Part shown: positions 1-64,000 of the stretch, piece by piece
Layout: every line of letters begins with the position of its first letter
Position numbering within the stretch: the stretch's first letter is position 1
IMG/VR virus record: IMGVR_UViG_3300031999_007842
Coordinates: 53,708 to 117,707 of that record
Reading direction: 5' to 3' (one strand)
Length of the DNA: 64,000 nt
From: a virus
Lineage: Duplodnaviria; Heunggongvirae; Uroviricota; Caudoviricetes
Notes under the pieces: model-generated
What the model was told of the DNA's origin: nothing
Databases searched by the model: none
Seen by the model: only the letters and a program-made list of their open reading frames with translations
Program-made: the position numbers and the translations under genes

Positions 1-230
1 ACCTCTCAATGAAGACTGTCCATTCCATGTAAGTACTAACCAGCAAGACAAATGTGGATTCTGCCTAGCTCCCAACAGGGACAAGTTATGGCATGAAGCA
101 AAGAAGGAAGCCAAGCATTTCATCTCTCCTAGGTATGAGAAACAAAGTATGGTTGTGGGATGCTACATCTCTATCTTCTGTGAACGAGGATATGTTGTCT
201 ACAACCGTATCCTAAAATGGAGGAGACGCT

Positions 231-479
231 GTGGACTCTAAAGACAGGGACATGGTTGGGAGACTGATGTCAAGAATCGATCCAATTCCTTGCACCTACT
301 TGACAGTGAAACATGGAGTAGGTTGTCCCGCCTATCAGAAAGGGGATAAAATATGTTGCTGGTTCTGTGATTACTTTGAAACCTGTGTCAAGGGATGGCC
401 TAAGAAACAGCATTGTCAAAAGTACGGTGATGAAAGATGGTGCAGTGCTGTCCTTACTGCTTACGAGAAGATGAAGTGA
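231..479 (+). CDS. small Cys-rich protein (zinc-ribbon-like)
   Basis: 82-aa ORF with multiple CxxC/CxxxC pairs; co-directional array. Confidence 0.4.
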   Translation: MDSKDRDMVGRLMSRIDPIPCTYLTVKHGVGCPAYQKGDKICCWFCDYFETCVKGWPKKQHCQKYGDERWCSAVLTAYEKMK

Positions 480-483
480 GACA

Positions 484-708
484 ATGAAGCGTTTGACAAA
501 GGAAGAAGAGATTGAGTTCTGGGAGAGACTTCTGAAGCCTTTCTGTTTTGGTCGGTGGGATTGTCTCGTGGGTTCAAACAGAGAAAAGGGCGGAATCAAA
601 GCTTGGGGAGCTTGTAAGTATAGAAAGGAATGTATGGAATACGTTCACTCTCTTTCTGGAGAAGAACGTAGTAAGCCCCACCTTCCTTGGCAAGGAGTGA
701 AACCTTAG
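484..708 (+). CDS. W-x-[KR]-[IL]-L family small protein (FWERLLKP...), Cys-rich
   Basis: N-terminal FWERLL motif followed by Cys cluster; family repeated more than 25 times in window. Confidence 0.45.
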   Translation: MKRLTKEEEIEFWERLLKPFCFGRWDCLVGSNREKGGIKAWGACKYRKECMEYVHSLSGEERSKPHLPWQGVKP

Positions 709-1167
709 ATGAAGGAATTTGGTATCTTCAAGTGGAAAATCAAAGGCACAAATAGAGTTGACACTATTCCTGATGCCAAGCTGAAGAGGATGCAACCTAA
801 GGCAGACCATGAATATTTCTCAGCCTGTGTCAAGCTCAGGGAACTTCAGGGACATGTGAGGAATCTCAATGCGAATGTCATGCGATTCAAGCTCATCAGG
901 GAACGAATACGAAGTGAAGTTGGATTCAGGAAGGCGAGAGATTGCCCATGCCATGTACTCACAGGAAAAAGAAACGGTAACATTCTGTGTCTAGCCCACA
1001 AGCATAGTTGGGAGAACCTGTATTGTGGAAGGGAATACTACTTCTGGGTATGCTCCCATTGTCGCATGGGTATAGACTATAGAGCAACGAAAGCTATGAT
1101 GGCTAAGCTCACAGGTGAATATACAAAGCATGTAGTGAGGAAAGATGACCAAGGAATCATTCTGTAG
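709..1167 (+). CDS. hypothetical Cys/His-rich protein
   Basis: 152-aa ORF starting 1 nt after upstream stop. Confidence 0.4.
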   Translation: MKEFGIFKWKIKGTNRVDTIPDAKLKRMQPKADHEYFSACVKLRELQGHVRNLNANVMRFKLIRERIRSEVGFRKARDCPCHVLTGKRNGNILCLAHKHSWENLYCGREYYFWVCSHCRMGIDYRATKAMMAKLTGEYTKHVVRKDDQGIIL

Positions 1168-1567
1168 ACTCCCCAAACCAGAAGTACGTCTCCTCATAGA
1201 GATAATGGAGGGAGTGTGCTGTCTCTCCTGCACGCTTGCTGGAAAGGATGAATGCTGGTCTTGGACGCAAATGTCCAAGTTCATCAGGGGCTTCAGGAGA
1301 GATAGGAGACTCAATGTCTACCATGTTGGAAGTGCTTGTAAAAGCTGGAGAGGGACTGGAGGAAGGGAGATGGAAGGCAGATCCAAACCTGTGAGGCTCA
1401 AAGATGTCTGAAGCAGTTAGGAAGCTAGCCATGAAACTCAAGCCTTGTCAGTACTATAGACACAACTTGTGTTGCAAGCCTTTCTTCACAGGCAATATGA
1501 GATGGTATGGTTGCCCAGATACTAGGAAATGTTGTGTTCTTTGTGCCGCCGAGTTTTGTCCTATTAA

Positions 1568-1981
1568 GTGTGTGGAGGTAAGAGAATGACTCAGGGTAAA
1601 GTCAAACAGATGATGAACTTCCTGAACTTCCCTAATGATGTTGCTAAGGCTCTCAATAACATAGCCAAGGTCAACTCCTTCCAATACAAGAAGTTCTTCA
1701 TAGTACCCAAGGTCAAAGTAATATGGAGAATGGCTGGTGGGAATAGAAACTATGGTGGACTATACTTCACCATTAACAAGAGACTTGTGCGAGGTTGGGT
1801 ACAGTTCGACTCTGCCTTCTTCTTTGAGACACAGAAGGAGACTCAACGCTGGTTGAATAGCTGGCTAAGTCAAAGACTCACACCTGTCATTAACTCGATG
1901 GAAGTTGGAGCTTCTATTAACAAGACTAAGGCTCGGAAGCTAGTGGAGCAGATGTACAATGTCAAAGTCAAAGTTATCTAA
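1568..1981 (+). CDS. hypothetical protein
   Basis: 137-aa co-directional ORF; no domain recognised. Confidence 0.4.
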   Translation: MCGGKRMTQGKVKQMMNFLNFPNDVAKALNNIAKVNSFQYKKFFIVPKVKVIWRMAGGNRNYGGLYFTINKRLVRGWVQFDSAFFFETQKETQRWLNSWLSQRLTPVINSMEVGASINKTKARKLVEQMYNVKVKVI

Positions 1982-2278
1982 GAGAGATGAAGCACGCCTG
2001 AAGCTAATCCTCAGACTGGAAAAGAAACCATGTGAAGAGAAGTTCATATTCTGTTCGTGTTGCTTCAACTGTGTTTGGGTGTATGAATGCTATCGGGCTT
2101 GGAGAAGGGGTCTCCTGAAACTGTGCAGAAACCGAGGTGTCACGAAAAAAGCTCAACCAACATGGTGTTCAGCAGTGGCTAACTATATAGCAGACCTTCT
2201 AGGTCACAAGAAGATATGGAATCTATCCACTGATGTCCCAGTTCCCAATGGGAAGATTAAGAAATGGGAGGATGAAGA

Positions 2279-2596
2279 GTGAAGCTCAAAAGAATTCCAC
2301 CCAAGAAGAGAAGACTAGGGCCATCTGAGAAGGGTCGGAAGCTTGCTCTCTGGAGGACAGTTATCCATGGTAGAGTATACTATGAGAATGGGAAGAAATG
2401 TCAAGTCTGCTTAGAGAGTGAACGTTGGGGTCATCGCTGTTGCTGGGAATGTGACCGCTTCCATCTTTGCTACCCCTTGTGGGCACACGATTACACATCT
2501 GGCCAACAGACAAGATGCTGTCCTTATGCAGTAGAGAAGTTCAAACATTGTAGTAGAGCCTATGATAAGTACAAGGAAATGCTGAAGCGTGGTTGA
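2279..2596 (+). CDS. Cys/His-rich small protein
   Basis: 105 aa, CxxC and HxxC pairs; start overlaps upstream stop. Confidence 0.4.
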   Translation: MKLKRIPPKKRRLGPSEKGRKLALWRTVIHGRVYYENGKKCQVCLESERWGHRCCWECDRFHLCYPLWAHDYTSGQQTRCCPYAVEKFKHCSRAYDKYKEMLKRG

Positions 2597-2852
2597 AATG
2601 AAAGCAGAAAAGCTTCATGATTATACAGTTAAAGTCTTTGATGAGCTTCTTAATATCTTCAAAGAGCTTGGCTATAATGTATGCTTTGACTGTGGGAAAC
2701 CTATCAGGAATAAGAACTCAGGTGGAGTAATGATATTGGATGGACATGGTTCCTTGCTCCTCTGCAACAATTGCACTTGGGCTCGTGTAGAGAAGCTGGA
2801 GACATGGAGGAAGATACTTGGCACAAAGGTCCCAAGATACAAAGACTCCTAG
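2589..2852 (+). CDS. Cys-rich small protein
   Basis: 87 aa, CFDCG...CNNC zinc-ribbon-like. Confidence 0.4.
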   Translation: MVEMKAEKLHDYTVKVFDELLNIFKELGYNVCFDCGKPIRNKNSGGVMILDGHGSLLLCNNCTWARVEKLETWRKILGTKVPRYKDS

Positions 2853-3030
2853 AGAGATGTGGAACAAGATACTCAGACCAAGTTGCTTTGGCAAAGATAA
2901 AATTCTTGACTGTATTTTCAAATGCTTGAGGAAATCAGCTCACCCAATCTGTGAACACTATAATGCTTGTCTTGCTGCTAATCTTGAACGTATCAGAAAG
3001 GAGAAGCAAGGAGTATGGACAAAGAGATAG
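2818..3030 (+). CDS. W-x-K-I-L family small protein (MWNKILRPSCFG)
   Basis: N-terminal motif plus Cys cluster. Confidence 0.4.
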   Translation: MAQRSQDTKTPREMWNKILRPSCFGKDKILDCIFKCLRKSAHPICEHYNACLAANLERIRKEKQGVWTKR

Positions 3031-3457
3031 TCAAGAAACTAATGGATAAACTGACTGCGTGTCCTCTTGCAAGTGGAAATCCTTGTGTAACCTTCAATGA
3101 TTCTCATTGTCCTCTTTGTTGTCATACTTGTCTAGTTGAAGACTGTCAGTATGAATGTCTTCGTTCTCTAGCTAATAGATGGGGCAAGCAACGAAGGTGA
3201 TAACTGATGAAGTGGCAAAGGAGAAGTAAGGGATTGTCTTTCGGAAGGAAATGCCATGTCTGTCATCAAATCTTCTATTGCTCCCACGGCAAGGGTGCAG
3301 AATTCAACTGTGCAGTGATGACTAAACCATTCTCCTGTACATGCCCTGCCTGCTGTGGAACATCTTCTGAGGATTGTCTACACCATTGTTTTCACATTCG
3401 AAAAGGCTCTAAGGAATATAGTATGTTGAAGCTTCTATCCAAAATTGAGGGTCCAAG

Positions 3458-3724
3458 ATGACGAAGGTTAGAGCAGTCTTTGATGCACGGCTAACTCCTA
3501 GAAACATATGGAAAATAATCCTCGAAGGGAAGCATCCAAAGTGTGACCTAGAATATAATGGTCATTCTGACCCACGTCTCTTTCTCTTCAGGTGCTTCTC
3601 ATGCACTCAATCTTTCTGTGCCTATTGGGATGGATTCCTGAAGAGGGAGGAGCTGGAGAAAGTATTCAGCACTAAGGACTTAGTCTATCTAGGGAAAAGA
3701 AGATGTGAGGATAATGGAAGATAG
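3458..3724 (+). CDS. W-x-[KR]-I-L family small protein (IWKIILEGKHPKC)
   Basis: motif plus Cys cluster; ATGA overlap with upstream ORF. Confidence 0.4.
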   Translation: MTKVRAVFDARLTPRNIWKIILEGKHPKCDLEYNGHSDPRLFLFRCFSCTQSFCAYWDGFLKREELEKVFSTKDLVYLGKRRCEDNGR

Positions 3725-3994
3725 AATCTACTGTTGTCAGACAGATGAGATTAGATACTGTGAAGAGATAATCTGTTGCAGGTTCTGTCAGAAGTATAAC
3801 AAGATCATTACTGAAGGCACTCGTCAGGATGGTTCAAAATATAAAGTCTCTGCCTGCTACTTTGGATGCCCACAAGCTTGGAAGAAACGATGCAAGCACA
3901 AGGGAAGAAAGGGGAAGGCTGAGACAGCTAAGCTGATGAGGAAGATGACTTTGAAACCACCTAGAGCAATTCTCTCAACAACACTCTATTGATA

Positions 3995-4003
3995 AAGGAG
4001 GGG
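3995..4003 (+). promoter_or_regulatory. Shine-Dalgarno-like RBS (AAGGAGGGG)
   Basis: purine-rich GGAGG motif 5 nt upstream of ATG at 4008. Confidence 0.45.
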
Positions 4004-4007
4004 TAGA

Positions 4008-4226
4008 ATGTCGGAAGTGGTTACACCTAAGAGAGCTGAAGGATTCAACATATCTTGGAACTTAAACCTTTTCTCTGGACCGAAGTGGACGATAGTCTGT
4101 GGTAAATGTGAAGCTACTTTTAAGGCAAGGATTCCAACCATAGACTATCCAACGGTTGTATGCCCACACTGTGGTGCAGTGAACGAGTTAGACCTAGTCT
4201 TTACTTCAATGGGTGATGACTCTTGA
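4008..4226 (+). CDS. zinc-ribbon protein
   Basis: CGKC...CPHCG two CxxC pairs; strong AAGGAGGGG RBS 5 nt upstream. Confidence 0.5.
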   Translation: MSEVVTPKRAEGFNISWNLNLFSGPKWTIVCGKCEATFKARIPTIDYPTVVCPHCGAVNELDLVFTSMGDDS

Positions 4227-4450
4227 ACTACAAATCCTTCTGGGAGAGAGTCCTCCTGCAACATTCAGACTGTATGTGGGATGCTTATTCGGAAGATGGT
4301 AAAGTATCCCGTAGAGTCTCCTATCCTCCATCTCCGTGGCTTGGTGTTGGAGAACGGGATACAGTGAAAGCCAAGTTCCTGTGTAGAACTTGCAACAACA
4401 TAGTTTGTAACAGGGACAGGTCATGCGACCATTGGGCAACTTATAGGTAG
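4223..4450 (+). CDS. W-x-[KR]-[IV]-L family small protein (FWERVLLQHSDC)
   Basis: motif plus Cys cluster; ATGA overlap. Confidence 0.4.
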   Translation: MNYKSFWERVLLQHSDCMWDAYSEDGKVSRRVSYPPSPWLGVGERDTVKAKFLCRTCNNIVCNRDRSCDHWATYR

Positions 4451-4462
4451 GCGAAATGAAAC

Positions 4463-5179
4463 ATGAAAGAGAAGGGATTCGATAGGCCTGTCAAGTATAT
4501 CTTCATAGGACAGCCCAATACTACCAAGACTAGTCTGGCTAGGAGAGCTGGACTGAAAGTCTTTGAGACGGATGGTCTTACTGAGGAAGAGATACTTGAC
4601 ATCAAGTTCTATCCAAGAGACACTGATGTAATCATAGTAGGTGGGAAGTGGATAAAGCACCAGCTCGAGATAATCACAATGCTCTCCAAGGAACTGAAGG
4701 AGAACTACCAGCTAATACAAGTACGGTTCACAGCTCCAGCCTATGACACATTGAAGTTCATCGTCGAGAGGAAGAGCAAGGATGAAGCTCGCTACGATGA
4801 AGGAGGCTACACAGTATCCATTGCTACACCTGATAGAGTCTTGGAAGTATTTCTCAACAATGATGATGGCTATAGAAGCCATGCAGATGTTATTCCAGAT
4901 GAGGAGGTAGATGGCTTCAAGTTCTGGTTGAAGATGGAAGGTGGGAAGCAGAAGGTGTTCGAAGTAGAATATGACCAGATACTCTTTGGATTCTCAGAGA
5001 GTACCCAAGAAGATTACTCTCAGGAAAGAGGGATAATTGTTAGAGCCAAGCTACTTGGGAAAGTGGTCTTTGAAGTGGGGACTGACAATACAGATGACTA
5101 CTATCCAAGCTACTACTTGAAGTGGGGAGAGAAAGGACTCGAAGGTGCTCTCAAGGAATCCAACATAGATGAAAACTAG
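4463..5179 (+). CDS. hypothetical protein, 238 aa (possible degenerate P-loop GQPNTTKTS)
   Basis: long ORF; Walker-A-like stretch is non-canonical, so function not assigned. Confidence 0.5.
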   Translation: MKEKGFDRPVKYIFIGQPNTTKTSLARRAGLKVFETDGLTEEEILDIKFYPRDTDVIIVGGKWIKHQLEIITMLSKELKENYQLIQVRFTAPAYDTLKFIVERKSKDEARYDEGGYTVSIATPDRVLEVFLNNDDGYRSHADVIPDEEVDGFKFWLKMEGGKQKVFEVEYDQILFGFSESTQEDYSQERGIIVRAKLLGKVVFEVGTDNTDDYYPSYYLKWGEKGLEGALKESNIDEN

Positions 5180-5494
5180 GTGAGACCTGTGCCAAAATAC
5201 AAGCATGTCTGGGACAAGATAATGCCTCTTTCTTCTGGAACTAGGGTCAGATATGTCAAGAACAAATGTAAGCTGGCATTCAAGAAAGAGGAATGGTTCA
5301 AAGCAAGAGAGAAGAATATTGGAAAGGTAGGGACAGTGGAAACTTTATTTCTTCCGAATGACTTGGTATACATGGACTATTTCCACTACTTCCGTTACCT
5401 GAAAAGCGGGAACCTATATGCTATCAAAATGGACAAGCCTGCAGGAAATTATACGAATTACTATTGTACTAGAGATGAATTGGAAGTAATATGA
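5180..5494 (+). CDS. hypothetical protein
   Basis: starts immediately after upstream stop. Confidence 0.45.
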   Translation: MRPVPKYKHVWDKIMPLSSGTRVRYVKNKCKLAFKKEEWFKAREKNIGKVGTVETLFLPNDLVYMDYFHYFRYLKSGNLYAIKMDKPAGNYTNYYCTRDELEVI

Positions 5495-5586
5495 ACAGGA
5501 GGGGATAGGGATGATGGAACTACCCAATATGTTGATGGTTTACTTCACTGCCAAGATAATCATTCTTGCAGTCCTAGTCGCCAGAG

Positions 5587-5889
5587 TTGAAATCAAATTC
5601 AGGAGAATCAGGAGGAAGTATCGTGTCAAAGAATAAGGCCTTCATCGTGACCCTCACAGGTTATGGTGATGATGAGGGATTCGAAGTGGTGTATGCCACT
5701 CTCGACAAAGCAAAGACAGATGATATTCTCAGACTATGGGATATCGTACAGGCTAACCAGCACAAGTTCTATGGGAGAAAGCCAGAGAGGAATCCTATGT
5801 GCATAGCATTGAAGGAACTGCAGGACAAGTACCATATCATAACTTGGTCAGGTAGAGACCTCAAGGTAGAGGAACTTGACTTACAGTAG
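5587..5889 (+). CDS. hypothetical protein
   Basis: 100-aa ORF. Confidence 0.45.
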   Translation: MKSNSGESGGSIVSKNKAFIVTLTGYGDDEGFEVVYATLDKAKTDDILRLWDIVQANQHKFYGRKPERNPMCIALKELQDKYHIITWSGRDLKVEELDLQ

Positions 5890-5902
5890 GAAGGTGGAAT
5901 AG

Positions 5903-6319
5903 ATGGAAGCATTCAAGGAAGAGGAGAAACACAACCTAAAGAAAGCTTGGTTCGGATACATCCGTTGCTTCAGTAAGAGCTGTGACTTTATCTTCAAGCA
6001 TGTGGGTAAGGGACAGCGTCAGGTGTGCTGTAAGGCGTGCAGGACTAAGATTCCCAAGGAAGTGCCAAGGATAAAAATCTCAGGAAGCTGGTACTACTAC
6101 ACGGGTCACTACTGCTTGAAGTGTGCCATTGAGAAGATAAGTGGAGACATTCAAGAGAAATCAGACCTTGCCAAGAACCTACAGGACAATCTTGCTGAGC
6201 TAATAGCACTGCTTGAGGTAATATCTCATGCCGCTTCAAAGGAGAAGTACAAAGACCTCATGGCAATCCATATCCTCAGCCAGAAGCTAGAGCCAAAGAA
6301 GGACTGGGAATTCACTTGA
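5903..6319 (+). CDS. hypothetical Cys-containing protein
   Basis: 138-aa ORF, CxxC pairs. Confidence 0.45.
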   Translation: MEAFKEEEKHNLKKAWFGYIRCFSKSCDFIFKHVGKGQRQVCCKACRTKIPKEVPRIKISGSWYYYTGHYCLKCAIEKISGDIQEKSDLAKNLQDNLAELIALLEVISHAASKEKYKDLMAIHILSQKLEPKKDWEFT

Positions 6320-6699
6320 CACTCCTAATCGTATCATATGTAGATGTCTCCTACAATAGGACAAGCAACTGTATGCTCAAGTGGTTCCTCTCTACATCAG
6401 AGGAAAAGGACTATGCTTGGATAGGATTCTGCACGCTCCCTTCAGAGGGTCTGTTCAAGCTCTTTGTTGAAGGGAGGCGTGTACATGGGAAACCTTCCAA
6501 ACTTAAAATCAAGCTAACTCCACGGGAAGCAAGAATCTTCACCCTGATAACGAAAGCAGGGTTCGAGAAGAAGAGGAACATCTGGGCTGACTTTACAAGT
6601 GGTAAGGTAGACAAGCCAGATATGCTTACTAGACTAGAAGAGGAATGTCCAATATGGATACTAAGGAAAAAGCTATCCAACGAAAGGACATCGAACTGA
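6316..6699 (+). CDS. hypothetical protein
   Basis: ATGA overlap with upstream gene. Confidence 0.4.
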   Translation: MTLLIVSYVDVSYNRTSNCMLKWFLSTSEEKDYAWIGFCTLPSEGLFKLFVEGRRVHGKPSKLKIKLTPREARIFTLITKAGFEKKRNIWADFTSGKVDKPDMLTRLEEECPIWILRKKLSNERTSN

Positions 6700-6855
6700 T
6701 AGTGGTACCCTGCCCTAGATGCCACTCATGGATGACATCTCCTGTAGATAGAAAGAGGGACTGGTGGCTCTGTGGTCATATGGACTGCATGGCAATCTTT
6801 GCTCTGAAGAATCATCATGCTCTCGTGATCCTAAAAGACAAGAAGGTAATCAGAA

Positions 6856-7263
6856 TTGATGAAACCCATAAGTGCAAAATCCAATGAAGAACTCAGGATT
6901 CTAACAAAGAAAGCCATCAAGGCACGCAAGGTACTCAGAACCAAGATAAATGCTCTCATCGAAGAGGCTTGGAAACTGAAGAATGGAAAGATGAATCTAG
7001 ACTGGTCAATCAACAAATCACGGGAAGAGTTGGGACGTAGGAAGGTCAAGACCTGCAAGGCTTTCAAAGAGAAGGCTCCTCCAGAATGGGGAGGAATCTT
7101 GAAAACATATTCCTGTGGGGCACGGGAATTGTCATACAATACCTTCAGACGCATGGAAGACCTCTTCCGTCTGTACTGTTGCACTTGTAGGTGGAAGCCT
7201 ACACAGGCACAGACACGGATGGTAATTCTTAGGATCAAAAATGGAAAGGCAGTGAGTGAGTAG
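6856..7263 (+). CDS. paralog A1 of duplicated two-gene cassette (C-terminal EDLFRLYCCTCR)
   Basis: C-terminal segment aligns with 7555..7956. Confidence 0.45.
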   Translation: MMKPISAKSNEELRILTKKAIKARKVLRTKINALIEEAWKLKNGKMNLDWSINKSREELGRRKVKTCKAFKEKAPPEWGGILKTYSCGARELSYNTFRRMEDLFRLYCCTCRWKPTQAQTRMVILRIKNGKAVSE

Positions 7264-7267
7264 ATAG

Positions 7268-7555
7268 ATGTCTCATTTGAGAAGATATACTTACCACCAG
7301 AGAGGTGGGAGAAAAGAACTTGTTGCATGGATACAAAATAGATGTGGGAAATGTGGTAGATTCCTTACTAAAAGACAAACCAAATACTGTAAACAATGTA
7401 AGTACCCTGCTCTTTTAGAGTATGAGAGAGAACTTTACAGGCAAGGAAGGAAAATGCCTAAGAGAAATAAATATGATTTTCACAAGCTTAGGACTCAAGA
7501 TGAGAACCTCTATAGAAGGGAAATATATAGAATCAAGCATGGGAGGAAGCAGTAA
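7268..7555 (+). CDS. paralog B1 (CGKCGRFLTKRQTKYCKQCKYP zinc ribbon, basic)
   Basis: aligns with 8440..8673. Confidence 0.45.
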   Translation: MSHLRRYTYHQRGGRKELVAWIQNRCGKCGRFLTKRQTKYCKQCKYPALLEYERELYRQGRKMPKRNKYDFHKLRTQDENLYRREIYRIKHGRKQ

Positions 7556-7956
7556 TGACAGCCAAGAGGATGTCGCAACTAAGTAGGGAAGAACTGAGGC
7601 AGATGATTGTTGAGAGAAGGGCTGAAATGAAGCGACGTGAGCTGGAGATAAAAACAGTTGCCGAGAACCTCAACCAACTCAAGAGGCAGCACTACCAATT
7701 CTGGGATGCACTCAAAGAAACCAAGGAGATACTTGGTTCTATGAATGGGAGAGACTGTCCCGCCATGAAGGAAGGGATGAGTAAATATGGCGGGAAGAAT
7801 ACTATCTGTGCAGCCAAGCGGTACAAGTATATTACATGGTCTAGAGAAGACCTGTATAGGTTGCATTGCTTTACTTGCAGACTTACTCCTGAGCAGGCCA
7901 AGACTGCAATGCTGTATGACCGTATACTCATAGGGAGGAGAAAAGATGGACAGTGA
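7555..7956 (+). CDS. paralog A2 (EDLYRLHCFTCR)
   Basis: aligns with 6856..7263. Confidence 0.45.
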   Translation: MTAKRMSQLSREELRQMIVERRAEMKRRELEIKTVAENLNQLKRQHYQFWDALKETKEILGSMNGRDCPAMKEGMSKYGGKNTICAAKRYKYITWSREDLYRLHCFTCRLTPEQAKTAMLYDRILIGRRKDGQ

Positions 7957-8437
7957 AGAGTTTATCCAGAGATTCCTATTGCTAGAATGTGACCCAGATG
8001 ACAGGAACCAAAGTGCTACCAGCAGCATCATCATCCTCTCTTCCTGCAAGACACTTGGGATACCACAGATATATGATGAGGCTAGTTTCATGTCCTTCGG
8101 AAGATTCAGGCTGAAGGATAGACACCAGAAGAAGAAAGTGGTCAAGTTTGCAGCAAGCTTGTTCTTTGATTCACGCCTGCTTTACAGAGCAATGCATGTT
8201 CTACACAGGAGAAGGAAGTTTGAACTTGGACTCTATTCCATGCCTAATGGAGGGGAAGTGTTTGCTATACGGGAAGGGGAGAATGTAGTCCTGATAGCAC
8301 CTGCAATCTATGATACTTCTGATGACTTCTCTTTGAGGTTCAAGGACTTTGTAGTGAGAACAAACAAGTCCCTACTCGAGAAATGGGAGACATGGGCAAG
8401 AATTCTCCATGGACGACGAGCTGAAAGGAAAGGATAA
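7946..8437 (+). CDS. hypothetical protein
   Basis: 163-aa ORF. Confidence 0.45.
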   Translation: MDSEEFIQRFLLLECDPDDRNQSATSSIIILSSCKTLGIPQIYDEASFMSFGRFRLKDRHQKKKVVKFAASLFFDSRLLYRAMHVLHRRRKFELGLYSMPNGGEVFAIREGENVVLIAPAIYDTSDDFSLRFKDFVVRTNKSLLEKWETWARILHGRRAERKG

Positions 8438-8439
8438 AC

Positions 8440-8673
8440 TTGCAAAGTAGATGGAGAAGGCACTCAGCAAGGAAAAAGAAACTACTATCTTGGATACAAA
8501 GAAGATGTGTACGTTGTGGCCGATTCCTTTCCAAGTTTCAGAAGAAGTATTGTAAACAATGTACTTACCCTCGGAAACTAGAACTCAACAGGATTTATTA
8601 TTGGAAAGATATTCAACTCAGCAGAAAAAGAGGGCGGGAGAAATATTGGAAGAAGAACTCCGACATGAGATAG
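8440..8673 (+). CDS. paralog B2 (CVRCGRFLSKFQKKYCKQCTYP)
   Basis: aligns with 7268..7555. Confidence 0.45.
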   Translation: MQSRWRRHSARKKKLLSWIQRRCVRCGRFLSKFQKKYCKQCTYPRKLELNRIYYWKDIQLSRKRGREKYWKKNSDMR

Positions 8674-8865
8674 AAGTATTGAGTAAGAGAGAGGCTTGGA
8701 GGTCTCGGTGGGGAATATACATCTCCAAGAGAAGAGCTGATTACTGTGGCCAATGTAGGAGAATCAAGTATTGCAGAAGGACTTATGCCAATGAGTATAT
8801 CAGGAGAGCACTATTCATGGGTGAGGACTGTCCTGACCTTAGTTCAATATGGGAGAGGATGCTAG

Positions 8866-9162
8866 ATGGGAAACTCTGAGGAACTGTGTGGACTTCTCCT
8901 GTTCAGGATAATCTGCAGGATGAAGGAAAGGTTTGTGTGGCTGAAGATCAATGAGGAGCAAGAATCTATGGAGTGTCTCTCAGTTGAATACTGGCTTGCC
9001 AAACAGGATGACAATGCTGATAGAATCAAGGAGATACTTCGTCTTGTCTGCTTACTCAACGATGAGGCTAGGAATCTGTTCTACACTTATGCAGACAACC
9101 TAGCTTGGGAATGTATGAAGGAGGAACTTGAAAGATATGAAGGAGAAACTCGACAGGGTTAA
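8866..9162 (+). CDS. hypothetical protein
   Basis: co-directional ORF. Confidence 0.4.
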   Translation: MGNSEELCGLLLFRIICRMKERFVWLKINEEQESMECLSVEYWLAKQDDNADRIKEILRLVCLLNDEARNLFYTYADNLAWECMKEELERYEGETRQG

Positions 9163-9427
9163 ATGGGAAACTATCCTTCTTGGGAAGAAGGAAGCACTCC
9201 GAAGAGAACAGATCAGAAAGCGGAAGAGCTATGCTTACTGGGAATCCCTCTGGCAGAGGATCAATAGGGTACACAAGCCAGAGTTGATGATGTGGGTAAT
9301 CTTTGAAGCAATTGACAAGCATCATGGCTGGAAGTATCTGACTCAGGCAGGTTATGCTGAACAGGCACTCAACCGTTTCCTTCAAGATATAGGAGTTCAG
9401 AAGGAATTCCTTAACAGAATAGTTTGA
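9128..9427 (+). CDS. hypothetical protein
   Basis: co-directional ORF. Confidence 0.4.
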   Translation: MKDMKEKLDRVKWETILLGKKEALRREQIRKRKSYAYWESLWQRINRVHKPELMMWVIFEAIDKHHGWKYLTQAGYAEQALNRFLQDIGVQKEFLNRIV

Positions 9428-9442
9428 AAAAGGTGAGAGAAT

Positions 9443-10903
9443 ATGAGAGATGGAGAAATAGTATTACAAGAACTGAAGAATGACGAGCAACTTGAAGCTC
9501 TGAGATTGAACCTGAAGCTCTATGGCTTCGACCTGACGGTGGATAAACTGAAGGAGATGCTAACTGTATCTGAGCCTGAACTATTATACACGAATGGTCT
9601 ATCAGGATACTCGAAGCAGTCTGCAGTCTTGCTGCAGGTCAAGAAAGTAATCACGAACACAAGAGGAACGCTGAAGCTAGTCCTGATGAGTAATGGCAAG
9701 TTCCTTTGCTTCAACAAGGAATGCAGGCCAATAGACATAGACCTATTCAACACATCGTATGATGTTAGGACTGGAGTGATCTGGGAACAGATCAAAGTGG
9801 GAATCTATGTTGTGTTCAATGAAGACCACTATGAACAAAAGTATAGAGTAGCCACACTAACTGATTGCATGGATCGAGTGCAAGCCGAACATTGGCTGTC
9901 CCTCTACACTGGATGCCTCAAGAAACGACAGGGCTTCCAAAGTACTGAAGAGATGAGGAACTTACAACATATCAAGAATGAGGGTATGGTTGCTACTAGT
10001 ATCCTGCAGACCGAGTTCGATGACACCAACACTGTCATAGCCTTGATAAACAAACTAGAGAATGAAGAGACAATCAAAAAGGCTGATGCCCTCAAGAATG
10101 ACATTACTATTACAGTGGGCAAGACATCCAAGATAGTCATCACAGGTCTGGACAATCACACCTACTCTGTGGAAGCTCCACCGACTAAAGTCTGGGACAC
10201 TGAGACATTCACTGCATTCATCTACAGGCATAGATACCAGTGGAAGAAATATGATCAAGACAACGTGAAGTCAAGCACATTGTATCCAGCACTAATGCAG
10301 ATCCTAGCATCCACCAGAGAGGACTGGTTCAACCTGTCAGTGGACAACAAGCCTCCAGTGAAGATAGCAATCAAGCACATCCAGAACAAGAGAGGACAAG
10401 AGACCACAATTGCCTACCTCAATAACAAGAGAGTGGCTTATGAAGACATGTATCAGGCTGTGTTCAAATACTTCCTACAGGGAGCTAAGCTGGAAGACCT
10501 CACAGAGGAACCTGAAGACTTGGATGAAGCCGAGAAGCAGAGACACCTGCAGGTAAAGAAGATGCGGGACGAAGGGATCATCACTTCAGGGATACATGGA
10601 TACATCACTGACTTGGAAGGAGAGACACCGATCACAATAGGCTTTGAGAAGGAAGGAGCCAGTTGGAACCTAGTCATAGGGGAGAAGAGAATCCTTCTGA
10701 AGGGTGGTGTTGTAACCATCAAGTCCCTAGAGAGAGTATTGAAGGGGACTGCTCAAGGATACAATTCAAGACACAGCACACACGAGCTATACCAGAGACT
10801 ATGTAAAGTCCTGACCTCAGACGAGGCCATAGAGATAATCCTAGAAGCGAAAGAGATGGGCAAGTTGCTCAAGGCTCTAGAAGTCAAAGGTCAACATCAA
10901 TAG
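9443..10903 (+). CDS. hypothetical protein, 486 aa (largest ORF in first half)
   Basis: long uninterrupted ORF with RBS-like GGTGAGAG upstream; no motif recognised. Confidence 0.6.
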   Translation: MRDGEIVLQELKNDEQLEALRLNLKLYGFDLTVDKLKEMLTVSEPELLYTNGLSGYSKQSAVLLQVKKVITNTRGTLKLVLMSNGKFLCFNKECRPIDIDLFNTSYDVRTGVIWEQIKVGIYVVFNEDHYEQKYRVATLTDCMDRVQAEHWLSLYTGCLKKRQGFQSTEEMRNLQHIKNEGMVATSILQTEFDDTNTVIALINKLENEETIKKADALKNDITITVGKTSKIVITGLDNHTYSVEAPPTKVWDTETFTAFIYRHRYQWKKYDQDNVKSSTLYPALMQILASTREDWFNLSVDNKPPVKIAIKHIQNKRGQETTIAYLNNKRVAYEDMYQAVFKYFLQGAKLEDLTEEPEDLDEAEKQRHLQVKKMRDEGIITSGIHGYITDLEGETPITIGFEKEGASWNLVIGEKRILLKGGVVTIKSLERVLKGTAQGYNSRHSTHELYQRLCKVLTSDEAIEIILEAKEMGKLLKALEVKGQHQ

Positions 10904-11067
10904 GAGGTGGAGCACTTGGATATAAAGATAGACAGGAAACGAAAGCTGATTGCCTTCCACATGAATGGCAAGAGAATCTTCTGGATGCACCAAGAACGCT
11001 GGGAGAGACTGAAGAAAGAAGTGGATCAGAAGATTGCATCAAGCCATAGATTCTAGGAGGGAGAGAG

Positions 11068-11412
11068 TTGAATAGTTTAGAGGATATCACTATAGCTGTC
11101 AGAGAGATGATCTACCTGATTGGAACAGCCTACCAAGCTGGAATGTGTGAAAGCCTCAGGGACATTCCAAAGGGAAGCAAACTCTTCGAGAGAGTCCGTC
11201 TAGAGAGAGATGACAGAGGTGCATTGTCTATAGTCACTGATGCGAAACGTGTCTTTCTCTCTCTTTCAGACTTTGGTAATCTAGCTAAGGAACTGGACTT
11301 GATCTATTTCGTGGCTTGCAGGGCTGTAGAACATTTGTCAAAGAAGCTGGAAGGATTCGAGAGAGTCAAGGAGACACTTGCTCCCTTCATCCTCCAAGAG
11401 AAACTAAGTTAG
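11068..11412 (+). CDS. hypothetical protein
   Basis: co-directional ORF. Confidence 0.45.
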   Translation: MNSLEDITIAVREMIYLIGTAYQAGMCESLRDIPKGSKLFERVRLERDDRGALSIVTDAKRVFLSLSDFGNLAKELDLIYFVACRAVEHLSKKLEGFERVKETLAPFILQEKLS

Positions 11413-11424
11413 GGAGGGATAGAG

Positions 11425-11778
11425 TTGGAGAAAGTGTTGAATCATCTTTCAGAAACAGAGAAGAAGCTAGTTGCACTGTGCATTGAATTCGAAGGCTCAA
11501 TCAGCCTTAGCAAGACTAAGAAACATCGTTACATTCAATTTAGGGTCTACAATACTAGACGAGTACTTCTCGAGCAATTTCAAAGAATTATCAGGTGCGG
11601 ACAGATAGGCAAGGCTTGTAAGAATGAGAGCTTCGGACGAAAACAAATGTATGCTTGGAGACTGAATGGTTCGGCAAACAGAATCTATAGTTTGGAAAGA
11701 AATCCACATATTGCATTGAGACTTTATCAGGAATTAGAACCTTTTCTTCTGACTAAGAAATTAAAGGAGGTTGAATAG
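11425..11778 (+). CDS. possible LAGLIDADG-like small protein (LVALCIEFEGSIS)
   Basis: single degenerate LAGLIDADG-like motif, resembles 49530..50069. Confidence 0.35.
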   Translation: MEKVLNHLSETEKKLVALCIEFEGSISLSKTKKHRYIQFRVYNTRRVLLEQFQRIIRCGQIGKACKNESFGRKQMYAWRLNGSANRIYSLERNPHIALRLYQELEPFLLTKKLKEVE

Positions 11779-11888
11779 ATGGAACGCGTCTATTGGTGTA
11801 ATACATGTGGACACCCGGCTAAATACAAGAGATGTGAGAAGTGTGGTGCTGACTGCCTTGAGATAGAGATTCCTGATTCCATGCAAGA

Positions 11889-12227
11889 ATGACAATCCTG
11901 ACATGGCTCAAAGGTGGAAGAAGCTTGAAGAAAGAAGACAGGGAAGCTATAGGTAAACTAATGGGGAAACTCTCCCAGACAGAAACCATAGTTATCAGCC
12001 AAGGTACAAATGGAAGAGATTGGGTAATAACAACTTCGAAAGGAACTGCAGTTACCGAGGAAGATTTCAAGGAAGATGCTGAGAAGCTGCTACTTTTCCT
12101 GTGGTGTCAGATTCCATCTGGAACAACCAACCACCTCACTGAACTGATAAAAATGCCTAGAGAGGAACTTGATAAACTGGTAGGGGAACTTATTCAGAAA
12201 CATAACTACAGAGAGAAGACGGAGTGA
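11889..12227 (+). CDS. hypothetical protein
   Basis: co-directional ORF. Confidence 0.4.
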   Translation: MTILTWLKGGRSLKKEDREAIGKLMGKLSQTETIVISQGTNGRDWVITTSKGTAVTEEDFKEDAEKLLLFLWCQIPSGTTNHLTELIKMPREELDKLVGELIQKHNYREKTE

Positions 12228-12316
12228 CAGTCCTGACAGTTGAACTGTGGGTGATTCCCAGAATAAACCCTATAGTTTTCCGAAACGTCTTTAAGAACAA
12301 GCAACGTATTAGATAG

Positions 12317-12574
12317 GTGAGGAACAGAATGCCTAGAGACATTGAACATTACAAAGCATATCAAAAGAAGTATCGCAAAGAACATCTCAAATTCTCTCGG
12401 AAGAAAAAGAAGAGACTCTATCGTAAAATGAGAAAGAGATTTGAACTCAAGCATGGTCAAGAGAAATGCAAATTCTGTGGAAAATTCCTCACGAGAAAAG
12501 CTCCAAACTCTCACAAGCTACAAGTTTGTCCTACATGCAGACAAAGCAAGGACTTTCATATATTGCACAAGTGA
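12317..12574 (+). CDS. basic zinc-ribbon protein
   Basis: K/R-rich N-terminus, CKFCG...CPTC. Confidence 0.4.
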   Translation: MRNRMPRDIEHYKAYQKKYRKEHLKFSRKKKKRLYRKMRKRFELKHGQEKCKFCGKFLTRKAPNSHKLQVCPTCRQSKDFHILHK

Positions 12575-13058
12575 TTCTAAATGAGTATGAACGAAGGCGA
12601 GAAACGATTCTGTAAGGGTATGACAGGTGAGGCGTGTCATTCAAAGCTATGCTGTCTTTTCTGTGAACCCAAATGCATATATCCTTGCTACAGACTCAGA
12701 GTGACTGGAAGTGAGACTTGTCAGAGGAGATGTACTATATGGGAGAAATTGCTGGAAACTTAGAGATGAAATATTATTGCAGGAACAGACCTCCCATATC
12801 ATGTGACACCCATCTATGCTGTTTCTCTTGTGAGAAGGGAAATGAATGCGGTCATAGCTGTGTAAGTATAGGTGCAAGGATAAATTGTTCTGCAAGACGT
12901 ACTGTATGGGAAATCATTCTTGGTACTAGAGGAGACACTTAGATTTGGACAACCTACAGTGTAAGACACAATCACATTATAGGAAGAATACTGCCATGAA
13001 ACCCTCTGTAGACATTCTCTATTGGACACTAGAACAAGGAAGGAAGTGTCTATCCTAG

Positions 13059-13337
13059 ATGGTAGCTGTGATTATCTGGACAGTTCTTGCTCTAGGTGCA
13101 GTAATCATTCTCTTCACAGTGAACGGTATACTTCCATTCATCTGGCTCTACTTGGTGAAACCTTTCTTGAGAACAAAGGAGGACAACCAACCGTCACCTG
13201 CACAACCGTCACCCCGTAGTGTAACCAGCAATGAAACTAAGGGAGAGGAAGAAGAGACAATAGACAATGAGAACTCTGAGGAGAAGGGAGAAGAGAACTC
13301 TAGTGTCATGGATTCTGAGGATTCAGGTGAGGAATAA
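13059..13337 (+). CDS. small membrane protein with acidic tail
   Basis: two hydrophobic helices then E/S-rich tail. Confidence 0.45.
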   Translation: MVAVIIWTVLALGAVIILFTVNGILPFIWLYLVKPFLRTKEDNQPSPAQPSPRSVTSNETKGEEEETIDNENSEEKGEENSSVMDSEDSGEE

Positions 13338-13687
13338 TGGTATCAGGGAAGTCAGGTAGAGGTAAAGTCAGAGGGTTCATCAAGAAGGACATTAACACTG
13401 GAAGGCTCTTTACTTTCTGGGTGTATGACTTCAGGAAGAATGCTAAAGAGAATATCTGGAGATTCCTCTTAGAACGCCACAACCGTTGCACTTACGATAG
13501 TCAAACTATTAGACAAGATACATCTCTCCCAGTAGTGCGTCTTGAGGTGTTCCAATGTTTCAACTGCTCTAACAAGAATTGCTATTGGGATTTGAACCAT
13601 ATGTCCAATGTGATATTTGAGAGATGTAATCGAGAAGATAGAATACATGAACGTTCAGTTAGGTGGATGGAAGATGAAGTATTGTAG
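13337..13687 (+). CDS. hypothetical protein
   Basis: starts at upstream stop. Confidence 0.4.
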   Translation: MVSGKSGRGKVRGFIKKDINTGRLFTFWVYDFRKNAKENIWRFLLERHNRCTYDSQTIRQDTSLPVVRLEVFQCFNCSNKNCYWDLNHMSNVIFERCNREDRIHERSVRWMEDEVL

Positions 13688-13888
13688 ATGGAAACTCTAC
13701 TATAACCTTAGCAATAAGAACACCTATTTCTTCTGTGTTAAATGTTGTAATTCCTGCAAGAAAATTTGTGAGTTAAGATGTGAGGCTTCTCATAGTTGCA
13801 GTCTAGGAATAAATGAATTGGAATACCTAATGATTAAACTAACTAACCAACCTTTTGAGAAACTAGAGGAAGAAGGTCTGGTGGGAAC

Positions 13889-14131
13889 ATGAGGGAAACT
13901 GAGGCTAGTCTCTGGCATAGACTACTTGGAGGATTTCCTAAAGGGACACTTGTCAAGGTAAAGGATAGGAGGTTTTCCAGAGGTTACTACTATGGTATTG
14001 TACAAGAGTTTGCTCAGATTACTTATAAGAAGACCAGATACTTCTACATCATAAACCAATATCCAGTTCGACATGGGTGTAGCATGTGGGTTAAACCTGA
14101 TAGCATACTTGAAGTTGTGGAGAAAAGTTAA
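13889..14131 (+). CDS. W-x-R-L-L-G family, beta-strand-like subtype (SLWHRLLGGFPKGTLVKVKD)
   Basis: N-terminal motif plus G-x-x-G-[DT]-x-V-K-F-like segment; ATGA overlap. Confidence 0.45.
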   Translation: MRETEASLWHRLLGGFPKGTLVKVKDRRFSRGYYYGIVQEFAQITYKKTRYFYIINQYPVRHGCSMWVKPDSILEVVEKS

Positions 14132-14398
14132 ATGTCAAAGACACAAACTTGTCCTCATGAATGTGGAGAGAGTTTTACCTGTGATGAAAGTTGTGGCAGA
14201 GAAGGAAGAAATTGTTGGTGTAGAACCTGTTTCTTCAAGGGTGTAAAAAGGGCATTGAGAGATGGAAGTGAGTCTTTCAATGTTCAGAATATTCAAGATA
14301 GGTTTAAATGTTCACTGCTCACTGACAAAGAGAAGAGGAAACTCGTACTTCTCTTCATCACTAACAAGATAAGGAATAAACAAGAGGGAGATTGTTGA
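14132..14398 (+). CDS. Cys-rich small protein
   Basis: CPHECG...CDESCG...CWCRTC. Confidence 0.4.
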   Translation: MSKTQTCPHECGESFTCDESCGREGRNCWCRTCFFKGVKRALRDGSESFNVQNIQDRFKCSLLTDKEKRKLVLLFITNKIRNKQEGDC

Positions 14399-14694
14399 GA
14401 ACAAAAGAGATGTGGGAAGAAATACTCTTTCCCATGAGATTAAAGTCTGGCAAGATGCTTTTCCGCTATATGAAGCATGAAGGAGACTTAACCCATCAGT
14501 ATCTTGCAGAGTATAACTTCGAGACGAAGAAGTGGCTAGTTGCAGTCTTCGAATATAAGATGGGGAAAATGCGTTGGGATAAAAGGAGAGGAGACAAGAG
14601 AATGCGACACATGATAATCCAGAAAGCTATCAGATTTCTTGAGAGGGAAATGAAACAGATAAGGAGAGAAGAAATTGTCGAGAGAACTACTTAA
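14392..14694 (+). CDS. W-x-E-I-L family protein (MWEEILFPMRLKSGKMLF)
   Basis: motif near N-terminus. Confidence 0.4.
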   Translation: MLRTKEMWEEILFPMRLKSGKMLFRYMKHEGDLTHQYLAEYNFETKKWLVAVFEYKMGKMRWDKRRGDKRMRHMIIQKAIRFLEREMKQIRREEIVERTT

Positions 14695-15271
14695 AAGAGG
14701 GAATCATAAACTATCAAGCAAGCAAGGCGTGTGGACACTTCCACGTTCAACTTGTATAGGTGCTGGAATCTGTGCGAAGTTCTGCTATGCTAAGAAGATG
14801 GAGAACATGCCTAATGTCAGAATCTCAAGAGCATGGAAACTTGAGCAAACAAAAGGTTCAGACTTCAAGAGTAGGATAATAGCAGAGATACGAAAGAGGA
14901 AGTTCAAGGTTATCCGTATACATGAAAGTGGGGACTATTATTGTCAAGCCTATGTGGACACATGGAAAGACATAGCACGTTCAATTCCAGAGATAACTTT
15001 CTATTCTTTCACCAAAGCCTTTCAGTTAGACCTGTGGAGTAACCTTCCTTCCAACTTCATAATCATACAGAGCTATGGTTCGAAGTTCGATGAGAAGATA
15101 GACTCTACTAAAAGCACAGGCAGGGTAATTGAGAAATTAACTGACCTTAGAATTACTGATTACCTCTGTCCGTACTATCACCATGTGGAAGGATTTAAGT
15201 GCGGCAAGGATTGTTCTTACTGCTTTTCACAAGAGCCAAAAGTGAAACAAGTAGCATTTATCATGCACTAA
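14675..15271 (+). CDS. possible phage Gp37/Gp68-family protein
   Basis: VWTLPRSTCIGAGICAKFCYA resembles the W..C..GC..CYA signature of that family (from memory). Confidence 0.4.
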   Translation: MSRELLKRGNHKLSSKQGVWTLPRSTCIGAGICAKFCYAKKMENMPNVRISRAWKLEQTKGSDFKSRIIAEIRKRKFKVIRIHESGDYYCQAYVDTWKDIARSIPEITFYSFTKAFQLDLWSNLPSNFIIIQSYGSKFDEKIDSTKSTGRVIEKLTDLRITDYLCPYYHHVEGFKCGKDCSYCFSQEPKVKQVAFIMH

Positions 15272-15286
15272 ACGTGTGGTGAAAGA

Positions 15287-16120
15287 ATGGGATTCCTAAC
15301 GGAGATAACCAACAGATACTCTTATTATTGGAGATGTAAATACTGTAACCTAGTAAATGATTGGAAGGATAAAACTTGCTCTCACTGTGGTTCTCTTAGA
15401 GGTAAAACGACTCTGAAACATCTTGACGAAGAATGTCATTTAGTATATCGCCCAGAAGAAGTTCACAGAAAAATTCATAGGGAACCTGAAGATTCATGGG
15501 TCTCGAAGCCAGTTCGACAGATGTATATATTTTTATTGCTATTCTTGATGATTGCTCTGCCTTTCTTCTGCCTTTTCTATGGAAGTGGAATAAACAATTA
15601 TTCCTCAAGAATGCCATCAACTGTAAGTCAATCAAACAAATTGCTTAGTCAACCAACACCAAAATATTGGGAAAGAACAATATTAGAAAATATCCCAGAA
15701 GAACTAGCACCAACACCTCTTCCCAGTAGTCGAGGGAATACACTTTCTCTTTCCTACCAACTCTACTATGGAGTATATCTTTATTATCCAGAGAAAACTG
15801 GAATCTATTATCAGGATTCTTCCATACATGTTACAGTCTTGAACAATCAATCAACTGAAATCGAATTTCTCGAAGTTGTGATGTTCTATGAATATCCTTC
15901 AAGTACTTATTTCTGCTCTAATGGTGAAGTCCTGAAGGTTGGCGAGTTTATTCAGAGAAATTATACTCTAGCATCTTGCTTACGTTGCTATAATCTAGGA
16001 AGCGGAGAAATCTGTAACTTGTGTTTTCCTCTATCACTCATCTGGGATGAGATAGGAGTGGAGGCAGGAAGCAGGTTTAGAATCTTGGGAATCATTGTAG
16101 AAGGATATAAGACTGAATGA
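15287..16120 (+). CDS. membrane protein with N-terminal zinc ribbon
   Basis: CKYCN...CSHCG ribbon, then hydrophobic helix MYIFLLLFLMIALPFFCLF, then 180-aa extracytoplasmic-like domain. Confidence 0.55.
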   Translation: MGFLTEITNRYSYYWRCKYCNLVNDWKDKTCSHCGSLRGKTTLKHLDEECHLVYRPEEVHRKIHREPEDSWVSKPVRQMYIFLLLFLMIALPFFCLFYGSGINNYSSRMPSTVSQSNKLLSQPTPKYWERTILENIPEELAPTPLPSSRGNTLSLSYQLYYGVYLYYPEKTGIYYQDSSIHVTVLNNQSTEIEFLEVVMFYEYPSSTYFCSNGEVLKVGEFIQRNYTLASCLRCYNLGSGEICNLCFPLSLIWDEIGVEAGSRFRILGIIVEGYKTE

Positions 16121-16279
16121 TAGAGGAAAGAGTAGTTTGCTCGAAGCACTAGAGGGATAGACTTGAAAGGATATGAAATCTTTAGGAAAATCTGGGATGA
16201 GACAAAAGGTAGAACAAGATTCAAAGACCATCCTCTAGCCAACATTGAATTTGAAGAGAAGCATAAGAGGTGAAAAAAG

Positions 16280-16528
16280 ATGAAGATAATTTTCAATGCT
16301 AGAAAAGTGCTAGGTTTGATTAAGGAGCAATTGAGAGAATACTACATAAATTCTAGTGAACTCATAGATGAAGCAAGTTTGAAAACTGCAATTGCCACGG
16401 TTTCAAGAGCAAATCCTGCATTCTATATTAGGTTGCTGACGGAAGAAAGGTGGATAACACTCAATATTGCCGAGACTTCTATGGAAGGAAGTAGAGTATT
16501 CATTATCAAGCCAGTCTGGAAACTTTAG
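16280..16528 (+). CDS. hypothetical protein
   Basis: RBS-like GGTGAAAAAAG upstream. Confidence 0.4.
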   Translation: MKIIFNARKVLGLIKEQLREYYINSSELIDEASLKTAIATVSRANPAFYIRLLTEERWITLNIAETSMEGSRVFIIKPVWKL

Positions 16529-16542
16529 AGGGAGAGGAAAAC

Positions 16543-16821
16543 ATGGATAAGTATAACCGTGAATGTGGCAAATGCTCTTCAACTTTTACCTGCAATCATT
16601 CCTGTGAAGAAACTTTACAGATTAATTCCTGCTACTGTCCTAAGTGTTTCGAAGAAATCCTGCTCCCTATATTTATTAATGGCTCAGAGTACAATGGTCT
16701 ACTCAGAAAGCGTTTGAAATGTGATGTAATCTCGAAAGAACTGAGTGGCAAAGTTCTAATTCTCTACACTATGGAGAAGCTAAAAGGTAAAGGTAGGATG
16801 AAACATTTTGAACTCCTCTAA
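16543..16821 (+). CDS. Cys-rich small protein
   Basis: CGKC...CNHSC...CYCPKC. Confidence 0.4.
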   Translation: MDKYNRECGKCSSTFTCNHSCEETLQINSCYCPKCFEEILLPIFINGSEYNGLLRKRLKCDVISKELSGKVLILYTMEKLKGKGRMKHFELL

Positions 16822-17032
16822 CATTGAAGAGACATGGAATAAGATTCTTGGCTATCAGAATGGAAGCAAAGTGAAACTATTGAAAAACTTCTACAGCTTT
16901 GATGACAAATATATTTCTAAAGGTGAGGTCGGGGTTGTCAAGGTTAGTGTTGACAATAAATGGTTTAGAGTTGAGTTCCCCAATAAGAGATGTCTGATTC
17001 TAGAAGCAGAGGAAATAGAAGGGATAGAGTAG
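16808..17032 (+). CDS. W-x-K-I-L-G family (ETWNKILGYQNGSKVKLL)
   Basis: motif plus beta-strand-like subtype. Confidence 0.45.
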   Translation: MNSSNIEETWNKILGYQNGSKVKLLKNFYSFDDKYISKGEVGVVKVSVDNKWFRVEFPNKRCLILEAEEIEGIE

Positions 17033-17284
17033 AGATGGCAAGAAAGAAAATTGAAGGGTTCACAAGAGAAGCCTTACATGAACCTGAAGTTTGGATTATG
17101 TTGAGAATCGCTAAACCAAAATGCTGTTTCAACTGTAAAGACTATAGAGATACTTCTTGCCTCAATCTCAGTCTAATTGAGAAATATACTTTAGAGCATT
17201 TCAACAGAAGAAGAAAAGGCTGGAGTATCTTTCACATAGGGTGTCAATGTAGAGACTGGTGTTAGTAAGGAATGAGGGAAACGT

Positions 17285-17509
17285 ATGGCTGATATTCGAG
17301 AGAAAGAATCGGAAGATGAAATTGAACTTCTCAAATGCCCAAAATGCGGTGGACTTCTTATCAGAGTTAATGAAGTGAAGGAAAATCAAATAGTCAATTG
17401 TAAATGGATGTGCATAAGCCCATCGTGTCGGAAAGGATTATACTTCGATACTTACTATGGCTATACTCAAGAGGATATTGACAATAATCTGAAGGATGGA
17501 AAGAAATGA
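17285..17509 (+). CDS. zinc-ribbon protein
   Basis: CPKCGG...CKWMCISPSC. Confidence 0.4.
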   Translation: MADIREKESEDEIELLKCPKCGGLLIRVNEVKENQIVNCKWMCISPSCRKGLYFDTYYGYTQEDIDNNLKDGKK

Positions 17510-18723
17510 CAAAGTATTCGAAATGTGTATGGTGCGGAATAACCATCGAGATTACTGGAAAAGATAGAGAACTCTGCAAGGATTGTGAGCAGTACCCAAG
17601 TTTTTCTGATATGCTCAAAGCAAAGTTTCCTAGTTTGTATGAGATACCAAAGAGTGTACCTTACAAAGAGTGAAGGAAGTGAGAAAGTGAAGATAGTTAA
17701 AGTCCAAATCACGAGGTTGAAGCTGGGTGGGAAAGATGTCTGGGCAATCAAAATCATTGGAGAAATTGAAGGTGCAATGATGCCTAGAGAATCTTTGGAA
17801 GCCTCATTCTATTCAGAAATAGAACCTAAAGTGGAGATAACAAAATAAGGAAGGAAAGGTGAAAGAGAATGTGCAAGAAATGCCGACTACATTCACGCTA
17901 CTGGGTTCACATGGTTGATAATCTTACAGAGAAGGAGAAGAAGGAACTAATAAGATACCTTCAAACTGGAGAAGTAGAGGCTTAACAAGATGAATGTCCA
18001 AGAGTTCATCGAACACTGCAAGAAATGTCAGAGGCGAAGTAAGTGCCATTTCAAGGGTTGCATACTAGACCATCCTGAAGAAGACCAAATGAGTAAGCTG
18101 AAGAATGTTCCAGTTATTGCTTTTGGAAGCCAATGCTTCTATGTAATCACGGACAGTGCAGTTCGCAAGTATAGAATACTAAAGTATAGCAAATGAAACA
18201 TGAATGAAGGATTGTGCTAGAATGAAGGAGTTCTTGAAGCAACAACTAAAAGACTATTGGCAATATAAGAAAGAAATTCTCTTCATTGTTGGTTGCTACT
18301 TGATTGGTTGGATCTTGGACAGTTCTTTCGCACCTTGGCGGAGGTGAATAGATGAAGGAATGGTGGGAGTACTTGGATTGGTCTACAATGGAGAACTCTT
18401 TCTCTAGACTATCAAAGTCCTTACAAGACCAGATATTAGCGAAAGGTTATTGGAGTAAAGGCAGGGGGAACTTTGTATAGAAGACAAAGAAATGACAACA
18501 TTAGAAATCCTCAAAGAAACTCGAAAGAATAAAGAATTTGTCAGGGGTTTGAAGAGGTCTGGAACATACTGTCTAAGTTCATCCATTAATTCAAAATGTC
18601 GTAGATGTTGCCTATTCTGTAAGAGGATATGCAAATCTCCTAACTGCTGGCATCAAGATTTTATACGTGATTGTGAAGGAAGGATAACAGAAGTAGAAGC
18701 ATTCTATCGGAGGATACTTAACA

Positions 18724-19026
18724 TTGAATAAAGTTTCTACTGTTTGGAGAAAACTCTTTGGTTGGCAAGTTGGAGACTACTTGAAATACTACTTTCTTCC
18801 ATCAGGGAATGAAGAGGGGAAATGGCTAACTCTCAGGATTATAAGAATCTCATCCAGTGATTTCGTTGAAGTCAAAGTCTTGAGCAAGAACTTTGGGATT
18901 GACAAATTCAATCTAAGAATAGCTTATGTGGAGGAGAAGGTTCCTTGGCATTTAAAAGATTATGCACCTAGAGACAGGACAAAGAGAAGATTGAATTGGA
19001 GGAATAGAGTTGCCCTGCATCTGTAA
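18724..19026 (+). CDS. W-x-K-L-F-G family (VWRKLFGWQVGDYLKYYF)
   Basis: motif plus GDY segment. Confidence 0.4.
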   Translation: MNKVSTVWRKLFGWQVGDYLKYYFLPSGNEEGKWLTLRIIRISSSDFVEVKVLSKNFGIDKFNLRIAYVEEKVPWHLKDYAPRDRTKRRLNWRNRVALHL

Positions 19027-19300
19027 TATCTTTCATGGTAAAGAGAGGAATCTCTCTCAAGAAGAAGTCTGGAATAAGATACTAGGAATCCGGCAGAAGT
19101 GTACCCTCACGTATTGTGGTACATTTGAAAATGGTAAGTGCATAAACAAGGAATACTACGAACAGTTCACAATTGGAGGGGTAGTAATTTCTTGCTGTTC
19201 ACGAGCGGACAATCACCTTCTTAATGTTACGAAAAGAATAGGGCATCAACAAGTGGTAGAGAAAAGAAGAGTTCCATTACCAACAGGAATAAGGGATTGA
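19010..19300 (+). CDS. W-x-K-I-L-G family, Cys subtype (EVWNKILGIRQKCTLTYCG)
   Basis: motif plus Cys cluster. Confidence 0.4.
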   Translation: MPCICNIFHGKERNLSQEEVWNKILGIRQKCTLTYCGTFENGKCINKEYYEQFTIGGVVISCCSRADNHLLNVTKRIGHQQVVEKRRVPLPTGIRD

Positions 19301-19304
19301 GAGT

Positions 19305-19541
19305 ATGGGGAGAAAGCATAGACAGAAGAGGAGAAAGCACAAGTTTAAGAACAAACGAGAGAGGCAAGAAAGAAGTTATGCTTCCAAAGAGTTCCCTCTT
19401 GATTCCACACCAGAGCGTAGGCAGAAACTCTATGAGATGTGGAAGCGAAATGAACTAAACCAACAGCCAAGAAAACCTAGGAAAGACAAACTACAAGAAA
19501 GCCCTCTATCAGATCTCTACGATGTGGAGCAGGGAGCATGA
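19305..19541 (+). CDS. highly basic small protein (K/R-rich)
   Basis: MGRKHRQKRRKHKFKNKRERQ...; possible nucleic-acid binding. Confidence 0.4.
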   Translation: MGRKHRQKRRKHKFKNKRERQERSYASKEFPLDSTPERRQKLYEMWKRNELNQQPRKPRKDKLQESPLSDLYDVEQGA

Positions 19542-19849
19542 GAATTTATACACCACAAGAGATTCAAGAACTCTGGGTTAAGATACTTGGGATTCAGAAG
19601 GGAACTCTTGTCCTTCCTACTCAAGATTTCATAAAGAGAAATCCTTACATGTATTTCCCTAAGTTGGGAAATGGCCCTTTTCCGAATAAGATAAAGGTTC
19701 CTACTTCTAAATTCGTGGGAATAATTGAGGGGGAAGACTCAAGGGGAAACTTATTTCGAGTTCGTTGGATAGCTGAAAAGGAAGATTCTCAAGAACTTCC
19801 TTACTTCTGGGAACGTGAAGATTTCACAATCATTGGCTTTAGAAAGTAG
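19538..19849 (+). CDS. W-x-K-I-L-G family (ELWVKILGIQKGTLV)
   Basis: ATGA overlap; motif. Confidence 0.45.
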   Translation: MRIYTPQEIQELWVKILGIQKGTLVLPTQDFIKRNPYMYFPKLGNGPFPNKIKVPTSKFVGIIEGEDSRGNLFRVRWIAEKEDSQELPYFWEREDFTIIGFRK

Positions 19850-20128
19850 ATGAGAAGTATGAAAGACATTGACATGTGGATCAAAATTCTAGGATGGATG
19901 GGTCAGAGAGTCAAGCTCAAAGTAACATACTCACGCCCAAAGATCAGGAAAGGTGAAATTGGGACTGTGTTGAATGCTGATTATCTGGGAGGAAAGATTG
20001 TTTTTCTGAAGGTTAGGTTTTCTAGGAGAAGAACTATTTTCTGTTTTGCTGATGAAGTATCTCCACTAGCAAGAGGGAGGAATTTTGAAGTTGGAAAGAT
20101 GGCAAAGACTAAAGGAAATTCCAAGTAA
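19850..20128 (+). CDS. W-x-K-I-L-G family (MWIKILGWMGQRVKLKV)
   Basis: motif; starts right after upstream stop. Confidence 0.45.
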   Translation: MRSMKDIDMWIKILGWMGQRVKLKVTYSRPKIRKGEIGTVLNADYLGGKIVFLKVRFSRRRTIFCFADEVSPLARGRNFEVGKMAKTKGNSK

Positions 20129-20705
20129 CTTATTCTGGAAGATAGTGCTTCCTTTCTTCAGATTAAAGTGGTGGTTCAATGGTAGAGAGGCTCGAAAGAA
20201 ATTTAGAGAAAGAGAGACTTGGGAGTTTATGCTTCATGGCTACAAGACCTGTATCCACCTTCAAAATGGTTCTTGGTTAGATGATGATCCTTGCTTCTAT
20301 TGCGCTCGTCCTCTTAGCCATGTTCGCTTAAGAAGAATATTCTGGATAGATACATCTAGATTGTGCAAGAAGTCTAAGAAATGTAAGCATTACATGTATG
20401 ACCCAATCAAAGGATAGGATAATATGCCTTCACAGTTCTTGCTATTAAAGCCTGAGGACTTGGTCTTCTTTCATCTAGAGGGGAAACTTAGCAAGTGTCC
20501 TGTCTTCACTTGTGAGTTGAGAAAGAATGGTTTATGCTGGAACTCAACTTGCTATGAAATGCAAATCTGCTCCAAGACAAAATCCTACATTATCTGGAAA
20601 TCATGTAGAAGAGCTATCCAATGGATAATAAACCGTACACTCAATGGAGATACACTCAAAGAAACAAAAGTTATCTAATAGGAAGGATACTAGAAGGGAA
20701 GCAAT

Positions 20706-20996
20706 ATGGGACTAAGATTTGAAATGAAACCAGACGAGATAATAAGAATCGAATTTGCCTTGAAGATTCAAGGAGAATTTCCAGACTTAAAGGTAGGCAT
20801 GAAAGTGAAAGCATCCTATCTTCTTCCGCCTGTCTGGCTCTATGGAGTTGTAACAACTGTCTCTTCGAATAGACGATTTGTCTCTGTTGATGTGAAACGA
20901 AGTAATTTAGCATTCCTCAAGAAGAGGAGAAAGGGAAATGATTGCAATCTCTGCTTCGACCATTTAACAGGTTGGGTGGAAGCCTATGACTACTGA
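20706..20996 (+). CDS. hypothetical protein
   Basis: co-directional ORF. Confidence 0.4.
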   Translation: MGLRFEMKPDEIIRIEFALKIQGEFPDLKVGMKVKASYLLPPVWLYGVVTTVSSNRRFVSVDVKRSNLAFLKKRRKGNDCNLCFDHLTGWVEAYDY

Positions 20997-21246
20997 AGCA
21001 AATTTCAAAAGATGGAGCAAGATTCTAGGCCGTGAAACCCTGCAAATAGGTGATCCTATTAAGTTCAAATGGACTGACCTAAGAAGCCCCAAGTCCTGTG
21101 AAAATAGAAAGACATGGACTTATGGATATGTCACAGACTTGCATGAAGGATTAGGGTATCATGTTAGAGTAGTCAAGGGTGGAACAATTAGAGATGGTGT
21201 TCTAGTAACTTTCAAGGATGTAAAATTATGGTTTCCAAGAAAGTAA
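20986..21246 (+). CDS. W-x-K-I-L-G family, tandem copy 1 (RWSKILGRETLQIGDPIKFKWTDLR)
   Basis: near-identical architecture to next two genes. Confidence 0.5.
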   Translation: MTTEANFKRWSKILGRETLQIGDPIKFKWTDLRSPKSCENRKTWTYGYVTDLHEGLGYHVRVVKGGTIRDGVLVTFKDVKLWFPRK

Positions 21247-21482
21247 CATGGAGAAAGATTCTTGGGATCAAGACATTCCAAGTAGGGGACTATGTGAAAT
21301 TCAAATGGGGCGATCTACGTTACAATTCTAAATGGAAAGAGAGAAAGACTTGGTGTTATGGTCAAGTCATTGTCATCCTCTCTGAGGGTGATGAATATAT
21401 AGTGAGACTCATGAGAGGGAGTCCCCAGAAAGAACTTCATGCTATGGAAGAGGTGAGACTTTGGTCTCCAAGGAAGAAGTAG
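21228..21482 (+). CDS. W-x-K-I-L-G family, tandem copy 2 (MVSKKVTWRKILGIKTFQVGDYVKFKWGDLR)
   Basis: tandem paralog. Confidence 0.5.
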   Translation: MVSKKVTWRKILGIKTFQVGDYVKFKWGDLRYNSKWKERKTWCYGQVIVILSEGDEYIVRLMRGSPQKELHAMEEVRLWSPRKK

Positions 21483-21736
21483 TGTGGAGAAGAATCTTGG
21501 ATACTGAGAGATTCAAGGTAGGAGAGTCTATCAAATTCAAATGGGTGGACTTACGACAAGGTCGGGAGACTTACCGATCTGAAAGGAAGACTTGGACTTA
21601 CGGATATATTACTTACATAGGAAATTCAGGAGGTCATTTCTGGTATCTTGTTGACGTGGTTAAAGGTGGAAAGCCACGAAGCGGTGTGAATGTAATTCCT
21701 GAGGAGGCACAAATATGGTGTCCAAGAAAGAAATAG
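21461..21736 (+). CDS. W-x-R-I-L family, tandem copy 3 (MVSKEEVVWRRILDTERFKVGESIKFKWVDLR)
   Basis: tandem paralog. Confidence 0.5.
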   Translation: MVSKEEVVWRRILDTERFKVGESIKFKWVDLRQGRETYRSERKTWTYGYITYIGNSGGHFWYLVDVVKGGKPRSGVNVIPEEAQIWCPRKK

Positions 21737-21927
21737 CTTGGAGAAAGATACTTGGTCAGCTTCAAAGATGCAAGTGCAAGTGCCCTTTCAGAAAGAAAGG
21801 CTATTGTCATAATGAGGCACTTTATACACAGTTCCTTCACTTTGAGCCGAGTGGAACAGTTACCTTCTGCAAGATGGAGATAACGGAAGATGGTATAATG
21901 TCTGTGGAGGTCAAGACTTGCCAGTAG
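21715..21927 (+). CDS. W-x-K-I-L-G family, Cys subtype (MVSKKEIAWRKILGQLQRCKCKC)
   Basis: same MVSKK N-terminus as tandem copies but Cys-rich tail. Confidence 0.45.
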   Translation: MVSKKEIAWRKILGQLQRCKCKCPFRKKGYCHNEALYTQFLHFEPSGTVTFCKMEITEDGIMSVEVKTCQ

Positions 21928-22247
21928 AAAGCTTTAACAGGCACACAGAGGAAATGAAACGATGGATTCGAAAGAATAAAGCAGGGCTACAGGAAACATT
22001 GAAAACACTCTCAGAGTATCGTAGAGGACGGAAGGATAAGTACTGCATTACTTCAGTCCATGAGGATGTCTGCCATCGTTGCTGTCTATTCTGTAAGAAA
22101 GTGTGTCTAGAACTCAAATGTTGGGAACCTTCTACTCTCAAGAATTGCCCTTGGAGAACCACAGTTGAGGAAATGTTAGCTAAGAGATTAGATGATAGTT
22201 TCAAGACCAAGAAAGAGAAGAGTTGGAAAAAGAGGAATGGACTTTGA
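21918..22247 (+). CDS. Cys-rich hypothetical protein
   Basis: CHRCCLFCKKVC motif, also seen in 18492..18731. Confidence 0.4.
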   Translation: MPVESFNRHTEEMKRWIRKNKAGLQETLKTLSEYRRGRKDKYCITSVHEDVCHRCCLFCKKVCLELKCWEPSTLKNCPWRTTVEEMLAKRLDDSFKTKKEKSWKKRNGL

Positions 22248-22591
22248 CAACCTGTAAACAGTTGAGAAAGAAAGTGGAACTTCTCCAGAAAGACCTCAGG
22301 AAAATATCTGACACTCTTGTTAGCATCAAGAACGAGGGAGATCGTCTTTATTCCCAACAGCAGAAGTTATTAGATGAACTGCATTCTGCTTGTGACATAC
22401 TTGGCCAGTCTTGGTCTGAGTGTTGTCCTTCCTTCAAGGAAAAAGAGAAGAGTTCATACTGCATAATCTATCAATGGGAAGACCAGACTAAATCAGCAAG
22501 ATTCTGCATCAACTGTCCGATAACTTATGAAGAGGCGAATATTAGAGTCATGATGTGTAAATTAAGACCACAGGTGAAGACTGATGAGTGA
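22223..22591 (+). CDS. hypothetical coiled-coil/Cys protein
   Basis: co-directional ORF. Confidence 0.4.
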   Translation: MEKEEWTLTTCKQLRKKVELLQKDLRKISDTLVSIKNEGDRLYSQQQKLLDELHSACDILGQSWSECCPSFKEKEKSSYCIIYQWEDQTKSARFCINCPITYEEANIRVMMCKLRPQVKTDE

Positions 22592-22868
22592 GGGAGCAAA
22601 GGACTTCATGGATTTCATAACCAAGATGGCTCAATCAGAGCCACATCAAAAAATACCCAAGGGATGCCCACGAATAAAGAGATGCAAGTATGACTTGCTT
22701 GAAACTGAATATGCCTCAGTATGTTGCACTGAGTCGTGGGTCTTCTGTAAATATGCAGCAAGAGCGAGCAAGAAGTACAGGAAACCTCCTTACTTCTGGA
22801 AGTTCACTCATAAGATAGAAGGAATAAAGGGGGTAGAAGAATATGAGTCTCAAACTAAAGTGCACTGA
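22584..22868 (+). CDS. small Cys protein of the W[VI][FW]C...KKY.[RK]KPY.WK family
   Basis: shares ESWVFCKYAARASKKYRKPPYFWKF with 42479..42727 and 43561..43794. Confidence 0.4.
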   Translation: MSEGAKDFMDFITKMAQSEPHQKIPKGCPRIKRCKYDLLETEYASVCCTESWVFCKYAARASKKYRKPPYFWKFTHKIEGIKGVEEYESQTKVH

Positions 22869-23208
22869 TAGATTCAGAAGGTGCTTCAACAAGGGAGGCA
22901 AGACCTTCAATGCTTACTATGAAAGATGGACGATCGTGGACAGTGATGGAGCTTTTGTCCAACACTGGGATATTACAGAAAGAAGCAATCTTTCGATCTT
23001 CCTAAGTAACCTATTGGGGCACAGAGAATCCTATCCTATAGATGAGTCACGATGTAAGATCTTTGAGACCATCTTTCAACATACCAACCGCTGGAAGATC
23101 TTTCAAGATGCACGGAGTATCTTGAACAAGAAAGGCTCGAGACAGGCATTGAAGTTCTTGGAAGATAAGTTTGCTGTCATACGACTTGGTGACAAGTTGG
23201 AGGGTTAA
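22843..23208 (+). CDS. hypothetical protein
   Basis: co-directional ORF. Confidence 0.4.
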   Translation: MSLKLKCTDRFRRCFNKGGKTFNAYYERWTIVDSDGAFVQHWDITERSNLSIFLSNLLGHRESYPIDESRCKIFETIFQHTNRWKIFQDARSILNKKGSRQALKFLEDKFAVIRLGDKLEG

Positions 23209-23210
23209 AT

Positions 23211-23645
23211 ATGCCTTTCGCTCCTTGGTGGAAAACACTTAAACAGAACATAGACCTTCACACCTATGACCATAACTTCGGTCTAGTAGTTCCTTGCCCT
23301 TCTGGGTTTTCTTGGGAACAACAGACTGAAGGAGTAATGTGTTATCATGTCTCGATTGAAGGTATCTACGTTCCTCTCCCAATACCAGACGCTATTCTGA
23401 AACAGATACAAGATGCTAACTATAACTACAAGCCTAAACTTGTCACGAAATACTGGAATAAGCTGAAAGAATGGCTCAAGGAAGATGAAAGATTCGAGTT
23501 CGAAGAAGTTAATGCACCTGCTGGAATGCCTAATAACCAAGAAGGTCTCCAATGGATCAAGATTCTCAAATGGTCAAGTCCTATAGACTCCAGACATCTT
23601 CTTGAGGGTGAGATAGTGGCTCTGTACTATCCCAATTGTGACTGA
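23211..23645 (+). CDS. hypothetical protein
   Basis: co-directional ORF, 144 aa. Confidence 0.45.
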   Translation: MPFAPWWKTLKQNIDLHTYDHNFGLVVPCPSGFSWEQQTEGVMCYHVSIEGIYVPLPIPDAILKQIQDANYNYKPKLVTKYWNKLKEWLKEDERFEFEEVNAPAGMPNNQEGLQWIKILKWSSPIDSRHLLEGEIVALYYPNCD

Positions 23646-23659
23646 AAGAAGGAATAGAT

Positions 23660-23929
23660 TTGAAAGAATATAGGCAGTGCTTTGCAAAAGAAATCTTGAA
23701 TGAGAAACGCCTTAACAAAATATGGCTTGTCAACTGTGGCAAGAGAAGAGATGAGAACTTCTGCTGTAAGAGATGTGAATTGAATCTTACTTGTCCTCAT
23801 AAATGCAATAGAGTTGCTGGTGACTGTTGCTACTACTTCAAGAAGACTGAGGTTGAGAAAACGAAACTAGCCTATGTTCTTGATCCTCACAATGACTATT
23901 GGAAAAGAGGACAACCTGGAACGATATGA
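23660..23929 (+). CDS. Cys-rich small protein
   Basis: CGKRRDENFCCKRCELNLTCPHKCNRVAGDCCYY. Confidence 0.4.
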   Translation: MKEYRQCFAKEILNEKRLNKIWLVNCGKRRDENFCCKRCELNLTCPHKCNRVAGDCCYYFKKTEVEKTKLAYVLDPHNDYWKRGQPGTI

Positions 23930-23990
23930 ACACTCCATTGAGGGATAAGGTTTATATCTCCCGGACGACACTTAAAGAGGTAGAACGAAG

Positions 23991-24419
23991 ATGCGGAAAC
24001 GTATGCCAAGGGAAGAGGATATGTTCAGAGAGAATATCAAACGAGAAGTGGTTCTCTCTCCCTTTATCATGTTCGACAGGAATGGTGAAGCAATCTTCCA
24101 TACTTGCCCTCCATGTCCAAGATGTGATGGGATGATGGGTGGAAAGATAGCAGGAAGTTTCGCATGTGAGTTCTGTGGATATGATGAAGTGGAAAAGTAT
24201 TCCTCAACTCATGCCATGTCCCTTAGCCTAGAATGTACTTGGAAGTTCCTCAGACCTTTCATTCACAACAAAAGACTGAGATGGATAGTCTCCGAGAAAC
24301 TCTATGACCTACATGCCTCATTGACTGGTTGGTATAGAAGCGGAAGGCATCAAGTATCAATCACAAATGGAGACTATATGTGGTCTTGGAAAGACAGGAA
24401 ATGGTTCAAGTTCATGTAG
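23991..24419 (+). CDS. hypothetical zinc-ribbon protein
   Basis: CPPCPRC...CEFCG. Confidence 0.4.
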   Translation: MRKRMPREEDMFRENIKREVVLSPFIMFDRNGEAIFHTCPPCPRCDGMMGGKIAGSFACEFCGYDEVEKYSSTHAMSLSLECTWKFLRPFIHNKRLRWIVSEKLYDLHASLTGWYRSGRHQVSITNGDYMWSWKDRKWFKFM

Positions 24420-24834
24420 GTGGTTACTCTTGAAAAGGAATTTCAGGAAATTAAAAGAACTGAAGCTAGTCTTGAAGAACCTAAAGAAGTCCAAATCGGA
24501 AGTTTGGAAGTTTATAGCACAAAGTGAGAAGAAGATCCAACGCTTGAATAGGAAGATAGGAAAGGAAAGAGATGTCATTAGAGAATTGATAAATAGCGAA
24601 GTAGCTTTAAGAGTGGCGATAGGTAAAGTCAAGGGACTTCATTGTCCAGCAAAACAAAGATGTGCTGATTACACTCCATACTATAATTGTGCTCTCAGTA
24701 CTGAAGAGGAGCAGCTTGAACTTGAAGATTTTTATGAAGAATCTTGCTTCTCTTGTAAATTGTCTGCGAGTGCTATCTATACTGGAATACTAATGAGGAA
24801 ATTGAAAGGGAAAGAAAAAAGATAAATCTATGTA

Positions 24835-24843
24835 GAGGAGGGG
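24835..24843 (+). promoter_or_regulatory. Shine-Dalgarno-like RBS (GAGGAGGGG)
   Basis: 10 nt upstream of ATG at 24854. Confidence 0.45.
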
Positions 24844-24853
24844 ATAATTAAAA

Positions 24854-25099
24854 ATGGGAAACAGATCTAATGTACCAGAACAAAGAAGACGGAAAGTATC
24901 TGGGCACGGTTCAACAACGAAAGCTGGCAAGATGCGAAGTCAACAGCCTAAAAACTGGGGAACATCAACTCGACAGTCACAATCTCATTATCCACTGAGA
25001 CACATCAGGAAGCACAAGATTCCCAGAGTAGCCAAACGTAGAAACTATGAGAAGCGAGTACTCCTGAAGAGAAAGAGTGGACAGAACTGGGTGGAGTAA
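24854..25099 (+). CDS. highly basic small protein
   Basis: R/K-rich throughout; GAGGAGGGG RBS at 24835..24843. Confidence 0.45.
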   Translation: MGNRSNVPEQRRRKVSGHGSTTKAGKMRSQQPKNWGTSTRQSQSHYPLRHIRKHKIPRVAKRRNYEKRVLLKRKSGQNWVE

Positions 25100-25101
25100 C
25101 T

Positions 25102-25854
25102 ATGGACTATCTAAATGAGGAAATAACCAAGGAATTCATCAAACGTCTACCAGATCTCACAATGAATCCACCTACTGTTCACCTCATAATGTTAGCTTGC
25201 CGTTCAAGGAAAGCTAGGGAGATACTTGGTCAAAAGGTTCATGACTTGGTAGTTGAAAGGGAGATCATCCGAGCCATCCCTGATTGGAGACTTCGATACT
25301 TCAATTCAGTCTACAACCTCTCAGTCCTTCAACATAATGGAAGATATGAATACAAGACTCTACTCATTCCTGCACAAGCTATGGGAATCTTTGCTACACT
25401 AAGTCCTCGCAATGTCATAAGCTCAACTGCTGATGTGATGAAGGACAACATTACTTTCCTGCCTATGAAAGATGATGCTTCAAAGATGGAACTTGCCAAG
25501 TTACCAAGCAGATACTTCGGAGCCTTACACAGACACAAGGACAGGAATACCAACTTCGTGACCTTAGACTTAGACAATGATGACAAGACTCTATTCAAGG
25601 AAATCTTGGACAAAGTTTCAGTATTGCCTATCTTCATGGTTACAGAAACGAGTCGCGGCTTTCACATTGTTCTCAATGTCACTAAGCCAGAAGATGCTAA
25701 GGTCTTCTATGGGCAGAATGCTCTCATTCAACAGTTGGGTCTAGCCTATGCAAAGAGAGGACTTGAGATTCAGAAGGATAGCCAAGAACCAATTCCAGGT
25801 AGCCTCTATTACAAGAAGGGAGGAGTTACACATTATGTCCAACTACTTCGGTGA
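25102..25854 (+). CDS. archaeo-eukaryotic primase (AEP) / prim-pol-like protein
   Basis: DxD motif (FVTLDLDNDD) followed by TSRGFHIVLNV, resembling AEP motifs I and II (sGxGyHv). Confidence 0.5.
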   Translation: MDYLNEEITKEFIKRLPDLTMNPPTVHLIMLACRSRKAREILGQKVHDLVVEREIIRAIPDWRLRYFNSVYNLSVLQHNGRYEYKTLLIPAQAMGIFATLSPRNVISSTADVMKDNITFLPMKDDASKMELAKLPSRYFGALHRHKDRNTNFVTLDLDNDDKTLFKEILDKVSVLPIFMVTETSRGFHIVLNVTKPEDAKVFYGQNALIQQLGLAYAKRGLEIQKDSQEPIPGSLYYKKGGVTHYVQLLR

Positions 25855-26083
25855 TGAAGAAGTTAGCAAGAGAAGAGTCATGGGATGGAAAAAGAAAGCT
25901 ATCTGGTCTATTATTCTAGGCCGAGGTCAAAGATGCCGAGTGAAATGTGCTTTGCGTCTTGGAGTTTACTGTGGTGGTTGGCGGACTTATGAAAGTGGGG
26001 ATCATACAGGAACCATTTGTGGATGTGCGAAGATGGTTAAGAAAGTCAACGGAAAGTATTACCATCTAGCATATTTCCCTTGA
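25835..26083 (+). CDS. W-x-I-I-L-G family, Cys subtype (AIWSIILGRGQRCRVKC)
   Basis: start trimmed to internal ATG overlapping upstream stop. Confidence 0.35.
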   Translation: MSNYFGDEEVSKRRVMGWKKKAIWSIILGRGQRCRVKCALRLGVYCGGWRTYESGDHTGTICGCAKMVKKVNGKYYHLAYFP

Positions 26084-26254
26084 ACGAGGTGAGAGAATGA
26101 CAGAGATTGGAAAAGCATTCAAGTATATAGCTAAGGGATTAGCAACTCTGGCTATAGTTTACTTCATGCCTCAGATAGCTGAAGCCACTCACCATGGATT
26201 CTTGACTCTAGTATTTGGAGTCCTAGCTATACTATTCGTCTGGGCTGGATAAGA

Positions 26255-26812
26255 ATGAAACACATTAAAGTACCAAGATGTGTCAAAATGAATAAGTACA
26301 AAGGAACTCAAGTATTTACTCCTTACCCTGCTATGTGCCCTAGTGTCTGGACTTTACCAGTAGATAGGGATGAAAGGAAGAGAGGCCAGACGAAGATAGA
26401 CATAAAGCAGATAACAATACTCAAGAAATATCCCATGAAGATAATAGTTCGCTTTGCTACTAGAATAACTAATAAGGTAGTTGAAGTCACAGAGGCTAAC
26501 TTCATGATAGCTATGGATGAGAACGTCTTTGCTGACTTCTTCCCTCATACATTTGTTCACCTGGTGTACAAGAAACTTTTGGATGATGGGAAGGCACGTC
26601 AATGGATTAGCTATGAAGACTTTATTTCTCAACTTCCGAAACTAGTGAAGTCTTACACCAACGTAGTGCCTTCCCTGAGCTATCAGAAACCATACGTATC
26701 ATTCATGGATAGATCAGGAATCTTCGAGACAAGGCGAAGGTTAGCTCAGTATCTTCGGGTAGTGGAAGCGTATGAAGAGAAACTTAGTGACGAAGAAGCG
26801 AAGGTACAGTAA
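26255..26812 (+). CDS. hypothetical protein
   Basis: 185-aa ORF. Confidence 0.45.
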   Translation: MKHIKVPRCVKMNKYKGTQVFTPYPAMCPSVWTLPVDRDERKRGQTKIDIKQITILKKYPMKIIVRFATRITNKVVEVTEANFMIAMDENVFADFFPHTFVHLVYKKLLDDGKARQWISYEDFISQLPKLVKSYTNVVPSLSYQKPYVSFMDRSGIFETRRRLAQYLRVVEAYEEKLSDEEAKVQ

Positions 26813-27006
26813 GCAGTACGCTCTCTGGAAGAAGATAACAGGACAAGTATCAGAGGGAGATATAATCAAATCCCTAAGAGATGAAGGGTTCCTCTATAGG
26901 AGAGGAGCTAGATTTGTAGTAACTGCATTCGATGGTAAGCGGGCTATTGCTGTCCGATATTGCTATCCCTACAGTATTTCCAAGAGAGATTTGAAGGTAG
27001 TAGGAT

Positions 27007-27315
27007 ATGTCGAAGGATATGAAAAGAAGAAAGCATAACTTGTTACATAGAGTTAATTGTGCTTGTTGTGGAAAGGCCGAGAGAATAGAGATCAAACCAG
27101 AGGGAGCAATCCCTTCTGGTTGGAAGTATTTTGGTCGTGTCAATGTCAATACTTGCCAAACTGATAAGTTCTTCTGGAAAGTCCCAGAAGGAGTAGATTG
27201 GAAAGACACTGATAAATGGAAGAAAGTTCCTAATGCGTGTTATGATCCTAAGGCTAAGAAGAAACTTGTCGAATATTGGGAATGTCCTGAATGTTACGGA
27301 GATAAGAGTAAATGA
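27007..27315 (+). CDS. zinc-ribbon protein
   Basis: CACCG...CPECYG. Confidence 0.4.
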   Translation: MSKDMKRRKHNLLHRVNCACCGKAERIEIKPEGAIPSGWKYFGRVNVNTCQTDKFFWKVPEGVDWKDTDKWKKVPNACYDPKAKKKLVEYWECPECYGDKSK

Positions 27316-27662
27316 AAGTGAAATTTACCATGCATTTCAAGTATGGAGATGTCAATTGGTACAATAAAGACCACTGGGAGAAGTTCACTGTTGATGATAT
27401 CCTTCGATGCCTCATTGACTTCACAGATGTTAAAGAATTCCAATGTGAGTTCGATTCCGAGAATCGCTCGTGGGATTCTAAACTTACTATTCCACCAATG
27501 ACAACCACAGATTTCGTTGCCAAGTTTGAAGCTGCCTTGAAGAAACTCTACAAGACACAGCATGAAGTGGATGTATTAGTCTCTGAAGTGAAATTGGAGA
27601 AGGGAGAAGTGGGCAAATTTACCACTGCTCTATTGATGAAGAAAATTGAGGGAACTAAATGA
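27312..27662 (+). CDS. paralog family member with C-terminal LLMKKIEGTK
   Basis: C-terminus matches 28110..28508 and 28515..28910. Confidence 0.45.
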   Translation: MKVKFTMHFKYGDVNWYNKDHWEKFTVDDILRCLIDFTDVKEFQCEFDSENRSWDSKLTIPPMTTTDFVAKFEAALKKLYKTQHEVDVLVSEVKLEKGEVGKFTTALLMKKIEGTK

Positions 27663-28105
27663 CAGACAAGAAGACAGAAAAGATGTGTAAGGAAGTAGAC
27701 GAGGAAGGATACTATAGATGGATCAAGGAAAGAGATGCGAAACGCTTTAGCTGGCTTAAAGTCTTCAAGAAAGAAGGGGTCAAGAAGGCACTTTACTATC
27801 TTCTACATATGACTGGAGTCCATTCCTTGCCTCACAGTTCCAAACAAATAACGATAGATGATCATGATGAAGAAGTGTGGGCTTGCAAGACCTGTGGTTA
27901 TGAATGCACAGGAAAGGGAATTATTTGGGAAGTCCTTAAATACTGTCTAACTTGGGTCGCTATGGTCACCCTTGCTCTTTCTCCGGCCAGAGATTTCATG
28001 TTTCCTCTTCTAGTTAGCAGTTTGGGACTATTGCTGATCTTTTTCATCATAGTTCATGCATTGGCAGGATTGAAATCCTTCTTCCAAATATTCTGGAGAG
28101 ATTGA
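27659..28105 (+). CDS. membrane protein (C-terminal two TM helices)
   Basis: hydrophobic stretches VAMVTLALSP and LLLIFFIIVHALAGL. Confidence 0.45.
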   Translation: MTDKKTEKMCKEVDEEGYYRWIKERDAKRFSWLKVFKKEGVKKALYYLLHMTGVHSLPHSSKQITIDDHDEEVWACKTCGYECTGKGIIWEVLKYCLTWVAMVTLALSPARDFMFPLLVSSLGLLLIFFIIVHALAGLKSFFQIFWRD

Positions 28106-28109
28106 GAAG

Positions 28110-28508
28110 ATGGAAGAAGAAAAGTATGCTGTAGAGATAATCGACTATGGTGGAGCTATACTCCTCTACGAGAAAGTGGATGGAGTACTAACCTCACGAT
28201 GCAGTGTCCCATTAGACTATGCTATTGACAAGGAAATAGGTGGAGTAATACGGATTACTATCAAGCAAGAAAAGCCCTTCATGATTTCAGAGGGAAGGTC
28301 AATGTATAAGATTTCAACAGAGTTCGGGGAAGTACTCAAGATGCATAGCAAGGTCTTCCGATTGCTTCCCAATTTACACGAGAAGCTCATCTATTTGGAG
28401 CAGACTCAAATTCTTACTCTTGTAGAGACTCAGCAATTCAAAGAACTTAGAGACAGACTTAGTGTTTACTACATGGCTAAAAAGATAGAAGGAACCCAAG
28501 GACAGTAG
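28110..28508 (+). CDS. paralog family member (C-terminal YYMAKKIEGTQ)
   Basis: paralogous to the two flanking genes. Confidence 0.45.
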   Translation: MEEEKYAVEIIDYGGAILLYEKVDGVLTSRCSVPLDYAIDKEIGGVIRITIKQEKPFMISEGRSMYKISTEFGEVLKMHSKVFRLLPNLHEKLIYLEQTQILTLVETQQFKELRDRLSVYYMAKKIEGTQGQ

Positions 28509-28514
28509 ATATAA

Positions 28515-28910
28515 ATGGAAGACATCGAGACTTCACCAATGTATGTCAAGTTTGAAGACGATGACATGAAGGTAATAATTCGCAGAGGGAAAGGAATACT
28601 TTGTACCTATCACCTTACCTTACATGTTGAGAATCTAGGATTCATTCCAGTAATCATATTCAGAAGAGCATTTGCTGAACTGGGAAAGACAGGAGTCTGT
28701 AGTACAGATGCAATGTTTGAAGTTCCATGGCAAGCCGCAGAAGCTCTCAGACTTACTGTTGAAATCTTTGCTAAATCTAGGGAAGCAACCTTAGAGATGG
28801 TGAAGGAGACTAAACTGCTAGAGTATATCGCTGAGAAGAACTGGGAGAAAGCACTTGATCTCTTGTCAGTCTATGCCCTTGCCAAGAAAATTGAACATAA
28901 GGAGGGATGA
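28515..28910 (+). CDS. paralog family member (C-terminal YALAKKIEHKEG)
   Basis: paralogous to 28110..28508. Confidence 0.45.
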   Translation: MEDIETSPMYVKFEDDDMKVIIRRGKGILCTYHLTLHVENLGFIPVIIFRRAFAELGKTGVCSTDAMFEVPWQAAEALRLTVEIFAKSREATLEMVKETKLLEYIAEKNWEKALDLLSVYALAKKIEHKEG

Positions 28911-29170
28911 GTATGGGAGGAGGACTCGCTTTGTCGACTAGAAAATGGTACTGTGAGCAGATACTAAAAGCCATGAAGTTGCATGGAGGGAAGGCTTCAC
29001 TTCCTACTATTATGTGGGAAATGAGAAAGGCTTCACAAAATCGATTTCCCATACAGGAAGAGAGAATATGCAGCTTTTTAAAATATCTTCGTGCTTGTGG
29101 GGTTGTGGCTTATCACAGATCAGAAACAAGAAGGATTTCCTCTAAATGGGATGTAGTAGATACCCCATAA
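28907..29170 (+). CDS. hypothetical protein
   Basis: ATGA overlap. Confidence 0.4.
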   Translation: MSMGGGLALSTRKWYCEQILKAMKLHGGKASLPTIMWEMRKASQNRFPIQEERICSFLKYLRACGVVAYHRSETRRISSKWDVVDTP

Positions 29171-29221
29171 CAAGAAGAACTCTTAAATATCAAGAAGGAT
29201 ATCTGTCTCTCGGTGAAGTAA

Positions 29222-29746
29222 ATGGTAACACCACAGAAGAAATGGAAATTGAAGAACCCAGAAAAGGTAAAAGAAGAAGCTAGAAAGTATTATGAGAAAC
29301 ACAAAGATAAGATTCTCAAGTATAGACATTCCTATTATAAACGCAAGAAAGAGCAGGAATTGACCTCTTCTGGTCAATACTACAGAAAGCACAGAGAAGA
29401 AAAATGCAAAGAATTAAAGGAAAGATATGCCCAAGATCCAGAATATAGAAAAAGAAAACTTGAAGATGGCAGAAGAAATAAGAGGAAACTCAGGCTCGAA
29501 ATCATTTCTTTGTTGGGTAGTAAATGCTCTAAATGTGGATTCTCAGACGAGAGAGCTTTGCAGATTGACCACTTGAAAGGTGGAGGCAACTTGGATAGGC
29601 ATGCTAACCCTAGTTCATGGACATACTATAAGCATATCCTTGAAGAGATTAAAACAGGAAGCAAGGATTATCAACTCTTATGTGCTAATCATAACTGCAT
29701 CAAGAGAATAACAAATCAAGAATTGGGAAATAAATTCGTAGGTTAA
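29222..29746 (+). CDS. HNH endonuclease (paralog 1 of 3)
   Basis: K/R-rich N-terminus; LLGSKCSKCG...LQIDHLKGGGN...YQLLCANHNC = CxxC, DH, N, CxxH HNH signature. Confidence 0.6.
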   Translation: MVTPQKKWKLKNPEKVKEEARKYYEKHKDKILKYRHSYYKRKKEQELTSSGQYYRKHREEKCKELKERYAQDPEYRKRKLEDGRRNKRKLRLEIISLLGSKCSKCGFSDERALQIDHLKGGGNLDRHANPSSWTYYKHILEEIKTGSKDYQLLCANHNCIKRITNQELGNKFVG

Positions 29747-29992
29747 GGTGGGAAACAGAATGAAAAAGATATTCAAGAGAAGAAAGCAAGAAGAATTCAA
29801 GTACTTGACGATTGCCAGAGATGCCATAGGCTTAGCTAACTACCCACTTCAGATGGATATTATTCATGCAGTTAGAGCCTTGAAGGTAGAGATGTTCCTG
29901 GGCTCTCAACTTACTGTGGGTGAAGATGGGATAGCTATGAGTAACCCTGAAGTGAAGAAGAAAGAAGAGAGACCTAGTTACGTTGTTTAGGT

Positions 29993-30307
29993 ATGATTAC
30001 GATGTTTGGCATTAGAAAGAAGGATCAGACTAAAGTATGGCAGAAAATCCTAGGTCTCAGTGTGGGAGATAAGGTCAAGGTAACTAGTGAGTTCTACTAC
30101 TTTAGTCCTAAGTTGAGACGTTATGCATCTAGGACAATACGAACCAAACTCATATCAGGGGAGATAAAGAAGGGAACCATTGGAACAGTTATACAGGTAA
30201 GCAATCCAGCCAATCCGACCGACAGGAGAATATATCGTATAGCATTTCCACTTGTTCCAATATGGTGTACTGATGCTCATCTAGAGTTGATAGTTAATGA
30301 GAAGTGA
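29993..30307 (+). CDS. W-x-K-I-L-G family (KVWQKILGLSVGDKVKV)
   Basis: motif plus GD.V.V segment. Confidence 0.45.
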   Translation: MITMFGIRKKDQTKVWQKILGLSVGDKVKVTSEFYYFSPKLRRYASRTIRTKLISGEIKKGTIGTVIQVSNPANPTDRRIYRIAFPLVPIWCTDAHLELIVNEK

Positions 30308-30593
30308 AAAGTGGATCTGGGGCAAGATACTTGGTTTCAAGGCAGGCGACAAAGTTAGACTCACACGAGATTATCCTATATCTGATAAAGAAAACTCAAA
30401 CCCTCTAAAAATTCCTTGGGGATTCTCATTGAAACTCGAGGTTATTAAGAAAGGTACTCTGGGAACCATAGTTCAGGTTCTAAGTTTGGGAGACTTTCAG
30501 TTATACATAGTTAACTTTAGAAAGCCATCTCTTCAAAATTATTGGGTGACAGACTTTGAAATCGAACCAGCAGACGAAAGAGATTTGGAATAA
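30297..30593 (+). CDS. W-x-K-I-L-G family (WIWGKILGFKAGDKVRL)
   Basis: motif. Confidence 0.45.
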   Translation: MRSEKWIWGKILGFKAGDKVRLTRDYPISDKENSNPLKIPWGFSLKLEVIKKGTLGTIVQVLSLGDFQLYIVNFRKPSLQNYWVTDFEIEPADERDLE

Positions 30594-30792
30594 AATCTTG
30601 GGATATCAAGTGGGTCAGAAAATTAGAATAACCTATCCTTGTTGGTTTCAAGGAAGGAAGTTGGAAGGAAGAAGAGGAGTCATTGTAAATATAGGCTACG
30701 ATACAAGCCATTCATTTGTTATTTATTACACTAAAGTAAACTGGATAAAAGGGGAGTTTCAATTGATAGAGAAAGAGTTTGAAGGAATATGA
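30556..30792 (+). CDS. W-x-K-I-L-G family (EIWNKILGYQVGQKIRI)
   Basis: motif. Confidence 0.45.
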   Translation: MKSNQQTKEIWNKILGYQVGQKIRITYPCWFQGRKLEGRRGVIVNIGYDTSHSFVIYYTKVNWIKGEFQLIEKEFEGI

Positions 30793-31247
30793 AAGACAAT
30801 CGAGTTTGGGCTAGAGTGTTTGGAAACAATTACACTTACAAGAAGTATGAAAGAATAAGGCTAATCAAGTCATTCAAGAGACCTTGGGAAAAGGGAACTA
30901 TTCATAATGGATCAGTCTTCAATGTTAAAGAAGACATCGGAGACAAAGTCACGGTTGTAATACGTTACCGAGATGAGGAGAATATTCCAAAGAGCATAGT
31001 TGAACCTTTCCCTTTCAGGCACTTTAGACAAAGGCAAAGAGTTCGCGTCAAAAAGACTATTCACTGTGAAGGAACTTGTACCCAAAATAAAAGCAGAAGT
31101 GCCTATTGTTCTATAAGGAGAGGTAGAATAGGCAAGATAGAAAAGATTGAAAACTTTGGTACTTTCCACAGACTCCTATATGTAGTATTCAAAGGAGAAG
31201 ATAGAGCTGTCTACGAAGATTGGGAGGTTGAAAAAGTTGGGCAATAA
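30789..31247 (+). CDS. W-x-R-V-F-G family, divergent (VWARVFGNNYTYKKYERIRL)
   Basis: ATGA overlap; degenerate motif. Confidence 0.4.
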   Translation: MKDNRVWARVFGNNYTYKKYERIRLIKSFKRPWEKGTIHNGSVFNVKEDIGDKVTVVIRYRDEENIPKSIVEPFPFRHFRQRQRVRVKKTIHCEGTCTQNKSRSAYCSIRRGRIGKIEKIENFGTFHRLLYVVFKGEDRAVYEDWEVEKVGQ

Positions 31248-31509
31248 ATTGACGATGTGGCAAGCAATTCTTGGCCCTTTCCCAGAAGGAACAATTGCCA
31301 GATTCAGAGATGGAAGATTCAGGAGAGGTTATGTGGAAGGAGAGATCATAGGCTATTTCTTGTATTATGTGTATGATAATATGAGGAAGATGAAACCTAA
31401 TACATTTTCATACAAAGTCAAACTAGGCAAGCAAGCCTGGAATCTGTGCTATAAGAGACCAAGCACAGTAATCAAAGTCCTTAATGGACAAAAGAGGAAA
31501 AAAGAATGA
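31228..31509 (+). CDS. W-x-A-I-L-G family (MWQAILGPFPEGTIARFRDGRF)
   Basis: closely resembles 13889..14131. Confidence 0.45.
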   Translation: MKKLGNKLTMWQAILGPFPEGTIARFRDGRFRRGYVEGEIIGYFLYYVYDNMRKMKPNTFSYKVKLGKQAWNLCYKRPSTVIKVLNGQKRKKE

Positions 31510-32519
31510 GCTACGGAAATAGAGAATCAAAAGAGAAGCCAACACGAAGTAGGCTCAAACGACTGTTCTCCTTCAAGGACGATCACGGTGACTGGAGGAT
31601 AGGTAAACTCATTACTGCTGGAGTGTTAATTGCTATCGTGCTTTGCACGTTCTTTATCACAATGCTATACTCCGCACCAGTGGGTTACCAATCAATTCTT
31701 ATCGATCCTTCAGGAACCAAGTCCTACGGAGCCAGCAATGGAGCTTGGGGCCTCAAGATGCCTTGGCAAGGTCTAGTGATAATACACTATTCAATGCAGA
31801 CAGTAGGATTCTGGGGAGATGGAACAGATGCAACAGCAGACATGCCAGCAATACATACACACAGTTCAGACCTGCTTGAGTTCGATGTTCATGCACTATT
31901 CAGATGGTCTTACAATCCAAAAGCATTGATACAACTCTACGAGAACTACCAAGACATGAGCATCGTCAAGAACCAAGTAGTAGCTTCAATAGTCAGAACA
32001 ACGATAGAGAATCATTTGCCAGACTGGAATGCCTTGGACATTGTAACTAGTAGACCACAGATAGCCTTGGAATTAGGAGAAATCATCAAGACCAAGATAA
32101 TGAATACACCCTCAATAAGCTATGCTATCGTTCCAGAGTCAATAGAATTCAACCTCAGAGATGTCTCAGCACCAACTTCATGGTACGATGCAATCGAAAG
32201 GAAATTGAACTCGGAACAAGATATCGTCACAGCAATGAACAACAAGCAGATATCCATCATCAACTCAGAAGCATTAGCTGAACAGGAAATCATTGAAGCA
32301 ATGGGAGAAGCAAATGCAACAATCATCAGATTCCAAGGAGTTGCAGATGCAATCGATACCCTAGCCACAAGAACAGGAGCTAATGCATCAGAACTAGCAG
32401 TGCTACAAACATACCTACAAGGACTACAAGCAATAGCTAACTCGGACGGAAATAGCTACTTCTTCATTGGCTTCGACAAAGATGTGCCCTTCATAATCCC
32501 CATAGAATCTCAGCCATAG
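31506..32519 (+). CDS. SPFH/band-7 (prohibitin/HflC-like) membrane protein
   Basis: N-terminal TM helix; VGYQSILID, MPWQGLVI (cf. PWFQ motif), and C-terminal AEQEIIEAMGEANATII Ala/Glu-rich helix typical of the SPFH C-terminus. Confidence 0.55.
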   Translation: MSYGNRESKEKPTRSRLKRLFSFKDDHGDWRIGKLITAGVLIAIVLCTFFITMLYSAPVGYQSILIDPSGTKSYGASNGAWGLKMPWQGLVIIHYSMQTVGFWGDGTDATADMPAIHTHSSDLLEFDVHALFRWSYNPKALIQLYENYQDMSIVKNQVVASIVRTTIENHLPDWNALDIVTSRPQIALELGEIIKTKIMNTPSISYAIVPESIEFNLRDVSAPTSWYDAIERKLNSEQDIVTAMNNKQISIINSEALAEQEIIEAMGEANATIIRFQGVADAIDTLATRTGANASELAVLQTYLQGLQAIANSDGNSYFFIGFDKDVPFIIPIESQP

Positions 32520-32555
32520 GTGGAGTGAAGGACACTACCCTCTTTTTTCTATATC

Positions 32556-32879
32556 ATGGTGACAGGTATGATCTGGTTTAATGTGGAGAAAGCAGCAAAG
32601 TTTCTCTTGGCTAATAGATTAATCTTTACTCTAAGACCTAATCTCAAAAGAGATGGGTTGCACAAACTTAGAGTAAGGAAAGAGAATGATAGACTTCATG
32701 TGAGTATCATGCTCATGAGAGAATTCGACATGACTGAAGTAGAGACTAAGGAACAGTTGGAAGCTTATGTGAAGTTCTCTGGGTTTGGTTCAGTTGATGA
32801 GTGGATAAGTCATATTCCGAAACCAACCAAGATAATGTATCTTTACTTCGTGAGGATGGTGGATCTTAATGACACTTAA
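32556..32879 (+). CDS. hypothetical protein
   Basis: co-directional ORF. Confidence 0.4.
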   Translation: MVTGMIWFNVEKAAKFLLANRLIFTLRPNLKRDGLHKLRVRKENDRLHVSIMLMREFDMTEVETKEQLEAYVKFSGFGSVDEWISHIPKPTKIMYLYFVRMVDLNDT

Positions 32880-33369
32880 AGATGATTTGATTCAAACTAG
32901 AGAAGGCTTTTGGAAGTCTACCTACTGTTTCCACTTCTCGATGAAACAGTCTATACAAGATGTACAAGAATTTGGAAGGCTTCTCAAGAAATATCTCAAG
33001 GTTAAGGGTTTGCCTTTCGAGTGTAAAAGTTCCTATCTAATCTACACTGACCAACGGGCAGACAAGAATTGTAATCCATATTTCTTTAGGGGAGATCTTG
33101 TCATGGAAGTGAGGAGAAAATCTCTAATGTCTCGTCTCAATCCTAGGCATAGTAAGATAGATGGAGATGAGACAATAATTATTCAATGGGACAAAGGAGA
33201 TGATTTCTTCATCACGTTTCAAGAATACAAATATGAGGCTTGTGGCAAACAGATAATATGGAAGATTCCATTGGAACAAATCAAAGCATTCAAAGAAAAA
33301 CTGGAGAGATTCGCAGGTGCAGATGACATTTACAAACTCTTATTGGACTGTGCTACTCAAGATGAGTGA
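32869..33369 (+). CDS. hypothetical protein
   Basis: 166-aa ORF. Confidence 0.45.
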   Translation: MTLKDDLIQTREGFWKSTYCFHFSMKQSIQDVQEFGRLLKKYLKVKGLPFECKSSYLIYTDQRADKNCNPYFFRGDLVMEVRRKSLMSRLNPRHSKIDGDETIIIQWDKGDDFFITFQEYKYEACGKQIIWKIPLEQIKAFKEKLERFAGADDIYKLLLDCATQDE

Positions 33370-33568
33370 GAAGAAGATATGGGATAAAATACTTGGAGAC
33401 CCAAGGAGATGTAGATGGTTCTATCGGAGTCGCTGCACTACTTTAAACTATACCGGACCGATTAGGCATTTCGATGGTTTCCCATTATGTAAAATGAAGG
33501 TCTGTGAAGATTATGAGGAAAGAGATCAAGGAAAAGAGAATGTGGGAAAAGTTACTCCAAGTCAATAG
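33362..33568 (+). CDS. W-x-K-I-L-G family, Cys subtype (MSEKKIWDKILGDPRRCRWFYRSRC)
   Basis: start placed at internal ATG overlapping upstream stop. Confidence 0.4.
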   Translation: MSEKKIWDKILGDPRRCRWFYRSRCTTLNYTGPIRHFDGFPLCKMKVCEDYEERDQGKENVGKVTPSQ

Positions 33569-33719
33569 ATATTGTGCTTGGAGATGCCATAACGGTACTT
33601 GCCTAATTAAAACTGGTACAGATAAGAATGGCCTGTATAAAGTGGTTCGGTGCAAGTTGCCATGTTCTCATTTAGATTTAGGATTATGGATCAAAACCCA
33701 GGAAGATAAATTTGACTAG
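33504..33719 (+). CDS. W-x-K-L-L family, Cys subtype (RMWEKLLQVNRYCAWRCHNGTC)
   Basis: motif plus Cys cluster. Confidence 0.4.
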   Translation: MKIMRKEIKEKRMWEKLLQVNRYCAWRCHNGTCLIKTGTDKNGLYKVVRCKLPCSHLDLGLWIKTQEDKFD

Positions 33720-34103
33720 ATTGTGAAATCGTTGAAGAAAGTGTGGAATCGAATACTATTCAGAAAGCATGAATGCCAGCATTACGGAGAGAATGGAGAA
33801 TGCCTAATCAAATTCAGAAAGCTAGGACCAATATGCACAGAGTATGAATGTTGCAATAGGATTTGTGAGAAGTTTGAAGCAAGCCAAGAAGAAAGAATAT
33901 GAAGTATGGAAGCATGTTCTCGATACGTTTGATACTGGTGATCGTGTAGAGACACCTTATGGTCAAGGAACTGTCTATATGGATTTGGGTGAATTTCTGG
34001 AAGTAGCTGTCGCACTAATAACTCACAATCAAGATTTGGAACCATTCTTGGATGGTTCAATAATAATGGCTATACCTAGAAGCAAGATAAGGCGACTTGA
34101 ACA

Positions 34104-34388
34104 ATGACAGATAAACAAGAAGAGAATGGATGTAGGGCTCGCCTCATTATGGGTTACCATCTAGCCAAGACATGGTCTCAATGTGAATTTAGACTCAAAG
34201 GTACTTGTTGCAAAGATTGCAAGCGTCTAAAGAACTGTCAGAGTCCTTGTTCTTTCATGTATCCATACTATCAACATGAGACCAAGAGTTATGGCCTAGA
34301 AAAGTTCAAATGCATGTACTTCATGACTGAGATAGAGGCAGTAATCAGAAGATTGGATACCAACAAGGAGAGAGGAATTGTCGAATGA
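34104..34388 (+). CDS. Cys-rich small protein
   Basis: CEFRLKGTCCKDCKRLKNCQSPC. Confidence 0.4.
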   Translation: MTDKQEENGCRARLIMGYHLAKTWSQCEFRLKGTCCKDCKRLKNCQSPCSFMYPYYQHETKSYGLEKFKCMYFMTEIEAVIRRLDTNKERGIVE

Positions 34389-34702
34389 GCAACACTTCTA
34401 CCAACGAAGGTACTAATGAGCAGGAGAAACCTTTGGAGAGTCTGAAAGAACGGCAATTGACAAGAGGATTGAACACAGACGAGATTAATTGGTTCATAAC
34501 TCATAGAGGTCAAGTTCCATTGTGTGATTCCCAAGTAGTAGTAGAGAATGGAATAGTAACCTATCGATGTGCCCTCTATGGCCCCTTACGTGTAGACAAG
34601 TTCATTGAGACCTGTGTGAGATGCCAGAAAGAGATACATGATACGATATTGGAAGAGGAACGGTTATATCGTAGAGTGTGCAGTAAAACTTGGGGATGTT
34701 AA
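34385..34702 (+). CDS. Cys-containing hypothetical protein
   Basis: ATGA overlap. Confidence 0.4.
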   Translation: MSNTSTNEGTNEQEKPLESLKERQLTRGLNTDEINWFITHRGQVPLCDSQVVVENGIVTYRCALYGPLRVDKFIETCVRCQKEIHDTILEEERLYRRVCSKTWGC

Positions 34703-35079
34703 TGCCCTTTAAAGATAGAAGGAAGCAAAAAGAATACCAACAGAAGCATAAGGAGAAGTATCAATTGGCTAATAAGAAATGGAGATCTGAAAATAAAGAT
34801 CATTGCAATAAATATTCTAAAGAAAAACGAAGAAAGAGAAGACTGCTGTTTCTCTCCCTCTTGGGTGGAAAATGTGTGAAGTGTGGAGAAAGAGATTGGC
34901 GTTGTCTTCAACTTGATCATGTGAAAGGAAAGGGAACCCAGGAACGTAAAAACCTTCGATTAAATATAGATCAGTATGAGGAGTACATCATTAAGAAAGT
35001 TAAATCTGGCAATAAAAATTATCAACTTCTCTGTGCCAACTGTAATTGGAAGAAAAGATATGATAATGGAGAAAAGTAG
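34690..35079 (+). CDS. HNH endonuclease (paralog 2 of 3)
   Basis: LSLLGGKCVKCG...LQLDHVKGKG...NYQLLCANCN aligns with 29222..29746. Confidence 0.6.
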   Translation: MGMLMPFKDRRKQKEYQQKHKEKYQLANKKWRSENKDHCNKYSKEKRRKRRLLFLSLLGGKCVKCGERDWRCLQLDHVKGKGTQERKNLRLNIDQYEEYIIKKVKSGNKNYQLLCANCNWKKRYDNGEK

Positions 35080-35090
35080 AAGGGATAAGG

Positions 35091-35321
35091 ATGGGAAAGA
35101 AGAAAGACAAGGAAAAGGAGAAATGGCTTAAACGAGTTGCTATACTCTTTCTTGTGACAAGGATAGGCTTCATAGGTTCAAGTATTGGAATGATGTGTGC
35201 TATCCTATTTCGATCACTTATCGGAGCTATGCTATTCTTTGCCTTTGTGCCATTAATAATAGTTCCTGCGATCATTATCTACCTATCAAGAAACAAATGG
35301 AAAGAGAAGGAAAATAAATGA
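35091..35321 (+). CDS. small membrane protein
   Basis: two hydrophobic helices. Confidence 0.45.
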   Translation: MGKKKDKEKEKWLKRVAILFLVTRIGFIGSSIGMMCAILFRSLIGAMLFFAFVPLIIVPAIIIYLSRNKWKEKENK

Positions 35322-35551
35322 GACTTGAGATATTGCGAAAGGATAGTGACCCACTCATCATAGAACTCTGGAAAGCTTTACATCCACTACAAGACGACAG
35401 AATTATGGTCTACATGAGTTGTGATCTTGGTGAGCACGGGAATCAGCGAGGGTTAGTGATTAATCTGAAGGGATTGAAAGCAGAAGAAATACGAGGAATA
35501 CAGATTCTCAAACCCCTGAATCCTAGCTTTCGGATACAAGAGGAGAGATAA
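35318..35551 (+). CDS. hypothetical protein
   Basis: ATGA overlap. Confidence 0.4.
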   Translation: MRLEILRKDSDPLIIELWKALHPLQDDRIMVYMSCDLGEHGNQRGLVINLKGLKAEEIRGIQILKPLNPSFRIQEER

Positions 35552-35552
35552 T

Positions 35553-35819
35553 ATGCCATATATCAAGCAAGAAGAGAGAAAGAAGTTTGATTGGGTAATA
35601 GAGAACTTGGTTGCACTCCTGAATGAGAAACCAGAAGATGTAGCAGGAAATCTGAACTATGTCTTTACTGTAGTCTTGAAGAGACTCTCCAAAGATCTTC
35701 GTTATAAGAAGGCAAATGAACTCATGGGTGTTCTTGAATGTGTGAAGCAAGAATACTATAGAAGAGTTGTTGCTTCATATGAAGATCAAAAGATCAAGGA
35801 CAATGGAGATGTCCAATGA
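35553..35819 (+). CDS. hypothetical protein
   Basis: co-directional ORF. Confidence 0.4.
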   Translation: MPYIKQEERKKFDWVIENLVALLNEKPEDVAGNLNYVFTVVLKRLSKDLRYKKANELMGVLECVKQEYYRRVVASYEDQKIKDNGDVQ

Positions 35820-36029
35820 ATGTTAAACAGTAAAAGAAGCATAGAAATCTATTGGATGCTAATCATGACTACCATAGCTCTAATTATTTCTGCTACCTTT
35901 CTAGAAGGCTGGATTTCAATTTATGTCTTAGTGGTTGCTGGCATCATTCATATTCTGTCTCAAATATTCTTCTGGTGGTGCAGATGGAAATATCATCAGA
36001 AAATACAGGAGAAAGGAGACATTGCCTAA
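35820..36029 (+). CDS. small membrane protein
   Basis: two hydrophobic helices. Confidence 0.4.
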   Translation: MLNSKRSIEIYWMLIMTTIALIISATFLEGWISIYVLVVAGIIHILSQIFFWWCRWKYHQKIQEKGDIA

Positions 36030-36229
36030 TTCAATTATTCTGAGAGAAGGAATGAAAGTAGAGTTCATCTGGGATGATACTACTTATATTGGAACCATTT
36101 CTCGATGGGATCTAGAAAAATCTTTCTCAGATAAGAATTGTTGCATCAGGGCAAAAGATGGAGCTATGTTCCATCTCAATAATTGTCTCATCACCAGAGT
36201 TTTCCCTGAAGTGAAGTTCAGACCAATAG

Positions 36230-36571
36230 ATGTTTTGGTTGGTAGGCTGGAGATGTTGGATGATGAGTAATTCAGCTTGGATGAATATTTATTACAGACT
36301 CTTGGTGGAAGGCAAGGAACTAATCTGGTGCAAGACTTGCGGTGAACTTTTCACCATGAGAGATAGAACATGGAAGAGAGTCTCGAAGACTTATCCTTCC
36401 TTAGAATGGATTGATCCAATGGCTAATTGTTGCGAGAAGCCAGTATGGCTCTTCGTGACAGATCTCTTCCCTCCTGACAAAGGAGAACCACGGATGCCTG
36501 TGAAAAGTTGGCTTCAAGGATTGAAGAGAAGATATCAAGAACGATTTGTGTTCGAGGAGATATTGGAATGA
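36230..36571 (+). CDS. hypothetical Cys-containing protein
   Basis: co-directional ORF. Confidence 0.4.
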   Translation: MFWLVGWRCWMMSNSAWMNIYYRLLVEGKELIWCKTCGELFTMRDRTWKRVSKTYPSLEWIDPMANCCEKPVWLFVTDLFPPDKGEPRMPVKSWLQGLKRRYQERFVFEEILE

Positions 36572-36792
36572 AGGTGTGTGACCAGTGCCAGAAGAAGATA
36601 GAAGGATTGGATTTCATACAGGTAACTTTCGTAGGCAAAGTGCAACAGATTCCTCTAATGTTCAAGAGAGCTTTCCAGTTTGAATTCTGCTCTCTCAACT
36701 GCTTCCAGGAGTTCTTCAACATCTTTGCTAAAGAAAAGTTTGAAGAAGAGGAACGAAGTAGAAAGAAAGATGAATCTCGAGGAGATCCTTAA
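36568..36792 (+). CDS. zinc-ribbon protein
   Basis: CDQCQKK...CSLNC; start trimmed to ATGA overlap. Confidence 0.4.
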   Translation: MKVCDQCQKKIEGLDFIQVTFVGKVQQIPLMFKRAFQFEFCSLNCFQEFFNIFAKEKFEEEERSRKKDESRGDP

Positions 36793-36816
36793 ATGAAAAT
36801 TGACTGAGGGATTAAG

Positions 36817-37134
36817 ATGGAACAAATAACTAAACCTTGGGGAGAAGAGATAGTTCACATAGATGAGAAAGAGTATGTGATGAAGGAACTTCGAATCAAG
36901 AAAGGAATGCATACTTCAATGCATTACCACAATCAGAAGAAAGAGACATTGTATATCTTGAAAGGAGTAGCTAAAGTGGAAGCATCAGTAGGATCAGGAT
37001 TTCTCAATCAAGGTGATACTATCACAATTCCTGCGGGGAAAGTGCATAGGATAACAGCTTACAAGGAAGACTTAGTAATTATCGAAGTTTCCACTCAACC
37101 CAAGAATGATTCTGTAAGGGTTGGTAATCAATGA
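36817..37134 (+). CDS. cupin-domain protein
   Basis: KPWGEE...H.H...E.LYILKG...G...IPAG..H cupin_2-like pattern. Confidence 0.55.
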   Translation: MEQITKPWGEEIVHIDEKEYVMKELRIKKGMHTSMHYHNQKKETLYILKGVAKVEASVGSGFLNQGDTITIPAGKVHRITAYKEDLVIIEVSTQPKNDSVRVGNQ

Positions 37135-37499
37135 AACTTACCTTGATTATCTGCATGACAAAAAGCCTTAGAGTTCCTGCGACTAAAGATTTTCTTCCCG
37201 AAGCTGATCTTGATTTTCTCCTCTCTTTCCTTGCTCATGAAGCTAGAGTTGTAAATTCGCTAGAATTTAAAGACAGGGAAAATAATGTCTCTGAATTCAA
37301 GACGGTCTTCACACCTAGGAGAAGGGTCAATGATATTCAAAAATACTGCTATGAGTTCAGACGTAGATTAGCCAAGTTCAAGGAAGATATTTACTGGATC
37401 TTTAACCTAGATATTAGGGTAAATGCTGTGGAGTTCACTTCCAATGACTGGAAGAAATACAGTGCTATGAAAGTCCTGGTCGATAAGCTTGGAGGCTAG
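37131..37499 (+). CDS. hypothetical protein
   Basis: ATGA overlap. Confidence 0.4.
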   Translation: MKLTLIICMTKSLRVPATKDFLPEADLDFLLSFLAHEARVVNSLEFKDRENNVSEFKTVFTPRRRVNDIQKYCYEFRRRLAKFKEDIYWIFNLDIRVNAVEFTSNDWKKYSAMKVLVDKLGG

Positions 37500-37575
37500 T
37501 AAGATTTATAAGGTCTCGTGTGTATATACTTTCTTGCCCAAGCAATTGGGTTGAACTGAACTGAGGTGAAATGAA

Positions 37576-37860
37576 TTGGGAATTTTTCAGAGGCAAGAAA
37601 GAATAAAAGTCCGCATCACTTTGATAGCAGAAGAAGAGAAGCAAGGAGAGGGTCTCATAAACTTTATCACTCTGGACGGAACAAAGCGATATGCTAGCTT
37701 CAGAACAGAAGAGTATGATGGCGAAAATGACATGTGGGCTGGCGAGAAGTCAGAAATGTTCAATGCACTTCAAAAGGCATTTGATGAAGACAAATGGATA
37801 ACTTTGATTCTTGTCCGTGTCAATAGTGAAAAGGACTCTGTGAAGAAGATTGAACCGTAG
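37576..37860 (+). CDS. hypothetical protein
   Basis: co-directional ORF. Confidence 0.4.
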   Translation: MGIFQRQERIKVRITLIAEEEKQGEGLINFITLDGTKRYASFRTEEYDGENDMWAGEKSEMFNALQKAFDEDKWITLILVRVNSEKDSVKKIEP

Positions 37861-37939
37861 AAGCAAGAGAAAATAACTTTACCTTCCCCTTTTCTTTGGG
37901 ATAGATAGGAATTAACGTGGATGGAGATACGATAATAAA

Positions 37940-38305
37940 ATGAAAATTCTAATCTGTGGAGATCGTAATTGGACAGATAGGAAAGCTATCGAAGACTACA
38001 TCAAGGCTCTGCCCAAGGGTACTCAGATCATAGAAGGTGAATGTAGAGGTGCAGATATTATTGCAAGGGAGATAGCCGAAAAGTATGGGCTCGAAGTCTA
38101 TGAATTTCCTGCAGAGTGGAGCAGATTAGGGAAAGCAGCAGGGCCAATTAGAAACCAAGCAATGATAAAATATGGGAAACCAGACTTGGTGGTAGCCTTT
38201 CACAATGACCTCTCCAAGAGTAAAGGAACAAGAAATATGCTTATGAGAGCCCATGAACATGGGATTCCAGTTCAGGTGATTAGAAGTGAACAAGACGCAC
38301 AGTAG
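37940..38305 (+). CDS. SLOG/DUF2493-like Rossmann-fold protein
   Basis: ICGDRNWTD...GECRGADIIARE...GPIRNQAM...VVAFHN matches the G.RGAD...RN..M pattern of that family. Confidence 0.5.
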   Translation: MKILICGDRNWTDRKAIEDYIKALPKGTQIIEGECRGADIIAREIAEKYGLEVYEFPAEWSRLGKAAGPIRNQAMIKYGKPDLVVAFHNDLSKSKGTRNMLMRAHEHGIPVQVIRSEQDAQ

Positions 38306-38708
38306 GAAACTAATGAAAGATTTCCCTCGAATCTTTAGAAGTGCAAGTCAAAAAGGAAGTCTCATGTGCTTTGGTTTCATGTGTGATAGTGGATGGTTCA
38401 AGATAATCTATCAACTGTGCAAAGATATCCAAAGAGTCCTCGATAATACACCGGACCAATCCTTAGACCACTTTGAGGTGCTGGAAGTGAAGGAGAAGTT
38501 TGGTGAACTAAGATTCTATGTTGCAGGCTATAATAAAGAGATCAGAGATTTGGTAGATAGAACGGAACGCAAGAGTTATCAACTATGTGAGATATGTGGC
38601 AAACGAGGAAGTATTTCTGTTAAAGGCGGGTGGTACAAGACAGTCTGCCCTTACCATAGAAAAACAAAAGGATATAGGAAGATCAAGTCATGGCTAAAGG
38701 CAAAGTAA
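38286..38708 (+). CDS. Cys-rich hypothetical protein
   Basis: overlaps upstream stop. Confidence 0.4.
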   Translation: MNKTHSRKLMKDFPRIFRSASQKGSLMCFGFMCDSGWFKIIYQLCKDIQRVLDNTPDQSLDHFEVLEVKEKFGELRFYVAGYNKEIRDLVDRTERKSYQLCEICGKRGSISVKGGWYKTVCPYHRKTKGYRKIKSWLKAK

Positions 38709-39019
38709 ACCAACGAAAGATTAAATGCCCTGTATGTGGAGTGGAGATGGTACATTCCCGTCTCTTCAATGAAGATGTGCTAGGAACGCAACATAATCCC
38801 TACATTGGTTGGATATGTCAGGGTTCTAACTGCAAGGGTTGGTGGTGTGACTGCTGCGAAGAATGGCATTCATACGGAACTAGCTGTGCAGTAGCATTAG
38901 TTAGGAATGTGAGGGGAGACCATTACCCGGGCCATGATCCCAATTGGAGACATCAAGAAGCTAGAGTGATGGGAAGAAAGAGAAAGAAGTGGATGGATGT
39001 TGGAAATCAGAATACTTAG
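38690..39019 (+). CDS. zinc-ribbon protein
   Basis: CPVCG...CQGSNCKGWWCDCC. Confidence 0.4.
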   Translation: MAKGKVNQRKIKCPVCGVEMVHSRLFNEDVLGTQHNPYIGWICQGSNCKGWWCDCCEEWHSYGTSCAVALVRNVRGDHYPGHDPNWRHQEARVMGRKRKKWMDVGNQNT

Positions 39020-39320
39020 AGTTAGAGCTGAAAAGAATGAACTGGGAGGCACTAACATTATTATCGACTATCGAGCTACTCATGGTGACTTTAAGTACAA
39101 GGATAGTTATTCTAGCCCAGTCTATCGTTTCTATAAACCCTCAGACCAGAAGCAAGAGGCACTAAGAAGTATAGTTTTAGATGTCAGCTATCGGTACAGG
39201 GAATGGCTCAGGGAAGAACAGATGAGCAGAGACTTATTGGCAAAATATCCCTATTTCAAGAAATTGAAGGGCAAGAAGATCCCAGAATCATATTGGCTAG
39301 CTCAGGAGTTGGAAAAATAA
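38997..39320 (+). CDS. hypothetical protein
   Basis: co-directional ORF. Confidence 0.4.
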   Translation: MLEIRILRVRAEKNELGGTNIIIDYRATHGDFKYKDSYSSPVYRFYKPSDQKQEALRSIVLDVSYRYREWLREEQMSRDLLAKYPYFKKLKGKKIPESYWLAQELEK

Positions 39321-39649
39321 TGGACTGTGAAATAGAGATCACTGAAGTTACTATCGGAGAAAGAAGGGGATTCAGTAACGGTGAATGGGTACACATTAAA
39401 TTCAAGGGAAAGAAGAACGACTTCGAATGCGAATCAGCGTATTACATATCAATGGACTGTCTTCTGCGCAATGACGTGGAGAAAGAGATACTCACTGGAA
39501 TATACAAGTCATTCAAGAATGCTTATGATAACCATATAGAAATAGAAAAGAAGAAACAAAGAGAGGAAGAAGTGAAAGCGCAAGCAAAAGCCTTAGCAGG
39601 AAGGAAGATAGAAGATATATTCAAGTTAGTAGGAGAGTTGGAAGAATGA
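39320..39649 (+). CDS. hypothetical protein
   Basis: start at ATG overlapping upstream TAA. Confidence 0.4.
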   Translation: MDCEIEITEVTIGERRGFSNGEWVHIKFKGKKNDFECESAYYISMDCLLRNDVEKEILTGIYKSFKNAYDNHIEIEKKKQREEEVKAQAKALAGRKIEDIFKLVGELEE

Positions 39650-40074
39650 CAACCTGGTTAACATCATCTCTAGGATTCCAAGCGATGCATGATGAATTCC
39701 CAGAAGATGTTTCAGTAGTGGAAGTTCTTGATCTGAAAGATGGCTGGAATGATCCAGAACTTGTGTACAAGAAAGCTAAGAAGATTCTGGCTAGGATAGG
39801 CAGAGGAAAGAAGGTGGTACTCTTCTGTCATGCAGGGCTTAGTAGAAGCCCAGGGATGGCCATTCTCGCACTTGCTTGGTTATCTAGGGTTGAATATGAA
39901 GATATGCACTTTCAAGTAGTCAAAGAAGCTCCTCAGGTTCAGATGGCTCCGGGCTTCGAAGGATGTTGCAAGGAAGCTTTGAAACTTCTGAATAAGAGAC
40001 TAGTCAAAACATGTGGATGCGGTGCTCCAATTGAAGAAGAAGAAAGCAAATGCGAATACTGCTCATCCATTTGA
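39646..40074 (+). CDS. dual-specificity/protein-tyrosine phosphatase-like protein
   Basis: VVLFCHAGLSRSPG = CX5R P-loop (HCxxGxxRS) signature. Confidence 0.6.
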   Translation: MTTWLTSSLGFQAMHDEFPEDVSVVEVLDLKDGWNDPELVYKKAKKILARIGRGKKVVLFCHAGLSRSPGMAILALAWLSRVEYEDMHFQVVKEAPQVQMAPGFEGCCKEALKLLNKRLVKTCGCGAPIEEEESKCEYCSSI

Positions 40075-40267
40075 TTGTGCCAGATCTAACCTTGAATGGT
40101 TCTGGGATAAAATCCTTCATCGTCCGGAAGAGTGTGCTTTCAGTGGTGGTAAAGGAAGGTGCATCTTGCTTCAAGAAATGAGCAGATACACCAATTACTC
40201 TCCAGAATGTAAAGGAGTGTGCAAGTTGTTTGCAGTTAAAGAAGAAAGAAAGAATCGCTCTCTTTAA
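40013..40267 (+). CDS. W-x-K-I-L family, Cys subtype; tandem paralog 1 of 3
   Basis: WFWDKILHRPEECAF...CKGVCKLF aligns with the next two ORFs. Confidence 0.35.
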   Translation: MDAVLQLKKKKANANTAHPFDCARSNLEWFWDKILHRPEECAFSGGKGRCILLQEMSRYTNYSPECKGVCKLFAVKEERKNRSL

Positions 40268-40451
40268 GGTACTTCACCAACCAAGAGATTGTAGATTCTA
40301 TGTACTTGACAAACTAAGTCGAAATGTTTGTCTGAGACCTGTACCATATATACTGGAAAAAGGGCATAGAAAGATCCTAATCTTTTCGAAATGTCTCGGA
40401 GTGTGCCAATACTTTGAGCCTAAGCAAAAGAGAAAAGAGAATACTCAATAA
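40230..40451 (+). CDS. tandem paralog 2 of 3 (LFKVLHQPRDCRFY...CLGVCQYF)
   Basis: paralogy. Confidence 0.35.
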   Translation: MQLKKKERIALFKVLHQPRDCRFYVLDKLSRNVCLRPVPYILEKGHRKILIFSKCLGVCQYFEPKQKRKENTQ

Positions 40452-40608
40452 GATGCTCCAGAACCGAAGAAACTGTCGATGGTATGTGCCACAAGGGGAA
40501 AGAGAGTTTTGTGTCCATCAAAAGCATCATAGAAACTTCTCAGGCTATCTAACTTGGGGATTATGTAAAGGAATATGTAATGACTTTGAATCGAAAGAGG
40601 AACCCTAG
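40414..40608 (+). CDS. tandem paralog 3 of 3 (ILNKMLQNRRNCRWY...CKGICNDF)
   Basis: paralogy. Confidence 0.35.
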   Translation: MSLSKREKRILNKMLQNRRNCRWYVPQGEREFCVHQKHHRNFSGYLTWGLCKGICNDFESKEEP

Positions 40609-40670
40609 ATCAACTATATATTACCGTGGAACGTATAATCTAGTTAGATCATAAATGAGGTGATAAGTTC

Positions 40671-41006
40671 ATGGATCAAATAAAAACTCTGGCTAGTATG
40701 GAAATTGGAGAAGAAGGTCACGTTATCCAAATTCTAGGTGACCAACAGGTCTATCACAAACTAATTTACCTGGGATTTCAAGCAGGTATTCTTGTGGCTG
40801 TCGAAAGAAGACAAACTGTTGGGATCACTCAAGTTCCGAGTATCTTTGTAAGGATAGGAAATAAGACTGTAGTTCTTCCTGAAAAAGATGCTGCTAAAGT
40901 CATAGTAAAAGTGAAAGGCTCCAGATCGATCCCATATTGGGAAAGACCTGAGGCATGGAGACCAATATGGCCTTTCTATCCTCGTTGGGGAGGAGTCTAT
41001 CAATGA
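40671..41006 (+). CDS. FeoA-like/SH3-like small protein
   Basis: L..M..GEEG.V.QI.G......L..LGF.AG..V............V.IGN..V.L....A..I FeoA-like pattern. Confidence 0.45.
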   Translation: MDQIKTLASMEIGEEGHVIQILGDQQVYHKLIYLGFQAGILVAVERRQTVGITQVPSIFVRIGNKTVVLPEKDAAKVIVKVKGSRSIPYWERPEAWRPIWPFYPRWGGVYQ

Positions 41007-41299
41007 AAAAGAAACATGTTGTATATGATGATTTCTGCGACATCTGTAACAAGATCATAGGCAGAACTCCATATGCCTCACCATATAAGTGTCAACTGTG
41101 TGGTAAAGAAATCTGCCAAGACTGTGCAAGATTCGTATGTTCCAAACCGGAACCTCCGCCAGTTTCAGGCGGATCTAGTGTCTGGTCTGGATTCGGAGTG
41201 TCATGTAATCATAAGGAAGAATTCATAATCTGCAAGAACTGCACAGATGCGTTGAAACTTTCCTTACTTGTAGTTGCAAGAAAAGCTCCTGGTGAATAA
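41003..41299 (+). CDS. double CxxC zinc-finger protein (paralog of 41808..42269)
   Basis: CDICN...CQLCGKEICQDC...ICKNCTDALKLSL. Confidence 0.45.
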   Translation: MKKKHVVYDDFCDICNKIIGRTPYASPYKCQLCGKEICQDCARFVCSKPEPPPVSGGSSVWSGFGVSCNHKEEFIICKNCTDALKLSLLVVARKAPGE

Positions 41300-41806
41300 A
41301 TGACAGATCTTAAACGTCACTCGAAAGGATACTGGAGAAGCATCTACATCTTTGGCCTGTATGAAGGTAAAGATCAGATAGAGATAAAGAACAAGTTAGT
41401 TCCCGAACTAGAACAGAGAAAACTTGTTTACTCCTATTGCTTCTATGGCAAGACTGGTGATGAAGCAGAACACATTACTTTCAGAATAAACTTCAAGACA
41501 AAGCAACAGATGGAAGATATCCTCAAGTTTGCCAAGAAACAGAAATGGAAGTTTGAGGATCACAATTATGATGAAGAGATGACTACGAAGATGGCTTATG
41601 TACTTGGAACTAAGATGGCACATGAGATACAAGCTACCCTGAAGGGAGAGGGTGATGTTGCTCTAAGTTCTAACTTTATAAGACTAATGCTTCATGGCAT
41701 GTTCAACGATCTACGTTATGGATACAAGGGTGAGTTTGAACTCTACTTTTTCCTTGTTAAAGCGATGCTATCCTCAGTATATGGCTTCAAAATTTCTGGT
41801 GATTGA
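41300..41806 (+). CDS. hypothetical protein
   Basis: 168-aa ORF. Confidence 0.45.
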   Translation: MTDLKRHSKGYWRSIYIFGLYEGKDQIEIKNKLVPELEQRKLVYSYCFYGKTGDEAEHITFRINFKTKQQMEDILKFAKKQKWKFEDHNYDEEMTTKMAYVLGTKMAHEIQATLKGEGDVALSSNFIRLMLHGMFNDLRYGYKGEFELYFFLVKAMLSSVYGFKISGD

Positions 41807-41807
41807 C

Positions 41808-42269
41808 ATGAGGTTCTGGCAAAGCAAAAAGAAGAAGATAAGACTACAAGACGTGTTATTACCTCCCAAAAAGGGTGGCAATAATCCTAGTCTCCTCCCT
41901 CTTGGCAATGCATGGAAATCTGTCTCATTACCTTCTACTTCTCCAAAGCTTCCAGAGCCAAAAGGACAATGTGAATGCTGTGGAAATGCAATCTACTCTG
42001 AGATCCAAGAATGCGAACTTTGCGGAAAAAAGATGTGTCAAGATTGTGATATGATTATCACCAAGACTATGCATAACTTGGGCTGGGGATCAAGCACACT
42101 CATGTATGTGCCTGGAAGCACACTTTCTTTCACAGGATCGAATCATAGTAATCAAAAGACTATTCCTAGGGACATTGCAATCTGTATAAGTTGTGCAGAA
42201 ATTCTCAAGTTAAGTCTACGTATAGCCGCATCGCAAGGAGTAATCGATAAAGATGAAACTCAAGAGTAA
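41808..42269 (+). CDS. double CxxC zinc-finger protein (paralog)
   Basis: CECCGN...CELCGKKMCQDC...ICISCAEILKLSL. Confidence 0.45.
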   Translation: MRFWQSKKKKIRLQDVLLPPKKGGNNPSLLPLGNAWKSVSLPSTSPKLPEPKGQCECCGNAIYSEIQECELCGKKMCQDCDMIITKTMHNLGWGSSTLMYVPGSTLSFTGSNHSNQKTIPRDIAICISCAEILKLSLRIAASQGVIDKDETQE

Positions 42270-42478
42270 AGAAGTAATCTGTGCAAGATGTGGGAAAGTT
42301 ATTTCCCAACGAAGGCGTTTTGCTCTCGTTCTTGAGAGTAGACGCAAATATTCAGCCTATGTGGAACAAACTGCTCTTCAGCTTTACTTCCATGAGAAGT
42401 GCATAACTAATATCTCTGTAAACATAAGAAATCTCTGGGATCTGATAAGAGTAATGAACAAGCTAGGAGCACAATAAA

Positions 42479-42727
42479 ATGACTAAGAAAAAGATACAGA
42501 AAGTAGACATCTGGGTTCCGCCCAAACGTTGCCCTCTCATGAATGAATGCGAAGACGTGATTGCTTGGGATTCATTCACTGAGATGTGTGATTCAGATAA
42601 CTGGATCTTCTGTGAGAAGACTACCGAGCTAGCAAAGAAGTATAAGCGAAAGCCTTATGAATGGAAACTCGTAAGGGAACTTGGTGGATTCCCTTGCGAT
42701 CAGATAAACCCAAGAAAAAGAAAGTAA
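42479..42727 (+). CDS. small Cys protein of the W[VI][FW]C...KKY.[RK]KPY.WK family
   Basis: NWIFCEKTTELAKKYKRKPYEWKLVRELGG. Confidence 0.4.
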   Translation: MTKKKIQKVDIWVPPKRCPLMNECEDVIAWDSFTEMCDSDNWIFCEKTTELAKKYKRKPYEWKLVRELGGFPCDQINPRKRK

Positions 42728-42739
42728 TACGAGGAAACT

Positions 42740-43021
42740 GTGAAGATTGTGGTAACTATGGAATCCTCAAACAAAAGGATGGGTCGTGGCTCTGCGAGGA
42801 CTGTAGATCGTACAGATGACGAATGCAAGCATGAATGGAAAGAAATAGGGACTTTGGTCTTCTATGAGGCAGGAGCTCCAACGATGCCTTCCAGTGAATG
42901 TTATTCAGGGCATTTGAAAACGGACAAGCTAATAGCAGTTCTCAAATGTGAGAAATGTAGAGAAGTCAAGTTCCAGTTCAGTCCTTGGAATATAATATTG
43001 GGAGGAAAGAAAGATGTGTAA
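42740..43021 (+). CDS. hypothetical protein
   Basis: co-directional ORF. Confidence 0.4.
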   Translation: MKIVVTMESSNKRMGRGSARTVDRTDDECKHEWKEIGTLVFYEAGAPTMPSSECYSGHLKTDKLIAVLKCEKCREVKFQFSPWNIILGGKKDV

Positions 43022-43265
43022 GTGGGGCACTTACAAGAAAGTATTAGTTACTATCCCCAAGGAACTAAGTTACACAAGGAAGGAACGAAGAGCTTATGTC
43101 GAGATTGATTTATGCATTGCCGATTTGGTGAAAGCTCTCAACAGGAATGGAATAAAGACTATTGCTTCCTGTTGTGGGCATGGAAAGGGCCAGGGAAGAA
43201 TTGATCTAGCTGATGGAAGAATACTTTTTATTCAGTCAAGGGAAGGCGAGGATGGATATGAATAA
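43014..43265 (+). CDS. hypothetical protein
   Basis: co-directional ORF. Confidence 0.4.
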   Translation: MCKWGTYKKVLVTIPKELSYTRKERRAYVEIDLCIADLVKALNRNGIKTIASCCGHGKGQGRIDLADGRILFIQSREGEDGYE

Positions 43266-43557
43266 ACAACAAGAATGGAGAAAGATCCTAGGGCAACATT
43301 TCTGTGAAGCTTGCAATTCAAGTATTCATAATCTGGTAAAGATCGGACTTAGTATTCCAATTCCTTTAGAGTATCTAAAAACACCAGAAGGTACAGAGTA
43401 TTTCCTTTGCCCAAACTGTATGCTAAGATTGATAACCTGTAGTCTTAGCAAGAATCAAGTAAAAAATCTACTTGAGAATGGCCACACCAGGAAGGAATTT
43501 TACTTGCATCATGATTTCTATGATGACATAGGCATTAGTTTGCAACCTTTGATTTGA
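43252..43557 (+). CDS. W-x-K-I-L-G family, Cys subtype (QEWRKILGQHFCEACNSS)
   Basis: start trimmed to internal ATG. Confidence 0.4.
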   Translation: MDMNKQQEWRKILGQHFCEACNSSIHNLVKIGLSIPIPLEYLKTPEGTEYFLCPNCMLRLITCSLSKNQVKNLLENGHTRKEFYLHHDFYDDIGISLQPLI

Positions 43558-43560
43558 AGG

Positions 43561-43794
43561 ATGGCCATTAATATGAGTGAATTAACACAGAAGAGACCAA
43601 GTTCTTGCCCACGGATACGTTCCTGTACGAACGAAGTAGATGAAATAGATTATAGTTCTACTTGTGCAAGCAAGAATTGGATTTGGTGTCCTCTCATGAA
43701 AGAAGAAGCCAAAAAATATCTACCTAAAGCTCTTCCCTGTGAGTGGAAAATGATAAAGAAATTAGAAGGTGAAAAAAAAGATGGAGAAAAGTGA
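43561..43794 (+). CDS. small Cys protein of the W[VI][FW]C...KKY family
   Basis: NWIWCPLMKEEAKKYLPKALPCEWKMIKKLEG. Confidence 0.4.
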   Translation: MAINMSELTQKRPSSCPRIRSCTNEVDEIDYSSTCASKNWIWCPLMKEEAKKYLPKALPCEWKMIKKLEGEKKDGEK

Positions 43795-45016
43795 AGAAAG
43801 AAAGTATGATAGTCCAGGAGAAAGAATGGACAAGTTAATGCTGGAACTGAAGAAGAAACGAAGCCTTAAGGGATTGAGAACAGCAGTCTCTGAAGTCCTG
43901 GGAGCAGCCCCTGGAGATATGAAAGACTTCAGTTTCAATATTGGTGCTCATAAATGGAGAGGGACCATTTACCAGAAACGTAACTCTCTGATGGGTACAG
44001 TTGTTTCCTTCTTCGATACTAAACTCTATGTAGTTCGTGGATATCCCAAGATCAAGTACTCTGATGATTCACGAGTCTATCTGAGAGATTGTGTAGCTCA
44101 AGAGAAGATAGATGGAAGCAACTTTGGAATATTCCTACTTCCAGATGGAACAATGATGGCCAAGACAAGAATGGTTGTCAACTGGAACAATGCTGCCTAC
44201 AAGCGAAAAGATAAGACATGGCGACAACTCTTTGAAATGATAGACAATGGAGATCTCTTGAGGCGCATCAATGAATTGATTGTCAATCATGACTGTGTTA
44301 TCTATGGAGAACTTTATGGGAAGCTCAACCCAGGAGACTTTGTCAAATATTCTGTAGACATAGCATTCAAAGTCTTTGACATCCTGACCCGTAAAACAAA
44401 TAGATTCTTGCCGGCAAGTGAAGTGTATCGACTCTGTGAAGTCTATGAGATTCCTCATGTACAAGAAACCTGGAATGGCATTCTAACTGACAAAGAAATA
44501 GAGAGAATTGAATTCGAACTACAAGATCAAGTGAAGGACGATGGAATGGAAGGTTGGGTAGCTAAGACCTTCTTCAAAGACGAGAAAGATGTTTACATGT
44601 GCAAACTGAAATGCCAGAAAGTCAAAGAGGAATGCTGGGACAAAGATAGAAAGCCAATGATTCCTACATCAATAGTTCGTAAGGCAGTTCGCAAGACGCT
44701 TGATAACTTCCCTGAAGCTAAGACGATTGAAGAAATGGAACCACATGTGCTGGATGAACTTCGAGAGGAAGTCGAGGAAGTGTTGATTCAACAGTCATTG
44801 GATAGAATCAGAGCAGAGATAAGATGGGCATTGACTCCAGAAGATGAGGACTTGCTAAAGATAGTCATTGATAAGATGAAGGAGATGCAGGATAGAGGAA
44901 TAGACTTGAGCAATAAAGGCCACGTTCTCTCTAACCTTTCCAGCGCTTTGGGAACGATAAGTGGTGGGAAACTCTATCAACTCTATCATGCAGCTTTACG
45001 AGACATAAACACCTAA
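43769..45016 (+). CDS. ATP-dependent RNA ligase, Rnl2-like (nucleotidyltransferase superfamily)
   Basis: motif I QEKIDGSNFGIF (Lys-x-Asp-Gly, Asn not Arg as in Rnl2 KIHGTN), motif IV EGWVAK, motif V KLKCQK. Confidence 0.55.
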   Translation: MKKKMEKSEERKYDSPGERMDKLMLELKKKRSLKGLRTAVSEVLGAAPGDMKDFSFNIGAHKWRGTIYQKRNSLMGTVVSFFDTKLYVVRGYPKIKYSDDSRVYLRDCVAQEKIDGSNFGIFLLPDGTMMAKTRMVVNWNNAAYKRKDKTWRQLFEMIDNGDLLRRINELIVNHDCVIYGELYGKLNPGDFVKYSVDIAFKVFDILTRKTNRFLPASEVYRLCEVYEIPHVQETWNGILTDKEIERIEFELQDQVKDDGMEGWVAKTFFKDEKDVYMCKLKCQKVKEECWDKDRKPMIPTSIVRKAVRKTLDNFPEAKTIEEMEPHVLDELREEVEEVLIQQSLDRIRAEIRWALTPEDEDLLKIVIDKMKEMQDRGIDLSNKGHVLSNLSSALGTISGGKLYQLYHAALRDINT

Positions 45017-45025
45017 GGAGGTGAA

Positions 45026-45493
45026 GTGATGCAGAAGAAATACTGGATACTAGCAAGTCTGCTTTTGATTCTCCTAACCTTGGTTGGAGCAGTAACTTAT
45101 CTAAGTTCTCTGAAACGAATGAGCAATACTGCAACGTTGAGGAAATCTGTGGGTATTAGTACTTGGGGAGATAGCATATTCACGATACCAAAGAACGAAC
45201 ATAATTGGGGTGAGCTTGATGGAGGCATATGGTATAATTTCACATGCTGGATCAAGAGCGAAGCAAACGTACCAATCAACATCTCTTTCACAACTAAGAA
45301 CTGGATACCAGAAAACATGACTTATGAATGGAAAGTCTACGTGGATAGATTCGGTTGGAACCCAACAGCATTCATTCTATACAAGAACGAATGGACCTAT
45401 TTCGATTTCTTCCTGAAAATAGATTCAATGCCAGACTACATCTTTAACTTCAGTTTTGACATAGACATGAATTCTACAGAATGCATTCCATAG
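45026..45493 (+). CDS. secreted/membrane-anchored protein
   Basis: N-terminal signal/TM helix KYWILASLLLILLTLVGAV. Confidence 0.5.
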   Translation: MMQKKYWILASLLLILLTLVGAVTYLSSLKRMSNTATLRKSVGISTWGDSIFTIPKNEHNWGELDGGIWYNFTCWIKSEANVPINISFTTKNWIPENMTYEWKVYVDRFGWNPTAFILYKNEWTYFDFFLKIDSMPDYIFNFSFDIDMNSTECIP

Positions 45494-45848
45494 GACCATA
45501 GAGACTTGGTACGTTAATGGGATAAAAGAAGAGGTAACCGAAAACCCTCCGGTATTAGGCGAGGAAAGGAAGACAAGTATGGAACGCTCCTTTCCTGAAA
45601 GTCCTGCCTCGATCCCAGCGGAATACTCAAGTCTCTAAACCAATACCCTTATATTTTGGTTACACTGTTATGTGTATAAGACTCGGTGATTTGAATGGCA
45701 GAATGGTTCCTATCAAAGCCGCATTGTTTGCACAATCGTTTAAGTAGCAAACAGTCCGGTACAAAGTCACAAGAGTCGGAATAAACAAGATCACCAGTCT
45801 TTTGTTGTAGTTCCATTCTGTCATTAATCTGTTCTCTTGTGCGGTGAA

Positions 45849-45992
45849 GCGGAGGTGGCTGAGTCAGGTTTAAAGCGCCAGACTGCTAACAGGGGCGAAA
45901 CTTGAAACAGGGTGATACTGGAATCGAATCATTAACCTGACAGATATCTGGTGGGCTTGCCCGCGAAGGTTCAAATCCTTCCCTCCGCGCCA
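45849..45992 (+). tRNA. tRNA-Ser(GCT), 57-nt intron at 37/38 (45889..45945), CCA encoded
   Basis: acceptor GCGGAGG/CCTCCGC, D-arm, anticodon stem CCAGA/TCTGG, loop CUGCUA|A, long variable arm, T-arm GAAGG-TTCAAAT-CCTTC, GCCA end. Confidence 0.7.
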
Positions 45993-46004
45993 GTTACAAG
46001 GAAT

Positions 46005-46160
46005 GCAGGGGTAGCTAAGTCAGGCCGAAAGCGCCGGGCTTAAGCGTCTTTCAAAGACCTTGAGGGCGTAGCTAAGAGGCGTTAAGCTCAAAGGCTTGAC
46101 ACTGAGACACCCGGTCACATAGGTGAAACATCGCCGGTTCGAATCCGGCCCCCTGCACCA
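46005..46160 (+). tRNA. tRNA-Leu(TAA), 64-nt intron at 37/38 (46045..46108), CCA encoded
   Basis: acceptor GCAGGGG/CCCCTGC, anticodon stem CCGGG/CCCGG, loop CUUAAG, variable hairpin TCAC-ATAG-GTGA, T-arm GCCGG-TTCGAAT-CCGGC; intron repeats exon segment GTAGCTAAG. Confidence 0.7.
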
Positions 46161-46167
46161 GTAACAT

Positions 46168-46241
46168 GCCGATGTAGCCTAACTAGGAAAGGCAGTGGCT
46201 TTGTAAGCCACCTCATAGGAGTTCAACTCTCCTCATCGGCT
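46168..46241 (+). tRNA. tRNA-Thr(TGT), intronless, no CCA
   Basis: full cloverleaf: GCCGATG/CATCGGC, GTGGC-TTTGTAA-GCCAC, AGGAG-TTCAACT-CTCCT. Confidence 0.7.
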
Positions 46242-46244
46242 TTT

Positions 46245-46317
46245 GGATCTATAGCATAACAAGGCAGTGCAGTGGACCTTTAATCCACATATCCGAGTTC
46301 AAATCTCGGTAGATCCA
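46245..46317 (+). tRNA. tRNA-Lys(TTT), intronless, no CCA; unusual C at position 33
   Basis: GGATCTA/TAGATCC, GTGGA-CCTTTAA-TCCAC, CCGAG-TTCAAAT-CTCGG. Confidence 0.55.
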
Positions 46318-46320
46318 TTC

Positions 46321-46394
46321 GGACCATTAGCTTAACCAGGTAGAGCGGTAGACCCTTAATCTACTAATTGCGGGTTCAAATCCCGCATGGTCCT
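46321..46394 (+). tRNA. tRNA-Lys(CTT), intronless, no CCA; C at position 33
   Basis: GGACCAT/ATGGTCC, GTAGA-CCCTTAA-TCTAC, GCGGG-TTCAAAT-CCCGC. Confidence 0.55.
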
Positions 46395-46399
46395 TCAGT

Positions 46400-46471
46400 G
46401 GCTTGAGTAGTGTAGTAGCAGCACAGTGGTCTGTGGAGCCACGAGCAAGAGTGCAATCCTCTTCTCAAGCC
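46400..46471 (+). tRNA. tRNA-His(GTG) with G-1, intronless, no CCA
   Basis: extra 5' G pairing with discriminator C; GTGGT-CTGTGGA-GCCAC; T-loop TGCAATC (non-canonical position 55). Confidence 0.6.
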
Positions 46472-46478
46472 CTCATAT

Positions 46479-46552
46479 GCCTGAGTGGACAAGCCTGGAA
46501 AGTCAGTTGCCTGCAGAGCAACTAAGCGGGGGTTCAAATCCCCTCTCAGGCT
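46479..46552 (+). tRNA. tRNA-Cys(GCA), intronless, no CCA
   Basis: GCCTGAG/CTCAGGC, GTTGC-CTGCAGA-GCAAC, GGGGG-TTCAAAT-CCCCT. Confidence 0.6.
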
Positions 46553-46557
46553 TTCAA

Positions 46558-46977
46558 GCAGGTGTGATGTAATGGCAACATCCCAGCCTTCCAAAGTCAA
46601 ACAGAAGGGCTAATAGATCACCATCACTTGTATAAGTGGTGATAAAATGAAAACACCAGCACAAATCAATAAAGAATATAGACAAAGAGTAAGAGAAAAG
46701 GCAAATCAAGTCTTCGGGAAGAAATGTTTCTTCTGCGGACATGAAGTAGGAAGAATGCCTCTTCATAATAAGAAAGGAGAAAAGCATCCTACTGATTTGA
46801 CTGCAAGAGAAGCTTTGAAGAATCCTGAAGATTGGGTTCGTCTATGCAAACATTGCCATCGAGGAGTTCATTTCTCTATGAATATCCTTGAAATGGATTG
46901 GGAACAAATAGTTAAACTAGCAAAGAAAGTTTGACTGAGGAAAGCTGATTATCTGGGTTCAATTCCCAGCACCTGCA
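46558..46977 (+). tRNA. tRNA-Gly(TCC) interrupted by a 349-nt intron (46594..46942) that contains an HNH endonuclease ORF
   Basis: 5' exon GCAGGTG-TG-ATGT-AATGGCA-ACAT-C-CCAGC-CUUCCA; 3' exon A-GCTGA-TTAT-CTGGG-TTCAATT-CCCAG-CACCTGC-A. Confidence 0.55.
46647..46934 (+). CDS. HNH endonuclease encoded inside the tRNA-Gly intron
   Basis: CFFCGHE...LHNKKGEKH...CKHCHRGVH = CxxC...HN...CxxH HNH-like; ORF ends 8 nt before the 3' exon. Confidence 0.5.
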   Translation: MKTPAQINKEYRQRVREKANQVFGKKCFFCGHEVGRMPLHNKKGEKHPTDLTAREALKNPEDWVRLCKHCHRGVHFSMNILEMDWEQIVKLAKKV

Positions 46978-46983
46978 CTCATA

Positions 46984-47058
46984 GGGGTAGTGGTGTAGTT
47001 TGGTCAACATCCCTGGCTTGGAACCAGGTGAACGTCAGTTCGAGTCTGGCCTACCCCA
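46984..47058 (+). tRNA. tRNA-Pro(TGG), intronless, no CCA
   Basis: GGGGTAG/CTACCCC, CCTGG-CTTGGAA-CCAGG, GTCAG-TTCGAGT-CTGGC. Confidence 0.65.
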
Positions 47059-47073
47059 CTCATAGTCACGGTT

Positions 47074-47166
47074 TGGATAGGAGTTGTTGAGATGGGAACC
47101 GTGCACATCATAGCTTTACCTACTGAGGAAAAAGACTTTGCGACGGAACAACTAAGCTCCTATCCG
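47074..47166. other. long imperfect hairpin / tRNA-like remnant (14-bp stem GGATAGGAGTTGTT..AACAACTAAGCTCCTATCC)
   Basis: stem visible in sequence; no cloverleaf could be fitted. Confidence 0.3.
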
Positions 47167-47191
47167 TTAATTAAACTATCGAGGTTATAAC

Positions 47192-47328
47192 ATGACAGCA
47201 CTCAAAGATTGCAACAAGTGTGGTAAACAAGTAGACATGAAAGAGATAACCATCGTCTGGGATCCAGAAGGGCACTCTTTTACTTGGGTGTGTGGAAAAT
47301 GCCTCAAGATATATCGGCAACGTATATA
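47192..47328 (+). CDS. small zinc-ribbon protein (45 aa, below ORF-track cutoff)
   Basis: MTALKDCNKCGKQ...WVCGKCLKIY; ATG with upstream GAGG. Confidence 0.3.
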
Positions 47329-47607
47329 AGTAAGAGCGAATACCTATATATAGTCCAGTAAGTGAGAAGATGGCATACACAACTATGGCTTCACATCCGG
47401 ATGCGGGTTATTAGCCCGCAACCCAGAATCGGCTGGCAGTCGACTGGGAGGGTGAGGAGTCAGATGAGTGGGAAAGAAGAAGCATATCAAAGGAATAAAG
47501 GAACACACTACCTGCAGAAGGTGTCGTGTCCCGATAGTCTCTTGGAGTGCACTAGACCCAGTATGCATAAACTGTGCAATCTGGGGAGGACCCAAGAAAG
47601 ACTAAAT

Positions 47608-47620
47608 CCTTTCTTTTTTA
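47608..47620 (+). terminator. oligo-T tract (CCTTTCTTTTTTA), candidate archaeal-type terminator
   Basis: T-run directly upstream of tRNA-Tyr, at the end of an apparently noncoding GC-richer segment. Confidence 0.25.
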
Positions 47621-47626
47621 GTAACA

Positions 47627-47778
47627 CTTCTCGTGGTGTAATAGCAGCATAATTGACTGTAAATAGTAGAGCGAAGGGAATTGACTAACCGATGAAAATA
47701 GCTGAGGGCTATGGACTACCTGTTCGTTCGAATAGCAGTTACCAATCGGACTTGGTGCAAATCCAAGCGGGAAGACCA
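47627..47778 (+). tRNA. tRNA-Tyr(GTA), 78-nt intron at 37/38 (47663..47740), CCA encoded
   Basis: CTTCTCG/CGGGAAG acceptor (one G-U), GTGT-AATAGCA-GCAT D-arm, ATTGA-CUGUAA|, T-arm CTTGG-TGCAAAT-CCAAG, ACCA end. Confidence 0.55.
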
Positions 47779-47784
47779 ATAATA

Positions 47785-47789
47785 GGTGA
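47785..47789 (+). promoter_or_regulatory. GGTGA RBS-like motif
   Basis: 6 nt upstream of ATG 47796. Confidence 0.35.
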
Positions 47790-47795
47790 ATCGTA

Positions 47796-48764
47796 ATGGA
47801 TAAGAAATTGCTCTATCTCAAGTCAGTAAACCATGATGTCATCACTGTCTATATTGCTAAGGGAAGTTCTGTCCAGAAGACATTGAACTTACTGAAAAGA
47901 GAAGAGCCAATCGTACAGAATATTAAATCAAGAGTGACTAGGCAAGCAATCGAGACAGCATTCCAGAAGATCAAAAGCTTCCTAGCTAGTCCTCCTCCTT
48001 CAGAGAATGGATACATCGTTGTAGCTTCAGCCACTGACTTTGCTTGGACAGTAGAGTTCCTAATAGAGGAAGACTTCTATCGTTGTGGTAATGAATTCTA
48101 TTCTACACTTCTTGAAGAGATCCTATTACTCAAACTTTATCCAATAGGGATAATAACAATAGATACTAAGGAAGCCACGTTAGGTCACATAGGTTCCACG
48201 ATCCAGATTCTCAAGTACATGACTTCAGGAATACCAGGGAAGAGTCACAAAGGAGGACAATCTCAACGAAGGTATGAACGTGAAAGAGACATGGCAGTTG
48301 CAGCTTTCTTCAAACGAGTAGGAGATGCTGCTAAACTCTTTGTGGAGAACTATCCCATAGAAGAACTATTGATCTCTGGATGTGGGCAGACAAAGGATGA
48401 CTTCCTAAAGGCAAAGTACTTAGACTACCGCCTCAAAGCGAAGGTCACTGAAGTCATTGATACCCAATACACTGGTGAGCACGGAATCAGGGAAACCCTG
48501 CACAAAGCACTACCCCTTCTACAGAAGAATGCTTATGCAAGGGAGGTCCAGGTCGTTGAAAGGGTGTTTGAAATGCTGGGTAAGAACTTTGAGGCAGTAG
48601 TCTATGGACAAGATGAGATCAAGAGGCAGATTCATTCAATCAAGAAGATTATCAAGATAGAAGAGATCAAGGAAGAATATCAGAAGGAAACAGTTATCTT
48701 GCACTTTCACGGGGAACATTATGAGAAGATTAAGTCCTTGGGAGGAATAGTCGGAACCAAATAA
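47796..48764 (+). CDS. class-I peptide chain release factor, aRF1/eRF1-like, C-terminally truncated (322 aa)
   Basis: domain-1 NIKS motif (IVQNIKSRV) and YxCxxxF (YRCGNEF), domain-2 GGQ motif (HKGGQSQRRYER); by eye about 75 aa of domain-3-like sequence follows before the ORF ends. Confidence 0.7.
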   Translation: MDKKLLYLKSVNHDVITVYIAKGSSVQKTLNLLKREEPIVQNIKSRVTRQAIETAFQKIKSFLASPPPSENGYIVVASATDFAWTVEFLIEEDFYRCGNEFYSTLLEEILLLKLYPIGIITIDTKEATLGHIGSTIQILKYMTSGIPGKSHKGGQSQRRYERERDMAVAAFFKRVGDAAKLFVENYPIEELLISGCGQTKDDFLKAKYLDYRLKAKVTEVIDTQYTGEHGIRETLHKALPLLQKNAYAREVQVVERVFEMLGKNFEAVVYGQDEIKRQIHSIKKIIKIEEIKEEYQKETVILHFHGEHYEKIKSLGGIVGTK

Positions 48765-48925
48765 GGTCTGTCGGTCAGTTGGAACTGATCCCTGCCTGTC
48801 AATCTAAGAGCTCTCAAAAATGAGAGTGGGGTGGTGGACGAGGCGGCCCAGACTGGAAAATCTCCAAACTATACTCTTAGAACAGAACGTAGGGGAAGCG
48901 GGTCCGATTCCCGCACAGACCGCCA
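48765..48925 (+). tRNA. tRNA-Asp(GTC), about 86-nt intron at 37/38 (48802..48887), CCA encoded
   Basis: GGTCTGT/ACAGACC, GTCA-GTTGGAAC-TGAT, CCTGC-CUGUCA|...GTAGG, T-arm GCGGG-TCCGATT-CCCGC, GCCA end; starts 1 nt after aRF1 stop. Confidence 0.55.
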
Positions 48926-49168
48926 TTAAAGTGATTGCATGAATATAAATGCAGAGAATAATTCGTTTGTGCATTTCTGCACTCTTTCTCGGTTACCATA
49001 TATTGATTTCCATGTCCCTGGAAAAGATCGGGAACGCCTCTATCTGAAGATTGAATTAGGACAATTCTGGGGAATAACAATTGGAATTTGGGATATGGAG
49101 CATCATATCAGGAAATGGAAAAGACTAAGATTTTATACTAGATTAAAAGATCTCAAGAAGGAAAGGAA

Positions 49169-49492
49169 ATGGTAAGAATATATCACATGAGAACTAGATG
49201 GGAACCTGCAATATCAGATGGATTAACTTTGCCATGCTATATTTGTAGGGAAATTCCCAAGTTTGATTACAGTGTAGATCATGCTTTCTGGAAGGAGGTA
49301 GTAGAGAAAAAATATCGACTTGGAGTGATTTGTCTTCCTTGCTTAGATAAGTTGGCTACTGCAAAAGGATTGAATCTCTCGAAGCATCTGATTGAAGTTC
49401 AGTTCACAGGTATCAAGAAGACTATTGTCTTAGTTCCTACCAAAGTCTTCGACTACAGCAATTTCAAGAGAAAGAAGCCGGAAGAAAAGTGA
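49169..49492 (+). CDS. hypothetical protein
   Basis: co-directional ORF. Confidence 0.4.
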   Translation: MVRIYHMRTRWEPAISDGLTLPCYICREIPKFDYSVDHAFWKEVVEKKYRLGVICLPCLDKLATAKGLNLSKHLIEVQFTGIKKTIVLVPTKVFDYSNFKRKKPEEK

Positions 49493-49529
49493 AATGAAGA
49501 ATGAATAAACTCTCAAAAGAAGCAGATAT

Positions 49530-50069
49530 TTGGAAACAAAGAAGGAAGAAAAAGGAAAGATCATAATGGTTGATAGAAAAGAAATTGTCCAAAAATATAT
49601 TGATGAATGCCGATCACTTTCTGCTCTTGGAAGAGAATATCATATTTCCCGTTTCAAAGTGAGAGATATTCTCGAGGAAGCTAATATTCCAATAAGGATT
49701 CGGGGATATAGACCAAGAACTTTGAGAATTCCTACTGATGCGCGGAAATTAGCTTACATCGCTGGGATTGTCGATGGAGAAGGAACAATAAGTTATACAC
49801 ATATAAAGAATGGATTCAGAGAGAAGGCTCCCTTCATTGCCATAAAGAATACAGATAAGAATCTAATTGATTGGTTAGTCAAAACTCTAGGAGGAAATGT
49901 GAGCGAAGGAAAGGTCAGGAAAGGTTGGAAGACTCCTTATAGATGGTACAAGTACTCGACGTTGGATGTCTATGATCTTGTGAGTGTCCTGAGACCTTAC
50001 CTAATAATTAAGAAAGAAAATGCAGATCTGGTTCTTAAGATCTGCAAAGAAAGGATGGGAAAGATTTGA
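49530..50069 (+). CDS. LAGLIDADG-family homing endonuclease-like protein with N-terminal HTH
   Basis: LAYIAGIVDGEGTIS = LAG(L/I)(I/V)DG(D/E)G motif. Confidence 0.55.
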   Translation: METKKEEKGKIIMVDRKEIVQKYIDECRSLSALGREYHISRFKVRDILEEANIPIRIRGYRPRTLRIPTDARKLAYIAGIVDGEGTISYTHIKNGFREKAPFIAIKNTDKNLIDWLVKTLGGNVSEGKVRKGWKTPYRWYKYSTLDVYDLVSVLRPYLIIKKENADLVLKICKERMGKI

Positions 50070-51163
50070 ACGCTCTCTCCAAGCATTTAGAAACTTGGTG
50101 GCTATTAAGAATTTCAGATTTCAAAGCAGGAAAAGCTCTTTCACCTATTACCTTGAGAGGTCTTTTCTATCTTATGCGATTGAAGGTAGGACAGAAGAAA
50201 ATGCCTAAGAAAGGAGGATTCTATGCAATCATAAAAAGAATAGAAGCAGAAAAGAAAGTAAATCGAGAAAAGCTTGGACTTGTCTCAGAACCAAAAGTCA
50301 ATATCATTTCTCGATGGGGTGAAGAGCCTCTTCTCAAGGCTGATTTGAACAAACTGAAAGGAGCCTTGGCATTTCTTTACATTGAGAAAAGTACTATAGT
50401 AGAAGCGATAGAACAAGATAAAAGCCTCACAGATAGAGGAATTGTCATAATTAAAGGAATGGGATTTGCTCCTAGGGAAATAAACAGAGTCTTGAAGAAG
50501 GCTCAAGAATTGGGAATTCCTATTTTCACACTCACAGACTTTGATGCATCAGGGATCTTAATAGATTTGAAGATCCAGCAATCTGGAGTCTCTACGACTA
50601 GATTGGGTATAGATCCAGATCTAGTAAAAACACTTGGTCTTAAAGTCTCAGATGTTCGAGAAGCTCTTCCCAGAGGCAAGGGTAAACTTGGCCATTTCAA
50701 ATACCTTCAAACCAATTATCCAAAACTAGCTAAAGGATTTCTAGATATTGGAGTAGGAGGACAGCCATATCGCATAGAGATAGATGGTGTCTTTGCATTG
50801 GCTGGAAAGGACAGGTTCATTGAGGAGATACTCAAACGTGCAGACTTAGCAGTTCCAGTCAAACCTGTCAAGAAGGCTTTGAACTATAAGAAAATACCCA
50901 AGAAGGTGGAAGGGATGAGAAGCACGGTTCATGATCTTGTAGACAATATGTTTACCAAGACTGCCATAGGTGCAGAGCAAGGACTCATAAAGAACAATGA
51001 GTCATTTAACAAGATACGCCTGAGTGAAATAGAGAAGAATATTGAAGACAAGATAGAGAAAAAGGGTGAAGAAGTTCCTACCACTCAAGTCTTGGAAGAG
51101 ACAATCAAAGCATTGCAAAAACTTCTGGCAGAACAAAAAGCCAAGGAGAAGAAGAAACCATGA
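50066..51163 (+). CDS. Spo11/topoisomerase VI subunit A-like protein, stand-alone (mini-A-like)
   Basis: ITLRGLFYLMRL (R-x-hFY catalytic-Tyr motif of the winged helix); Toprim-like IEKSTIVEAIE ... GIVIIKGMGFAPRE ... PIFTLTDFDASGILI (E...DxD...G). Confidence 0.5.
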   Translation: MNALSKHLETWWLLRISDFKAGKALSPITLRGLFYLMRLKVGQKKMPKKGGFYAIIKRIEAEKKVNREKLGLVSEPKVNIISRWGEEPLLKADLNKLKGALAFLYIEKSTIVEAIEQDKSLTDRGIVIIKGMGFAPREINRVLKKAQELGIPIFTLTDFDASGILIDLKIQQSGVSTTRLGIDPDLVKTLGLKVSDVREALPRGKGKLGHFKYLQTNYPKLAKGFLDIGVGGQPYRIEIDGVFALAGKDRFIEEILKRADLAVPVKPVKKALNYKKIPKKVEGMRSTVHDLVDNMFTKTAIGAEQGLIKNNESFNKIRLSEIEKNIEDKIEKKGEEVPTTQVLEETIKALQKLLAEQKAKEKKKP

Positions 51164-51295
51164 AACCGATAAAGATAGATTGCCCTATATGTACCAAGAC
51201 TATACACATCGATCCTGAGATAGATTTAGTTATCTGTCAGAACTGTGGGCAGATGTTTAAGGTCAAGATTGAAATAACATTGGAGCAAACCAAAT

Positions 51296-51535
51296 ATGAG
51301 AAGATACTCTGAGAAAGAAGTGTGGTCAAAGATACTGGGATTTCAAGTAGGAGATTATGTCAGGTTTAGATTCCATGGATCTTTACAGCACTGGTTTTAT
51401 TATGGCAAGATAGTATCAAAAGTCTCAGATAAGCATGTCAAGTTTCTTATTAACTTGGAACATCCTTATTGGTGTGGAGTGCCAGTCTTCAATAATGATG
51501 AGATTCATCTAGCACAGAAGAGGTCCAGGAAATGA
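51296..51535 (+). CDS. W-x-K-I-L-G family (EVWSKILGFQVGDYVRFRFHG)
   Basis: motif. Confidence 0.45.
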   Translation: MRRYSEKEVWSKILGFQVGDYVRFRFHGSLQHWFYYGKIVSKVSDKHVKFLINLEHPYWCGVPVFNNDEIHLAQKRSRK

Positions 51536-51933
51536 AGTTCAACACAAAGAGAAGTTTTGAGATTCATACGTGTATGAAAGAAAGAGTATGCATCTGGTGT
51601 GGTAAAACTATTTTCAAAGGCAGTAGGTATTACTCGAAGCCAGAGTCAAACAAGATGATTGCCAGACTTCTGGAAGAAAAGACTGGCTATGATATCCACA
51701 CTATCAAAGCCCGTACTCATTTCTGGTACTGTGACAGAGTTTCTTGGCCTTTCTGCTCTACCGAATGTATGAGTAGTTTCTCAAGTTATACCTGGGAAAC
51801 TTTGCCATTTAATGTGAGAGGAAGAATGGGAAGCAGGATAGTTGGTATAGTGAATAAGATCCAAGATGTCATAGGAATGATAACTGCACTTGGTGGATCA
51901 AAGGGGAAAGATCATGAAACAAATGAGGCATAG
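51532..51933 (+). CDS. Cys-rich hypothetical protein
   Basis: ATGA overlap. Confidence 0.4.
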   Translation: MKFNTKRSFEIHTCMKERVCIWCGKTIFKGSRYYSKPESNKMIARLLEEKTGYDIHTIKARTHFWYCDRVSWPFCSTECMSSFSSYTWETLPFNVRGRMGSRIVGIVNKIQDVIGMITALGGSKGKDHETNEA

Positions 51934-51983
51934 TTCCATGGAAAGTGAATGTATATATTCCCAGGACACTGTAAAGTAGTTGA

Positions 51984-52289
51984 GTGACTATGAAAGAAGA
52001 AACAACGAAGATGAAAGACGTAGTCTTAGTCTCTAGAAAGACCACATGTATCCCAATTGCAATTCCAGAAAGGACTGTACCATCCTCGAGAGTCTTTGAC
52101 ATTAGGCAATATAGAGAAAAAGACTGGGTACTTATCTTCATGGACAAAGAAACCTATGAATCACTCAAGGCCTTATGTGAAGCACGAGGGCTTGATGTGA
52201 AGAAAGTTGTATATGGCAGTATTATGAAAACAAGAGATCTATTAAGGGAGGAAGAGAAAAAGAATGGTAAAGAGAAATCCGAGCTTTAA
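51984..52289 (+). CDS. hypothetical protein
   Basis: co-directional ORF. Confidence 0.4.
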   Translation: MTMKEETTKMKDVVLVSRKTTCIPIAIPERTVPSSRVFDIRQYREKDWVLIFMDKETYESLKALCEARGLDVKKVVYGSIMKTRDLLREEEKKNGKEKSEL

Positions 52290-53124
52290 AGTTGGATCAG
52301 TTGAAGGAAGAAAATCTTTGAGGGTTAGCGAACTATTTAGATGCCCTAGAGCATTACAATTTGAGTTCCTCTGCTCTCCAAAGGATCCTGAAAAATACGA
52401 GACAGTGCGAGGAAGATGGCTTCATCTGTTATTTGAAGAATACTTAGGAATCGATCCTTCAGTGTACCAGTCTTATTTCCGTAAGAAGATGCTCAAGTAT
52501 GTGGATGTCTCATATTCTGATCCTTACGTAAAGAGGAGACTGGTTGAAGATCTGCTTGAGTATGAAGCCAAGATCAAGACTTTTCTTCTGAATACAAAGC
52601 GTGGCAAAGATATTTCGAAGAATGCTCACAAGTATCAGATAGAAGAGACAATGAGGATTCCGGTAGAAGAACTGGGTTTGAACCTTCCTATACCTATGGA
52701 GATTCAGCAGAAATATTGTCTTTCAGGGAAACCAGACTTTAAGTACAAAAACCAGATAGTAGAGATCAAAGGTCGAAAAGAATTAGCTCCTAATCAGAAA
52801 ATGCAGGCTTTTGCATACTCCTTTATGGCTGATGTCGTAGAACCAGGAATCAAACATGGTAACCTCTATCTGCTATTGGGTGGTAGCAAGGTGAATGTAA
52901 AAAGGAATCCTTTCTATACATGGAGACCATGGAAGAGAAATCCTAACCAAGAACTAGCTGATAGAATCACTGAGCTGATCTGGAACTTTGAGAAGATAGG
53001 AGATAACAAGGAAATGCTAGAAATTAGAAGAAGTGGTGATTGCCAATTCTGTGACTATTGGACTTCATGCATGACTATCAAGAAACCACGAACAGATTGG
53101 AGAGTTATCTACAAGAAGAAATAG
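52264..53124 (+). CDS. Cas4-like / RecB-family PD-(D/E)XK nuclease with 4-Cys cluster
   Basis: N-terminal Cys (CPRALQFEF), GKPDFKYKNQIVEIKGRKE (D...E-x-K), C-terminal CQFCDYWTSC (C-x2-C-x5-C). Confidence 0.6.
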   Translation: MVKRNPSFKVGSVEGRKSLRVSELFRCPRALQFEFLCSPKDPEKYETVRGRWLHLLFEEYLGIDPSVYQSYFRKKMLKYVDVSYSDPYVKRRLVEDLLEYEAKIKTFLLNTKRGKDISKNAHKYQIEETMRIPVEELGLNLPIPMEIQQKYCLSGKPDFKYKNQIVEIKGRKELAPNQKMQAFAYSFMADVVEPGIKHGNLYLLLGGSKVNVKRNPFYTWRPWKRNPNQELADRITELIWNFEKIGDNKEMLEIRRSGDCQFCDYWTSCMTIKKPRTDWRVIYKKK

Positions 53125-53137
53125 GAGGTGCATGTAG

Positions 53138-54106
53138 ATGGAAATGAAGAATAAGACTGTAATAGGTAAGAAGATATTCGCCTATGTTAAAGTCAAGGAC
53201 CTGAAGATTTCCGAATATAATGTTAGGCCAGGAGCCACACCTGAAGAGAAGGAGGAAATCAAGACTGAATTAGCCAAGTCGATAAAAGAGCTAGGACTTC
53301 AACAACTTCCAGTTATCACTCCAGAAGGAGAAGTCTTCATTGGAGGGCGGAGAACTATAGCATTCAAAGAACTTGGAGAGGAATGGATGCTTGCCGAGAT
53401 CAGAAATGCTGCACCCTTTGAACAGATGATTGCTTCTTACACAGAGAACTTCCATAGAAAGAGTCCAGATTATATGAATGAAGGTAGACTTTTCAAAGAG
53501 ATGATCAAGGAAGGAGTTGCAAAAGGAGATATCAAGTTGCAAGGCCATGGTGACAAGGGGCATGGTATACTTGGCAAGAAACTAGGAATTTCCAATGATT
53601 ATGTAGATGCCAGGGTTAGAATCTTTGAAACTCTCAGTTCCGCCGCCGGCGGATCTGGAATAGCCTTTGAACAAGCAAGGATGCTAAGTACCTCAGATAT
53701 ACCAGATGATAAAAGGGCAGAACTTGTAAAGATGGCAAGTGAAGGAATCAAGACCCAAGATCTCAAGAAGATTATAGCAACTACAAATGCTACCAAGGCA
53801 CTACTTGAGGGAGAAACCGAGGAAGTACAGAAACAAGCAGAAAAGGAATTCAAAGACCAACTATATACTAAGGACTTGGACATTACAGCGATTAAATGGA
53901 GACTCGAAGAGATCGCTGGAGATTCCCATTCAACTGGCAAAGGAAGAATCTGGTGGGATGAGCATGGAATCACTTCAACAGAGGAAGCAATAGCGTGGTT
54001 CAAGAAATATGGTGGTCGACATCTTAGAGATCTAAAAGGTTCAGATGGCGAATGGGACAAGACAAAGGAGAAAATGACAAACGGAGGAAAGAATGAGGAT
54101 GACTGA
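53138..54106 (+). CDS. ParB/sulfiredoxin-like nuclease-domain protein
   Basis: LAKSIKELGLQQLPVITPEGEVFIGGRRTIAFKELG matches the ParB N-terminal box (G.RR..A). Confidence 0.55.
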   Translation: MEMKNKTVIGKKIFAYVKVKDLKISEYNVRPGATPEEKEEIKTELAKSIKELGLQQLPVITPEGEVFIGGRRTIAFKELGEEWMLAEIRNAAPFEQMIASYTENFHRKSPDYMNEGRLFKEMIKEGVAKGDIKLQGHGDKGHGILGKKLGISNDYVDARVRIFETLSSAAGGSGIAFEQARMLSTSDIPDDKRAELVKMASEGIKTQDLKKIIATTNATKALLEGETEEVQKQAEKEFKDQLYTKDLDITAIKWRLEEIAGDSHSTGKGRIWWDEHGITSTEEAIAWFKKYGGRHLRDLKGSDGEWDKTKEKMTNGGKNEDD

Positions 54107-54860
54107 CATAAAAATAGGTTGGGAACGGTGGCATCCTAAGAGCCCAGTCAAGTCCATAGAAGAAGAAATAGACGCATTCTACGATCTATATCCTGCGCCC
54201 TACAAGAAATTCAATGATCCAACTACAGTCAAAGGAGATATCATAGAAGACTATCAAAGAAACATACGAGTAAAACTCAACAGATACCGTTGTCCGGTTT
54301 GCAATGTGAACTTCAATCTTTTTGAGGAAGCAAATGATCATGCCAACAGATTCTTGAATGGAACTGACGACCATCCGGCCATGAAACCTGAAGACATAGA
54401 GGAAATAGAATTCCAAGAACATCTAGCAGCGGCTCTAGTCTATTATGAGATAGTACGCCCAGAAGAAATAATTCCATATGTTCCTTCAGTAGAGAAAAGT
54501 TTCCGGAATCCTGGCCTGCTTCCCACAGTTGCACAAAGAGAAATACATGACAAACAAGTTAGGACTTGGAGGAAACAAATGCAAGTAACCGCTGGACAAA
54601 GAAACTTCCACATCGAAATGATGCCTGGTGGAGATATTCAAGAGAAAGGTGCTGGTGGCAAATGGTGGTACTGGTGTCCACAGGAATTTCATAATGATTC
54701 ATGGATTTCTCTATCACCAGAGGAACTGGGAACTATTGGCCAGACAAAACAACAGGTAAGAGTACTATGTATTCTTGCTATCATACCTGCCGACCTGCAA
54801 GTATCGAGATCCTCAATTGAAACTGAGCAAGGAACAGAACCTTCTGAAGATGTATCTTAA
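54093..54860 (+). CDS. hypothetical protein
   Basis: 255-aa ORF. Confidence 0.45.
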   Translation: MRMTDIKIGWERWHPKSPVKSIEEEIDAFYDLYPAPYKKFNDPTTVKGDIIEDYQRNIRVKLNRYRCPVCNVNFNLFEEANDHANRFLNGTDDHPAMKPEDIEEIEFQEHLAAALVYYEIVRPEEIIPYVPSVEKSFRNPGLLPTVAQREIHDKQVRTWRKQMQVTAGQRNFHIEMMPGGDIQEKGAGGKWWYWCPQEFHNDSWISLSPEELGTIGQTKQQVRVLCILAIIPADLQVSRSSIETEQGTEPSEDVS

Positions 54861-54904
54861 TTTCATGAATACGAAGAGAGAAACATCAGGGAGGAAAGAA
54901 CGAA

Positions 54905-55231
54905 ATGAAAAGACGAACTATCAAGTATCATACCTACTATACCATCTGGGAGTATCCTAGAGTTCTAAAACTTGATATGGAATGCGATGATGAAAGAGAA
55001 CTTAGAGAAATGCTGAGGAAAATAGACAGGGCAGAAAAAGCTATATCTACTATGGTCGGCATGGAATGGCTTCATGATGGAGAAGCTGGAATATCCAAAG
55101 AAGCAGGTAAGGAATATCAAAGACTTTCTGATACTTGGCAAGAACTTTATGATCACTACCTTAATCTACGGATTAAAAACAATACTGCTACAGCAATGGA
55201 AATGCACTATTGGTGGGCGAGGAAGTTCTAA
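54905..55231 (+). CDS. hypothetical protein
   Basis: co-directional ORF. Confidence 0.4.
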   Translation: MKRRTIKYHTYYTIWEYPRVLKLDMECDDERELREMLRKIDRAEKAISTMVGMEWLHDGEAGISKEAGKEYQRLSDTWQELYDHYLNLRIKNNTATAMEMHYWWARKF

Positions 55232-55707
55232 TGATAGAGAACATAGATGAAATGTGGAATGATTTGAAGGATGATCCAGATACTCAAGAATTTCTGGAAT
55301 ACTTTAGGAATTCTAAGAGCCATATCAACTACAAGCAGATTGATCAGAACATCAGAGATCTAATCAAAGTTTTCAATAGAATTCCATGGTTAGAAACAGA
55401 AGGATGCTGTGAAGGCCATTATAATGGGCAAAGTCAAAATAGAGGAAAAGGATACATCCAATTTGACGCACTGGATGATGAACTAGTAGAAAGTGTGCTC
55501 GTTCCTTTGCTAGAGAATGCTAAACTGCCTTGGGATACGATGGAAGTAGAATTGAAGAAACGCTGGAGCTTTGATTTTGGGAAACGAAAACGCGAGACTA
55601 TTTTTGGATGGTTTCTATGCTGGAATTGTCAAACCGAGAAAGACAGAGAAAGACTCTTCAAACTACTCTCAGATGCAGTAACCAGATATGTGGAGACGAG
55701 AATATGA
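55210..55707 (+). CDS. hypothetical protein
   Basis: 165-aa ORF. Confidence 0.45.
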   Translation: MVGEEVLMIENIDEMWNDLKDDPDTQEFLEYFRNSKSHINYKQIDQNIRDLIKVFNRIPWLETEGCCEGHYNGQSQNRGKGYIQFDALDDELVESVLVPLLENAKLPWDTMEVELKKRWSFDFGKRKRETIFGWFLCWNCQTEKDRERLFKLLSDAVTRYVETRI

Positions 55708-55952
55708 ACAAGAGCATGTCTTCACTTATCATCTATACTTTGGAACATTGCCCCAAATGCAAAGTTCTCACGAGTTATCTTAAATCAATGAACATAGAGT
55801 TTGAAGAGAAGAATGCTCAAGACTTTATATCTTACTTGACTAATCAAGGATATTACTCTGCCCCTGTCTTGGAATTAGATGGAGAACTCTTTGACTTCAG
55901 AAGTACCAAGCAAGTAACTCTTATATTACACAGGCATGGATATCCTATTTGA
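55704..55952 (+). CDS. glutaredoxin/NrdH-like thioredoxin-fold protein
   Basis: IIYTLEHCPKCKVL (CPxC) ... SAPVLELDGELF. Confidence 0.5.
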   Translation: MNKSMSSLIIYTLEHCPKCKVLTSYLKSMNIEFEEKNAQDFISYLTNQGYYSAPVLELDGELFDFRSTKQVTLILHRHGYPI

Positions 55953-56380
55953 GGCAACGTTCGATCGAGACTCAGATTGTAGAAGGAAGAAACTTGGAAT
56001 TTGAAATTCTTTTTGCAAAAGATTTGCAAAGAAGATATAGAAAGCGTGGCAGACGGGTAATGAAGGATATTAAATATTCAAGAGGGTTCGCGTTCTATCA
56101 TCCAAAGAAAGCATTTCTAATTATTGATAATCTTTGTGAAGATCTAGGTCGAGATTATGATACAGAGAAAAAACTTCTCATTGGGGTTGAGGAGCAGATA
56201 ACATGGACTACTATACATGAACTCATCCATCTATACTGGCCGCCATGTCAAGGTTTCTCATTGAGTGGAGAAGAACGTAAAGCTGATCTGATAACAAATA
56301 TCTTGACAGATTCAGATCAAATCAATGTAATAGAGCGATCTTTATATCTCACAGAAAGAAAGACTCTATATCGGAAGTGA
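55949..56380 (+). CDS. putative HExxH zinc metallopeptidase-like protein
   Basis: TTIHELIHLYWPPCQG contains HELIH. Confidence 0.4.
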   Translation: MRQRSIETQIVEGRNLEFEILFAKDLQRRYRKRGRRVMKDIKYSRGFAFYHPKKAFLIIDNLCEDLGRDYDTEKKLLIGVEEQITWTTIHELIHLYWPPCQGFSLSGEERKADLITNILTDSDQINVIERSLYLTERKTLYRK

Positions 56381-56563
56381 GAAAACGGTAACTATTTGGG
56401 ATTGCCGCCGTAAGGAAAAACTTACTAGTAGACGGGTAGGAGGAGATTTTGCCCTCACAATAACAAACGGGAACAATGAAGCAGAATTTGAAATATGGTT
56501 CCAAATGAAGGGGCCCAACAAGCAAGTCTATGAGAAGATAGAGAAGCTGATGGAGGAAGTTAA

Positions 56564-56923
56564 ATGTCAGATGAAAAGACAGGAAAAATGAAAGTTGAGC
56601 CTAGAAAGATGAATCCAATAAGTGCTTTCCTAGCTAAGAGAAGAAGACAGAAGAGAAAGAAACGATTCTTTGAGGCCAAGATAGGGACGGACAAATACGA
56701 GTCTTTCCTGAAAGAAGTTGATAATGCTCTGGCTGATATGGTCAGAAAGATTCCTGATAACGGCTTATTCCTTGATAAGATGGGAGAAGAAACTGCACAT
56801 TGGTTGAAAGATTTGCCTTACATTAATCTAGCAGCATTCAAAGCCGGAACCTGTTATGGGGTTTTCGCTTACTGCAGAATGAAGAAAGAACAGGAATCTA
56901 AGAGGAAGCAATATCTAGTCTAG
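56564..56923 (+). CDS. hypothetical protein
   Basis: co-directional ORF. Confidence 0.4.
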   Translation: MSDEKTGKMKVEPRKMNPISAFLAKRRRQKRKKRFFEAKIGTDKYESFLKEVDNALADMVRKIPDNGLFLDKMGEETAHWLKDLPYINLAAFKAGTCYGVFAYCRMKKEQESKRKQYLV

Positions 56924-56933
56924 AAGGGATAAG

Positions 56934-57374
56934 ATGGGTCTGACAATAAAACGAGAGAATAAGACAATCAGAATAGGTTCAACATTGGCACTAATTCTAG
57001 GATTCATTGCTTTCATAATAGCAATATTTGAAGGAGGCATTGGATGTCTATTGATCATTCCGTTCTTCTTCATAGGACTTTTTGGTTCTATTCTAGGTGC
57101 ACTACCTTTTGTAGGGCCGATTCTTTACTATCTGGGTATAGGTTGGATATTTAAAGCTATTCTGGGATTAACTCCTTTCCAGATGCCAATCTCAACAGGT
57201 ATCATATTCTATAGCAATCTAGTATTCTCAATGGTCTACTGCTTTGTGACCTCAGCCTTGACTGTCATCTTCTTAATACTGAGACGGAAAATCAAAGTAA
57301 CATTTGAAAAGAAAGGAAAAATAATGGAGATGTTAAAGAACATTGGAAAACAAAAGAAAGATAGGACTACTTAG
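56934..57374 (+). CDS. polytopic membrane protein
   Basis: three to four hydrophobic helices. Confidence 0.45.
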   Translation: MGLTIKRENKTIRIGSTLALILGFIAFIIAIFEGGIGCLLIIPFFFIGLFGSILGALPFVGPILYYLGIGWIFKAILGLTPFQMPISTGIIFYSNLVFSMVYCFVTSALTVIFLILRRKIKVTFEKKGKIMEMLKNIGKQKKDRTT

Positions 57375-57523
57375 GTTCTTTGCTTTCATAGTAGGTCTCA
57401 TGGGAGGAATGGAATCCGCCTACTTTCTACTATTCAGCAGAACAGGAGCAGGTTTCTTCGTCTTCCTTATATCATGGGTGTTTTATTACACCTCACTGTG
57501 GACACTAATAGGAAAGCAATGGA

Positions 57524-57838
57524 GTGATAAAGTTGGGCAAGCGTAATCAAATCTATGCTCGATATGTAAGGATCATGGCTTCGGCCGATAATCCTAATGA
57601 GATATACCTAGTCCTGGAGAAAGATGCTCCAATGGATAAGAAGTATATTCGCCAGTTTGACAATATGTTTGCTGGCAAAGATATCATATTGACAATAGGT
57701 GTACTCATTCGCAACAAGAATCCGAAAGAAGAAGAACAGGCGGAAGTGGAGTCAGGACGAAGGAGACCGAAGAAAGAAGAAGATGCTGATGAAGATAAGC
57801 CTCCACAAGACTCACCATTTTGGGATGTGCAATCTTGA
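57524..57838 (+). CDS. hypothetical protein with acidic/basic tail
   Basis: co-directional ORF. Confidence 0.4.
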   Translation: MIKLGKRNQIYARYVRIMASADNPNEIYLVLEKDAPMDKKYIRQFDNMFAGKDIILTIGVLIRNKNPKEEEQAEVESGRRRPKKEEDADEDKPPQDSPFWDVQS

Positions 57839-58152
57839 CAAGATATGAAGAACGAGGATATTGCTCTCTATGCCAGGCATGGGTCACCAAAGAGAACTTG
57901 CTTAAGATCTATATCAAGGGCGTAGATAGATATGTGTACTACTGCAGGATACACCGAAAACAAGTGCGACTCAAGGCGAGAGGAACACCTATGTCAACTG
58001 TCAGGAAGTAAAATCGTGAGCATTTGTGATGGATGCCCAGAAATAAGAAACTGCAAAAAAGAAAGGCTGAAGACTTATCGATTTAATGATGGCACTGTCT
58101 ATGAGGCCTGTGGAGATCGCAACAAAAGTGTCAATGTGAAGGAGGGAAAGAA

Positions 58153-58443
58153 ATGAAAGGTTTAGGTTGTGGTGGATGTCCCACCAAGGGAGATGAGAAA
58201 GCACAACAGAAGCAACTCGAAGAAATGATGAAGAAACGAGTCAAGTCTGTTGACTGCCCATACAAAGGAGCATGCACTCAGAAGGTCCTAAAAGAGGAAG
58301 CTGAACTGATGTGCATGGACCGTGAAAAGTCCCAAGAAACTGTGATGGTGCATGTAAACGGCCATCATATCTGGGAAATGTGCAAAGTCTTCCACGAGAC
58401 AAAACAAGGGAGAGAGGGCAAACTACCGAAGGACTGGTTTTAA
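58153..58443 (+). CDS. Cys-containing hypothetical protein
   Basis: ATGA overlap. Confidence 0.4.
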   Translation: MKGLGCGGCPTKGDEKAQQKQLEEMMKKRVKSVDCPYKGACTQKVLKEEAELMCMDREKSQETVMVHVNGHHIWEMCKVFHETKQGREGKLPKDWF

Positions 58444-58512
58444 TTCTAGTTCTTCAAACCAGTTATCTCTTTCACCAACTCTCTTTCCTCTTGTAAATAA
58501 GAAGGTAAACGT

Positions 58513-58842
58513 ATGAAGATAAGAATAACATTTGCTAGGGATGCAGCATCCCATGAAGAAAAGCTAACTTTATTACTCATGAGATTCTTTGAACCAACCA
58601 AACTATTCTGGCTAGGTTCTCATGATAGTTGGGGTAGTCAACCTGAAGCTATAATGGAAGGAGCTATCCCAATCAATCCGTTCGAAGCAATGGAGCAAAT
58701 CAATGCCACGATGGTCAAAGAAGTCAAGGATTGGTCACATTCCTTTGTGGTAACTTGCATAGAAATGGAGAGTGCTCAAGAGAAGGAAAAGATTGCAACT
58801 TGGATACTAGTTGACAAACTTAAACCAGGAAAGCTTATATGA
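58513..58842 (+). CDS. hypothetical protein
   Basis: co-directional ORF. Confidence 0.4.
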   Translation: MKIRITFARDAASHEEKLTLLLMRFFEPTKLFWLGSHDSWGSQPEAIMEGAIPINPFEAMEQINATMVKEVKDWSHSFVVTCIEMESAQEKEKIATWILVDKLKPGKLI

Positions 58843-58875
58843 AGAAAAGACTTACATGATATAGAGGATGAGTTT

Positions 58876-60441
58876 ATGAGCGTAAGAGAGAAAGTAAAAG
58901 TCCAAATCGATGAGATCGAGAAGACTCTTTACGGAATGAAAGATGTCGTTAAGATCTATTGCCTCTCCAAAGCAACTGATCTCACTGTAATGCTGCTAGG
59001 AGCTCATGCAACAGCCAAGTCTTCTCTAGCAAGAATGTGGTCTATTACCACTGGACTCAACTACAGAGTTGTCACTTCCTCAGAAGTGGATGAATCGTTG
59101 ATCGCATATATTGACCCAGCTATCTTCAGAGAGAAGAACATAGTCCAGATGCGTAGAGGAGAACTGATGGAGAAGGAGCACATAATTATCGATGAATTCT
59201 TCTTATGGCTGAATAAGTATCGTGCAAAGTTGCACCAGTTACTAGAAGAGCATACCTATGCAGGATTAGATGTGCTAACTAAGACTTACACTTTCCTGTC
59301 TAACCCGCTGTCCGAATATTATGCAGGGCAGATTGAGGAGAAGAACTTAGCTACGATTGACAGAATAGATCTATTTGTCCCGGTTAATCAGCCTAAGATC
59401 GTACCAAGCGAAACCATGATGCGAAAGTTTGCTAGATATGGTAGAAATGAGAAGACTCTAGACAAGGTAATATCTTGGGAAGATTATCAGAAAGCAAAGG
59501 AAGAAATCGCTCAAGTCACTGTGCCTTCAAGAATAGTGATATGGCTCACATTGTTTGCTCATTCGATGGCCTCCTGTAAACATACTCCTGACAAATGGTC
59601 TGTTTCTCTAGCCAAGATGAAGAAACTTTGTGCAGCTTGTAATGAAAACAACCACCTATGTGGCAAGGTCTTGTTATCCAAACCAAGATTTCTACGAGCT
59701 ACTATTATCCTAGCCAAAGGTCTTGCTTGGCTGAATGGGCGAAGTGCTGTTAGCTTCGATAATATTAATGAAGCCATCCATTATACACTTCCACATAGAA
59801 TCGCCTGGATACAAGAAGAATTATCCTATGCGGAATCACTAGAACTAGTTCCCGAGTTAACTCAGCAATTCAATGACGAGATGCTTGCGTGGAAAAACCG
59901 TGGTATATTCTCTGAATTAGCAAAGATCATAGAAGGGAGCAAGAAGACTCCACCTGTATATGAAGAGAAGATCGGTCAGAGCTTAAGCATTGATGTCTCG
60001 GAAATTCATCTTCTGAAAGAGTTTGTAGCAGAGACTCTCCAATCAGTCAAAGAAGATATCTCTAAGTTCTATATAACTGAAGGGGCAATAGAAGACTTTG
60101 ATACATTGGCAGATCTTCAACAATTCCTAGAGCAATCTGGAATAGAAGCATTTGATAGAGATGAGATGATCTATGCAATAGTGAGCAAAAGCAGCAAACT
60201 TTTCTTCTCAGTTCCATCTACACCAGAAAACATAGAGAAATTTGTTGGTGCCCTTGTAGCCTTCCATAAGAAGGAACAAGTACAGATCGATGACAAGACA
60301 TTGCTTGAAAGGAAGTTTGGAGAAAGTCTAGCATTCGACTCAGAGCTAATAAAGATGAGAGAATACCAGGGTGAAATCCAGATGCTTTTCGAGGACAAGG
60401 TCAGACGAATTGCATTTGTTAAACTATGGAGTGGACCCTGA
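58876..60441 (+). CDS. MoxR-like AAA+ ATPase (divergent Walker A)
   Basis: VMLLGAHATAKSSLAR (degenerate P-loop), HIIIDEFF (Walker B), FLSNP and ATIDRIDLF resembling MoxR ATQNP / AQLDRF. Confidence 0.5.
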   Translation: MSVREKVKVQIDEIEKTLYGMKDVVKIYCLSKATDLTVMLLGAHATAKSSLARMWSITTGLNYRVVTSSEVDESLIAYIDPAIFREKNIVQMRRGELMEKEHIIIDEFFLWLNKYRAKLHQLLEEHTYAGLDVLTKTYTFLSNPLSEYYAGQIEEKNLATIDRIDLFVPVNQPKIVPSETMMRKFARYGRNEKTLDKVISWEDYQKAKEEIAQVTVPSRIVIWLTLFAHSMASCKHTPDKWSVSLAKMKKLCAACNENNHLCGKVLLSKPRFLRATIILAKGLAWLNGRSAVSFDNINEAIHYTLPHRIAWIQEELSYAESLELVPELTQQFNDEMLAWKNRGIFSELAKIIEGSKKTPPVYEEKIGQSLSIDVSEIHLLKEFVAETLQSVKEDISKFYITEGAIEDFDTLADLQQFLEQSGIEAFDRDEMIYAIVSKSSKLFFSVPSTPENIEKFVGALVAFHKKEQVQIDDKTLLERKFGESLAFDSELIKMREYQGEIQMLFEDKVRRIAFVKLWSGP

Positions 60442-60926
60442 TGTCAACAGTAGCACCTTTGCCTGCAGATGTAGTGAAAGCTTTCCCTGAAGTCTATGGG
60501 CACACAATCAAGAAAGAGAAGAAAGAGAAAGTGACCATAAAAGGCATCGAGATAGAAATCAAGAGATACAGTACCACTCTCAAGACAAGTGGAATTAGAG
60601 TGTCACTCATAGATAATTCAGGTGCCTTCTTTATCAAGTTCAACGAGTACATTGCAAATGTTGAAAATCAAAGACCGGCAGATGAGAAGGCAATGGGAAT
60701 GTGGTCATTCACTACTCTATCTGCCCTAGACCCAGGCCTTGAAGAAGTCGAAGGGGCAGGTTATTATGTTTATCAGAATAACATCATCTTTAATGAAGAA
60801 GAGAAATCAGGCGCACCCCTAGCGAGACTGATGCTTTTCATTGAATATTACAAGAAGAAGTTCAACATAAGAACATTCATCAAGGAGGATGAATTCTCGG
60901 AACTGGACAAGCTGGAACGTGAATGA
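60426..60926 (+). CDS. hypothetical protein
   Basis: co-directional ORF between ATPase and HExxH protein. Confidence 0.45.
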   Translation: MEWTLMSTVAPLPADVVKAFPEVYGHTIKKEKKEKVTIKGIEIEIKRYSTTLKTSGIRVSLIDNSGAFFIKFNEYIANVENQRPADEKAMGMWSFTTLSALDPGLEEVEGAGYYVYQNNIIFNEEEKSGAPLARLMLFIEYYKKKFNIRTFIKEDEFSELDKLERE

Positions 60927-61780
60927 CAAAGGAGTTAATTACACCAAAGAACTTTGCTAAGATTCGCCATCGGTTAGGGGAACTACACATCCATTGTTGG
61001 AAAATGTCCAGGCCTCTATTTCCTAGGATGAGACTAGACTTTAGAGTATTCCCTCATGAGTCCTATTTCTCGACCACAGGGCAAATCTGGTGGGTTACTC
61101 CATTTTGGCGTGGAGATGCCTTTGCTCTTTCAATCCTGTTTCACGAAGGGCATCATTGGAATATATATCCTGTTGATATTTTCAGAAGTCTTAAGGAAGT
61201 CTTTGATGCAAGAAGACTCCTGGCCGAAGAGGTAGGCTTCAAACCAGAGATCAAGAAAAGATCACTTTGGGCCACAGAAGAAGACTGGTCTAAGTTTGGA
61301 CATCCTATTGAAGAGTTCCAGTTTGTTGAGAATATTCTTGGTGACTACCTCATTAATTGGCACATTCATGATATCTATCCTACTGTCTGGAATGATCTGT
61401 GGAACTTCCTGTTCATCGATGGAACATTCTATACTAAAGAGAAAGCCTTGAAACGAGATACAACTTTCCTTCTATACATGGCTGTGTATCCAGAACTTAT
61501 AACAGGACTCCCGGCTATAAAAGTGCAAGAACAAGCATCAATAGACAAGATCCCTAAGATAGCTAAGATTATTAGAGACTGTAGAGGAGCACGAATCTCG
61601 ACAACATATGCCTTGAAAGAATTAACCAAACTTTTTCACGACAACATTATGAAAGACTTCAAGGAAGGGCAAGAGAATGCAGAAGGGAAAGCTGGTAAGA
61701 TGGAATGCCCCCAGTGCCATAATGATGAATGGCAAATCACTGCTTACCAAGATGAGAATGGAAACTGGGTGAATGTATGA
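60923..61780 (+). CDS. HExxH (FHEGHHW) putative metallopeptidase-like protein with C-terminal zinc ribbon; possible DUF2201-type MoxR/vWA partner
   Basis: HEGHH motif; CPQCHN ribbon; genomic context with MoxR and vWA. Confidence 0.4.
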   Translation: MTKELITPKNFAKIRHRLGELHIHCWKMSRPLFPRMRLDFRVFPHESYFSTTGQIWWVTPFWRGDAFALSILFHEGHHWNIYPVDIFRSLKEVFDARRLLAEEVGFKPEIKKRSLWATEEDWSKFGHPIEEFQFVENILGDYLINWHIHDIYPTVWNDLWNFLFIDGTFYTKEKALKRDTTFLLYMAVYPELITGLPAIKVQEQASIDKIPKIAKIIRDCRGARISTTYALKELTKLFHDNIMKDFKEGQENAEGKAGKMECPQCHNDEWQITAYQDENGNWVNV

Positions 61781-62022
61781 GAAAGAGAGTTACCTTCGAA
61801 GGCTTAAAAGCAAACGTGGAATTCTATGTCGAGTGCCCAGCATGTGACAAAGAGCTTATAGTTACTGTTATCTTTGCTAATATCAAATGTCCAGCATGTG
61901 GTTGGATATTCAAACCAAGCAAAATACTTTCAAGAAGAAAGACACAGAAGAATCCCTCATTCAGGGAATTTAGTACAGGTGTGGAGGTTAATGCGAAAAA
62001 AGACAGGACTCAAGTGCCCTAA
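61777..62022 (+). CDS. zinc-ribbon protein
   Basis: CPACD...CPACG. Confidence 0.4.
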   Translation: MRKRVTFEGLKANVEFYVECPACDKELIVTVIFANIKCPACGWIFKPSKILSRRKTQKNPSFREFSTGVEVNAKKDRTQVP

Positions 62023-62223
62023 GTGTGGAACAGTAATGATCAAGAGTCCCAATGCAAACTATCTTGATCCATTTGAAATGGGCTACCATTGTCCACAGTG
62101 TGACGCTCATTACTCATTTGACAATTGGCAAAACTACTATGAGATATGTGCATATGAGGACAAAGAAAAGGAGAAGAATAAACCCAAACCTTTCAATCCA
62201 TCAGTAAGAGGAAGTGCGGCAAA

Positions 62224-63225
62224 GTGAAAGTCAGACTTAAATGCAAGAAATGTGGTTATGAGTTTGAGACTAACTTACAGGTCAATCCACTGGGATCCAT
62301 GAAGCCTGGCACTAAGAATCCTGCTTCTGGAATAAAGATAGATAAGGATTCACTTGACAAGATCCTTGAAGCTACGAAAGGCGCTTCCAGAGAAGAACTT
62401 GAGAAGCTAGGTCTTCTCATTGAACCAGGAGATTGGGATAACGCTCAAGAGCGTCTTGCATTAAGGAAATTTCTGCTTGAGAACTTGAAGATTAGCAGAG
62501 ACAAGAAACAGCAACGTGGAGAGAAATACGTAGTAGCTACAGAACCCTGGGCTATGGGTGATTCTTTCAGAGATGTTGACCTAACTTCTTCAGAAGTGAA
62601 GAGCATGGGTGTAGATGATCTAAGGATGGTTCCTGGAGTTACAATGCAGAAGAAAGTCTATGGTATAACGAAAGGGCGTGACACTGAGGAGCTTAAAGGG
62701 ATCAAATTCCTAGTAATCATAGATGGTTCAGGAAGCATGATATCTGGTAGTGGAGGAAGAGGTTACATAGACGGAGGCAAGATCGGCAAGGCTCTTTTGA
62801 TAGGGAAAGAGGTCTATGAGATAACTAAGAGACTAGCATTTGAATATCTACTGGTTCTCTTCTCTGACAAAGGAGTAAAGGTTGACAAGAAAAGATTAAG
62901 AGAATTCTGGGCAGATGCTAATGAGCGACTCAATTATGCTATATGGAACGGAGGGACACGCTTAGCTTCTGGACTAGAACAATTTACAGAGGAAGAATAC
63001 AAGGATTCCAATGTGATAGTTATCTCTGACATGGATATCTCAGACTTTGTTGAGACACGAGAGACCATCATTAAACTATCCAAGTTGACAAATACCTTCA
63101 AGATTATTGTCATCGAAGATACGAGCATAGATATAGAGGAACGACAGAAGAAGGTTAGACAGATGTTCCCGGCCGACATCAATCTGAAGATTATGTACCT
63201 GGGTGTGAAAAGGGAAGGAAGTTAG
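62224..63225 (+). CDS. von Willebrand factor A (vWA) domain protein
   Basis: MIDAS DxSxS (VIIDGSGSM) and downstream VIVISDMD; N-terminal CKKCG zinc ribbon. Confidence 0.55.
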   Translation: MKVRLKCKKCGYEFETNLQVNPLGSMKPGTKNPASGIKIDKDSLDKILEATKGASREELEKLGLLIEPGDWDNAQERLALRKFLLENLKISRDKKQQRGEKYVVATEPWAMGDSFRDVDLTSSEVKSMGVDDLRMVPGVTMQKKVYGITKGRDTEELKGIKFLVIIDGSGSMISGSGGRGYIDGGKIGKALLIGKEVYEITKRLAFEYLLVLFSDKGVKVDKKRLREFWADANERLNYAIWNGGTRLASGLEQFTEEEYKDSNVIVISDMDISDFVETRETIIKLSKLTNTFKIIVIEDTSIDIEERQKKVRQMFPADINLKIMYLGVKREGS

Positions 63226-63272
63226 AAAGTGTTAAATATGATGTATGAATATAACTTATTAGGTAGAAACAA

Positions 63273-63686
63273 ATGGATAGAAAAGAGTACATGCGGAAGT
63301 ACAATTGTGAACATAAAGAAAGAAAACGAGAACTTACTAATAAATGGAGAGAAGAACACAGAGGAGAATATCTTAAAAGTAACCTCAAGTCAGTCGAGAA
63401 ACGCCAGAAAAGAATCCGACAGGAGATTTTTATTTTGCTAGGGAATAAATGCACGAATCCAAATTGTCCCATTCCTTCAGAAAAGTTAGATCCTCGAGGA
63501 CTTCAGATTGATCATGTTAATGGTGGAGGAACTAAGATGAGAAAGAAATTAGGAATCTCTAATTGCTATTTCCGTATCCTCAAAGAAATAAAGGCAGGCT
63601 CTCTAGATTATCAATTACTTTGTGCATACTGCAACTTTATTAAACGCCTTGATACTAAGAGGGAAAGAGGTGGAGTAAATGGCTAA
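63273..63686 (+). CDS. HNH endonuclease (paralog 3 of 3)
   Basis: FILLGNKCTNPNC...LQIDHVNGGG...DYQLLCAYCN aligns with 29222 and 34690. Confidence 0.6.
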   Translation: MDRKEYMRKYNCEHKERKRELTNKWREEHRGEYLKSNLKSVEKRQKRIRQEIFILLGNKCTNPNCPIPSEKLDPRGLQIDHVNGGGTKMRKKLGISNCYFRILKEIKAGSLDYQLLCAYCNFIKRLDTKRERGGVNG

Positions 63687-64000
63687 ATTCCAAATGAAAA
63701 ATGACTGGTATGAACTAACAATCAAGACAGGTAACTCACAGAAGATTGAACTAGAGATAGCCTTTGCCGAGAAAGAAATCCCAGAGCAAGAACTTAGGAA
63801 CCTGGAATTGTCTGTCCGCTTATTACTCGAAGCCTGTGGACGTTTCGCTACTAATCCATCGAGGAGATAAATGGTGTTCGAGTTCCATTTCGAGAGGTTC
63901 ACACCATTCCATAAGAAGAAGGTAATGGAATTTCTTGGGAAGTTAAGCTTACATACCAGAGAGATGCTATCTATCTCAGGAATAGATGCCAAATCTATCT

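Follow-up and report, generated by a model that had tools for sequence, protein, structure and literature searches.

The closest viral precedent for the gene described here is the eRF1 of giant eukaryotic viruses, which is carried by Mimiviridae including the klosneuviruses, by Hyperionvirus, Catovirus, Bodo saltans virus and Orpheovirus, in genomes also bearing tRNAs and other translation genes. The Lak megaphages and huge phages encode RF1 or RF2, members of a protein family unrelated to aRF1/eRF1, and in stop-codon-recoded phages RF1/RF2 accompanies suppressor tRNAs and recoding. To our knowledge, Pelota/Dom34 proteins lack the NIKS, YxCxxxF and GGQ motifs and baeRF/VLRF1 factors lack stop-decoding motifs. 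The translation-related genes surveyed in archaeal viruses comprise tRNAs, RNA ligases, a Trm112 homologue, L21e and bL19, with one aminoacyl-tRNA synthetase also recorded and no translation factors (PMC8651126, PMC10541130). No precedent for a release factor in an archaeal virus was found in INPHARED, BFVD or the searchable literature, in agreement with a sequence-only reading of the locus that knew of no described aRF1 on an archaeal virus. The bacterial-virus records and papers searched held no aRF1-type gene either, and tblastn searches of 50,697 GenBank phage and archaeal-virus records with the aRF1, a MoxR-like ATPase and the RNA ligase of the element gave no match. Structural matches among viruses in BFVD were to giant-virus eRF1 only.

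The stretch analyzed, hereafter the window, comprises 64,000 nucleotides of a contig of 171,794 bp. On its plus strand, positions 47796-48764 encode a compact aRF1-like class-I release factor of 322 amino acids, with an ATG start and a TAA stop codon at 48762-48764. A Shine-Dalgarno-like AGGTGA (47784-47789, plus strand) lies 6 nt upstream of the ATG, and Shine-Dalgarno-like 4-mers precede 57 of the 104 ATG-initiated ORFs, where about 14 would be expected. NCBIfam TIGR03676 (aRF1) was by far the best family (E 4e-61, 206.9 bits, below the 234.7-bit equivalog cut-off), and Pfam eRF1_2 matched above its cut-off of 27.1 (E 1e-28, 100.5 bits); eRF1_1 (14.4 bits, cut-off 23.8) and eRF1_3 (18.8 bits, cut-off 25.8) both remained below threshold. 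When the family profile was searched against the PDB, aRF1 3AGK was the best sequence match (3e-50), and aRF1 structures were found at 1e-41 to 1e-50 but eRF1 at only about 1e-32. Identification as aPelota/Dom34 was rejected, as TIGR00111 scored 44.1 bits against a cut-off of 177.65 and both GGQ and NIKS are present. The aRF1/eRF1-like identity proposed on first reading, with its NIKS, YxCxxxF and GGQ motifs, was thus borne out by profile searches, motifs and a structure model. Judging from these, the ORF is a genuine aRF1/eRF1-family gene whose match is far above chance. It resembles the giant-virus genes insofar as both are class-I release factors of one superfamily encoded by viruses or virus-like elements. 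Giant viruses, however, have a eukaryote-type eRF1 and eukaryotic hosts, whereas this factor is archaeal-type and its element has Shine-Dalgarno sites, archaeal bulge-helix-bulge tRNA introns and an encoded CCA on several tRNAs.

Alignments and HMMER comparisons with human eRF1 and 4AF1 placed the stop-codon-decoding domain 1 at 47796-48131 (residues 1-112). This domain contains E36, the NIKS motif at residues 42-45 (47919-47930), which reads NIKL in A. pernix aRF1, and the YxCxxxF motif as YRCGNEF at residues 95-101 (48078-48098). Domain 2 follows at 48132-48530 (residues 113-245, with Pfam eRF1_2 over residues 117-243); its GGQ occupies residues 153-155 (48252-48260) within KGGQSQRRYER, residues 152-162. 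The GTS-loop position, G-T-x elsewhere, reads N-H-D in this protein and N-K-D in most relatives, so that N-[H/K]-D holds across the whole clade of homologues; the position has T in 4AF1 and T32-S33 in human eRF1. In eRF1 this position tunes UAG/UGA discrimination.

A factor of shifted specificity, reading stops unlike the host's and imposing viral termination rules, could follow from this replacement, for example by restoring termination at a codon that is weak or sense in the host (Pyl or Sec hosts). The deep divergence of domain 1 across the clade (26% identity) is in keeping with such a shift, as is the existence of strongly altered archaeal aRF1-like proteins, among them many Bathyarchaeia copies without NIKS and YxCxxxF. 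We nevertheless consider it unlikely, since NIKS, E36, Y95, C97 and F101 are all kept; it would also presuppose a mismatch with the host. The genetic code of the locus also speaks against it. With the standard genetic code, coding sequence takes up 92% of the plus strand and all three stop codons are in use (TGA 67, TAA 49, TAG 40), and when ORFs were re-called with each stop read through, coding density under the standard code was highest, or no lower, in the window and in seven related loci. None of the 11 tRNAs of the window has a stop-reading anticodon. Recoding with a reassigned stop was therefore rejected; the first reading had already called it unsupported, given the use of three stops and the absence of a suppressor tRNA. 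The phages with RF1/RF2 are alike in having a viral termination factor encoded beside tRNAs, but in recoded phages suppressor tRNAs and recoding go with it, and the present element has no suppressor tRNA in the window and no recoding. That the remodelled decoding loop and minimal domain C may alter how, or at which codons, termination occurs in infected cells is likewise improbable. If true, three-codon termination could, for example, be restored in hosts with a drifted aRF1 or with sense UAG/UGA, which would be an archaeal counterpart to phage-host code conflict.

The minimal domain 3 spans 48531-48761 (residues 246-322, about 77 amino acids, with LGGIVGTK at its end), as delimited by a MAFFT alignment and by DSSP of the model. 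The sequence-only reading had called the factor truncated in this domain. Domain 3 is indeed short, but C-terminal truncation did not hold, the deletions being internal. The AlphaFold model of the 322-residue protein (pLDDT 88) has the three-domain N-M-C architecture of eRF1; Foldseek matched it to the aRF1 structures 4AF1 and 3AGK with E-values near 1e-22 and coverage of 394 of the 410 columns of the target, and the M and C domains of Sulfolobus aRF1 8HKU superpose on it with a TM-score of 0.71 over 225 columns. Domain C is complete in the model, with four strands and two helices in the order beta-alpha-beta-beta-alpha-beta (DSSP). Alignment with cellular aRF1 runs end to end, reaching the C-terminal strand and LGGxxG in MAFFT and in a weak second HMMER segment. 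This C-terminal equivalence rests on MAFFT, the weak HMMER segment and the model because hhalign, which is local, ended ahead of the domain-3 gap. The approximately 90 residues absent relative to cellular aRF1 come from the N-terminus and from within the protein. The N-terminal helix and two small domain-1 loops are missing, as are, in domain 3, the CxxC...CxxC zinc-ribbon insert and one helix.

Crenarchaeal aRF1 (Aeropyrum pernix, 3AGK and 3VMF; Sulfolobus, 8HKU) shares the three-domain fold and the GGQ domain with the 322-residue factor, likewise lacks the zinc-ribbon insert of domain C, and is nearly as short, at 351-373 amino acids (P0091, 351; P0130, 372). Against these proteins the present factor is 30-50 residues shorter, has one domain-C helix fewer and has its GTS loop replaced. 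The aEF1alpha-binding residues of A. pernix aRF1 have been defined, and aRF1 is reported to work on mammalian ribosomes (PMC3467058). In the alignment, Y257 of A. pernix corresponds to an invariant Y225, L293/A294 to L261/G262 and E149 to D123, whereas K290 is replaced by F and D151 by K; W354 aligned adjacent to Y309. The aEF1alpha contact set thus appears to be partly retained.

With these data, a C-terminally truncated factor that has lost the region binding aEF1alpha and acts independently of any GTPase in termination is highly unlikely, even though domain 3 has only about 77 residues and alignments to aRF1 models end at model position 331 of 403. Both the global alignment and the model include the C-terminal strand and helix, the domain B/C contacts with aEF1alpha are partly kept, and cellular aRF1 of Crenarchaeota is almost equally short. 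The domain-3-independent termination entertained on first reading appears to be without basis because the C-terminal strand and domain C are present and several aEF1alpha contacts are kept. Judged from alignment and model, the protein is a complete but minimized factor, not a C-terminally truncated one.

About 42 homologues of 313-339 amino acids, 46-99% identical, form a discrete clade. Beyond its members, identity falls from 46% to 38% or less, and in an all-protein search scores dropped from 412 to 215 bits at the clade edge. Length is the same in about 42 independent assemblies, which removed the worry that an assembly frameshift had shortened the gene. In a neighbor-joining tree the 41 viral tips formed a single group at the end of a long stem, with no archaeal lineage closer to them than any other. 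Identity to cellular aRF1 is about 31% overall, 26% in domain 1 and 42-45% in domain 2. Residues E36, Y95, C97 and F101 are invariant, YxCxxxF is present in 42 of 42 members and NIKS in 39, and one member bears a LAGLIDADG intein precisely at GGQ|S. A dN/dS of 0.15 was obtained between the 322-residue gene and its homologue at a related locus, L089; the clade is under purifying selection.

Clade members were absent from the 185,579 species genomes of GTDB and occurred only on non-cellular contigs of 114-172 kb, so that the clade differs from cellular aRF1 in being confined to mobile elements as well as in scoring below the TIGR03676 cut-off. A profile scan of IMG/VR found one contig with a clade member, where a scan with a single sequence found no match. 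Insofar as the source is a metagenome assembly, one might suspect that the gene is artefactual or a pseudogene, or that a cellular aRF1 was misbinned, but this is exceedingly improbable given an identical release-factor gene in two independent assemblies, the roughly 42 homologues of equal length, the low dN/dS, the conserved synteny and the absence of the clade from GTDB species genomes.

The catalytic motif varies within the clade, being GGQ in 37 of 42 members, GGS in three and GGF in two. These five members with a changed glutamine, together with the missing domain-C helix, could suggest a competitor or inhibitor that occupies ribosomes, aEF1alpha or ABCE1 unproductively, so that host translation is shut off or reprogrammed through readthrough or stalling. 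This we regard as very unlikely: GGQ and the flanking SQRR(F/Y)ER are kept in the window protein and in 37 of 42 members, viral translation would suffer too, and the accompanying supply of tRNAs suggests support of translation, not blockade.

The release-factor gene lies within a tRNA island. Upstream of it, tRNA-Tyr(GUA) (47627-47778, plus strand) has an encoded CCA and a 78-nt intron at 47663-47740, position 37/38, and was recovered with ARAGORN -i -ps95; its in-silico spliced construct was called tRNA-Tyr, with a bulge-helix-bulge-like fold judged by eye. Downstream, tRNA-Asp(GUC) (48765-48925, plus strand) begins immediately 3' of the aRF1 stop codon, has an encoded CCA and contains an 86-nt intron at 48802-48887 with a canonical bulge-helix-bulge. 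Spliced, it is identical at 66 of 75 positions to the intronless tRNA-Asp of a related locus, L004, and at 63 of 75 to that of L089, where tRNA-Asp again lies downstream of aRF1. Both flanking tRNAs were missed by default ARAGORN and by Rfam, run at gathering/E-value thresholds, because of their long introns, and it took settings that tolerate introns, together with splicing in silico, to recover them; the placement of the gene between tRNA-Tyr and tRNA-Asp, as first read, was confirmed in this way. An ARAGORN call of tRNA-SeC(tca) at 48764-48924 was rejected as a misread tRNA-Asp, the locus being homologous to the tRNA-Asp of relatives; such a tRNA would have G33, a C-C mismatch and an A-G pair within an acceptor stem of 8 bp. 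Further upstream, an array of nine tRNAs (45849-47059, plus strand) comprises the intron-bearing Ser(GCU) (57 nt), Leu(UAA) (64 nt) and Gly(UCC), whose 349-nt intron contains an ORF, and Thr(UGU), Lys(UUU), Lys(CUU), His(GUG), Cys(GCA) and Pro(UGG). A tRNA-Arg(gcg) called at 46701-46978 proved to be the 3' half of the split tRNA-Gly. The intergenic regions 47060-47191 and 47330-47467 held no convincing structured RNA (z-scores of -1.4 and -2.1).

An ATP-dependent RNA ligase (PF09414; 43769-45016, plus strand) that is conserved in relatives precedes the tRNA array, and a Top6A/Spo11-like Toprim protein (50066-51163, plus strand) is the conserved downstream neighbor of the aRF1 gene. The usual order in the clade is RNA ligase, then 11-20 tRNAs in an array, then aRF1 and the Top6A-like Toprim gene; relatives have 14-20 tRNAs, the window 11, and Pth2-like, Ro60/TROVE and RlaP genes are additional neighbors in relatives. 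A GP88/"GTP-binding" match (14675-15268, 198 amino acids) was rejected as a partner GTPase on account of its small size and its lack of relationship to EF1alpha. The 64-kb window is free of ribosomal RNA and ribosomal protein genes. Among the PHROG matches on its contig are HNH endonucleases and a head-maturation protease of ClpP type. In the IMG/VR relative, PHROG matches include PolB and RNR, and a RadA-like recombinase is encoded there too. The element is rated virus-like rather than a proven virus because no capsid, portal or terminase was found in about 84 kb of the contig (the window with 10-kb extensions) or in about 77 kb (1.7-79 kb) of the IMG/VR relative. Synteny, absence from GTDB and the PHROG matches are all in line with the initial view of a tRNA island on a large non-cellular, virus-like element.

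The surroundings of the gene in the window and its relatives (RNA ligase, large tRNA sets, Pth2-like, Ro60/TROVE, RlaP nucleotidyltransferase and metallophosphatase) are those that might accompany a counter-defense or rescue factor. Within a module for RNA repair and translation rescue, such a factor would free ribosomes that stall when host defenses cleave tRNA or mRNA, and would not serve routine termination. Such a role is doubtful. The 322-residue factor has the central and C-terminal domain fold in common with aPelota/Dom34, baeRF and VLRF1, but NIKS and YxCxxxF are near-invariant in its clade, unlike the stop-independent Pelota, VLRF1 and baeRFs, and the Pelota model scored far below its cut-off.

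The reading favored here, with moderate confidence, is that the gene encodes a complete, minimized and omnipotent archaeal class-I release factor in a virus-borne translation and RNA-repair island, and, jointly with this, that the carriers are a group of large archaeal virus-like elements, 114-172 kb in length, with their own PolB. This is supported by the fold and motifs, the end-to-end alignment, the discrete and selected clade, the synteny and the absence from cellular genomes. Observations that weigh on the other side are the TIGR03676, eRF1_1 and eRF1_3 scores below cut-off, the replaced GTS loop, the missing domain-C helix, the K290 and D151 contacts that are not conserved, and GGS or GGF in 5 of 42 members. 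As a complete factor, the viral aRF1 would be expressed during infection from a tRNA-punctuated transcript and delivered to host ribosomes by host aEF1alpha-GTP, where it would read all three stop codons and free the nascent chain. It would thereby supplement or replace host aRF1, as the tRNAs of the element would supplement host tRNAs, and viral protein synthesis would be kept going if host translation components were limiting, shut off or attacked.

A natural aRF1 of 322 amino acids would indicate which parts of the protein are dispensable, namely the N-terminal helix, the zinc-ribbon insert and one domain-C helix, and the minimized factor would lend itself to structural and biochemical studies of archaeal termination. 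The release-factor gene is possibly also a marker for an uncharacterized group of elements. A conserved, selected release-factor clade on large archaeal virus-like elements would bring the archaeal virosphere into the theme of virus-encoded translation machinery, alongside giant eukaryotic viruses and huge phages.

The aRF1-like gene occupies positions 47796-48764 of the plus strand, runs from an ATG start to a TAA stop with an AGGTGA box 6 nt 5' of the ATG, and encodes 322 aa. The product contains NIKS (residues 42-45), YRCGNEF (95-101) and KGGQSQRRYER (152-162), and both the open reading frame and its three motifs were found as the sequence-only reading had described them. Its top profile match was the NCBIfam 'aRF-1' family TIGR03676 (E 4e-61, residues 11-312, model positions 18-331 of 403), with a score of 206.9 bits, short of the 234.7 bits that the equivalog cut-off requires. 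Among Pfam domains, eRF1_2 matched strongly (1e-28) and eRF1_1 and eRF1_3 were sub-threshold. Pelota was considered as an identity and rejected at a score of just 44 bits. In a word-indexed search, homologues at 46-99% identity numbered 42, with lengths of 313-339 aa, plus two fragments, and below this clade came a step down to cellular aRF1 of about 412 aa at no more than 38% identity. The same gap, from 412 to 215 bits, was seen in a search of all 1.84 billion representatives. Against the PDB, the clade profile matched aRF1 structures 3AGK (3e-50) and 4AF1 (1e-41) and eukaryotic eRF1 only at about 1e-32. An identical protein was present on two independent assemblies, one of them a contig of 171,794 bp in which the window lies, and dN/dS was 0.15 between the window gene and the 70%-identical copy of a syntenic relative, L089, which establishes purifying selection. 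Together with the homologues of equal length, these results exclude the assembly frameshift that had been raised as a possible source of a short product.

NIKS was conserved in 39 clade members (the exceptions were one NIQS, one NVKS and one N-terminal fragment), YxCxxxF in 42/42 and GGQ in 37/42. The GTS loop is replaced throughout the clade by N-[H/K]-D, and for this reason a rival reading is that the viral protein is a factor with shifted codon specificity. In the five proteins without GGQ the catalytic glutamine is replaced within an otherwise conserved loop, giving GGS in P0002, P0010 and P0011 (the last combined with NIQS) and GGF in P0038 and P0039; these members suggest an unproductive competitor as another alternative. 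In P0121 (731 aa; positions 51-2246 of the syntenic contig L094/L095), a LAGLIDADG intein of about 410 aa separates GGQ precisely from the S that follows it. In the search of all representatives, many of the longer cellular aRF1 matches likewise broke at profile position 155, suggesting that an intein site at the catalytic motif of aRF1 is widespread.

Other unusual aRF1-like proteins were also observed. A large set of about 410-440 aa (P0043-P0120), mostly from Bathyarchaeia MAGs (loci L025, L032, L034, L040, L047, L051, L053, L054, L069, L085 and others), lacked NIKS and YxCxxxF and often had GGS or GGE in place of GGQ; canonical aRF1 was present in other Bathyarchaeia MAGs. A short aRF1 of 324 aa with NIKS, YRCDSRF and GGQ (P0217, also P0229) was encoded at positions 2039-3013 of L093, a mobile-looking 7.6-kb contig of 59% GC, beside zeta-toxin/AAA, DNA methyltransferase and thioredoxin genes. 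Its domain 3 is minimal and of the same kind as in the viral clade, and the protein is possibly a separate case of an aRF1 borne by a mobile element.

The product had been read as truncated in domain 3, and this was refuted. A global alignment with cellular aRF1 spanned the first beta strand (VITVYI versus ISLYIP) to the last (LGGIVGTK versus FGGIGAILRY). The roughly 90 residues absent relative to cellular aRF1 are distributed over an N-terminal helix of about 15 aa, a pair of short loops within domain 1 and, in domain 3, the CxxC...CxxC zinc-ribbon insert and one helix after it. The closest cellular relatives in form are the short crenarchaeal aRF1 proteins (P0091, 351 aa; P0130, 372 aa; Aeropyrum pernix 3AGK), which likewise lack the N-terminal helix, the insert or both; what the window protein lacks beyond them is in essence a single helix. 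In an AlphaFold2 model with a pLDDT of 88.4, domain C (residues 268-321) was complete and compact, in the order beta-alpha-beta-beta-alpha-beta. By Foldseek the model was aligned across 394/410 columns of 4AF1 and gave a target-normalised TM of 0.71 against the M and C domains of ribosome-bound Sulfolobus aRF1 (8hku). The protein has a full aRF1 fold that carries the motifs for decoding and for catalysis. In A. pernix aRF1, residues K290, L293, A294, W354, Y257, E149 and D151 are important in aEF1alpha binding (PMC3467058). By alignment, Y257 corresponds to Y225, invariant across the viral clade, L293/A294 to L261/G262 and E149 to D123, and W354 aligned beside Y309; K290 and D151 are F and K in the window protein. 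Given the end-to-end alignment, the domain C model and these apparent residue equivalents, there is no support for the proposal that the protein lacks the part that binds EF1alpha.

The gene lies inside a tRNA and RNA-metabolism island, and the flanking tRNA-Tyr and tRNA-Asp proposed from the sequence are both real. Both have long introns and were unreported by default ARAGORN and by Rfam. The tRNA-Tyr(GUA) at 47627-47778 (78-nt intron) was recovered by an ARAGORN intron search at a 95% threshold and again after in-silico splicing, and the tRNA-Asp(GUC) at 48765-48925 (86-nt intron) by its bulge-helix-bulge (BHB) fold and spliced-sequence homology. The minimum free energy fold of the tRNA-Asp precursor had the classical helix-bulge-helix-bulge-helix form, with a CAA and an AAC bulge on either side of a CUGU:ACAG helix. 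Cut at the bulges, the precursor gave a sequence identical at 66/75 positions to the intronless tRNA-Asp of relative L004, with an identical anticodon arm and compensatory changes in the acceptor stem. An ARAGORN reading of this locus as 'SeC(tca)' was rejected as an artefact that requires G33 and mismatched stems. The CCA 3' end of tRNA-Tyr is 17 nt 5' of the aRF1 ATG (47778-47796), and tRNA-Asp starts at the base directly after the TAA stop (48762-48765); RNase P/Z processing at these tRNAs would leave an aRF1 mRNA ending at its own stop codon. In L089 a tRNA-Asp is likewise 3' of the aRF1 gene; the zero stop-to-tRNA spacing is not shared by relatives.

Upstream, a tRNA-Gly(UCC) at 46558-46977 is split by an intron of 349 nt (46594-46942) that sits at position 37/38 and has a perfect archaeal-type BHB, CCAGC-CUUC-(CAA)-AGUCAAAC ... 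GUUUGACU-GAGG-(AAA)-GCUGA. An ORF within the intron (46647-46934) encodes an HNH-like protein of 95 aa with a zinc ribbon, which matched PHROG HNH endonuclease at 5.8e-5, and the exons are collinear with an intronless tRNA-Gly at the equivalent position of L089 (8691-8762). The insert is possibly a mobile BHB tRNA intron with its own ORF, a kind of element of which we know no previous description. ARAGORN's tRNA-Arg(gcg) was a miscalled 3' half of this tRNA-Gly. The Ser, Leu, Tyr and Asp tRNAs (45849-46160, 47627-47778, 48765-48925) have unusually long BHB introns of 57-86 nt. Introns included, tRNA-Ser and tRNA-Leu were identical to their L089 counterparts (7514-7832) at 140/144 and 146/156 positions, compared with only 70% for the aRF1 proteins. 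Non-canonical T-loops are present in tRNA-Tyr (UGCAAAU) and tRNA-Asp (UCCGAUU). Locus L001 contains a tRNA-like gene (3868-3983; ARAGORN 'SeC(tca)') with an 8-bp acceptor stem, a 34-nt insert, no clean BHB in its fold and a candidate anticodon of UCA or UAA; this locus still uses TGA as a stop.

The clade is exclusively associated with one group of large mobile elements. Members with long contigs were on contigs of 114-172 kb, and one was on a 121.5-kb IMG/VR viral contig. In a set of 185,579 bacterial and archaeal species, with one genome for each, the clade was absent, and 412/412 confirmed matches were ordinary cellular aRF1 at no more than 37% identity. Gene order in L089 and the window contig was RNA ligase, tRNA array, aRF1, Top6A-like Toprim protein, PD-(D/E)XK nuclease and ParB-like nuclease; the shorter L094 contig begins at the aRF1 gene and follows this order from there up to the nuclease. 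In more distant relatives, aRF1 was near topoisomerase IB, RlaP, a Pth2-like gene, Ro60/TROVE and RNA ligase, with 14-20 tRNAs within 10 kb. The RNA-repair neighbours of the gene suggest a rescue or counter-defence factor as a further alternative. A LAGLIDADG-type homing-endonuclease-like ORF (49530-50069, 179 aa; weak Pfam match), just 3' of the aRF1/tRNA-Asp unit and directly 5' of the Toprim gene, has no counterpart there in L089.

Nearly all of the window consists of small plus-strand ORFs without database matches, alongside HNH and LAGLIDADG endonucleases, SPFH, MoxR/VWA and cupin genes; Shine-Dalgarno-like motifs preceded 57 of 104 ATG ORFs (14 expected). Contig extensions beyond it encoded topoisomerase IB and RNase H, and also a ClpP-type protein with a match to phage head-maturation protease families (7e-36). 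Over 77 kb, the IMG/VR relative (IMGVR_UViG_3300044799_000154) encoded ribonucleotide reductase, a DNA polymerase of family B, a recombinase resembling RadA/UvsX and eight clustered GT1 glycosyltransferases (L099-L101, about 50-79 kb). Nucleotide-sugar epimerase/dehydratase, aminotransferase and ATP-grasp genes were also present there, making up a glycosylation cluster like those of giant viruses. A large archaeal virus is the likeliest identity of the element, a label unproven because capsid, portal and terminase genes were not found in the window, the contig extensions or the 77 kb of the IMG/VR relative. The archaeal affiliation follows from the aRF1 type, BHB tRNA introns, Top6A-like gene and Pth2-type hydrolase. 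In a neighbour-joining tree the 41 viral tips were monophyletic on a long stem at equal distance to every archaeal group (31% identity overall; 26%, 42-45% and 22-25% in domains 1, 2 and 3), and host lineage could not be inferred from this tree or these identities.

A recoding explanation was unsupported, in agreement with the sequence-only reading. The window contains 11 tRNAs and no suppressors, the standard code makes 92% of its plus strand coding, and ORFs terminate at TGA (67), TAA (49) and TAG (40). Coding density dropped when any stop was read as sense, likewise in seven related loci. Phage RF1 and RF2, functionally analogous to the viral-clade aRF1, form an unrelated family tied to recoding. 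The closest viral precedent is the eRF1 of giant eukaryotic viruses, and the only viral matches in BFVD were eRF1 of Hyperionvirus, Catovirus, Yasminevirus, Orpheovirus, Bodo saltans virus and Moumouvirus. The sequence-only reading knew of no described aRF1 on an archaeal virus or plasmid. In agreement, a tblastn search of 50,697 GenBank phage and archaeal-virus records gave no match, and a full-text literature search found no report of an archaeal-virus release factor, although literature coverage was incomplete and absence is not proof. For archaeal tailed viruses, a survey from 2021 (PMC8651126) records tRNAs, RNA ligases, RtcB, LysRS, Trm112 and L21e and no release factor, and the only addition in a 2023 Bathyarchaeia virome study (PMC10541130) is bL19.

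The viral-clade aRF1 belongs among virus-encoded translation termination factors, a known kind. We favor, as somewhat the more probable account overall, a gene that would be co-transcribed with its neighbouring tRNAs and a product that would be loaded by host aEF1alpha-GTP and would terminate at UAA, UAG and UGA. Host aRF1 would in this way be supplemented or replaced in infection, as the tRNAs of the element supplement those of the host.

Follow-up and report, generated by a model that had tools for sequence, protein, structure and literature searches.

A Spo11-like gene beside a homing endonuclease gene

What might an apparently solitary relative of the topoisomerase VI A subunit do for a large virus, and is the LAGLIDADG homing endonuclease gene immediately upstream its partner or merely its neighbor? 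These questions are raised by a window of 64,000 nucleotides (the whole stretch of viral DNA analyzed here), in which a first-pass annotation made from the sequence alone had pointed out both genes. Its two open reading frames, at 49530..50069 and 50066..51163 on the + strand, are present in the sequence, as are all of the motifs that it quoted. They encode 179 and 365 residues, respectively, and share 4 nt at their junction. The pair had been described as translationally coupled through the sequence ATGA, but the actual overlap is TTGA, in which the TTG start codon of the Top6A-like gene lies over the TGA stop codon of the LAGLIDADG ORF. The TTG start is supported because the N-terminus that it gives, MNALSKHLE, aligns with the N-termini (MNKFS..) of homologs, which themselves start with ATG or TTG. 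The real start of the LAGLIDADG ORF may be an ATG at 49566. We also considered an alternative genetic code as the reason for the many short ORFs and rejected it, since similar gains were seen whichever single stop codon was recoded.

Domain architecture and conservation of the 365-residue protein

Judged by its sequence, the product of the downstream gene is a Spo11/Topo VI-A-fold protein with a predicted catalytic tyrosine and predicted Toprim acidic residues. It combines the winged helix (5Y-CAP) and the Toprim fold by which the type IIB A-subunit superfamily is recognized. In alignment A1, which contains homologs at 45-73% identity, the segment 50066..50365 (all features given here are on the + strand) comprises an N-terminal helix (residues 3-20, LExWW) and a truncated 5Y-CAP winged helix. 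The latter holds the motif ITLRGLFY35LMR, with R31 at 50156-50158, the catalytic-type Y35 at 50168-50170 and a Topo VIII-type R38 at 50177-50179. The Toprim domain follows at 50366..50665 (Pfam match over residues 104-199), with the motifs IE107KSTIVEAIE, KGMGFAPRE and LTD158FD160ASG. Within it lie E107 (50384-50386), followed by K108, the motif IV residues G133-F134 (KGMGF), D158 (50537-50539), D160 (50543-50545) and G163. Next comes the T2BI box, a dimer-interface and tyrosine-capping motif, which here reads R236-I-E238-I-D240-G-V (50771..50791). The protein ends in a C-terminal extension of ~110 aa (residues 255-365; 50828..51160), for which AF2 predicts three long helices (279-304, 319-336 and 338-363; pLDDT about 65-80) that are absent from Topo VI-A.

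To see how far these features are shared, we searched 1.84 billion representatives with the family profile, which returned 423 matches. We classified 181 relatives, made up of the family and 150 of the 423 matches; 38 of them are proteins of 720-1100 aa with the A module at the C-terminus, to which we refer as fused relatives. The catalytic residues are invariant across alignment A1. Wherever a stand-alone relative has a residue at position 35 it is tyrosine, and so it is in all but one of the fused relatives, the exception having Pro. The arginine at Tyr+3 is likewise invariant in A1; it is kept by 69 of the 78 stand-alone relatives that align there and by 26 of the 31 fused ones. E107, K108, G133-F134, D158, D160 and G163 do not vary in A1 or among the 38 fused relatives. 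The R, E and D of the T2BI box are invariant in A1; the pattern R[IV]E[IL][DN][SAG][VI] runs throughout the clade, with the Top6A-like family itself showing R-I-E-I-D-[GAS]-[VI]. This conserved box (R236/E238) is the one feature that speaks for a putative Top6A-like dimer. In one relative, P0029, a 344-aa LAGLIDADG intein is inserted exactly after F134 in Toprim motif IV. The invariant catalytic residues, together with this intein in Toprim motif IV, suggest that the protein is functionally important. The original suggestion of a Spo11/Topo VI-A-like product thus stands, with R31-G-L-F-Y35 as the tyrosine motif and E107, D158, D160 and G163 invariant.

The protein is not a canonical Topo VI-A subunit

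We next asked whether the protein could simply be the A subunit of a conventional topoisomerase VI. A search with TP6A_N and Toprim profiles had been proposed earlier; the Toprim domain was recovered (PF21180, above the gathering score), while TP6A_N gave no Pfam match to the 365-residue protein. The NCBIfam Top6A equivalogs scored 37, 31 and 17 bits against cutoffs of 424-531. Among solved structures, a direct sequence search with the single protein found no match, and a search with the family profile found only sub-threshold matches to Top6A. In hmmsearch, the catalytic segment pairs with STLREAYYV (R99/Y103) of Methanocaldococcus jannaschii Top6A, a segment in which the alignment is weak. 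The protein begins at the equivalent of residue ~69 of the M. jannaschii subunit, so that it lacks the N-terminal ~68 residues with which Topo VI-A and Spo11 clasp their partner. Furthermore, Topo VI-A and Spo11 have a Top6B or Top6BL partner, whereas none was found for this protein, and the extra C-terminal helical domain is present only in the latter. With the Top6B-binding N-terminus missing, equivalog scores roughly 10-fold under the cutoffs and no adjacent Top6B, we ruled out a canonical Topo VI-A.

A Toprim domain is also compatible with a different activity. JetD and MksG (of Wadjet and MksBEFG) are hydrolytic nucleases that work within SMC-like complexes and are not known to have a catalytic tyrosine. 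A protein of this kind would not be a tyrosine transesterase at all, and would instead degrade host or competitor DNA in defense or counter-defense. In contrast to these nucleases, the 365-residue protein has a conserved Tyr35 and capping box, and no Jet or Mks genes lie nearby. Tyr35 is never substituted in the aligned stand-alone relatives (with one Pro among the 38 fused ones), R38 is conserved along with the T2BI box, and the matches to Topo VI-A are clearly stronger. PADLOC gave no hit for the protein; among its neighbors it matched only the Cas4-like protein and the "HEase", and there are no JetABC-like neighbors. We therefore regard a JetD/MksG-like nuclease as very improbable.

Signatures and fused relatives suggest a place for the family on the Topo VIII side

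If the protein is not Topo VI-A, two groups of mobile-element homologs come into question. Topo VIII comprises type IIB topoisomerases of plasmids and integrated elements, in which a GHKL, H2TH and transducer moiety is fused or adjacent to the A moiety and the T2BI box reads RVELNAM (Gadelle 2014; Takahashi 2020; PMC7671362); it has a specific C-terminal region (PMC7671362, PMC8185306). Mini-A proteins are stand-alone and encoded by mobile genetic elements, lack the N-terminal CAP segment, carry RxxFY, E and DxDxxG, and are about 300 aa long (PMC7671362). The T2BI box was defined in the same work, in which the signature xWELDAL of Mini-A tells the subfamilies apart and an Arg at Tyr+3 is reported only in Topo VIII and absent from Mini-A (PMC7671362).

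The first-pass annotation had called the gene mini-A-type, and there are good reasons to consider this. Like the Mini-A proteins (Takahashi 2020; e.g. AND74899.1 of Pseudomonas phage NP1), the 365-residue protein stands alone on a virus or mobile element with no B gene, has a truncated CAP without the N-terminal segment, and conserves the catalytic Tyr (RxxFY), E and DxDxxG. Archaeal viruses are among the carriers of Mini-A, and bioRxiv 10.1101/2021.07.29.453957 mentions thaumarchaeal homologs. A divergent member of this subfamily would presumably do what Mini-A does, for example act as a DNA-nicking replication initiator, as proposed for skuldviruses. The signatures point elsewhere. Where NP1 Mini-A has SWELDAL, our protein has RIEIDGV, which fails the discriminating xWELDAL motif, and it carries the Arg at Tyr+3. 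At 365 aa it is about 65 aa longer than Mini-A, with the 110-aa helical C-terminal extension. Although hhalign matched the family to NP1 Mini-A at E 1.2e-5, the match spans the Toprim domain only (110 columns). No PHROGs family matches the protein, tblastn found no match to it in 50,697 phage records, and in a BFVD fold search the sole matches were partial ones to Toprim of the DnaG type, with none reaching E<=1e-3. A rolling-circle initiator would also be implausible for an element of ~172 kb. The mini-A label was consequently dropped, and we consider membership in that subfamily quite improbable.

The comparison with Topo VIII gave a different picture. As in Topo VIII, the protein is encoded by a mobile element, has a CAP without the Top6B-binding N-terminal part, shows RxxFY followed by Arg at Tyr+3 and a T2BI box of the R-V/I-E-L/I-N/D-A/G type, and has an extra C-terminal region; its N-terminal helix is a homolog of the B-A linker helix of Topo VIII. 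RIEIDGV and RVELNAM have the R, the E and the hydrophobic pattern in common, with D for N and G for A. The nearest homologs outside the family include GHKL-transducer-A fusions. One of these, P0041, consists of HATPase_c, Topo-VIb_trans and the A module (Top6B equivalog E 1e-16) and matches the published Topo VIII plasmids of H. jeotgali and P. amygdali. When the family was aligned to these two published Topo VIII by hhalign, CAP, Toprim and T2BI were all included (222-264 columns, E 5e-6 to 2e-5), RGLFYLMR being paired with RQLYYKFRP and RQLFYAVRP, and RIEIDGV with RVEINAF and RVELNAM. In fused relatives, the HMM matches take in the C-terminal extension as far as profile position about 350-358; the extension is also collinear with that of published Topo VIII, for which the alignment scores are insignificant.

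The two published Topo VIII differ from our protein in that they are carried by plasmids rather than a large virus-like archaeal element, and the 365-residue protein has no fused or adjacent GHKL-transducer moiety. Sequence similarity is remote: the family HMM gives the published Topo VIII 24 and 16 bits and NP1 Mini-A 18.9 bits, which are about equally low. We also constructed a neighbor-joining tree, a plain one without support values and with NP1 as the single Mini-A outgroup, which serves for description only. Given the similarly low scores and the nature of this tree, the placement of the family on the Topo VIII side rests mainly on the signatures and the fused relatives. Altogether, the matches appear to form a large and essentially undescribed radiation allied to Topo VIII; its A modules are fused to a B moiety, adjacent to one, or, as in the Top6A-like family, without one. 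A GTDB genome scan with the family patterns found no relative; IMG/VR contained one.

No B moiety is recognizable near the gene

We then turned to the missing ATPase. Split Topo VIII are known, some of them cut exactly before the linker helix (PMC7671362). The 365-residue protein could therefore be the A subunit of a two-gene Topo VIII-like topoisomerase, whose GHKL-transducer partner is encoded elsewhere on the element, is too divergent to be seen, or is supplied by the host; such a holoenzyme would carry out ATP-dependent strand passage. In keeping with this, the nearest enzymes beyond the family have B and A either fused or encoded side by side, and the retained N-terminal linker-type helix is what one would expect of the A subunit of a split enzyme.

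To look for such a partner, we built a B-moiety HMM from the B parts of GHKL-transducer-A relatives. The HMM scored 360-489 bits on fused relatives and 94 and 195 bits on the pieces of split genes. It gave no match below E 0.01 in the window together with L012 and L015 (in all 84 kb of the ~172-kb contig), nor in 29 family loci totalling 310 kb. Similarly, no GHKL, Top6B or transducer family was among the best 25 of 29 Pfam families matched by the 142 + strand ORFs of the window (E<=1e-3). The Top6A-like gene stands alone, with no recognizable GHKL partner nearby, as had been noted at the outset.

These negative searches weigh against a split enzyme, as does the position of B, which lies immediately upstream in every fused or split relative examined. 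The sister-group genes sit on small integrase-resolvase elements without B (contigs of 10-20 kb, of which 10-13 kb each were read), and the segment by which Top6A binds a host Top6B is absent from the 365-residue protein. One locus group offered a candidate partner: in the subclade of L009 and L007, a conserved ORF of ~500 aa two genes downstream shows ordered N-box/G1/G2-like motifs. These GHKL-like motifs were recognized only by eye and with a loose regular expression, no Pfam family matches the ORF, hhalign with the B profile gives it a probability of 0.9%, and it has no homolog in the window. We rejected it as a "Mini-B" and keep it as a lead. The database match of this ORF is only a C-terminal fragment. 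With 88 kb of the element lying beyond the 84 kb searched, we give a split Topo VIII a small but real chance.

The LAGLIDADG gene is a sporadic insertion

We next asked if the upstream gene could be a functional partner. The 179-aa ORF (49530..50069, +) encodes an I-CreI-type, single-motif, free-standing homing endonuclease with an N-terminal HTH. Its LAGLIDADG motif, LAYIAGIVDGEG, lies at nt 49749-49784 (residues 74-85). The ORF matches I-CreI by phmmer at E 1e-5 to 1.6e-10, phrog_5046 at E 1.4e-22 and the PADLOC "HEase" at 5e-8; HTH_28 and LAGLIDADG_1 fell below the Pfam cutoffs. Like other free-standing enzymes of the I-CreI type, it has a single motif, aligns with I-CreI over about 100 residues, and is sporadic, being inserted beside a conserved DNA-metabolism gene. 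It differs from them by the extra N-terminal HTH of about 70 aa and by lying outside any intron detected with Rfam, which found only tRNAs and no group I or II intron around the ORF.

A module of two cooperating DNA-cleaving proteins could be read from the same-strand, 4-nt overlap of the two ORFs, which had first been taken for an unusual pairing. If that were so, the endonuclease gene should accompany the Top6A-like gene in other loci. Of 24 family loci with at least 600 nt visible upstream of the Top6A-like gene, 23 lack the LAGLIDADG ORF, and the sole exception (L021) is a 99%-identical contig. The ORF forms part of a strain-specific insert of ~1.2 kb between the aRF1-like and Top6A-like genes, along with two small ORFs of 78 and 107 aa (48939..49492, +), neither of which has an equivalent in the syntenic loci L002 and L008. 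What fills the upstream spacer varies, and L008 has a tRNA-Asp in place of the insert. The pairing therefore does not hold for the family; another relative instead has its LAGLIDADG within the gene, as the intein described above. Related elements are full of homing endonucleases and inteins. Since it is absent upstream in 23 of the 24 loci, the gene is best read as an independent selfish homing endonuclease in a variable spacer, an instance of homing-endonuclease parasitism of a conserved gene, and a two-nuclease module seems hardly credible.

The element and its probable host

The element is a contig of ~172 kb that was assembled twice, once as ena:ERZ27247977:k141_5059899 with 171,794 bp and once as a JGI twin with 171,825 bp; our searches covered 84 kb of it. 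The mobile-element setting that had been proposed for the gene is borne out, and one relative is in IMG/VR. Several observations concern the host. An integrated copy adjoins an archaeal rpoD-L18e-L13-S9-rpoN-enolase-S2 cluster, a Nitrososphaeraceae MAG is the source of the fused relative P0052, and the element carries an aRF1-like gene and an intron-containing tRNA. It also encodes its own Topo IB, which is conserved on related large contigs and whose nearest named relatives are from Nitrososphaeria MAGs. From these features, the virus-like element is associated with archaea, probably Nitrososphaeria.

We compared 27 loci and found no universally linked partner gene. The most frequent neighbors were the aRF1-like gene (9 loci), a 101-aa ORF (7), a 133-aa Zn-finger-like ORF (6), a ParB-like protein (6) and a Cas4-like protein (5). 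The gene lies in a block with the Cas4-like PD-(D/E)XK nuclease and the ParB-like protein, which no loci but those of the closest large relatives share (5-6 of the 27). Such recurrent neighbors reflect only synteny among close relatives, and the same applies to the argument for a recombination module that could be drawn from them.

A proposed function

By analogy with its characterized relatives, the protein would most likely function as a Mg-dependent homodimer that cuts DNA by way of a tyrosine link and so serves viral recombination or replication. Following the paradigm of Topo VI-A and Spo11, two copies would dimerize via the R-I-E-I-D-G-V (T2BI) box, and each Tyr35, positioned by R31 and R38, would attack one DNA strand, with Mg2+ held by the Toprim residues E107, D158 and D160. 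The outcome would be a double-strand break with 5'-phosphotyrosyl links that could be resealed. Without an ATP gate there would be no strand passage, so the protein would break and rejoin DNA in the manner of Spo11 and would not work as a topoisomerase. The weakest step in this proposal is the role, which may be to start or resolve recombination-dependent replication or to serve genome maturation of the element. The element's own Topo IB, available for relaxation, and the block with the Cas4-like and ParB-like proteins suggest that a role in recombination, replication or maturation is most likely.

Overall, then, we favor, and think it reasonably probable, that the gene encodes a catalytically intact, partner-less type IIB A module, related to Topo VIII, on a ~172-kb archaeal virus-like element, that it would use Spo11-like tyrosine chemistry to break and rejoin DNA for recombination, replication or maturation, and that its LAGLIDADG neighbor is selfish. 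A bolder version, which we rate as unlikely, is that the family serves large archaeal (Nitrososphaeria-associated) viruses as an autonomous Spo11-like enzyme that needs no ATPase; it would introduce programmed tyrosine-linked double-strand breaks into the viral genome, either to initiate recombination-dependent replication or for the maturation of genome ends.

Significance

Knowledge of Mini-A and Topo VIII dates from 2014-2019, but no archaeal representative has been characterized, and the literature offers no biochemistry for any Mini-A or archaeal Topo VIII (PMC8185306, PMC11894792). What appears to be new here, from sequence comparison, is a well-conserved B-less family with Topo VIII-type signatures, which would constitute a partner-less branch of the mobile-element "Topo VIII" group. 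The adjacency of the LAGLIDADG gene, for its part, is ordinary homing-endonuclease behavior. The context is a tractable one: a Topo IB is encoded on the element itself, and one family member has been invaded by an intein. These two facts suggest that the protein has a functional and important part to play, and that simple relaxation probably does not require it. If the 365-residue protein cleaves DNA alone, Spo11-type break formation would gain a minimal model. The clade, with at least 423 cluster representatives, mixes fused, split and B-less forms, and so provides material for asking which came first. Should the bolder version prove true, these viruses would possess a counterpart of meiotic break formation, and the mixture of forms within one clade would mean that the ATPase gate was gained or lost repeatedly, a point that bears on the origin of type IIB topoisomerases and Spo11.

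Fold and conserved residues of the Top6A-like protein

The Top6A-like ORF (50066-51163, + strand, 365 aa) overlaps the LAGLIDADG ORF before it (49530-50069, + strand, 179 aa) by four bases. The first-pass annotation read this as ATGA coupling; the actual overlap is TTGA, formed by a TTG start and a TGA stop. The TTG start is credible: starting from its first residue, the protein (N-terminus MNALSKHLETWW) lines up with homologs that open with MNKFS or MSKFS (codons ATG or TTG).

A word-indexed protein search with the 365-aa protein returned 33 proteins, 32 of them at 45-100% identity and one at 27%. In an alignment of these 33 (A1), R38, R67, E107, K108, D158, D160, G163, R236, E238 and D240 are invariant, and R31 and Y35 nearly so. 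Every motif quoted in the first-pass annotation was found in the sequence, and its Spo11/Topo VI-A-like assignment held up. Residues 104-199 match Pfam TOP6A-Spo11_Toprim at 34.6 bits (E 2.4e-8; gathering score 24.1), and when an AlphaFold2 model built from A1 (mean pLDDT 83) was compared with the PDB by Foldseek, the only matches with E<=1e-3 were eight Topo VI-A chains (best 8e-10). In profile alignments, R31/Y35 correspond to R99/Y103 of M. jannaschii Top6A, in a weakly aligned segment, and also pair with RQL[YF]Y of two published Topo VIII. The protein has the Top6A/Spo11 fold with its catalytic residues intact.

Placement among type IIB A subunits

Canonical Topo VI-A can be ruled out. 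Because the chain begins at about the equivalent of M. jannaschii residue 69, it lacks the segment holding Top6B, and NCBIfam Top6A equivalogs score 17-37 bits on the 365-aa protein, far under their cutoffs of 424-531.

A stand-alone class of A subunits has been known since 2019. Mini-A was defined by Takahashi et al. (PMC7671362) as stand-alone A subunits of ~300 aa on viruses. According to the same study, a short C-terminal dimer-interface box, T2BI, tells the subfamilies apart, reading (R/K)xExx(A/S) in Topo VI, RVELNAM in Topo VIII and xWELDAL in Mini-A, and an Arg three residues past the catalytic Tyr is reported in Topo VIII only (PMC7671362). In Pseudomonas phage NP1, Mini-A (L010:41163-42062, minus strand) has RQLYY, DHDPSG and SWELDAL. 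The window protein is likewise stand-alone, but it carries RIEIDGV in place of xWELDAL and R38, invariant in A1, at Tyr+3. It is also longer than ~300 aa, with a C-terminal addition of ~110 residues that form three long helices in the AlphaFold2 model. The earlier mini-A-type label does not fit these features. The Arg at Tyr+3 is shared with Topo VIII; the box keeps R, E and the hydrophobic pattern of RVELNAM, with D in place of N and G in place of A. A profile of the family (the close relatives of the 365-aa protein) aligns with NP1 Mini-A within the Toprim domain alone (110 columns, E 1.2e-5); with Topo VIII from Halalkalicoccus jeotgali plasmid 5 (264 columns, E 1.9e-5) and Pseudomonas amygdali pMPPla107 (222 columns, E 4.7e-6), the alignments span linker helix, CAP, Toprim and T2BI box. 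The protein had no match in PHROG or phage genomes and no significant one in BFVD. The Top6A-like gene is real and well conserved; we describe it as a B-less member of the type IIB family that falls on the Topo VIII side and is not a typical Mini-A.

A wider clade of fused and stand-alone proteins

When 1.84 billion cluster representatives were searched with the profile, 423 proteins matched at E<=1e-3. We surveyed 181 proteins, comprising the family and 150 listed matches of the 423. Ahead of the A module (truncated 5Y-CAP winged helix plus Toprim), 38 of the 181 have N-terminal additions of >300 residues and 17 have 100-300. One fused protein, P0041 (866 aa), consists of HATPase_c, Topo-VIb_trans and then the A module, which is the Topo VIII architecture, and its N-terminal half matches a Top6B equivalog at 1e-16. 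Another fused member comes from a Nitrososphaeraceae MAG. Where the position aligns, Y35 is Tyr throughout the 181 proteins except for a single Pro in a fused protein. E107, K108, D158, D160, G163 and E238 are invariant, where aligned, in 38/38 fused proteins, and stand-alone relatives keep the same six, some positions having one or two conservative exceptions at most. Across the clade, the T2BI box reads R[IV]E[IL][DN][SAG][VI].

With the family HMM, published Topo VIII and Mini-A reach no more than 16-24 bits, which sets the clade apart from both published sets. In a plain NJ tree without support values, the window family and a sister group of stand-alone proteins (~340 aa) neighbour a radiation that interleaves fused with stand-alone forms. 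The sister-group A module P0082 (L016:4296-5312; L017:3852-4868) is found on small elements that also encode a tyrosine integrase and a serine resolvase. The clade is large and undescribed in the literature searched.

Searches for a B partner

The first-pass annotation had recognised no GHKL partner nearby, and our searches agree. Among the 25 best of 29 Pfam families matched by the 142 + strand window ORFs (E<=1e-3), none is a GHKL or transducer family. We also built an HMM from the B moieties (the GHKL-transducer ATPase half) of 38 fused relatives. As a positive control, fused relatives score 360-489 bits with it and split-gene pieces 94-195 bits; in these controls, B is always directly upstream of A. 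The HMM found nothing below E 0.01 in the window plus L012 and L015 of the same contig (84 of 171.8 kb), and no match in 29 family loci (310 kb total) or in the sister group's small integrase-resolvase elements. As far as is visible in these 84 kb and 29 loci, the family is B-less.

The main rival explanation is that the protein is the A subunit of a split enzyme with an unseen partner, and its retained linker helix supports this. Further support comes from one subclade, where a ~500-aa ORF two genes past the Top6A-like gene on its downstream side (L009:11973-13484; L007:2948-4369; 40% identity between them) has a GHKL-like pattern of ordered motifs, EGIDNELE, GFGTGM and GLFGEG. Of the ORFs >=150 aa in the loci scanned, it alone passed a loose N/G1/G2 regex; its N-box Asn is Asp in L007. 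However, it lacks statistical support as a GHKL protein, with no Pfam match and an hhalign probability of 0.9% against the B-moiety profile, and has no homolog in the window. We regard it as a possible "Mini-B" lead, and retain the B-less reading for the window family.

Homing elements around the gene

The product of the 179-aa ORF is a LAGLIDADG endonuclease of the I-CreI type, with a single motif and an HTH at its N-terminus. This ORF and two small ones (48939-49492) make up an insert that has no equivalent in the syntenic loci L002 and L008; L008 has a tRNA-Asp (L008:9906-9980) at the position of this cassette, directly upstream of the Top6A-like gene. This spacer is a variable hot spot. 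The first-pass annotation had stressed a pairing of two DNA-cleaving proteins, but where >=600 nt upstream of the gene could be compared, in 24 family loci, a LAGLIDADG ORF was present in L021 alone, and L021 is 99% identical, i.e. the same virus. In the related protein P0029 (L007:91-1908), the Top6A-like gene is itself split by a 344-aa LAGLIDADG intein between F134 and S135, in the conserved KxMGF Toprim motif (Cys1 ... SGN/S junctions; two LAGLIDADG motifs). The literature that we searched mentions no intein in type IIB A subunits. Other genes of related elements also look intein-invaded, and several window ORFs match homing/HNH endonuclease PHROGs (phrog_5046 and phrog_2255 twice each, phrog_3106, phrog_4234). 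Elements of this kind are heavily colonised by homing elements, and on this evidence the LAGLIDADG adjacency is best read as selfish-element behaviour around a conserved gene, incidental rather than a two-nuclease system.

By eye, a 95-aa ORF within the tRNA cluster (46647-46934, + strand) shows a CxxC...HN...CxxCH pattern. The RNA ligase of the relative L002 has 749 aa, versus 415 in the window, and the L002 MoxR-type ATPase reaches 1221 aa and gives faint intein/LAGLIDADG_3 matches. A 136-kb relative has a TnpB-like gene (OrfB_IS605 + Cas12f1-like_TNB; L004:12282-13571) 1.2 kb downstream of the Top6A-like gene.

The element and its host

The window covers positions 25,843-89,842 of a 171,794-bp metagenomic contig, and an independent 171,825-bp assembly encodes an identical Top6A-like protein. 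Almost all genes are on one strand. The order RNA ligase (43769-45016 in the window), tRNA cluster, aRF1-like, Top6A-like, Cas4-like nuclease, ParB-like and MoxR-type ATPase is common to 122- and 134-kb contigs. In the tRNA cluster (45849-47059, + strand), ARAGORN calls six genes (Thr, Lys x2, His, Cys, Pro), and Rfam gives a 141-nt full-length tRNA match at 45849-45989, which must contain an intron of ~70 nt. Rfam also has a weak tRNA-like match (46889-46980). L008 has 10 tRNAs. The aRF1/eRF1-like release factor (47796-48764, + strand) has a GGQ motif, and matches Pfam eRF1_2 at 1e-28 and TIGR03676 at 4e-61, below cutoff. In 9 family loci, its gene is found upstream of the Top6A-like one. It is unusual for a virus-like archaeal element to carry a class-I release factor; we saw no sign of stop-codon recoding.

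The Cas4-like PD-(D/E)XK nuclease (52264-53124, + strand; TIGR00372 3e-10, PADLOC Cas4 8e-11) and the ParB-like protein (53138-54106, + strand) are encoded 1-3 kb downstream of the Top6A-like gene, and the ParB-like gene recurs within 3-7 kb in the window, L002, L007, L008 and L009. About 2 kb beyond the window's right end, the contig encodes a eukaryotic-type topoisomerase IB (L012:13330-14901, 523 aa; Topoisom_I_N, Topoisom_I, Topo_C_assoc). Its homologs occur on related 110-170 kb contigs, and its nearest named relatives are from Nitrososphaeria MAGs (45-47% identity). Inteins are suggested by the length of several homologs, 695-752 aa, at a query coverage of ~62-67%. Also encoded are a MoxR-type AAA+ ATPase (58876-60441), conserved in close relatives, a weak VWA-like protein (62224-63225; Pfam VWA_CoxE E 0.0055, below cutoff), a DUF2201 (VWA-like) protein (L015:6945-8204) and an SPFH/Band-7 protein (31506-32519).

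No capsid or terminase gene was recognised in 84 kb of contig, so the "virus" label rests on the IMG/VR classification of a relative. The related protein P0031 (L006:9956-11002, on a 215-kb scaffold) is encoded in a ~12-kb island of unknown genes, flanked on one side by a 2-hydroxyacid dehydrogenase gene and on the other by an archaeal rpoD-L18e-L13-S9-rpoN-enolase-S2 cluster; no tRNA or integrase was seen nearby in 21 kb of L006. Its start has been called too far downstream, as an in-frame MTKFTESLERWW occurs 45 nt before it. An archaeal host is indicated; the intron-containing tRNA and the aRF1-like gene also point there.

Proposed activity and role

The protein combines the Top6A/Spo11 fold, intact catalytic residues, a conserved interface box and strong conservation with no B gene in the regions examined. 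By analogy with Topo VI-A and Spo11, it would act as a homodimer with composite active sites, making Mg-dependent, tyrosine-linked breaks in both DNA strands, and these breaks could be resealed. Strand passage would not be expected, because the ATP gate is absent. In the closest large relatives, the Top6A-like gene travels with the Cas4-like exonuclease and the ParB-like protein. Given this company and the element's own Topo IB, the role that we favour, as the weakest step of this proposal, is that the protein may start or resolve recombination-dependent replication, or serve in genome maturation.
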